Virus record (IMG/VR): IMGVR_UViG_3300037470_001030
Location: 1-28,913 of that record
Length of the DNA: 28,913 nt
Direction: 5' to 3' (one strand)
From: a virus
Lineage: Duplodnaviria > Caudoviricetes
The translations under genes were made by a program, and so were the position numbers. Shown one piece after another: positions 1-28,913 of the stretch. The notes below the pieces were generated by a model. It did no database searches. It was not told where the DNA came from and was given only the letters and a program-made list of their open reading frames with translations. Numbering within the stretch: the first letter of the stretch is position 1; every line of letters starts with the position of its first letter.

Positions 1-71
1 ATCTTTCAGGGTTTCACCCTCGAAGGGTTCTTCGATGATTAAATATACATAAGCCACTTACTAACTCCCCG

Positions 72-132
72 GCTTAACGCCTCGCATAACTGGAAATTTG
101 CGAAGCGCTACGCAGCAAATTATCCATGTTTA
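72..132 (+). other. Truncated attC-like imperfect palindrome
   Basis: GCTTAAC (RYYYAAC) at 72-78, then CATAAC-TGGA-AATTTGC ... GCAAATT-a-TCCA-t-GTTTA with single bulged bases. The GTTRRRY end is missing where the REP-like element begins. Confidence 0.4.
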
Positions 133-164
133 AATTAATCGGGGTCATAAATTAATCGGGGTCA
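131..164. repeat. 17-bp perfect tandem duplication TAAATTAATCGGGGTCA x2
   Basis: 131-147 is identical to 148-164. Confidence 0.95.
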
Positions 165-208
165 GAGACCAATTGTTGCGAATATTAGAAGAAATTGCTC
201 TCTGACCC
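159..208. repeat. REP-like 50-nt palindrome, copy 1
   Basis: GGGTCAGAGA (159-168) pairs with TCTCTGACCC (199-208); AATATTAG at 181-188. Same architecture as 26767-26816. Confidence 0.7.
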
Positions 209-224
209 TATTTTACTCCGCTTG

Positions 225-1313
225 TCAGGGGGCTTTCTTGTATTCAAGTTGATGGACTTTTTTCTCTAGCTGTCGTATCTCCTTAAACATCATACGTAGA
301 TCTTCACGCTCTTTAATATTTGCATCGGCAGCTTCTTCGTCCTCTTCATTGATTTCTTCCTCATCAGGTAATACAAAGTCTATTTCTCCACCTTTCTCTA
401 CAAAATCAACAAGCTTCCTAATAGAGCTGTCTAAAGCACTCACTTTGTCACCTTCTCCATTTCTATTGAGGCCAAGCTTTTCTATGGTAGTTTCAATTAT
501 TTTTTCGACTCCATTTTCTTTTTCACTCTGAGCTGCCTCATTCAATTTATCTTCGGCTTCGCCTAAACTCTTCTCAGCTAATTCATTAGCTAATTTCAAT
601 GCACGAACTTCTTGTGCCTTTTTCTTTATATCCAATACTTTCTCGGCAACCTTTAATGCCTCCATAATTATTCCGCTGGTGGTTTTTGCGATACCATAAA
701 CCGTAAGCAAACTGACTATTATGGAGCCTTTGCTGGCTCCAACGACACGAATATTTTCAGGAGCTTCATTGTGGGCCATAGCAATACCGCGGCCTATATC
801 CCACCAAATTTTACCCCAGTCCTTGAATTCTGTGAGATTTGAAAGATGCGCATCGCCGGTAAAATGAACACGAAGCAATACGGATTCACCGATTTCGCTT
901 ACTTCTTCGCTGTTAATTATTTTTGTTAGAAGGTCCCTGGTTTGCTGCGACCACTGTATTCCGCTGTCGATATCTTGAATTGATGCTTGCACATTAGAAG
1001 ATGCTGTAGCAGTATCAATCACATTTCTGAATAATGACTCCTCTAGCTTTTTAACGCCTTCTTCGCCAACATTGTCAGCTATACCAATAATAGACAATAT
1101 ATCCAATTGCCCTATAGATAGATCCACAAGAGGAATCATTTCTAAAGATTGAATTAGAGCATTTTTTTGTTCTTCAAATGGTTTCTGTTGTTGGTTTTGC
1201 TGAGCATTAAATTGGAGAACCTCATGAAGCTGCTGATATTTTTTAACGATCCCTTTATCAGAAATTTCACTCTGCACCCAGCTTGTAAGATCGTAAAGTT
1301 CTTCTACCTGCAT
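225..1313 (-). CDS. Hypothetical protein, 362 aa, helical with coiled-coil and acidic C-terminus
   Basis: Long AT-rich ORF; no family motif recognised. Confidence 0.85.
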   Translation of the reverse strand: MQVEELYDLTSWVQSEISDKGIVKKYQQLHEVLQFNAQQNQQQKPFEEQKNALIQSLEMIPLVDLSIGQLDILSIIGIADNVGEEGVKKLEESLFRNVIDTATASSNVQASIQDIDSGIQWSQQTRDLLTKIINSEEVSEIGESVLLRVHFTGDAHLSNLTEFKDWGKIWWDIGRGIAMAHNEAPENIRVVGASKGSIIVSLLTVYGIAKTTSGIIMEALKVAEKVLDIKKKAQEVRALKLANELAEKSLGEAEDKLNEAAQSEKENGVEKIIETTIEKLGLNRNGEGDKVSALDSSIRKLVDFVEKGGEIDFVLPDEEEINEEDEEAADANIKEREDLRMMFKEIRQLEKKVHQLEYKKAP

Positions 1314-1420
1314 AATTGAATTATCCTTTTGCCCTTAAAATTTTAATAAGTGGTGATGCTCTTTTTGCCGCATCCATGTATATGCCATTCCTTTCTCGCC
1401 CTGTTTTTTTAACATGCTTG

Positions 1421-2071
1421 TTATGATTTTTTTCGTTCACGATATTCGTTAATTTGCTTTGGTAACGTGTAAAGATATTCAAATAAGTAGTCCATGAATC
1501 CTACAATGTCCTTCGCATCTTCTGACGAGGTTGGTGGCTGATCAGGTTTTGGGTGGGCTGAGTCGTTCCCTAATTCCCGAACATTGTGCGCCCAGTCTTG
1601 CATTATTTTTGGAAGAACACCTTTATCGGCCAAATCATCAATTTCTTGCTTAAGATTATTGCCAATAGCATTTTGTTCGCGTAATGAAACCTGCAACGAG
1701 CTTCTGGCCATTAATGCTGCCGCATCCCAATTCTGATCTTTGAGATTCCTTTTGGCTTGCAGCCAATATCGCCCCACAGCTTCTGGCCAATGGTCTGGAT
1801 ATTTTTTCAGCTTGCCTATAGGCCAAGGAACAATTTTGTAATTGTGGTGATCCCGACTTGCGGACCAAAAAACCATAACGTAAGAAGCACAATTTCCACA
1901 TTTTAGCGTGTCGAAGTTGAGGACTTTGCTTCCATTCGGCTTTTTCTTTTCTGCGTGGTGCTCGACTTCGAAATTTCCACGTTCAGAACAGAATGGACAT
2001 TCAATTTGAAATGTCGCGAGTGTGTTTCCTCTAAAACCTGACCACTCTCCTAAGTCCCACCAACTATTCAT
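1421..2071 (-). CDS. Zn-ribbon plus DUF4145 (HEPN-like) domain protein
   Basis: CPFC...CGNC pairs; C-terminal AAALMARSSLQ...NLKQEIDDL...VRELGNDSAH (R-x-x-GN-x-x-x-H) is typical of DUF4145. Confidence 0.8.
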   Translation of the reverse strand: MNSWWDLGEWSGFRGNTLATFQIECPFCSERGNFEVEHHAEKKKPNGSKVLNFDTLKCGNCASYVMVFWSASRDHHNYKIVPWPIGKLKKYPDHWPEAVGRYWLQAKRNLKDQNWDAAALMARSSLQVSLREQNAIGNNLKQEIDDLADKGVLPKIMQDWAHNVRELGNDSAHPKPDQPPTSSEDAKDIVGFMDYLFEYLYTLPKQINEYRERKKS

Positions 2072-2190
2072 TAGTTATTTTCCTTATTCTCAATAAAAGT
2101 GATTTAGACATAGATGCCTGTATCTAGATATCTGTTTATATCCAGCCCTACACGGCACCAGCCAGGATTTTATCGAGCCACCTTCTTAAA

Positions 2191-3171
2191 TTAAGGCGAG
2201 ACTGTTTCCATTTTCAGGCTGGTCACCAGGCCGTTGTCGTTGAGCGTGTGGTTGATTTCAGCCACAACCCAGGCCTCATCAGTGATCGTTTTTTTCCAGC
2301 CTTCCAGCACCACTGGCGATTCAGGGATCAGATCCAGCCGCCCCACCGCCAGCGTCAAACTCATAGTCGCCGCTGAGCGGCTAATGCGCCTCCATTCGCT
2401 ATTGGCAGCACTTCGGGCTGCAGCCTCAGTGGAATAGGTCTTTCGCAGAACCTTGCACTGGCCGTCTTCACCGATAATTACCGTCCTGGCCATGGCGGTA
2501 TCCGTATCCAGCCAGCGCGCCCTGACCCCACTATATTTCAATTTCCTGCTTGCTGCCAGATAGCGGTGGCTATCGCCGTCCTCCCGCGTGAGAGTCACCG
2601 GTTCGAGACTGGCACCGCTGGCGGTATTGCTTTCGCCGCGCTGAATGAACAGCAAATATCCATTTTTCACCGTGGTCACGGCATCGTGCTCCACGCCTAA
2701 GCGGGTGAGGAAGTGCGCGTCGCTTTCGTCTGTCTGGTCCTGGTGCCGGATGGTACGGCTATCCAGCACGGCGCTGACGGCGGGCTTTAAGCTATGGACC
2801 TTGGCTATGGTAGCAATAATGCCACCCAGGGTGGTGTGGTGCCAGGCGTAGGTCTTCTGGGCCGACAGGCCGGCGCTGATGTCCGCCGACAGGGCGCGGA
2901 TGGTGATGGTATCCGGTGCGCCGCTGTGTTCTACCTCGGTCACCTTATATTCGCCCTTGTCGACCAGGTCCTCTCCCTGCCAGCCCAGCTTCAGGCGGAT
3001 GACCGCGCCGGTTTCCGGCAATGCCACCGCGTCGTCGCTGTCGTCGATGGTGATATCGAGCTGGTCGGCTTCGAAGCCGGGGGCGTCGCGCAGGCTGAGT
3101 TGTATCAGCCGGTCCTTGAAGCGATCACTGACGTCCTGGTCGTTAATGATGAGCTGGTAATCGGGGCGCAT
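2191..3171 (-). CDS. gpD: Phage late control D / baseplate hub protein
   Basis: EADQLDITIDDSD, LGWQGEDLVDKGEYKVTEVEHSGAPD, QTDESDAHFLTRL; follows gpU. Confidence 0.93.
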   Translation of the reverse strand: MRPDYQLIINDQDVSDRFKDRLIQLSLRDAPGFEADQLDITIDDSDDAVALPETGAVIRLKLGWQGEDLVDKGEYKVTEVEHSGAPDTITIRALSADISAGLSAQKTYAWHHTTLGGIIATIAKVHSLKPAVSAVLDSRTIRHQDQTDESDAHFLTRLGVEHDAVTTVKNGYLLFIQRGESNTASGASLEPVTLTREDGDSHRYLAASRKLKYSGVRARWLDTDTAMARTVIIGEDGQCKVLRKTYSTEAAARSAANSEWRRISRSAATMSLTLAVGRLDLIPESPVVLEGWKKTITDEAWVVAEINHTLNDNGLVTSLKMETVSP

Positions 3172-3596
3172 TACAGGCTGAGGCCTAAACGGGTGAGCGA
3201 GCCGAGCTGGTCGATCTTGCTGTCATCGGCGCGTTTCAGCGACAGGCTGAATTCGATCTTACGAGCCGCCCCATCCTTGAAGAAAATACTTCGGGTCTCC
3301 TCGATGCTTTCGATGAACCATAGCCCATAGATGGTGCCCTCGCCATCGATCAGCGGCCAGGCCTTGCCGGCGTCGGCCATCACGCGCAGGGCATCGATGC
3401 TGACGCGGCCACCGGTGATCTCCGGCAGCAGGGTGCCGGTCAGGGTTATGGCGTCCTCCCCCTGGCCGAGGTGCTGATACGAAGGACGCACGCCGATGCG
3501 GCTGTTGCTCGCCCAGCGCCAGTGGGTGGATCGGCGCAGCTGCTGGAAGGGTGCAGTCTTAAGCTGAAACACAAACAGTCCGAGCGTGGCCATCAT
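3171..3596 (-). CDS. gpU: P2 GpU tail protein
   Basis: MMATLGLFVF...WRWASNSRIG...G.YGLWFIESIEETRSIFFKDGAARKIEFSLSLKR. Confidence 0.95.
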   Translation of the reverse strand: MMATLGLFVFQLKTAPFQQLRRSTHWRWASNSRIGVRPSYQHLGQGEDAITLTGTLLPEITGGRVSIDALRVMADAGKAWPLIDGEGTIYGLWFIESIEETRSIFFKDGAARKIEFSLSLKRADDSKIDQLGSLTRLGLSL

Positions 3597-3602
3597 GGTT
3601 GC

Positions 3603-5666
3603 TTACTCCTCATCGTACAGGGCGGCGCGTTTACGGGCGGCTTTCTGCTGGCCCAGCTTGTCCACTTCACGGGCCACCGCTTCGGCCAGTGTCTGCTCGT
3701 TCATGCCGGGTGCAGCCGCTACGTTGATGCTGGCCTGCACCGTGGTGTTTGCCTGGGCCGATGGCGCCGCCAGTGCCGGCCCGGCCTGAATGGCGCCGGT
3801 GCTCAAGCTGGCGGCCATCACCGCCGGTAAAACACCTGGTGTTTTTTTGCTGGCCGCTTCGCCCATGCCAAGCTTGTCGCTCATCCAGTCGGGCAATAAA
3901 TCGGTGAGCCCGGTGATTTTGCTTTTTATCCAGGTCAGCTTTTCATCGATGCCAGCGCCCAGACTGCTGATGATGTTGCGACCGAACTCGGCGAACTGGT
4001 CCGGCAGCGCCGAGAAATACGCCTTGATGCCATCCCAGTGTTTGATGATTAAACCGAGCGGCGTCCAGTTGAAGAAAAAGTCACTGATCGCCTGGCCGGC
4101 GCCGATGAAAATGGTTTTCAGGCTTTCCCAGTAGGGCGCGGCCCAGGCGGTGATCTTGTCCCAGTTGGCTATCACCAGTAACGCGCCGCTGGCCAGCAGG
4201 CTGATCAGGGCAATGATGGGATGCCCCATGGCCAGCTTGCCCAGGGTGGTGAGCGTACCGATAACCGGCGCCAGCTTGACCGAGGCCACGGCGATGGCCA
4301 GGTTGCCCCAGCCGCCGACAAAATTAGCCAGCCATGAGGCGCCGCCGGCGAGGGTTTGCACCACCTCCCAGACCTTCGCACCGGCCACCGCCACCACATC
4401 GATGAAACGCATAATGTACCGGCCCGCCGTTTCCGCCCAACGCTGCAACTCACCGGATGCAGCCATGGAATTCAGCCGGGCCAGTAAGCCGCCCAGGTGA
4501 CCCTTGAGTTTTTCGAACGGGCCGGAGTTCATCACCATTACCTGGAAGCGCGTCCACTGGTCTCCCAGGTTGGACATGATGCCCGCCCAGGTCTTCGAGC
4601 GTTTTTCGCTGGCGCCGGCGTATTTCTCATCCCAAATTTTGCGCAGCACTTTCTCGATGGACTTGCGGTCATCCTTCAGCGCGGACAGGGTGCGCTGCAC
4701 GCCTTGTTTATCCGTGTAGCTGTAATTGAACAGGTCGCCGTCGGCGCTGGCCTTGATGCCGAACTCTTTTAGGCGTTCATTCTCACCGGTCACCGCATCG
4801 GCAATGGCCTCGACCGCCTGCATGATGGGCTTACCCATGGCGGATCCGGTGTCGCTTAAGGTATTGAGCAGGCCGCTGGTGGGATCCAGGCCATAGGAGC
4901 GTAAACGCACGAACGCCTGGGTCACTTCCCCCAGCTCGCTGGGTGTGTTGGCGGCGAAATCCGATACCCACTTCATGCTGGCCTGGGCTTTTGCCTGGGA
5001 GCCTTCCACGGTTTCCAGTATCGCCTGGTAACCTTCGAACTCGGCGGCGGTGTTGATCAAGGGTGAACCCACGGCAATGCCAGCCGCCAGCACGCCGCCG
5101 GCACCCCACAGGGTCGCGCTCTTCGCCTTGCTCCAGGCGGCCTGCATTTTGCTGCCTGCGGCACGGGTCAGGCTGAGCATGCGCTGCTGGCGTTGCAGGC
5201 GCTTGTTGAGGCGCTCGGTACGGCGCGACAGTTGCGACTGGGCGTTACCTAGTTTACTGGTATCGATGCCGGCGGCGCGCAGTTCATGACGCAGCTTGCC
5301 GGTTTGCTGGCGCAACGACAGATGCCGCTTTGACAGGCGGCTGACGCTGTTGCCGGCGGCGTTCATTTTCTTACGGATACTGTCGAGGTTTTTACCGGAA
5401 CGCTTCGCGGCTGCGAATTCCTGACGCAGGCCTTTGAGCTTGGCCCGTGCCTGGTCGAGTTTGGCGGCGCTGGTGTTGAGCTGGACGCCCAGTGATTTCA
5501 GGTGCTCGACCTTGCGGGCCTGCTGGTTCACCTGTTTGATGGCGTCTTTGGTATCCCGCAGGCGACTGGACAGCGCCCGGTTGACCACACCGGCTTTTTT
5601 AGCGGGGCCGGACAGTTTGTCCACCATTTTCAGCATGACGGAGAGCTGAAGATCACGCATACCCAT
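3603..5666 (-). CDS. gpT: Tail tape measure protein
   Basis: 687-aa Ala/Gly-rich helical protein between E/E' and U, with coiled-coil N-terminus and Trp-spaced repeats (LVIANWDKI, NWTPLGLIIKHWD). Confidence 0.92.
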   Translation of the reverse strand: MGMRDLQLSVMLKMVDKLSGPAKKAGVVNRALSSRLRDTKDAIKQVNQQARKVEHLKSLGVQLNTSAAKLDQARAKLKGLRQEFAAAKRSGKNLDSIRKKMNAAGNSVSRLSKRHLSLRQQTGKLRHELRAAGIDTSKLGNAQSQLSRRTERLNKRLQRQQRMLSLTRAAGSKMQAAWSKAKSATLWGAGGVLAAGIAVGSPLINTAAEFEGYQAILETVEGSQAKAQASMKWVSDFAANTPSELGEVTQAFVRLRSYGLDPTSGLLNTLSDTGSAMGKPIMQAVEAIADAVTGENERLKEFGIKASADGDLFNYSYTDKQGVQRTLSALKDDRKSIEKVLRKIWDEKYAGASEKRSKTWAGIMSNLGDQWTRFQVMVMNSGPFEKLKGHLGGLLARLNSMAASGELQRWAETAGRYIMRFIDVVAVAGAKVWEVVQTLAGGASWLANFVGGWGNLAIAVASVKLAPVIGTLTTLGKLAMGHPIIALISLLASGALLVIANWDKITAWAAPYWESLKTIFIGAGQAISDFFFNWTPLGLIIKHWDGIKAYFSALPDQFAEFGRNIISSLGAGIDEKLTWIKSKITGLTDLLPDWMSDKLGMGEAASKKTPGVLPAVMAASLSTGAIQAGPALAAPSAQANTTVQASINVAAAPGMNEQTLAEAVAREVDKLGQQKAARKRAALYDEE

Positions 5667-5667
5667 G

Positions 5668-5676
5668 TGCTATACT
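5668..5676 (+). promoter_or_regulatory. Extended -10 promoter (TGcTATACT) for the antisense small ORF
   Basis: TG at 5668-5669, TATACT at 5671-5676; ATG follows after 7 nt (5684). Confidence 0.6.
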
Positions 5677-5683
5677 GCCTGTT

Positions 5684-5824
5684 ATGGTTTATTTATATAA
5701 AGCGTTGCTCACACTTGGCTTTCTGATTGCGTTAAGCACACCCGGCATGGGTGCGCTTACCCTGACGCTGATTGTTTTCATCCTGATTGCCCTGTTCCCT
5801 AATCCTCGTCGTCCTCGGACCTAG
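5684..5824 (+). CDS. Small hydrophobic membrane peptide, 46 aa, not in the ORF track
   Basis: MVYLYKALLTLGFLIALSTPGMGALTLTLIVFILIALFPNPRRPRT*: two hydrophobic segments and a basic tail; fills the E'-T gap on the opposite strand. Confidence 0.65.
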   Translation: MVYLYKALLTLGFLIALSTPGMGALTLTLIVFILIALFPNPRRPRT

Positions 5825-5927
5825 ACCAGCGCTTCACGGCGGCCTGCCACCAGTCCATTAATTCATCCAGTTCCATTGGATCCATGACGGTCGGTGGCCA
5901 GTGAAACACCACCGCGATATCCGCCAT
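5799..5927 (-). CDS. gpE': GpE' tail assembly chaperone extension (-1 frame of gpE)
   Basis: MADIAVVFHWPPTVMDPMELDELMDWWQAAVKRWSRSEDDED*; the frame is open back to the slippery site. Confidence 0.9.
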   Translation of the reverse strand: MADIAVVFHWPPTVMDPMELDELMDWWQAAVKRWSRSEDDED

Positions 5928-5941
5928 GACATCCTCGACCC

Positions 5942-6226
5942 TTAACGGGAGTCGTTCTTGCGTTCCAAAAAACCCACGACACCCAGCGCCAGCTCGGTGA
6001 AATCCGCCGGGTCCATGTTGGCCAGGTCATCCTCGGTCAATGCCGGCTCGCTTACCCGGGGAATGATTTTGATCATGGCGCTGACGTCCATCATCAACAC
6101 GTCGGAGAGTTTGGTGCCGCGCAATTCGCCGGCGTTGGGTTTGCGCAGGTGGATCACATCGACCGTCTTGTCACCGTGCTTGATGGGTGTGTCCAGCGTG
6201 ATGCCGGGTTGCTTTTTCTGTGTCAT
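5942..6226 (-). CDS. gpE: GpE tail assembly chaperone
   Basis: ITLDTPIKHG...LRKPNAGELRG...IPRVSEPALT...MDPADF. Confidence 0.93.
   Translation of the reverse strand: MTQKKQPGITLDTPIKHGDKTVDVIHLRKPNAGELRGTKLSDVLMMDVSAMIKIIPRVSEPALTEDDLANMDPADFTELALGVVGFLERKNDSR
5966..5972 (-). other. Programmed -1 frameshift slippery site TTTTTTG
   Basis: GGT TTT TTG near the end of gpE; the -1 frame reads GTQERLPLRVEDV into MADIAVVFHW, as in P2 E/E'. Confidence 0.85.
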
Positions 6227-6239
6227 GTGTCACCTGTTC

Positions 6240-6752
6240 CTAAATGCCCAGCGCATCGCGCTGCTGTTGGAGCCGATCTTCACCGGCCACGATCTCGACC
6301 ATGTTCAGCAGGTCGATTTCTATAATGTCCTCGCCATTGAGCACGTACTTGAAATAGCTCAGTGACGCGGACAGCTTCATGGGCGCATCTTCACCCGCCT
6401 TGGCGGTGCCCAGGTCGATCTCGCGCATGCGACCGCGCATGATCACCTCGATGGCGTCGGTCTCGCTGCCGGCGCCGTCACTGACCGCCGCGCCCTTGAA
6501 GCGCATCTGCACACCGTCGGCTGAGGTCACGCCGTATTTTTCCAGCAGCTTGCGCGAGTACTCGGCCAGGGTAATTTCCGCTTCCATTTTTTCCTGCCCC
6601 ATGTCGATATCGACCGGGCCGTTCATACCGCCGGCGCGGTACTCTTCCATTTTGCGTACCAGCTTGGGCAGCACCATTTCGGTGGCCCGGCCCGCATAGC
6701 CTTCGCCTTCGATGAAGGCGTTGAAGTTTTTAAGTTTCTTAGGTAAAGCCAT
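6240..6752 (-). CDS. gpFII: Major tail tube protein FII
   Basis: MALPKKLKNFN...LPKLVRKMEEYRAGGMNGPVDIDMG...IEIDLLNM. Confidence 0.96.
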   Translation of the reverse strand: MALPKKLKNFNAFIEGEGYAGRATEMVLPKLVRKMEEYRAGGMNGPVDIDMGQEKMEAEITLAEYSRKLLEKYGVTSADGVQMRFKGAAVSDGAGSETDAIEVIMRGRMREIDLGTAKAGEDAPMKLSASLSYFKYVLNGEDIIEIDLLNMVEIVAGEDRLQQQRDALGI

Positions 6753-6779
6753 GAGCTTTTCTCCAGGGTTATCGCCAGA

Positions 6780-6810
6780 CGATACAGCAGGTATTAGCCC
6801 GGCTGTATCG
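6780..6810. other. Intergenic stem-loop between FI and FII
   Basis: CGATACAGC (6780-6788) pairs with GCTGTATCG (6802-6810); no U-tract. Confidence 0.6.
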
Positions 6811-6818
6811 AGGCAGGA

Positions 6819-8198
6819 TTACTTGACCAGCTGCACCAGGTAACTGGTGGTGATTTTCTGATAGAAGTTGAGGCTTTCCAGCGGCGGCACCGGCGTGTAG
6901 TCGTAATCGATGTGCAGCTCGCCGGCGGCCAGTGTGGTCTCGGTGTTCTTCTCCTGGTCCACCCAGGCATTGGCGTCGACGATGTAGCCGCGCGCCTTGA
7001 GCTCGCGGAACTTGGCGTTCACGCCTTCCACGATATCGTCGATCAGCGTTTTGCTCATGGGCTTATCGATGGCCCACAGGTGCGCATCGGCAATGGTGTC
7101 CGCCAGCACGTCGCCGGTACGGGTCGCCGACTCGAAGGCGAACAGCGGATCTGCGCTACAGGTGCGCGAGCCCCAGAAGCGATAGCCTTGCTCGTTGATC
7201 AGGGCGGTGACTTCGTTGGCATTGAGATAACCGGCGATGGTGTTGGGGTTCTGCAAATCCCAGGGCACGTCCTTGCTGATACCGGTGACGCCGTTCACTG
7301 GCACGTTGGACAAAGTCTTGTGCCAGCCGGTGTCATTGTCGATCTTGGCACGCACGCCCAGGGCGCGTGCGGTGGCCCAGTGTGAGGTCTCGCTATTGCT
7401 GGTTACATCGAAGCCGAGGAAGTCCGGCCAGATCACCATGGCCCGTTTGCTGCCGAAGTTATCGCGGTACAGCACTGCCGCTTCTGCGGTTTCCGATGCA
7501 TCGGCGCTGATGTAGGTGAAGGCGCGTAGCTGGTCCGCAATGCTCACCAGCTCGGTGGCCACTGCCTGGTCGTCGAGGCCTGGCGCACCCAGAATGCGCG
7601 GCTTGATGCCCAGCTTGCTCTTGGTGGTCAGCAACGCCTGCAGGCCGGTGTGGGCGCCGGTGACGCCATCGACCGCACCGATGACGTCCGCCGGCGTGAC
7701 CAGCGTGGCGTCGATGACATCGTAAAAAATAGAGAGGATTTCTCCGGCGGCAATTGCGCCGGTCGCGATACGGGTGCCCACGCCTGTTTCCAGATTGACA
7801 CTGTAATCCACGCCTTCGGCATAGGTGGTTAATCCGTCCTGTGACTCGACCACCAGGTTGCTGATGTAGGTATCCGGAAGGGTAATGGTGTCGTCCGCCT
7901 GCACCGTGTATTCGGTAGCGGCCACGGGCGCGCTATGCGTGGCGGGATCCAGCACGTTGATCGCCACCACCATGGCGCCGATCTGGTCGAAGATGGCGTC
8001 GAACACGGCCGCCGCCGTGCCGTGGCCGGAGCCGAAGGTTTGCGCCGCCTTGCTGCGAGAACCGGCAATCAACACCGGCGTGTTCACCGGACCTTTGGGT
8101 GCAGTGATAACAACACCGATGATGCCGGTGTTGACGGTTCGTATGGGTCGTGCGCCTTCTGTTACTTCGATAACCTGGACGCCGTGATGGTAGGGCAT
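6819..8198 (-). CDS. gpFI: Tail sheath protein FI
   Basis: YHHGVQVIEV, KPRILGAPGLD, GWHKTLSNVPVNGV, GYRFWGSRTCS, DYDYTPVPPLE. Confidence 0.96.
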   Translation of the reverse strand: MPYHHGVQVIEVTEGARPIRTVNTGIIGVVITAPKGPVNTPVLIAGSRSKAAQTFGSGHGTAAAVFDAIFDQIGAMVVAINVLDPATHSAPVAATEYTVQADDTITLPDTYISNLVVESQDGLTTYAEGVDYSVNLETGVGTRIATGAIAAGEILSIFYDVIDATLVTPADVIGAVDGVTGAHTGLQALLTTKSKLGIKPRILGAPGLDDQAVATELVSIADQLRAFTYISADASETAEAAVLYRDNFGSKRAMVIWPDFLGFDVTSNSETSHWATARALGVRAKIDNDTGWHKTLSNVPVNGVTGISKDVPWDLQNPNTIAGYLNANEVTALINEQGYRFWGSRTCSADPLFAFESATRTGDVLADTIADAHLWAIDKPMSKTLIDDIVEGVNAKFRELKARGYIVDANAWVDQEKNTETTLAAGELHIDYDYTPVPPLESLNFYQKITTSYLVQLVK

Positions 8199-8240
8199 GA
8201 AATTATCCTCACTGTTTGGATATAAGCATCGATGACAGCA

Positions 8241-8298
8241 AGGTTGATATAAAAGGCGATGAAGTGAGAATGGTTTTAGGTGTAAATCCTTATTTTAC
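8241..8298 (-). promoter_or_regulatory. Late promoter pF: GTAAA-N7-TTTAC (8282-8298) with -10-like CAACCT (8241-8246)
   Basis: Same palindrome and same 35-nt spacing as at pV, pP and pO. Confidence 0.75.
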
Positions 8299-8363
8299 TC
8301 GGGAGTGAATGTTTGGGAATCATTCACGTTCGTTTTTAAAGATGTCCATTAGATAATACTGGC

Positions 8364-8849
8364 ATGAGATGTATTTACGTTTTTTCAGTCAGTGTCCTCA
8401 TCGCAGCAGTCATCAATAAACCTCTGTCAGCAGGTATCGATATCGTAAACCCGAGCGCTATTGTCATTAATGGCTTTAGTCGCCACATAGATGACAGAGC
8501 AACAACTAAGGAGTTAAACGAAAATAACTATGGCCTCGGCCTTGTTTTTGATTTACCAGATCGCGATAACTTGTATGCGACGACAGGCTTTTATAAAAAT
8601 ACATTCTACAAGGCATCGGTGTATGCGGGAATTGGATTAAAACAACGCTTTGGGCACAGACAGTATATAGAGCCAGGAATCGTTGGCGGATTGGTGACCG
8701 GGTATGTTAATAATATCGATATCATCCTACTGCCATACCTGACCTTCGGCGATACTGAAAGAGGATCTATCAGTATTCTGTACGGGCCAAAAACTAATTA
8801 CAGCATGGAATCCATTATGATCAACTTGAGTATACCACTTAAGCACTGA
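8364..8849 (+). CDS. Exported outer-membrane beta-barrel protein, PagP-like (moron)
   Basis: Signal-peptide-like N-terminus; SRH...NENNYGLG...GFYKNTF...SVYAG...GGLVTGY with alternating beta-strand pattern; AT-rich and opposite to flanking late genes. Confidence 0.65.
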   Translation: MRCIYVFSVSVLIAAVINKPLSAGIDIVNPSAIVINGFSRHIDDRATTKELNENNYGLGLVFDLPDRDNLYATTGFYKNTFYKASVYAGIGLKQRFGHRQYIEPGIVGGLVTGYVNNIDIILLPYLTFGDTERGSISILYGPKTNYSMESIMINLSIPLKH

Positions 8850-8888
8850 CTGTCGCCGTGAGTATGTGACCTGCAAGCTTTGACGCAT

Positions 8889-9980
8889 CTATTTAAAATA
8901 TCCAAGCAGAACCATGGACGCATTTCCAGTTGGCGAGAATGGTGCATCAATTGCAAAATCAAATTGCCCCAATGAATTAACCGGAACGATACAGGTGTTT
9001 TGCCCATGGCTCTCCGGCGCCCCTCCGCCCCAGAATTTTGAATGGACATATACAATCGGACGCTGATTAACGTAAAAAGAGGTCCCGCCAGGATTGCCCC
9101 CTCTAGCGGACACATATACTGCACGTGTTCGCGTAGAGCCGGCAACCGTTGCATCTACATAGGCATCGACCTGTAGCACTGCATATTTTGCATTCCCAGT
9201 TTCCATGATGAATGAATCTACTGTTGTCCAGCCAAAGCTTGATGAGCTTGATGTAAACAAAAGTTGCCCGAGTTCTCCGTTTGCACCTGTCACCGGAACA
9301 AATGACAACAATCCGTTGTTGGCAATAAGCTGCGCTGGTGTTAATCCTTGCCACACATCAGCATCCAGACCTGAACCCGCCCCGTCTACCGTCAGCAGCT
9401 TCGCGAGCACATCAGCGGCGTTATACCCCGCGCTAAGCAAATACATGCTGAGTATCGATGCCAGGGTTTGCGGTGTTACAGCGCGGGTGTGATCAGTGCC
9501 AGTATCCACTTCGAGCTGATCAGCGATCTCCATGACGCCCTGCACTGTCTCACTGGCGGGCGGGTTAGTGAAGCCGGCACCATTGACGGTAATCGTGCCC
9601 GGCGCGATGGTGGTGAACACCGTATCGGTGGCGATAAGCAATGCGGCGTCGGCGGCTTTGTCGGTAATACCATTGACCGCGTCCGAATAGATGGCGAACA
9701 GGACGCCGGTGTCGGTGTACAGGCCGAACTCACCCAGGGAGTAAACATCGCTGCTGTAGTCGGCCATGGTCAGGTGAATGGTGTCGTCCGCTACCGCAAC
9801 GCCGCCGATGGTGTTGATGCGTTTGATTTCGGTGTTCAATGCGGTCGCAGTCGCATCCGGTACCCAGCGCCCGGTGCCCAGGGCGATTTCACTGATGACA
9901 ACAGGCAAGGTGCCTGTATTGGTCGCGTTGATGATCTCTGCGCGGCCCGTATCGGTAACGATTAAATTTAATGTGGTCAT
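8889..9980 (-). CDS. gpH: Tail fibre protein, short (363 aa)
   Basis: P2 H-like N-terminus (VTDTG, EFGLYTDTGVLFAI), ASETVQGVMEIA...AVTP repeat, VDGAGSGLDAD motif; follows gpI. Confidence 0.85.
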   Translation of the reverse strand: MTTLNLIVTDTGRAEIINATNTGTLPVVISEIALGTGRWVPDATATALNTEIKRINTIGGVAVADDTIHLTMADYSSDVYSLGEFGLYTDTGVLFAIYSDAVNGITDKAADAALLIATDTVFTTIAPGTITVNGAGFTNPPASETVQGVMEIADQLEVDTGTDHTRAVTPQTLASILSMYLLSAGYNAADVLAKLLTVDGAGSGLDADVWQGLTPAQLIANNGLLSFVPVTGANGELGQLLFTSSSSSFGWTTVDSFIMETGNAKYAVLQVDAYVDATVAGSTRTRAVYVSARGGNPGGTSFYVNQRPIVYVHSKFWGGGAPESHGQNTCIVPVNSLGQFDFAIDAPFSPTGNASMVLLGYFK

Positions 9981-9983
9981 GGC

Positions 9984-10517
9984 TTAGTCCGTAAAGTTAA
10001 GGCGTAAATAAGTGGCAGGATGGGCGACGCTGACCACGTTGACCTCGGCCAGGGCCGTCAGCCCGATATTTAGAATAAAGTGGCTGCGCGCATTTTTATT
10101 GCGCCAGATAGCGGCGATCATCGCTTCTTGCAGGCCAGACTCGATGTAATCGGCGCCGCCGGTGATGGTGACATCGAACGTACCTGGTACGCCCGGTGGC
10201 GTGTTTTCGAACCATTCGCGCAATGCGACAACTCCACCGAACGCAGCAACAGCATCCTTGACCGCCTGAACCGTTCCTCGTTTACGACGTGTGGCACGGG
10301 CTGTCTTGATGACCTGGCGCTGTACGTTTTCATCCCACTGGCTGGACCACTCCTGCACGCCCTCGGCCCAGGCGAGCCATGGCAGCAGTTTGAGCGGGCA
10401 GGTATCGGCATTCCACAGGCCGCTGATGCCGGTGATGTTCTGGCTGCTGGTGCGTTCAGTCACGGCAACCAGGTTGCGTTCCAGCTCGGTTGCGTTAGGT
10501 GGAAGCAGCTTATTCAC
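9984..10517 (-). CDS. gpI: Tail protein I
   Basis: LLPPNATELER, LWNADTCPLKLLPWLAW, KRGT, EWFE...PGTF, KNARSH. Confidence 0.95.
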   Translation of the reverse strand: MNKLLPPNATELERNLVAVTERTSSQNITGISGLWNADTCPLKLLPWLAWAEGVQEWSSQWDENVQRQVIKTARATRRKRGTVQAVKDAVAAFGGVVALREWFENTPPGVPGTFDVTITGGADYIESGLQEAMIAAIWRNKNARSHFILNIGLTALAEVNVVSVAHPATYLRLNFTD

Positions 10518-11409
10518 CCGTACCCCCTACAGTGACAGTAACGCCCACGCAATAAGCCGCCTCGGTAGGCAGCACCACCTGAGTCGCCGTAATGTCGGTG
10601 CCCACAGTATTGTTGAATGTAACGTCCATCACGCCTTCGACCATGTGTGCGGCGATCAGGCCGGCCAGGGTAATATCGATGCCGATATGGTGTTGTTTTT
10701 CGACCCACGCTGTGACGTTGGCTAATGCCGCCAGGCGCACCGATTCGATATCGAAGCTTGGATACACGGTGAGCGTGCTATTGATCGTGTAAGTGATGAT
10801 GCTGGCGCTCTGCACCGTGACCTGGTCGGTCAGGGGCCGCACAGAATCATTCAGGGCATCGGAGACCAGGGTTAACAGGGCGGCATCGGCGGTACCGTCT
10901 CCAATCGTGGACAACACGCTGACCACCACGTCCACCGGCGATGGACTGGTGACGCTGATATCCTTGACGTCGCCGCTGGCGGACTTGGCGTGATAGATAT
11001 AGGCGTTCTCCGGACCCGCCGTCGAATAGGCATCCTCGGCGATGAGGATGCGTTCCAGGTAATCCGCGTCGGATTCATAAGTGGGATCCACCGGCGGGAT
11101 CGCGTTGGGATCGCCCGGGTCGAGCACCAGGCGGGTGGTTTCGTAATAGGTGACACCAAGGTGATCCAGATCGGCGCCGGAACTCAAGCCCAGCAGCAGG
11201 CCCTTGGCGCGGTCATTGTATTCCTGGTCTTTGAGCACTTCGCGATAGGCACAGACTTCGAGAATTTTGTACGCCGGATCTGCCGGCGACAGATTGGCCA
11301 TGTCAGGATCCAGTGCAATGAGATCAGCCAGCATGGCATTGAGCACGGTTTCATAATCGACGGGCACGATGACATTCGGCGGTGGCAGTCGGGAAATATC
11401 GATAGGCAT
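10510..11409 (-). CDS. gpJ: Baseplate wedge protein J
   Basis: IDISRLPPPNVI, AYRE, GADLDHL, STAGPENAYIYHA, VRPLTDQVTVQSA. Confidence 0.95.
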   Translation of the reverse strand: MPIDISRLPPPNVIVPVDYETVLNAMLADLIALDPDMANLSPADPAYKILEVCAYREVLKDQEYNDRAKGLLLGLSSGADLDHLGVTYYETTRLVLDPGDPNAIPPVDPTYESDADYLERILIAEDAYSTAGPENAYIYHAKSASGDVKDISVTSPSPVDVVVSVLSTIGDGTADAALLTLVSDALNDSVRPLTDQVTVQSASIITYTINSTLTVYPSFDIESVRLAALANVTAWVEKQHHIGIDITLAGLIAAHMVEGVMDVTFNNTVGTDITATQVVLPTEAAYCVGVTVTVGGTGE

Positions 11410-11771
11410 TAGCTGGCTCCCAGGGGAATGATTAACTGCACCGCGTCGCCTGCATCGATATCGCCGATATCCGTGGTGGTGATGCCCTCGATGTCGATAT
11501 CGAACTGGCCGGCGGCCAGGTCACCGCCGGCCAGCTGGACACGCAGGGGCAGGATACGAGGCTCCCAGCGCAACAGGCTGTCGACCACCGCGGCATATAT
11601 TTTCAGCAGGGTGCTGTTGTTGCCCGGCTGGTCGATGAGCTCGAATAGGCTGGCGCCGTAATCACGATTCATCACCCGGGAACCGATGGGCGTGGTGAGT
11701 ATGTCGCGGATGTTTTGCGACAGCTCATCCAGCCCGCTGATGGTTTCGCCGGTGATGCGATGCATGCCCAT
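11409..11771 (-). CDS. gpW: Baseplate protein W (gp25-like)
   Basis: MGMHRITG...IRDILTTPIGSRVMNRDYGASLFELIDQP...RWEPRI. Confidence 0.95.
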   Translation of the reverse strand: MGMHRITGETISGLDELSQNIRDILTTPIGSRVMNRDYGASLFELIDQPGNNSTLLKIYAAVVDSLLRWEPRILPLRVQLAGGDLAAGQFDIDIEGITTTDIGDIDAGDAVQLIIPLGAS

Positions 11772-12211
11772 CAGCCGGCCTCCTGTTCAAAACCAGTCAT
11801 GAACGCATCGGCCACGGCTTCGGAGATGGCCAGTGCGCCGTTGGACTGCACCGGCGAGCAGGCCATGATGCGACTGACGATGGACGCGGCGTTGACGGTG
11901 TAGGCGTGCACCGCCGGGATCGGGTTCCAGCTATCGGCCCAGGCCTGGGTTTCGTCATCGATGCCCTGGGCGACGCAGTAGATAAACACCAGGCCAGGGC
12001 CGGACAGGTAGGCGCTAAACTCGGCGGCAAAGCTGGCGGCCATGCTAGAGGGGGTGGTTGGCGATACGGAGGTCCAGCCGGCATCAATGGCGGTGGCCAG
12101 TTTTTGCACCGTGGTACCGTTCACATTGAACTGGGTATTGAAGCCGCCTTCGACGGTGTAGGTTTTCGCGCCGAGGATGTTAGCGATGGCGGGCTGACCG
12201 ATGCTGGGCAT
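11771..12211 (-). CDS. Hypothetical protein inserted between V and W
   Basis: 146-aa ORF starting 1 nt after the V stop and overlapping the W start by 1 nt; composition similar to flanking structural genes. Confidence 0.75.
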   Translation of the reverse strand: MPSIGQPAIANILGAKTYTVEGGFNTQFNVNGTTVQKLATAIDAGWTSVSPTTPSSMAASFAAEFSAYLSGPGLVFIYCVAQGIDDETQAWADSWNPIPAVHAYTVNAASIVSRIMACSPVQSNGALAISEAVADAFMTGFEQEAG

Positions 12212-12212
12212 A

Positions 12213-12836
12213 TCAGTCTCCCGCGCTTACGGTAAGTGACCCCTGCGGGTGAGGCGAACCGGTGAAAGAACACACATGCGCCTGGCAGACCACGCCGCCG
12301 GAAGTGCCTCCGTTGAGAATGATGCCGGCAGCATCGACCGTGGCATTACCGCCGGCATCGATGTCGACGTTCCCACCTGCATTGACGATGGCATCGCCGC
12401 CCACGGCCGCATCCAGGTTGCCAACCGTATTCACCAGCGTATCGCCGCCGTTATTGGTCACCGTCATTTTATGCGCGGCCCGGTCATACTCGACGAAGGA
12501 GCCGTCGGCAAAATTAACGCGGCGAACAGTCTCGGCATTGGCCGGGGCGGGATGATTGTTTTGATAGATGGCGGGTAATACGACGCCCAGCGCCAGTTCA
12601 CCGGATGGACACACCAGTAACACCTGCTCGCCCAGCTCCGGCGCCCACCAGTCGATGTCGTTGCCGGCGCGACGAGTGAGCCAGGGCAGCCAGTCGGTTT
12701 TAACCACCTGGCCCTGTTCATCTTCACCATAGGCGACGCGCACCCGGGCGGCCGCATAATTGACCTCGGCAATGGTACCAATGCGAATCAGGTTTTCTAA
12801 ACGTCGGGATAGTTCGACCAGGCTGAATGTGCTCAT
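12213..12836 (-). CDS. gpV: Baseplate spike protein V
   Basis: RRLENLIRIGTIAEV, TDWLPWLTRRAG, WWAPELGEQV, FADGSFVEYD, beta-helix repeats. Confidence 0.95.
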   Translation of the reverse strand: MSTFSLVELSRRLENLIRIGTIAEVNYAAARVRVAYGEDEQGQVVKTDWLPWLTRRAGNDIDWWAPELGEQVLLVCPSGELALGVVLPAIYQNNHPAPANAETVRRVNFADGSFVEYDRAAHKMTVTNNGGDTLVNTVGNLDAAVGGDAIVNAGGNVDIDAGGNATVDAAGIILNGGTSGGVVCQAHVCSFTGSPHPQGSLTVSAGD

Positions 12837-12843
12837 GTGCCTG

Positions 12844-12901
12844 ATTATGGATAAGTGCTATTTTTGTGGCGTGTAGTGGGCCGTGTAAAAGCGGTGTTTA
12901 C
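12844..12901 (-). promoter_or_regulatory. Late promoter pV: GTAAA-N7-TTTAC (12885-12901) with -10 CATAAT (12844-12849)
   Basis: Palindrome 35 nt from -10; V ATG 7 nt downstream of -10 (leaderless geometry). Confidence 0.78.
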
Positions 12902-13353
12902 TGTGACAGGTGTTTTTGTATTTCATCCAGCAGCCAGTCCCGGTCCTCGTCACTGAAGCCCAGCAGCCGGCGCACTGGATATTGAAACAAAGGCCCACCA
13001 GGCATGACCCTCGACAATAAACCGAACTGGTGAATTTTTGCGATGCGCGCATCTTTTCCGTTATAACCGACCGCAACACCGTTGGCGTCGGCGGCCACTT
13101 TAAGGTGCCGCGCCTGGCGTAACTTTTTAAACATCTCTTTACGCCGCACGATGCGGCCTGCTTTTTTCTGTACCTTCTCCTTGCGAGGCGTGAATCGGGT
13201 ACCTTCCGGGTTTTGCTGTCGCTTGATGCGATCCGCCTGGCGCCGGCGCAGGGCCATGCCAATGCGGCGAAAAAACTGGCGACGCTGTGGCCGCGATAAT
13301 TTAGCCAGCAACGGATCCAGCCAGCTTTCCAGCGCGGTTAAATCATCAGCCAT
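12898..13353 (-). CDS. gpS: Virion morphogenesis / tail completion protein S
   Basis: QQNPEGTRFTPRK, MFKKLR, ARIAKIHQFG, YPVRRLLGFS. Confidence 0.93.
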   Translation of the reverse strand: MADDLTALESWLDPLLAKLSRPQRRQFFRRIGMALRRRQADRIKRQQNPEGTRFTPRKEKVQKKAGRIVRRKEMFKKLRQARHLKVAADANGVAVGYNGKDARIAKIHQFGLLSRVMPGGPLFQYPVRRLLGFSDEDRDWLLDEIQKHLSQ

Positions 13354-13807
13354 TTTGCAGCCAGGTTTCTATGGGATCATCGTTGGCATACAGCGTCCAT
13401 TCAGTGGCCGGCAATAACACCGGGTCGATGTTGGGTTCATCGGCATGATGCAGCAGGATGTCCCCGTTGGCGTCGGCCGAGACTTTGATGGTTTCGGTCA
13501 GGTTAAGCGACAGGGAAAGATCGACGCTTTTTTCTCCCAGGACATCGGCCTCGAACTGGACGGCCTCAGGCCGGTGGTCCGGCTGGGCGATCTTGAGCCA
13601 TTGCAGAACCCAGAAGGCCAGCTGGTCCGCATGGCCGCTGAAATTCGTGATAATGACGTTTGCCTTGTAATTAAATTCATAGTGATCATTGGTGCCGGAA
13701 GCGTTGGAAATGATCTGGCCTTCATCGGCGAAGGTGAGCAGGTCATCGGCATCGATCTCAATCGGCCCGGTGAGCAGGTGGTCGCGCAGGGATTGTAGTT
13801 TGTTCAT
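13346..13807 (-). CDS. gpR: Tail completion protein R
   Basis: MNKLQSLRDHL, LLTFADEG, WLKIAQPD, FEADVL...DLSLSLNLTE. Confidence 0.92.
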   Translation of the reverse strand: MNKLQSLRDHLLTGPIEIDADDLLTFADEGQIISNASGTNDHYEFNYKANVIITNFSGHADQLAFWVLQWLKIAQPDHRPEAVQFEADVLGEKSVDLSLSLNLTETIKVSADANGDILLHHADEPNIDPVLLPATEWTLYANDDPIETWLQNG

Positions 13808-14319
13808 GGCTTCACGTTCTTAAGCAGGCCCTGGGTCTTTTCCTTACTGCCGGCGCTGCTGCCGAAAAAGAAGTTATACACCTGCTCGGCTTTGGCGGAT
13901 ACCTGGCCGAGTACGAAGCCAAGCAAGGTGCTATCCAGTGACACCTTGCCGGAGAGGATCCAGAACACCACTGCGAAGAAACAGCCCACGGTGATGGTGG
14001 CCAGTGTTGGCACGATGAGGCTCTTGTTGTTTTCCTGCATGGCGCGCGCGCTGGCGCGGTCCTGCTGGGCTATTTTTTCCAGATCCACCCCAAGCTCGGC
14101 CATGCGTTGTTCGAAGGCCTGGTCCGCCTGTTTGAGTTTTAGCAGGGTGTCGGGATTGGCCGCCTGGATGGCTTCGGCCAGATCCTTCTCGGTGGTGTTT
14201 TCGTCGCCAGTGATAGCGGCGGCGATGGCCTTGGTGGCCATGCCGGCAAAGGGACCGCCGAGTGCCGTGCCCAGCGCCGGCGCGATGTTTGAGACTAAAC
14301 CTTTCCAGTCGAATGCCAT
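13804..14319 (-). CDS. Membrane protein of the lysis cassette (3TM-holin-like)
   Basis: N-terminal APALGTALGGP, central helix ending DRASARAM, two C-terminal TM segments and FFFGSSAGS; directly follows the endolysin. Confidence 0.6.
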   Translation of the reverse strand: MAFDWKGLVSNIAPALGTALGGPFAGMATKAIAAAITGDENTTEKDLAEAIQAANPDTLLKLKQADQAFEQRMAELGVDLEKIAQQDRASARAMQENNKSLIVPTLATITVGCFFAVVFWILSGKVSLDSTLLGFVLGQVSAKAEQVYNFFFGSSAGSKEKTQGLLKNVKP

Positions 14320-14879
14320 TATTGAACCCTCGCTCTAAACCAGCCATAAATGAATGTTTCGTCTTTCTCTCGCCGCTCGGCGAGCTCGATATAGAACGCC
14401 CCCTGCAGGGCATTGAGCATGCGCAACAGCACCACCTGCCCGTCGCGGCCCCGCAGGAACAGGTAACGCTTGAGGGCCTTCATGGTTTTTTCACCTGGCT
14501 GGCCATCCACCACCAGGTCGGGATACTGGGTAGCCTTTTTGTTCAGTACATTAAGTGCGCGTTGCAAAAACGTGCCGGCACGGTGCACGCCCATGTTCAC
14601 GCCGGTATCCGCCAGCTCTTCCGCGATACTGGCAGCCAGCTTTTCAATGATGTCCAGGTTCAGTGCATTCCAGTAGCGCGCCTGGTAGATATCGAAGGCG
14701 ACCGCCCGGGGCAGCGCCTGCATGGGTCCGGTGTAGTCATTGGCCCGCGCCTCGCGTTCGGTGATGCCCCAGCGGGTCGGTCCGCCGGAATCGTCCGGGT
14801 TGTCCACGTAGTCACCTTCACGCTCGATGATGCCGTTTATGATGCGATCTCTTAATGCGCTCACCGCCGACCTCCCCAT
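14319..14879 (-). CDS. Endolysin, glycoside hydrolase family 108 with C-terminal peptidoglycan-binding domain
   Basis: EGDYVDNPDDSGGPTRWGIT catalytic motif; DTGVNMG, LQRALN, VDGQPG..T, F.YGW. Confidence 0.92.
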   Translation of the reverse strand: MGRSAVSALRDRIINGIIEREGDYVDNPDDSGGPTRWGITEREARANDYTGPMQALPRAVAFDIYQARYWNALNLDIIEKLAASIAEELADTGVNMGVHRAGTFLQRALNVLNKKATQYPDLVVDGQPGEKTMKALKRYLFLRGRDGQVVLLRMLNALQGAFYIELAERREKDETFIYGWFRARVQ

Positions 14880-15148
14880 ACAATTTGCACGATACGTTCA
14901 AGACCGGACGTGCCCAGGCTGGCGATCAGGGCGGCGAAGCCGCACATGGCCAGCTGATCGATGTCCGGATACCAGATAAGAATGATGCCGGCCACCAGGC
15001 CCAGCACCCCGGACGACAGGGCGCGGCCCAGCACCACGCGCCATACCAGCTTTTCGTCACTGGCCAGCAGCTGCCCCATGCCGGCGATGATGCCGACGAC
15101 AAGCATCAACAGGAAAGGGTGTTCTTTTATGTCCATTCTCAATCCCAC
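14861..15148 (-). CDS. Holin
   Basis: 95 aa with three hydrophobic segments; GQLLASDEKLVWRVVLGRAL; between X and the endolysin. Confidence 0.85.
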   Translation of the reverse strand: MGLRMDIKEHPFLLMLVVGIIAGMGQLLASDEKLVWRVVLGRALSSGVLGLVAGIILIWYPDIDQLAMCGFAALIASLGTSGLERIVQIVWGGRR

Positions 15149-15348
15149 AGGTTTATGTTTTTCTGTTCCGGTTTGGTGGACACGTCGGGCAAGGTGACCG
15201 ACACGCCCATGGGCAGGGTATGGCCCCTGGCGGCCAGTCCCGGGTTATGCGCCAGCACCTGTTCAGTCACCCCGTGCGTGTAACCGTAATGCCGATAGCA
15301 GATGGCATCGACGGTATCACCCTGCCGGCTGAGGACCACGCGGCTCAT
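15139..15348 (-). CDS. gpX: Tail protein X
   Basis: QGDTVDAICYRHYG...VLAHNPGLA...LPMG...LPD...NLWD. Confidence 0.95.
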   Translation of the reverse strand: MSRVVLSRQGDTVDAICYRHYGYTHGVTEQVLAHNPGLAARGHTLPMGVSVTLPDVSTKPEQKNINLWD

Positions 15349-15815
15349 ATCAGCTCCACCGTCATTTGCGGTTCACCGAGGATATTGCGAATGGAACGCC
15401 TGGCATCGCTGAGGTAGGCGTCGCGGGTGTTGTCCAGTTCGTCGGCGCGATCTTCGCCGTCGTCGCTGTTGTCCGCGTCGCGGTAGTACTCAAGAATCTG
15501 CGCCTTGGCGCGGGAATAGACGGCGGTCAAATAGTAATGAACCAGTTCCGAGATGTTGTCGTAAACATCCGCCGGCACTGCATCCAGCGTGACATACCCC
15601 AGCGCGACCTGTTGCGCCTGCCATGCGGACAGTTCGCGGTTCACGCCCATGATGGCGGAGCGCAGGGCTTCGATGATGCGTTGGTCGGTAATGGAATCCT
15701 GGGCGCGGGTAGCGGCGCGAAACGCAGCCACGGTGATGGCCGGGTAAAAAGCGGTATTGCCGACGGTTTGGTCGCTGGTATTGTTGGGATCGGCTGCGGC
15801 TACGAACGAGACCAT
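15345..15815 (-). CDS. gpL: Head completion/stabilisation protein L
   Basis: FYPAI...FR...YYLTAVYSRAKA..LEYYRDAD...IRNILGEPQMTVELI. Start placed at ATG 15815 behind AAGGTG. Confidence 0.9.
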   Translation of the reverse strand: MVSFVAAADPNNTSDQTVGNTAFYPAITVAAFRAATRAQDSITDQRIIEALRSAIMGVNRELSAWQAQQVALGYVTLDAVPADVYDNISELVHYYLTAVYSRAKAQILEYYRDADNSDDGEDRADELDNTRDAYLSDARRSIRNILGEPQMTVELI

Positions 15816-15835
15816 AGAAAACACCTTTTATAAAA

Positions 15836-15894
15836 ACGGTGGCTTACGGTGCGTTATTGTCGTTATCACCTGACAAACAGCACCGGGCCACCGT
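15836..15894. other. Long imperfect hairpin in the M-L intergenic region
   Basis: Nested arms ACGGTGGC/GCCACCGT, CGGTGC/GCACCG and TTGTC/GACAA. Confidence 0.7.
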
Positions 15895-15910
15895 GGCGGG
15901 AGGAACACGG

Positions 15911-16600
15911 TTAGTTGGTATCGTCCTGGGCCGCTTCCTGTTCGGCCTTTTTCCTGTCTCGCTCGATTCGTTCGATGAGTTTTTTCACACCGGCGTTTTT
16001 GTTCAACTCCAGTGCGCGGTTTAGGTGAGTGAGCGCCAGCTCGTGGTTCATGTCGGCCACCGATACACCCACGGCTTTATGCAGCTTGGAGCGTACTTCG
16101 TCTGGCATGTCGTGATCGGCGGTGGTCTGTTGCGTCAGCAGCACCAGCTCCGGGTTCACGGTTTCTTTTTGTGACAGCACCTTGTTGAGGGCATAGTCGG
16201 CGACTTCTTCCGCCAGCAAGGTGGCAGTGTCCCGCTTGTACTGTTCCGGCGTGACCAGGTTATGGGCCATGGCGTATTTACCGATTTCCAGCGCGCCCCA
16301 CAAATCACCGGCATCAATGCGCCAGACCATCAGCGTCATCAACACGTCGTCCTGGACGCCGGCGTCCGATTCCAGCACCCCATCCACATAGGGGGCGTAT
16401 TCGGGCAACAGCTCGGCTTTCAGTTCCGCCTTGCGCTCGAAGCTCTGGATTTCCTTCAGCCGGCGTTTGTCTTCGGCCAGCTGGATCAGCATGATTTCGT
16501 ACTGGTTGGTCTGCTCCAGGCTGCGGCCTTTGACGGCGGCCTCGGCGGCGCTCCTGCCGGCCGATACGCGCATGAAGTGACGTTGTGCGGGTGATGCCAT
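15911..16600 (-). CDS. gpM: Terminase endonuclease (small) subunit M
   Basis: SPAQRH, LKEIQS.ERKAELK, QDDVLMTLMVWRIDAGD, DMPDEVRSKLHKA, GVKKLIE. Confidence 0.95.
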   Translation of the reverse strand: MASPAQRHFMRVSAGRSAAEAAVKGRSLEQTNQYEIMLIQLAEDKRRLKEIQSFERKAELKAELLPEYAPYVDGVLESDAGVQDDVLMTLMVWRIDAGDLWGALEIGKYAMAHNLVTPEQYKRDTATLLAEEVADYALNKVLSQKETVNPELVLLTQQTTADHDMPDEVRSKLHKAVGVSVADMNHELALTHLNRALELNKNAGVKKLIERIERDRKKAEQEAAQDDTN

Positions 16601-16631
16601 GTTGTTACCTTTTATGTCCGGTGATTAATGA

Positions 16632-17639
16632 TTAAACCAGGGCGATATTCTCGACCGCCGCGAAGGCGCCCAGGTCTTCCACCACGTAGGCTTCGTTGAC
16701 CGACTGGTAATCTTCGATACGGTCGCGCTTGGCGTTTTCCACGATGTGGCGGCGACGGCTGCCTTCCTGGTAATACACCGACAGGTTATCCAGCCGGGTG
16801 ACGGCAATGGTGTTGGCCGGGAAGTTCGGCACGCGTACCGCCGGCAGGCCACCGACGCGCTTGCCGGAAATGATCAGATCCAGGGCGCGGTTTTCACTGG
16901 GCTGCTCGTAGGTTTCCAGCAGGGGGAAGTATTTATCCGCCAGCAGCTGGCGACCGATGATGGCCACCAGCTCGGTATCGTCCTGGTACCAGGGTTCGAT
17001 CAGGTTGTTGGTGACATCGAACACCAGCGAGTCCAGGTTCTTGTAATCGCCGGTGGCGCCCACGTTGACAGCGCCGGATGCGGCAACCACTTCGGACATG
17101 ATGCGAGCCGGATCCGCATCGCGCACCTTCTGCAACCAGCCGATGTTGACGTCCTGCAGCAACGGATTGGCGACGCGATCGGAAGTGGCGGCGCGGCTGG
17201 TACCGTTCCAGCCGATGGTCATGCGGTCCAGCGCGATGCGCTTGATGATGGCGTCGCGCATACGCGCCTGGAAGTCTTTATAACGCGCCCAGGTGTCCAG
17301 CTTGGCATAGGTGACATGAGTGTCGAAGTTGGTCTGGGTACACAGATAGCCCTGCCCATCGAGGGTGGTGGGATCCTGGGTGGCGCGATCCTGCACCGTG
17401 GTGTCGGTGGTGCCGGCGATGGTGGAGCCGATACCCAGCCCCAGCTTCTCGCCCTGCTGGTCGGTGACGCCGATCACGTTAATGCGGCTCATGAATTCAG
17501 ATGAATCCTGAATGCGTGATTCCAGTGTCTGTTCCACCGGCGTGGTGACGGCAAATTTCTTGGCGGCGTCGGCTACGCCGTTGAGGGTCGCTACCTGATT
17601 GCAGTAGGCTTCAAATTGTTTGCGTGTTTCGTTGCGCAT
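16632..17639 (-). CDS. gpN: Major capsid protein N
   Basis: MRNETRKQF, ALDRMTIGWNG, NPLLQDVNIGWLQK, LDNLSVYYQEG, SVNEAYVVED. Confidence 0.97.
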   Translation of the reverse strand: MRNETRKQFEAYCNQVATLNGVADAAKKFAVTTPVEQTLESRIQDSSEFMSRINVIGVTDQQGEKLGLGIGSTIAGTTDTTVQDRATQDPTTLDGQGYLCTQTNFDTHVTYAKLDTWARYKDFQARMRDAIIKRIALDRMTIGWNGTSRAATSDRVANPLLQDVNIGWLQKVRDADPARIMSEVVAASGAVNVGATGDYKNLDSLVFDVTNNLIEPWYQDDTELVAIIGRQLLADKYFPLLETYEQPSENRALDLIISGKRVGGLPAVRVPNFPANTIAVTRLDNLSVYYQEGSRRRHIVENAKRDRIEDYQSVNEAYVVEDLGAFAAVENIALV

Positions 17640-17675
17640 TGGCGTGAGCTCCTGATTCGAATATTTAAAAGTGGC

Positions 17676-18521
17676 TTAGCAATCGGTTGCTATGACGTCA
17701 CCGCCGCCGGCTGCTGCACCTCGGTCCTGATGGCTGGCATCGGGTGACTGGGACAGTTTCTGCGACAGGCTGTTGAATTTTTCCTGCAGGTCATCGTGGG
17801 CCTGCTTTAGGACTTTGAACTGGTCGGCGGAATCGCTGTGCTGTGAGTCCAGCGTTTCGAGTTGTTCAATGACCGCCTGCTGGCTCTCGGCAATGGTGGT
17901 GACGCTTTCGCTGATGTCATTAAACTGGGCGTCGTTGTCTTTTTTGTTGCGGCCGAGGATTTCCTGCACCCGGGCGAACAGCGACGGCTTCTCTTTACCT
18001 TTTTCCTTGTCTTCCTTAAATTCCAGATCCACTTCGCAGGCGGCGGTGAACAGGTTCTCCGGACGTTGCTTGCGATCGGCGAACAGAGACACCTCTGCTT
18101 TTGCCGAGAAGGCCATGGCTTCGGTACCCAGCGATGCGGGTGAATCAGTAACCGCCAGGCCGACCAGGTAGGCTTCGCCGGTATCGCTGAAATCCGGGTC
18201 GATTTCAATGGAGCTATACACTTTCTGCTTTCGCTGGTTGATGGCGACCAGCTCCGAGGTGGGCGCGACCTGGGCGTACAGGCCGAGCTTGCCGTCTTCT
18301 TCTTCGGCTTTTACCGCTATCACGTCGCCGAGTGCATTGAAGGCGCTATCGGGTAACAGGCCACGCAGATGCTCCAGCCACACCCGGGCGCCGTATTTTT
18401 TCGGATCGTAGTTGTTGGCCATTTGCTGGATGTGTTCGCGGCTGATTTCGCGGCCATCTGTGGTGGCGCCTTCCTGGGCGACACGAAAGAATTTAGACAC
18501 TAAGTGTTTCATGGGCTTCAC
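17676..18521 (-). CDS. gpO: Capsid scaffolding protein/protease O
   Basis: FFRVAQEGATTDGR, YGARVWLEH, YLVGLAVTDSPASLGTE, C-terminal TDC. Confidence 0.96.
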   Translation of the reverse strand: MKPMKHLVSKFFRVAQEGATTDGREISREHIQQMANNYDPKKYGARVWLEHLRGLLPDSAFNALGDVIAVKAEEEDGKLGLYAQVAPTSELVAINQRKQKVYSSIEIDPDFSDTGEAYLVGLAVTDSPASLGTEAMAFSAKAEVSLFADRKQRPENLFTAACEVDLEFKEDKEKGKEKPSLFARVQEILGRNKKDNDAQFNDISESVTTIAESQQAVIEQLETLDSQHSDSADQFKVLKQAHDDLQEKFNSLSQKLSQSPDASHQDRGAAAGGGDVIATDC

Positions 18522-18563
18522 TCGTTGGTTTGTGCATCGTTTATTTGTGGTGGCTTTGCGGTG

Positions 18564-18662
18564 AGATTCTTTTAAGCGGGCTTCTTTATCAATTGATTGG
18601 CGCGGTAAATGGGGGGTTTACCGTCCGGCAATGTCAGCGCATTTATGCAGTGGGCTTAACCT
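18564..18662. promoter_or_regulatory. Divergent late promoters pO/pP sharing one GTAAA-N7-TTTAC site (18605-18621)
   Basis: TAACCT (+, 18657-18662) and GAATCT (-, 18564-18569) each lie 35 nt from the palindrome edge. Confidence 0.72.
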
Positions 18663-18668
18663 TGCCGC

Positions 18669-20420
18669 ATGAAAACCGAAATACACGAGGATCCGCGCGC
18701 CGAAGCCAGGCAACTGTACTGGCAGGGCTACCGGGTAAAACAGATCGCCGACAAGCTGGGTGAAAAACCGGCCACGGTGCACTCGTGGAAAAAACGCGAC
18801 GACTGGGATTCCACGCCGGTGATTCGCCGGGTGGAAGCATCCATCGATACGCGATTGACACAGCTGATCGCCAAGGACGACAAGACCGACGGCGAGCTGC
18901 GCGAGATCGACGTGCTGACACGGGCGCTGGCACGCTCGGCGCGGATCCGGCGTTATGACCAGGGCGGTACCGAGGCGGACCTGAATCCCCGGATAAAAAA
19001 CCGTAACCGCGGACCGAAAAAACCGCCACGCAAAAACTATCTCGATGAAGAGCAGATCGAGAAACTGGTCGAGGCCTTCGACGAGTCCCTGTTCGGTTAT
19101 CAGCGTGAGTGGAAAGACGCCGGGGAAAATCACCGCATACGGAACATTTTAAAATCGCGCCAGATTGGCGCTACCTGGTATTTTGCCCGGGAGGCGCTGA
19201 TCGATGCCATCACCACCGGTCGAAACCAGATATTCCTCTCCGCCTCGAAAGCCCAGGCCCATGTGTTCAAGCTGTATATCCTGCAGTTCGTGCGCGACAT
19301 CACCGGTGTCGAATTGAAGGGTGATCCCATTGTGTTGTTCAACGGCGCCACCCTGTATTTTCTCGGCACCAATGCGCGCACCGCCCAGTCCTATCACGGC
19401 AACGTGTACATGGATGAATATTTCTGGATTCCGCGCTTCAAGGATTTCCGCAAAGTGGCCAGTGGCATGGCCATGCACAAGAAATGGCGGCAGACCTATA
19501 TTTCCACCCCGTCCGCATTGAGCCACGAGGCCTATCCGTTCTGGTCCGGCGAGCACTACAACCGGGGCCGGCAGAAGAAAGACCATATCCAGCTCAAGGT
19601 GGACCACAAGACGCTGGCCAAGGGCCGGCTGTGTGAGGACGGCCAGTGGCGGCAGATTATCACCGTGGAAGATGCGGTCGCCGGCGGTTGTGACCTGTTC
19701 GACCTGGATCAGCTGCGCATCGAATACAGCGAAGACGAATACAACAACCTGCTGATGTGCCGGTTCATCGATGACACCGCATCGGTGTTCACCTTATCGG
19801 CCCTGCAGCGGGGCATGGTGGACGCGCTGATGCTGTGGGACGACGTGAAGCCATTCGCGCCGCGCCCCTTCGGCGACCGGGCCGTGTGGATCGGCTACGA
19901 CCCCAGCCGCACCCGGGACAACGCCGCCGTGATCGTACTGGCGCCGCCCATGGTGCCAGGCGGCAAGTTCCGGGTGATCGAAAAGATCCTCTGGCAAAAC
20001 ATGGGCTTCGATATCCAGGCGGAGAAAATCAAACAGCTGACCGAGAAGTACAACGTTCAGCACATCGGCATCGATATCACCGGCATCGGCTACGGGGTTT
20101 ATGACCACGTGCGGGCCTTCTTCCCAGCAGCGAAAAAGATCAGTTACAACCCGGAAGTGAAAACCCGCCTGGTATTGAAAGCCCAGGTGGTGATCAGCCA
20201 TGGCCGGCTGGAGTTCGACGCCGGCCACAAGGATATCGCCGCCGCGTTCATGTCGATCCGCAAAACCACCACCCCATCCGGCAAAGGCGTGACCTATGAC
20301 GCGGTGCGCACCGAAGCCGCCGGCCACGGGGACCTGGCCTGGGCCACCATGCACGCACTGGACAACGAACCGCTGCAGGGCAGCAACGCAACCAATCAAT
20401 CCTTCCTGGAGATTTATTAA
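18669..20420 (+). CDS. gpP: Terminase ATPase (large) subunit P
   Basis: N-terminal HTH (LYWQGY...HSWKKRDDWD), LKSRQIGATWYFAREA, YMDEYFW, GYDP, HGDLAWA. Confidence 0.97.
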   Translation: MKTEIHEDPRAEARQLYWQGYRVKQIADKLGEKPATVHSWKKRDDWDSTPVIRRVEASIDTRLTQLIAKDDKTDGELREIDVLTRALARSARIRRYDQGGTEADLNPRIKNRNRGPKKPPRKNYLDEEQIEKLVEAFDESLFGYQREWKDAGENHRIRNILKSRQIGATWYFAREALIDAITTGRNQIFLSASKAQAHVFKLYILQFVRDITGVELKGDPIVLFNGATLYFLGTNARTAQSYHGNVYMDEYFWIPRFKDFRKVASGMAMHKKWRQTYISTPSALSHEAYPFWSGEHYNRGRQKKDHIQLKVDHKTLAKGRLCEDGQWRQIITVEDAVAGGCDLFDLDQLRIEYSEDEYNNLLMCRFIDDTASVFTLSALQRGMVDALMLWDDVKPFAPRPFGDRAVWIGYDPSRTRDNAAVIVLAPPMVPGGKFRVIEKILWQNMGFDIQAEKIKQLTEKYNVQHIGIDITGIGYGVYDHVRAFFPAAKKISYNPEVKTRLVLKAQVVISHGRLEFDAGHKDIAAAFMSIRKTTTPSGKGVTYDAVRTEAAGHGDLAWATMHALDNEPLQGSNATNQSFLEIY

Positions 20421-21415
20421 TGTCTGATCAACACGTGGAAACACATGCACACGCCGAGGTTTTCACCTTCGGTGATCCGGTACCGGTTTTGGATGCCCGG
20501 GAAATTCTCGATTACGTTGAATCCTGGTGGAATGGCGAATGGTACGAACCACCGGTATCCGTCGATGGCCTGGCGAAAAGCTTCCGGGCAAACCCGCACC
20601 ATGGCTCGGCCATTTATGTGAAACGGAATATCCTGGTCAGCTCCTACATTCCCCACAAGCTACTACCCCGGCAGGAGTTCTCCCGCTGGGTGCTGGATTT
20701 CCTGACCTTCGGCAATGCTTACCTCGAAAAGATCGACAACCGCCTGCAGGATCCGCTGCAGCTGAAATCCTCACCGGCCAAGTTCACCCGTAAGGGCCGG
20801 GAGGGTCGCTATTTCTTCGTGCAGAACTGGGTGGACAAGCATGAATTCAAGCCCGGCTCTATATTCCATTTACTAGAGCCCGATGTAAACCAGGAAATCT
20901 ACGGCCTGCCGGAATACCTCTCCGCCCTGCAATCCGCCTGGTTAAACGAGGCGGCCACCCTGTATCGCCGCAAATACTACACCAACGGCAGCCACGCCGG
21001 CTTCGTCATGTACATGACCGACCCGGTGCACGAGGAAGCCGACATCACCAATCTGCGCAACGCGCTCAAGGAAGCCAAAGGCCCGGGCAATTTCCGCAAC
21101 CTGTTCATGTATGCGCCGAATGGCAAAAAGGACGGGATCCAGATCATCCCCATCGCCGAGGTCCAGGCGAAAGATGAATTTTTCAATATCAAGAATGTTT
21201 CACGCGATGACGTACTGGCAGCCCACCGGGTACCGCCCCAGCTGCTTGGCATCGTACCGACCAACACCGCAGGTTTCGGAGATGTGGAAAAGGCCGCCGC
21301 CGTCTTTTCACGCAACGAACTGGAGCCGCTGCAGGAACGATTGAAGGAACTCAACGACTGGCTGGGACAGGAAGTGATCCGGTTCCGGCCATACAGCGTC
21401 ATGGCCGACGCGTAA
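20420..21415 (+). CDS. gpQ: Portal protein Q
   Basis: FTFGDPVPVLD, WYEPPVS, QEIYGLPEYL, GPGNFRNLFMYAPNGKKDG, AAHRVPPQL. Confidence 0.97.
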   Translation: MSDQHVETHAHAEVFTFGDPVPVLDAREILDYVESWWNGEWYEPPVSVDGLAKSFRANPHHGSAIYVKRNILVSSYIPHKLLPRQEFSRWVLDFLTFGNAYLEKIDNRLQDPLQLKSSPAKFTRKGREGRYFFVQNWVDKHEFKPGSIFHLLEPDVNQEIYGLPEYLSALQSAWLNEAATLYRRKYYTNGSHAGFVMYMTDPVHEEADITNLRNALKEAKGPGNFRNLFMYAPNGKKDGIQIIPIAEVQAKDEFFNIKNVSRDDVLAAHRVPPQLLGIVPTNTAGFGDVEKAAAVFSRNELEPLQERLKELNDWLGQEVIRFRPYSVMADA

Positions 21416-21421
21416 AGAGAA

Positions 21422-21520
21422 GCGACGCCTGGGTGGTGACACACCCGAGCGCCGCCGGACACGGTGAATATGCCACCGTACCCAGCAAAGCTTCCCCGCC
21501 TCACGCGTAAGGCGCGGGGA
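21422..21520 (+). promoter_or_regulatory. Three-hairpin structured leader upstream of the methylase
   Basis: H1 21422-21435/21442-21455 (14 positions, 2 mismatches); H2 ACGGTG/CACCGT 21461-21479; H3 TCCCCGC/GCGGGGA 21493-21520. Confidence 0.55.
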
Positions 21521-21562
21521 TATTAACGTTTAACGCTGTGTAACAGCAATAGGAGAAATTCC

Positions 21563-22320
21563 GTGTCCAAACCGATAGTCCCCTGGATGGGCGGCAAGCG
21601 CCGTCTGGCCAAACACATCCTGCCCCTGATGGGCGAGCACACCACCTACGTGGAACCCTTCGCCGGTGGCGCCGCTATGTTCTTCATGAAGGAGCCATCG
21701 AAAGTCGAAGTAATCAATGACATCAACAGTGACCTGGTGAATCTGTACCGCGTGGTGCGGCATCACCTGGACGAGCTGGTCGGCATTTTCGCTGGGCGTT
21801 GATCAGCCGGGAGGATTTTTTGAATGCCAAGAAGATCGACCCCTCAACGCTGACCGACGTCCAGCGCGCCGCCCGGTTCTACTACCTGCAGCGCCAGGCC
21901 TTCGGCGCGAAGATCGAAGGCAGGACATTCGGCACATCACCGTCGACACCGCCGAAGTTCAACCTGCTGCGCATCGAGGAGGATCTGAGCCAGGCGCATT
22001 TGAGGTTAGCTAGAACCTACATCGAGAATCTGCCCTGGGATAAGTGTATCGAGAAATATGATCGGCCAGGGACCCTGTTTTATCTGGATCCGCCTTATTG
22101 GGCAACGGAGGGATATGATGTCGAGTTCGTCTTCGAGCATTATGAGCGGATGGCGGAGCTAGCCTGGAACATCAAAGGCCAGATGATTATTTCTGTGAAC
22201 GATATAGAAGAAATGCGCCAGGTGTTTGATGGCCTGCACATAGATACCTTTAAGCTTAAACATACCGTAGGTGGACAGGGTGGCGTTGAACGCAAAGAGC
22301 TCATAATCAATTCCAGATGA
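21563..22320 (+). pseudogene. Dam-like (D12 class) N6-adenine DNA methyltransferase split by a 1-nt deletion near 21780
   Basis: WMGGKRRLA, YVEPFAGG and EVINDIN in the first frame; FYLDPPY in the second. Adding one base at GT^CGG restores HLDELVRHFRWALISRE. SD AGGAG precedes the GTG. Confidence 0.88.
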
Positions 22321-22346
22321 TCACCTATCAACTTCATGGCGGCAAC

Positions 22347-22375
22347 AAAAAAACCCGGTATAATCCGGGTTTTCT
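22347..22375. terminator. Bidirectional intrinsic terminator
   Basis: AAAACCCGG-tataat-CCGGGTTTT between convergent methylase and ASCH genes. Confidence 0.85.
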
Positions 22376-22377
22376 TA

Positions 22378-22746
22378 TTAAATATACATAAAGGACTGCG
22401 GAGGCGCCTTTACATTATAGGCATCCAGACCCAATAGCCTTTTATATCTCCGTGCTTTTTTTACCTTAATGGCATGACCGATATCTTTTCCATTAAAATA
22501 TTGATCATAATAATCCTTTTCAATCCCGGAATATTTCTTAGTTTCATTCCACAGGTCCTCTACCTCCAGCGAAATAATACAATCGATATCGAATTCCCCA
22601 ATCACTTTTTGCACTGGACTTGATGCATATATCACTACTTTTCGGATGCTAGGGTTTTTAAAAACTGCTCTTCTAAACTCATAGAGCTTTTCACCGGATA
22701 ATATTTTTTCTGCATATTCTGGCTTAATCGATAATAAAACTTTCAT
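22378..22746 (-). CDS. ASCH/PUA-like domain protein
   Basis: LLSIKPEYAEKILSGEKLYEFRR (GxKxxExR), VVIYASSPVQKVIGEF, PPQSFMY; start overlaps the upstream gene by 23 nt. Confidence 0.9.
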   Translation of the reverse strand: MKVLLSIKPEYAEKILSGEKLYEFRRAVFKNPSIRKVVIYASSPVQKVIGEFDIDCIISLEVEDLWNETKKYSGIEKDYYDQYFNGKDIGHAIKVKKARRYKRLLGLDAYNVKAPPQSFMYI

Positions 22747-24253
22747 CGGTATTTGACGCCCTTAAAATAGATTCAAAAGATTCTTTACTTATTTCTTCAA
22801 ATCCCCGAGGCACACTATTAGTACCCGATATTACTCCTAATTCTATTAGCTTTTCCAAATTAGGTCTGCGTGGAAATGAATACGTATACAAGAAGTTTAC
22901 GACAAATGGCCTGTAGCGTCGATTAAAATTCCAATGTTTCTTTAACTCTTCATCAGTAAAGACACTTCGCTTTCTACACAATGCAATAAACTCATCCTCA
23001 TCAGATATTTGCTTGTATACGCTATCAACAACCCCGATTGTCGTAACAACTGAAGTATAGTAGGCACTCCTACCCTGTGCTGCTGTTCGATAGAAGACTA
23101 TTACATCTCCCGGCCTAAGATCCCTATTGATGGACCGAGAAATATACACTTTTTGGATAGCGTTTCTGTGAGGCTCATTCTCAATAAAATCTTTTGGGGA
23201 CTCAGTTTTTAAGATAGAATCCGGAAACAATTCCGTGTGATATGCGGGATAGATTGGGACAATAAAATATCTTCTATTACGATCAATAAAAGGGTATGTC
23301 ATCTTTGGATTATCTTGATCTGCGTCCGGGTGAAAATCCTTAACATATACCAATTCATCTCCTGTTGGCGTATGCTTAACTCCGTGCTCACAAAACCCCC
23401 AGTCCACCAGCATGCCAATAAGGCGATCGTGTTCTTCTGTTTTCCTGAAAAGAGTTACATATATCTCATCCACATGATTTATAAGAGCATTATCAAACAC
23501 GATTTTTAAGAATCTTTCGCCAAGCTTGTATCCATTTGATACAACCTTCAGTGTGCCTATTTTTATACGGTTTTTCTTTTGAAAGACTGGTTCGATATCG
23601 CTATAATTCTCATCATCTCCCTCTCGCTTAATATATAGGAAGGCCAAAATTTCATTGTCATCGGATTGACATATATAAGCCTCTTCGTCTGATTTTCTGT
23701 TGAACCATGCGTCAAATCCCTCGTAATCCGCTCTAAATGAGTCAAAGAAAGAATCGCTTACGTCTATTTCACCAAAGCATTTTTTCCTAACCGAAAGAAC
23801 CCGATAATCCGAGAGGGCCGGGTTTTCAGCAGTTACCTTTTCCAGAAAATCGTCTATAGTGAAAACAGAATTAGCAATTCCAAGCTCGGCCGCTTTAGCA
23901 TGAATCTTTCTATCTTCTGTAATTAAAAAATTTACCCTGTCGGCATAAACTTCTTTAAGCAAAGAAGTATCAATATTATCGTTATCGTTATTATCGTATT
24001 TTTCTCTTATTTTTTTTATATCATCATTTTCAGGGGCTTCGGTTTTAAGTAAATTATAGGTTTTTATCTTTACCTGAATGGTCTTAACAACATCTGGATT
24101 GCTATGCCTCTTTAGCTCTTCAACAGAAAGGGGATGTATGCATTTGTCATATTTTAGCTTATCGAGCCAATTAAACAGGGTACCTATTTCCTCATTGGCG
24201 ATCCTACTCGCCTCCCTGTGAATAAGTATGTTTGTATCAAGTAGCACCCTCAT
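22724..24253 (-). CDS. PIN-GNAT-PUA/EVE-like fusion protein, 509 aa
   Basis: PIN: LLDTNILIHRE, SVEEL, IDTSLL, LITED. GNAT: FFDSFRADY.GF..WF, KIGTLKV...GYKLGERFLK, EIYVT, WGF. C-terminal: IVPIYPAYHTELFP, KVYISRS, LRPGDVIVFYRT, VVTTIGVV. Confidence 0.85.
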   Translation of the reverse strand: MRVLLDTNILIHREASRIANEEIGTLFNWLDKLKYDKCIHPLSVEELKRHSNPDVVKTIQVKIKTYNLLKTEAPENDDIKKIREKYDNNDNDNIDTSLLKEVYADRVNFLITEDRKIHAKAAELGIANSVFTIDDFLEKVTAENPALSDYRVLSVRKKCFGEIDVSDSFFDSFRADYEGFDAWFNRKSDEEAYICQSDDNEILAFLYIKREGDDENYSDIEPVFQKKNRIKIGTLKVVSNGYKLGERFLKIVFDNALINHVDEIYVTLFRKTEEHDRLIGMLVDWGFCEHGVKHTPTGDELVYVKDFHPDADQDNPKMTYPFIDRNRRYFIVPIYPAYHTELFPDSILKTESPKDFIENEPHRNAIQKVYISRSINRDLRPGDVIVFYRTAAQGRSAYYTSVVTTIGVVDSVYKQISDEDEFIALCRKRSVFTDEELKKHWNFNRRYRPFVVNFLYTYSFPRRPNLEKLIELGVISGTNSVPRGFEEISKESFESILRASNTDESFIID

Positions 24254-24265
24254 ATACGCATCCCC

Positions 24266-24796
24266 TTAAAGAATTCCTTCAATAAAACTTCTTATTTGTT
24301 GACGATCACTTATTGGATTACCAGAAAAATATGGAACATCCAGATGATCCGCCACCTGTCTCGAATATTCTATCTCGTCGCTCTGAAATTTTTCTAACAT
24401 TTCTATATCATGACCATGCCTGTCTCGACCCACTAATCGTTCATAGATCACGTTTACATCATCAAAAAGGCAGATGATTGCTTTCGGCTTCATTTCTATA
24501 TAAGTGGATAGCGGAATTTTTGTTATTTCACCGGCGCTATTTAGCAAACAAAAGTGGCCGTCTAATATACAATTTTCATTTGGCTCTAAAAATTCATCGA
24601 GCGCAGAAATTAATATATCTTGGTTTCCAGAAATATCTTTTATATGTTTATTTTTTGGAAAATCTATTTGGGTGTATTTTTTAATCAAGTCACTGGCTGA
24701 ATAATGGTTCAAAGGCAGTTTATCTGATAGAAACTGACATAATGTTGTTTTACCAACTCCATGTATGCCGCCTATAAAAAAGATGCTTTTATTCAT
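24266..24796 (-). CDS. P-loop NMP-kinase-like protein (AAA_17 / archaeal adenylate kinase type)
   Basis: FIGGIHGVGKTT (Walker A), HYSASDLIK, CILDGHF (Walker B), IYERLVGRD lid. Confidence 0.85.
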   Translation of the reverse strand: MNKSIFFIGGIHGVGKTTLCQFLSDKLPLNHYSASDLIKKYTQIDFPKNKHIKDISGNQDILISALDEFLEPNENCILDGHFCLLNSAGEITKIPLSTYIEMKPKAIICLFDDVNVIYERLVGRDRHGHDIEMLEKFQSDEIEYSRQVADHLDVPYFSGNPISDRQQIRSFIEGIL

Positions 24797-24953
24797 ATAA
24801 ATTATTTACCTGGAAACATTGATGCGGAATTCGAACCCTTCTTAATCCATAGACTAGAGCATGTTGGTGACGAGGGTGAACCTCATGGAGAGGGGTAGGT
24901 TCTTGCTTATTAATTGGCGTAATCCGTAATTCATAGGCATTGTCCGTCAGCAC
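24789..24953 (-). CDS. Putative 54-aa leader ORF of the operon, not in the ORF track
   Basis: GGAGG 9 nt before GTG; MLTDNAYELRITPINKQEPTPLHEVHPRHQHALVYGLRRVRIPHQCFQVNNLYE*; stop overlaps the kinase start (ATGAATAA). Confidence 0.45.
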   Translation of the reverse strand: MLTDNAYELRITPINKQEPTPLHEVHPRHQHALVYGLRRVRIPHQCFQVNNLYE

Positions 24954-25009
24954 TTTAAAAAACCTCCAAAATCCGTTTATTTCGTTAATTTATAGTTATT
25001 TAGCGGGTG

Positions 25010-25020
25010 ATGGTATCACA
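25010..25020 (-). promoter_or_regulatory. Possible extended -10 (TGTGaTACCAT) for the cargo operon
   Basis: Lies about 40 nt upstream of the GGAGG; no good -35 seen. Confidence 0.35.
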
Positions 25021-25177
25021 CAGGATATCTATCGAACCATAAGGGATGGGTAACGCAGGAAATTTCCCTCACCCATTCGAGCCAGTCAATGAGGAAGGTT
25101 GCAGCGCCTCATCAAACGTTGATAAATAAGATGGCAAATTGAGCGCACCGCTAAACGGGCACAACCCAGCGCGCGCA

Positions 25178-25196
25178 GTTCTCTCCCCGCCACGCC
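25178..25196 (-). other. cos: cos site (19-nt cohesive end) GGCGTGGCGGGGAGAGAAC
   Basis: Close match to P2 (GGCGAGGCGGGGAAAGCAC) and 186 (GGCGTGGCGGGGAAAGCAT) cohesive ends; followed by TGCGCGC. Confidence 0.88.
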
Positions 25197-25299
25197 TGCG
25201 GGCTAAATGTGTCGTAAATCATGCAGGTGCAAAATGGCAGGAAACGCCGGCCTGGCACAGGGCGCCCAGGTGACGGCCTCCAGGCGGCATCATGCGAAC

Positions 25300-25545
25300 T
25301 CATGCAGTCTGTTGCAGGTTTTTAGCCTTTCTTACATGAGGTGACATGGGCAGGTTGATATTCGGATTGGGGATAGCCGGTGGCGACAGGGAGCAGACCA
25401 CCTCGATGATCATCTTGAAGGTATGGCCGCAGTCCGGGTTGTTACAGACGCCCTTGGCTTCCCTGACCAGGGTGGATAGTTGCTGGCTGCTGCGGATCGT
25501 CGCGGGGCCTTCGCAGTGGGGGCACATCGTTTTCTGGCTGGGCAT
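25300..25545 (-). CDS. ogr: Ogr/Delta-like C4 zinc-finger late transcription activator
   Basis: CPHC...IRSS...VRE...CNNPDCGHTF...SLSPPAIPNP. Confidence 0.9.
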   Translation of the reverse strand: MPSQKTMCPHCEGPATIRSSQQLSTLVREAKGVCNNPDCGHTFKMIIEVVCSLSPPAIPNPNINLPMSPHVRKAKNLQQTA

Positions 25546-25580
25546 ACGAGAGTCTCTCTTTCGGAATAACGAATAATTGA

Positions 25581-25589
25581 ATTATATCA
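25581..25589 (-). promoter_or_regulatory. Consensus extended -10 (TGaTATAAT) upstream of ogr
   Basis: Perfect TGnTATAAT 35 nt upstream of the ogr ATG. Confidence 0.65.
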
Positions 25590-25665
25590 CCTTATCTTAT
25601 TGATTTAATTAGCTATTCAGTACCTCTATTGAGAATAGGCGTTTTTTCACGTGCCGGGGGGGCGT

Positions 25666-25952
25666 CGGAAAAGGGTAATTCTGGTCACAATGGCGAAATC
25701 CGCATGTAAGCCACTGATTTATTAAGGGTTGATAATTACCATTAAATGGTCACTTATGGTAATTCAAAAGGTATTTTTTTATAACTTACTGATTTATATA
25801 AATATATTTTTATACATAAATTACTGTCTAAAAAGGTAATCGGTGACCATTGAATTACCAAAAAGTGACCATTTTCTAACTCTATTTCTCTTTTAAACTT
25901 CAATTACTTATGGCTGTTTTTAGAAAAAGTAACCAAAATTACCCTTTTCCGA
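25666..25952. repeat. Origin-like region: 16-bp terminal inverted repeats and about 14 GGTAAT/GGTCAC-type hexamers around an AT-rich core
   Basis: TCGGAAAAGGGTAATT (25665-25680) pairs with AATTACCCTTTTCCGA (25937-25952). Hexamers are mostly forward on the left and reverse on the right. Confidence 0.8.
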
Positions 25953-26117
25953 TGGGGTCACGGATTTTCAGCAACCCCGGTATTTCAGGGGGTCTCGTTT
26001 ATGCGAGAAAAAACCCCTGGGACCGTTTTGGGACTGAGAACGTCCATTTTCCACCATTTTCAAATTTTTAACTTATTGTTTTTATTGATAATAATTTTTT
26101 AAAAGGCCAATGTTGGG

Positions 26118-26143
26118 GGGTTCGAATCCCTCCTTCTCCGCCA
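26118..26143 (+). other. att: Prophage att site: 3' end of a tRNA-Ser-like gene
   Basis: GGGTTCGAATCCCTCCTTCTCCGCCA (T-loop, 3' acceptor strand, discriminator G, CCA) with no 5' tRNA half upstream. IHF-like TAACTTATTGTTT near 26069. Confidence 0.85.
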
Positions 26144-26198
26144 AATAAAAAAGGCCCCCTTTCGCGAGGGGGCCTTTTTTATTTGGCGGAGAAGGAGG
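26129..26198. repeat. 32-bp perfect inverted repeat including the tRNA 3' end; terminator-like core
   Basis: CCTCCTTCTCCGCCAAATAAAAAAGGCCCCCT, loop ttcgcg, then the exact reverse complement. Confidence 0.92.
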
Positions 26199-26512
26199 CT
26201 CTGGTTCGAACCCTTTTCGGAAAAAATGCAGGATTGCATTTTTTGACGCGATCGCCTTTCATCGCGCCCCGCAGGGGTGAGGCCCATGGATGGGCCGAAT
26301 CAATCCCTGGTTCGGATCACTGCCTCACACTAATCGGATGTAACGCGCCAAATGAATCGCGACTGCGTGACACATGGTTTGCGACTCTAAAATAGCGTTT
26401 TTTAGCTATTATTTGACCATTATTATGCCGTTTAAACCCTGTTTACAGGTTGATAGCGGGGCGCCCATCCCACATAATCCGGGGACAATCCACACAACAC
26501 TATATAGTGAAT

Positions 26513-26755
26513 ATGGAGATTCTAGGTGGGACTATTGGGCTTGTGGTCTTCGTGTTTTTGGCTATTGTAGCTATTCTCTGGTTCCTTATGCCGTTCGCGG
26601 TGTTTGGTATCAAGGACCAACTCAAGGAATTTTCAGCACGAATTGACAAGGCGCTCGTTGAGCAGAAAGCCACGAATAGTCATCTGGCTATGATCGCGAA
26701 CGATATCAGGGCCAGCTTGGATCAGCCTGCCAGCAACGATGACCAGGTGGCTTAG
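26513..26755 (+). CDS. Small single-pass membrane protein, 80 aa
   Basis: MEILGGTIGLVVFVFLAIVAILWFLMPFAVFGIK followed by a short helical tail. Confidence 0.65.
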   Translation: MEILGGTIGLVVFVFLAIVAILWFLMPFAVFGIKDQLKEFSARIDKALVEQKATNSHLAMIANDIRASLDQPASNDDQVA

Positions 26756-26956
26756 CGGAGTAACCGGGGTCGGAACACATTTTTTCCTAATATTAGTGGA
26801 AACTGTGTTCCGACCCTGCTTATCCCATTTGCCACCCAATAAGATATTTCTTATCTCTTGATCTGTGTGAGCATTTTTAGACACATCTACGGTAGCGCAA
26901 CCAGACAATACATAAAACAATAAAGTCAAGAACAGAGGCTTGGTAATTACATTCAT
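26633..26956 (-). pseudogene. Lipoprotein, probably truncated at the REP-like element
   Basis: Lipobox LSGC after a hydrophobic leader; the frame then runs through the palindrome and antisense into the neighbouring gene. Confidence 0.5.
26767..26816. repeat. REP-like 50-nt palindrome, copy 2
   Basis: GGGTCGGAACACA pairs with TGTGTTCCGACCC (13 bp); AATATTAG at 26789-26796. Confidence 0.75.
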
Positions 26957-27113
26957 GTTCGATTGATTATAATTAAAGATTTATGGTGAGTTTAAATTTT
27001 TAAGTTACCAGAGACTGTAAGAAACTCCGCGCCGTATTTTTTACACAGTTCCTTTTGCGCCTCGAATATTTTTGATTATTTATTGCCCACGATCTCTCTA
27101 TATCAACGTGAGC

Positions 27114-27386
27114 TCAGTCATCGGAATCACATTCTGTACGCAACCACGCCTCCTCGACCGCAGACCTTTCGGCCTCCCAGTCATCTGGCAAATCCATCAA
27201 CTCCTTTAAGGCAGGATGTTTCTGAAATAGATAACCGACACCTACAACCCTATATGATGACGCATCATCATCGTGATCTTCGCCGCAAAGAAAACACCAA
27301 TCTCCATCGCACCTACTCACCAAAAGCACTGGCCTCGTGCCTTCGTAAATATGCGTACGAACATAAGCTTTCTGATGAAGATCCAT
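27114..27386 (-). CDS. Putative immunity protein (Imm33/DUF2185-like)
   Basis: RPVLLVSRCDGDWCFLCG...HPALKELMDLPDDWEAER; lies within an RHS-derived array. Start uncertain (27386 or 27431). Confidence 0.55.
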   Translation of the reverse strand: MDLHQKAYVRTHIYEGTRPVLLVSRCDGDWCFLCGEDHDDDASSYRVVGVGYLFQKHPALKELMDLPDDWEAERSAVEEAWLRTECDSDD

Positions 27387-27431
27387 TATTTGAATCATAA
27401 TAGGCTGGCTGCATTCTTTGAATAAAATCAT

Positions 27432-27824
27432 TCAAGCATAAACATCAATCACGACATCCAAATCAAATATTGCAAGCCTTTTTATCACATCTGAGCTAAT
27501 AGCCGCCCCACCTTGACCGTTATCTGTATATAAATAACAACATATATCTGACTTAACAATAACCTTAGAAGCAAGGTCATGATACTCAGATTTTCTCTGC
27601 TCAAGCCAGTCTAGCAATTCAATAATATGCATATCGATACTATCAGATACATCACAGGATGAATTTTTTCCCCACATAGTTTCAGAATAATATTTTTTTT
27701 CGCCACATCCAATGCTATTCCCCTCTGAATATCCAAAGTCTTCTTTGCAATCGAATTTCGCAGCTACTCCATCTAGACCTAAGCCATGGGTATATATCCT
27801 CAGACTAACTTTAATTTCTAACAT
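27432..27824 (-). CDS. DUF4279-like putative immunity protein
   Basis: VSLRIY...W...HIIELLDWL...ISSDVIKRLAIFDLDVVIDVY pattern; directly follows a toxin-tail remnant. Confidence 0.6.
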   Translation of the reverse strand: MLEIKVSLRIYTHGLGLDGVAAKFDCKEDFGYSEGNSIGCGEKKYYSETMWGKNSSCDVSDSIDMHIIELLDWLEQRKSEYHDLASKVIVKSDICCYLYTDNGQGGAAISSDVIKRLAIFDLDVVIDVYA

Positions 27825-27834
27825 TGTTCACCTA

Positions 27835-27948
27835 TTAGTCGAATATATTTCCAATCGAATCTCCTAGCCTATTTCCTGGGGCTTTAGGGAATATTTCTCC
27901 ACACGTTGTACAGACTTCGACATCCGGATTTTTTAAAGCTTCCCTGCC
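27835..27948 (-). pseudogene. Orphan toxin C-terminal remnant containing CxxC
   Basis: Start-less frame GREALKNPDVEVCTTCGEIFPKAPGNRLGDSIGNIFD* ending 10 nt before the DUF4279-like gene. Confidence 0.4.
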
Positions 27949-28097
27949 TCAGGCGTAAGGCCTGGGGGCATTAACTTGTGAAATTGTTTCTCATTCATCT
28001 TTGCCACATAGCGAACATAGTATCTGATTCCTTCGATCCCTTTTAAGCACAAACAGCGGCTTGTAGACTCGGAGGATATTCCGAGAGAGACATAACG

Positions 28098-28120
28098 AAC
28101 AAACCCGCCGAAGCGGGCTT
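28098..28120 (-). terminator. Intrinsic terminator after the CPCC gene
   Basis: Minus strand CCCGC-TTCG-GCGGG-TTTGTT. Confidence 0.7.
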
Positions 28121-28123
28121 ATC

Positions 28124-28366
28124 CTATGGCAACTCACTTTCTAAAGGATTCCTGACATTTTTGACAAACTCCTGCTTTATCGCCCCGTATTTAGCAAAAT
28201 TTTCTTTGGCTTCATTCAGGCTTATTCCATTGGCACCGCTATCGTAATCAGGCTCTTCGTTCTGAATACTGTCATCTTCCCAGTAGCATACGGGGCAGAT
28301 TTCATAAGTGCCGCATGGCTCTTCATCAAAAGTTAAATACCCACAGCACGGACAAGGATAGCTCAT
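28124..28366 (-). CDS. Cysteine-rich CPCC family protein (putative immunity)
   Basis: YPCPCCGYLTF...YEICPVCYWEDD...GANGISLNEAKENF. Confidence 0.88.
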   Translation of the reverse strand: MSYPCPCCGYLTFDEEPCGTYEICPVCYWEDDSIQNEEPDYDSGANGISLNEAKENFAKYGAIKQEFVKNVRNPLESELP

Positions 28367-28377
28367 CAAATTCATCC

Positions 28378-28686
28378 CTACTGCTTGTTCCAATAATCCA
28401 TACCATCCTTGGGCCTGAACATGGTACGCGGCGCACCATTCGCGTCCTTTACGCCGAAGGTATTAGTTTTTGAATCGTATAAGTTGGATGCCTCATCCTG
28501 TTCGATTTCTTCCCCGAAAGGCTTGTAATGCTTGCGCCACTTGATGTTGCCCGCTTCATCCATGGCGGCAATGGGCGAACCGCTGGCATCAGGGATGTAA
28601 TAAGTGGTCTCAGTGGTTTCGCTAACACCCGGCTGGGCCCATAGCAATAAAAGGCAGGAGAACAATAATCTGGCGAGGTTTTTCAT
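28378..28686 (-). pseudogene. Internally deleted secreted RHS toxin (signal peptide, RHS core start, toxin tail)
   Basis: Sec-type signal, then YYIPDASGSPIAAMDEAGNIKWRKHYKPFGE joined directly to YDSKTNTFGVKDANGAPRTMFRPKDGMDYWNKQ; the DPxG core end is absent. Confidence 0.7.
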
Positions 28687-28913
28687 TTCTTTAATCCCTT
28701 AAGATCTGTTGACCGTTAAACCTGGCCGAATGTAAAAGATTCGACACGTCATGTCATGGGTTTTAGCGGATTATCCACAAATTCAGGAATCAACACCCCC
28801 TCCAATCTATTAACCCGGTGGCAAACAACATCTGTTAAGCGGCATAACTAATTTTCTCATGTTCAAAATAACTCGCGACACGTTTCGGTTTTCTTTGCAG
28901 CATACGCATATGC

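Follow-up and report, generated by a model that had tools for sequence, protein, structure and literature searches.

A further copy of the PDC-M11/GevTA-type gene set between the portal gene and a cos-like site of a P2-like phage

The cassette and its borders

The window analysed here is a stretch of viral DNA of 28,913 nucleotides. The phage cassette in it consists of three intact ORFs, all on the minus strand. The cassette and the features around it are as follows:

20420..21415, plus strand: P2-like portal gene (gpQ; PF04860, E 2e-16), left border of the cargo slot
21563..22320, plus strand: Dam-like (D12) adenine methyltransferase gene, split in two frames near 21790; phage backbone, outside the cassette
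22343..22380, minus strand: intrinsic-terminator-like hairpin between the operon and the convergent Dam-like gene
22378..22746, minus strand: ASCH gene, 122 aa, GKER-type; PDC-M11B; GevA homologue; likely deacetylase antitoxin
22724..24253, minus strand: PIN-GNAT-ASCH/EVE-like fusion gene, 509 aa; PDC-M11A; GevT homologue with an extra PIN; likely toxin
24266..24796, minus strand: kinase gene, 176 aa; P-loop nucleoside-monophosphate-kinase-like, AAA_17, archaeal adenylate kinase type; accessory
24789..24953, minus strand: upstream region with a 54-aa GTG ORF, probably no gene
25178..25196, minus strand: presumed P2-type cos-like site, a single match to a cos motif
25300..25545, minus strand: Ogr/Delta late activator (PF04606, E 6e-16), beyond cos

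The initial annotation described an AT-rich, tightly packed operon with its own terminator, and this description holds. The gap between the kinase and fusion genes is 12 nt, and the fusion and ASCH genes overlap by 23 nt. The GC content of the operon is 0.34-0.37 and its GC3 is 0.27-0.34, while the numbers for the capsid, large terminase and portal genes are 0.56-0.60 and 0.71-0.78. The hairpin, in the stretch 22335-22380, reaches -20 kcal/mol with z -5.5 on the operon strand, where 0 of 200 shuffles are equally stable, against z -2.7 on the plus strand; it is not among the sites given by a consensus terminator scanner. The orientation opposite to the late genes was only half right: it is true for the portal and large terminase genes, while the scaffold, capsid, small terminase and tail genes run in the same direction as the operon. 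The placement in a cargo slot beside gpQ/cos stands as well, since the cassette lies between the portal gene, which adjoins P2-type terminase, scaffold and capsid genes, and the 19-mer at 25178-25196, which we take from its motif to be a P2-type cos-like site. A chance figure for this 19-mer is optimistic, because the degenerate positions of the motif were picked after the window was seen. Beyond the cos-like site come Ogr and then an att-like tRNA end; no gpA-sized ORF is present there in the ORF list of the window, and the early region may be missing from the contig. The gpA-gpQ interval is given as the main P2 defence hotspot in PMC13586616.

Are there any other genes that belong to the cassette? 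Neither blastn nor tblastn matched the 54-aa ORF in 24797-24953 to anything in the fetched loci, and it has no support as a fourth cassette gene; nor does the scanner list a sigma-70 consensus site in the upstream region 24789-24953. The Dam-like gene was considered as a cognate methyltransferase and rejected. Both of its halves match PF02086, but the gene is split, its halves have GC3 of 0.76 and 0.66, akin to phage genes, and nothing next to the fetched relatives matches it.

Domains and conserved residues of the three proteins

A PDB search with the single fusion sequence gave chance matches only, and the folds of the fusion were read from an AlphaFold model (pLDDT 92.8). By fold comparison of this model, residues 1-135 resemble a VapC-like PIN domain (Z 12.9), residues about 150-309 a GNAT fold (Z 13.6-14.9), and residues 326-504 ZmASCH (Z 14.0, rmsd 3.0, 143/143 residues). 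The PIN acidic residues D6, E46, D95 and D114 are all present, as annotated, and from what is known of VapC they would serve as metal ligands. All four are complete in 59 of 76 PIN-bearing rows and all four are lost in 9, while 33 of the 110 rows of the fusion alignment have no PIN at all. Thus the PIN is not the core effector, and its role as an obligate effector was rejected. Among full-length viral loci it is present in 4/40 and absent in 36/40. The GNAT is the best-conserved domain, with 17 columns conserved at 90% or above against 3 in the PIN, and most of 10 GNAT marker residues are kept in 12 PIN-dead rows.

Is the GNAT domain active? The core was annotated as intact, which is true of the fold but not of canonical motif A (R/Q-x-x-G-x-G/A), found in 0 of 110 rows. 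In its place is a conserved loop, G-x-K/R-L-G-E (G241-x-K/R-L-G245-E246, at least 90%), which is two residues shorter than that of NAA50 and has K/R at the middle glycine. K209, E211, K231, K236, Y265 and T267 are likewise at least 90% conserved. A profile search matches NAA50 with E 0.017, and PF00583 is matched in 2/49 relatives. The closest solved folds are the N-terminal (alpha-amino) acetyltransferases Naa60, Ard1 and RimI; among GNATs of solved structure, those nearest to it are N-acetyltransferases of proteins and small molecules with 8-18% identity, which do not indicate the substrate. Such GNAT domains are considered probably without acetyltransferase activity in Matelska 2017 (PMC5499597).

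The partner ASCH protein carries the annotated GxKxxExR motif as G18-K20-E23-R25. K20, E23 and R25 are found in 101/101 rows, Y40 (ZmASCH Y47) in 101 and S118 (ZmASCH S128) in 98 of 101. The protein matches PF04266 (E 7.5e-5) and ZmASCH (PDB 5GUQ, E 9e-12). It shares the G-K-E-R octapeptide, Y40 and S118 with ZmASCH and the GKER-type deacetylases, and differs in that K53 of ZmASCH aligns with Q46. An ASCH of the type of YqfB, the protein cited in the initial annotation, would have T/S in a GK[T/S]R octapeptide, but glutamate is there in 101/101 rows, and the assignment was rejected in favor of the GKER (ZmASCH) type. A Pfam search gives no HTH domain in the 122 aa. ZmASCH entered the literature as a single-strand RNase. 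In a recent preprint (10.64898/2026.02.27.708502), 19 of 19 ASCH proteins tested, ZmASCH included, stripped tRNA ac4C in vitro; TthASCH could not do without its Lys/Glu dyad. Several GKER ASCH proteins hydrolysed free ac4C in the same work; ZmASCH did not, nor did its expression in E. coli reduce the ac4C of tRNA.

The C-terminal domain of the fusion is related to this partner. ZmASCH is the sole PUA-type row among its top 50 fold matches, and profile comparison makes it homologous to the partner ASCH with E 3.8e-5. K368 is kept in 109/110 rows and Y388 in 106/110, and a Lys-Tyr spacing of 20 is shared by 73 of 106 fused domains and 83 of 101 partner ASCH proteins. In the inferred register, no row out of 110 has an acidic residue at the catalytic-glutamate position. 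Support for the register of this "dead reader" comes from spacing, from the position in the strand and from conservation, because hhalign sets the ASCH lysine motif against an insertion and not against K368. The domain and the partner ASCH thus appear to be paralogues; the fused copy is ZmASCH-like, with the lysine kept and the catalytic glutamate lacking. Pfam EVE does not match it, PF01878 reaches E <= 0.001 in 5/49 relatives, and the domain was modelled only within the full-length fusion. This residue-level detail, a glutamate-less fused domain beside a dyad-bearing partner, is the new addition here.

The Walker motifs claimed for the kinase are present (Walker A G10-G15-K16, and D79-G-H81), and G10, G15, K16, D79, H81 and R124 are found in 44/44 non-redundant rows. 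The kinase matches Pfam AAA_17 (PF13207, E 4e-18), and most of its family profile can be aligned with the archaeal-type adenylate kinases 1nks, 1ki9 and 6pjw and the designed 9cm0. In the AdkA family test it scores 27 bits against a cut-off of 155 for PRK04040, so it resembles the family without being a member. The gene is found in 24/80 metagenome loci; in this family the kinase is accessory and the PIN is optional. Another accessory family, whose proteins are about 310-355 aa long and carry a hydrophobic helix at the C-terminus, is part of the operon in 16 loci, where it takes three different positions, and receives no name from Pfam, PADLOC, NCBIfam, PDB or Atlas.

Family membership and neighbourhoods

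The cassette is a complete further copy of the already catalogued PDC-M11/GevTA-type gene set. In the PADLOC check the fusion matches PDC-M11A with E 2.9e-224 (residues 1-508 on 1-500 of the 501-position model) and the adjacent, overlapping ASCH matches PDC-M11B with E 2.4e-49. Each core gene is matched over its whole length and the two are neighbours in the order usual for the system, while the kinase has no meaningful PADLOC counterpart (best E 0.005). The architecture is not new and has also been published, kinase included: both Bell 2020 (PMC7641849), for (PIN)-GNAT-EVE + ASCH (+ AAA_17) operons, and Matelska 2017, for PIN_15/PIN_17 operons, give the domain order (PIN, GNAT, PUA-like), the partner and the optional AAA_17 gene as in the cassette. 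In Bell 2020, type I RM is the neighbour of the form with a PIN, and prophages carry the form without it, whereas the cassette is PIN-bearing in a phage. The AAA_17 protein of those operons is here adenylate-kinase-like rather than an AAA+ ATPase, and their "EVE" domain is here closest to ZmASCH. In the main text of the Payne preprint M11 is unnamed and 145 candidates are called untested; another preprint has PDC-M11 in a presence listing.

The closest named pair is in Escherichia phage PhiR47_2 (PV340567.1), where the two homologues lie directly after cI under the names "GevT toxin" and "GevA antitoxin"; these roles are known as GenBank labels only. GevT is 40% identical over 364 aa to the cassette fusion and GevA 52% identical over 124 aa to the cassette ASCH, and the 23-nt overlap and the phage accessory slot are common to both. 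Unlike the cassette fusion, GevT lacks a PIN, and no kinase gene adjoins it in the annotation. PMC13190303 names Brenes and Laub 2025 as the source of the PhiR panel. In literature searches no paper came up that names GevT/GevA or tests a PIN-GNAT-EVE operon. The same type of pair occupies the gpA-gpQ interval of SopEPhi, and near-identical gevTA copies are found in 275 of 5426 E. coli genomes.

The family has 2028 representatives at 50% identity (E <= 0.001) and occurs in 9/401 genomes of one phylum. In viral contigs a single-protein scan found no relative, while an alignment-based scan found 51 loci. ASCH accompanies the full-length scorable fusion in 78/78 metagenome, 39/39 viral and 12/12 genome loci; these counts are not dereplicated, 2/80 metagenome loci were too short to score, and 11 viral loci that cover GNAT-EVE only in part (ASCH in 1/9 scorable) and 4 partial genome-collection loci were left out. 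One-chain ASCH fusions exist in both orders (P0124; P0140, P0148, P0167). Among 37 long metagenome loci, 21 have a PADLOC match (E <= 1e-30) in the two nearest ORFs on each side, with established defence systems in 14 of the 21, as a raw count that includes near-duplicates and has no background control. Genes hsdM or hsdS are found in 12/80 metagenome loci, often interleaved with the cassette, and in 0/51 viral loci.

A possible acetyl writer, reader and eraser

What would such a cassette do? Near-obligate ASCH pairing, fold, residue conservation, family identity and defence-gene neighbours in relatives are all observed. The cassette is probably a defence or toxin-antitoxin system. As for the mechanism, competing predictions for the family since 2013 are DNA acetylation, aminoacyl-tRNA acetylation and a dead GNAT; the split between dyad and lost glutamate, together with the 2026 report of ac4C-erasing ASCH proteins, makes the question testable.

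Our best explanation is an enzymatic toxin-antitoxin defence with an acetyl writer, a dead-ASCH reader and an ASCH eraser, although for the whole chemistry our confidence stays somewhat below even. The GNAT domain would put an acetyl group on a base in RNA, most likely at N4 of cytidine. The target would be held by the fused glutamate-less domain, and the separate ASCH protein would take the mark off again. In a quiet lysogen the eraser would keep pace with the writer. When another phage infects, host shut-off or a phage trigger might tip the balance, so that marked RNA would block translation and the cell would stop phage production. The PIN, intact here, could be an add-on RNase that cuts RNA once it is bound or marked, and released nucleotides may be re-phosphorylated by the adenylate-kinase-like protein. 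The defence and writer/reader/eraser idea of the initial annotation fits the PDC-M11 match, the GevT/GevA homologues, the defence neighbours, the ASCH dyad and the glutamate-less paralogue; two parts of its set did not hold: the PIN is not the core effector, and the kinase is accessory. The absence of motif A from every row, the conclusion of Matelska 2017, the inactivity of ZmASCH on free ac4C and in E. coli and its early description as an RNase argue against this reading. In the known systems DarTG and CmdTAC, nucleic-acid-modifying toxins act in anti-phage defence, and DarG is a mark-erasing enzyme. Those systems use ADP-ribosylation and unrelated folds, and any likeness to the cassette would be in logic only. 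If the acetyl reading is true, it would give a new ac4C writer whose motif is unrelated to known ones and a toxin-antitoxin pair acting through base acetylation. A bolder version is improbable as a whole: reversible base-acetylation immunity, in which a rebuilt-loop GNAT would write N4-acetylcytidine, a duplicated ASCH would have become dead reader and live eraser, and kinase versions would signal to swappable effectors, the PIN RNase or the unnamed membrane protein.

Could the GNAT be non-catalytic instead? It would then bind a phage protein, RNA or nucleotide as sensor or scaffold, with toxicity from the PIN or from RNA binding and the ASCH as a binding or regulatory partner. We consider this unlikely. 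The missing motif A, the degenerate reading in Matelska 2017 and the intact PIN tetrad, here and in most PIN-bearing rows, speak for it, but the labelled toxin GevT and most full-length viral loci lack the PIN, the replacement loop and the six further GNAT residues are conserved, and the eraser dyad is kept in all partners, which implies a mark to erase. Modification of DNA, by a GNAT that acylates a DNA base for self-marking, anti-restriction or phage-DNA poisoning, with the fused domain reading and the ASCH reversing the mark, was proposed by Iyer 2013 according to Bell 2020, and is also rather unlikely. The interleaved hsdM/hsdS genes and the type I RM linkage with ASCH-HsdS and HTH-ASCH fusions in Bell 2020 favor it, and the RM linkage and ASCH-HsdS fusion count against an RNA target; a Dam-like gene also adjoins the cassette. 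However, the PIN has a VapC-type RNase fold, the closest solved ASCH works on RNA, the viral loci have no hsdM/hsdS, and the Dam-like gene is the split, unmatched backbone gene described above.

A further scenario, discussed in Bell 2020, has the GNAT acetylating the amino group of aminoacyl-tRNA in the manner of known GNAT toxins, the fused domain selecting the tRNA, the PIN degrading the product and the ASCH regulating expression. It agrees with the alpha-amino acetyltransferases being the nearest solved folds, but it leaves the invariant ASCH dyad unexplained. Known tRNA-acetylating toxins pair with DNA-binding antitoxins, while the cassette ASCH has no HTH domain, and we hold this scenario to be quite unlikely. 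Nucleotide signalling seems very unlikely: the GNAT would acylate a free nucleotide, the kinase would phosphorylate it further and the ASCH would destroy it, with the PIN or the membrane-anchored protein as swappable effectors. The NMP-kinase-like protein, fully conserved where present, the variable position of the membrane-anchored family and the GKER proteins that hydrolyse free ac4C (10.64898/2026.02.27.708502) are in its favor. Against it, free ac4C is no substrate of ZmASCH, the closest relative with a solved structure, the minimal two-gene form labelled toxin-antitoxin has no kinase, PIN or membrane protein, and the kinase and the membrane protein occur together in only 2 loci.

Locus and catalogued relatives

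The record is that of a P2-like phage, with scaffold, capsid, terminase, portal and Ogr genes present in the window. Between the portal and a cos-like site lies a three-gene cassette, and a fourth gene separates it from the portal.

24266-24796, - strand: P-loop protein (kinase), 176 aa, intact, low-GC
22724-24253, - strand: PIN-GNAT-PUA/EVE fusion, 509 aa, intact, low-GC
22378-22746, - strand: ASCH protein, 122 aa, intact, low-GC
21563-22320: Dam-like methyltransferase gene lying between the portal and the cassette, its reading frame broken near 21790 by a frameshift

The tight packing (12-nt gap, 23-nt overlap) and the operon's own terminator, a strong terminal hairpin, are as the initial annotation described them; its statement that the operon opposes the late genes holds for the portal and large terminase, and for those two only. 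The cos-like site matches a motif that was adjusted after the window was inspected. The split Dam-like gene has phage-like codon use and is either a pseudogene or an assembly error.

Is the architecture novel? The PADLOC check proposed in the initial annotation places fusion and ASCH in the catalogued candidate PDC-M11, with PDC-M11A and PDC-M11B matching them respectively from end to end. Passages of Bell 2020 (PMC7641849) describe uncharacterised PIN-GNAT-EVE proteins that are accompanied by ASCH and frequently by an AAA_17 protein, PIN-bearing forms adjoining type I RM and PIN-less forms lying in prophages. Sections of the main text of the Payne preprint, which left 145 candidate systems untested, make no mention of M11. 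When 50,697 phage records were searched with tblastn, 16 matches came back. In the first, PhiR47_2, the pair follows cI immediately and is annotated as GevT toxin and GevA antitoxin; another, SopEPhi, has its copy in the gpA-gpQ interval. Identity is 40% between fusion and GevT and 52% between ASCH and GevA, a homologous pair whose toxin and antitoxin names come from database annotation. A passage of PMC13190303 names Brenes and Laub 2025 as the source of the PhiR panel, and therefore GevTA was probably tested there; literature searches outside that paper found no text naming GevT. The architecture is already known. The locus is a new, complete member of a catalogued family and occupies a phage cargo slot, a setting in which forms with PIN are uncommon.

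Core and optional parts

Which parts form the core of the system? We compared 17 genome, 51 viral, 80 metagenome (the best 80 of 555) and 9 sampled-genome loci, not dereplicated (fetched locus L021 repeats L001). Genes were mapped with profiles built from those loci, and the pairing counts omit 11 viral and 4 genome-collection loci in which cover was partial. ASCH stands beside every scorable full-length fusion: 78/78 in metagenomes (among the best 80 of 555), 39/39 viral and 12/12 genome. The kinase occurs in 24 of the best 80 of 555 metagenome loci and in 20/40 viral loci, and PIN in 4/40 viral loci. In the 110-row fusion alignment, 17 columns are at least 90% conserved in GNAT versus 3 in PIN, whose acidic tetrad is complete in 59 of the 76 PIN-bearing rows and entirely gone in 9. 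Because of the pairing counts, the patchy presence of kinase and PIN, and the conservation of GNAT over PIN, the core is GNAT-EVE plus ASCH, and the window locus is the full version. hsdM or hsdS was found in 12 of the best 80 of 555 metagenome loci and in 0/51 viral loci.

Several relatives vary this plan. Three or four PIN ligands are lost, with GNAT residues mostly retained, in fusions P0126, P0169, P0170, P0177, P0180 and P0182, and likewise in P0209, P0234, P0244, P0249, P0260 and P0265. One-chain PIN-GNAT-EVE-ASCH and ASCH-PIN-GNAT-EVE fusions and an ASCH-kinase fusion occur among protein P0124, the protein group P0140, P0148 and P0167, and loci L022 and L023:2952-3929. Loci L065, L066, L067 and L070 have GNAT and EVE on two overlapping ORFs, and their kinase is encoded on the other strand. 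In an unrelated phage (L031:5397-7903), the same three-gene cassette is inserted with the large terminase gene on one side and head-tail adaptor/portal genes on the other.

Paired ASCH-like domains and possible chemistry

The fusion model (pLDDT 92.8, pTM 0.85) contains a VapC-like domain (Z 12.9) and a GNAT domain (Z up to 14.9) nearest to N-terminal acetyltransferases. In fold comparison of this model, the C-terminal domain matches ZmASCH (PDB 5GUQ) over all 143 residues (Z 14.0, rmsd 3.0). Among solved structures ZmASCH is likewise the nearest to the partner ASCH, and the profiles of the two families can be aligned with E 3.8e-5 and a probability of 71%. Therefore the operon holds two paralogous ASCH-like domains. 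The partner retains K20, E23 and R25 in 101/101 rows; the fused copy has K368 in 109/110 and Y388 in 106/110. K368 and Y388 are 20 residues apart in 73/106 fused rows, as are K20 and Y40 in 83/101 partners. K368 would thus be equivalent to K20, a tentative register because hhalign picked another across an insertion; in this register the E23 position is acidic in no fused row. According to a 2026 preprint (10.64898/2026.02.27.708502), 19 ASCH proteins including ZmASCH strip tRNA of N4-acetylcytidine (ac4C) in vitro, and TthASCH cannot do without its Lys and Glu; the same preprint saw no activity of ZmASCH on free ac4C or, in vivo, in E. coli. Kim 2017 describes ZmASCH as a weak single-strand RNase.

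The GNAT core had been called intact-looking, which does not hold: motif A is absent from 110/110 rows. In its place stands a conserved G-x-K/R-L-G-E loop, two residues shorter than that of NAA50 and with K/R replacing the middle glycine. The loop fits an active site that has been rebuilt and a conserved surface for binding equally well. Matelska 2017 (PMC5499597), in the part on these same operons, reads the GNAT as degenerate; that it serves as a non-catalytic sensor seems to us unlikely. The kinase fared better under its first name, NMP-kinase-like, which suits it better than AAA+ ATPase: its family profile aligns with archaeal-type adenylate kinases over most of its length, and P-loop, D-G-H and R124 are nearly invariant (44 rows). 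Its score against the AdkA family is far under the cut-off.

What, then, might the cassette do? The most likely reading, held tentatively, is an enzymatic toxin-antitoxin defence. GNAT would put an acetyl mark on an RNA base, the target being held by the glutamate-less fused domain; the free ASCH would erase the mark, infection would tip the balance between the two, and PIN and kinase would be add-ons. The analysis establishes that the genes are intact, which folds they encode, how far residues are conserved and in what context the genes lie; we infer what the substrate and trigger are and in which direction each activity runs. That the mark is placed on DNA is about as doubtful as the sensor role; acetylation of aminoacyl-tRNA by GNAT is less probable still, and signalling by an acylated nucleotide is the most improbable.

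Neighbourhood

Defence genes adjoin many relatives: in 21/37 long metagenome loci, at least one of the two ORFs nearest to the cassette on either side matches a PADLOC model at E <= 1e-30, and for 14 of the 21 the match is to an established system (type I and IIG RM, Druantia, Hma, Dnd). This count has no background control.

In 16 loci the operon is preceded, interrupted or followed by a gene of one further protein family, whose members are about 310-355 aa long and have a hydrophobic helix at the C-terminus. This family has no name in Pfam, PADLOC, NCBIfam, PDB or Atlas, and is possibly a membrane effector.

Members: L002, L003, L006 (e.g. L006:7592-8521), L010, L012, L013, L099, L102, L105, L116, L129, L130, L131, L144
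Fragments: L032, L141

In the window, 26100-26200 contains a tRNA-like 3' end, and next to it comes a long and almost perfect palindrome that encloses a two-way terminator. This is probably the right attachment site; ARAGORN found no whole tRNA there. Past it, DUF4279, Imm33-like and RHS-fragment genes at 26600-28700 are likely host immunity-array DNA. At the opposite end of the window from the cassette, a second low-GC cargo block (225-2071) encodes two proteins: a DUF4145 protein of 216 aa, which matches PADLOC PD-T7-4 (E 6e-13), and one of 362 aa that matches SAVED weakly (E 0.005). A low-GC gene at 8364-8849, amid tail genes and on the opposite strand to them, matches phrog_3600 (E 3e-13).
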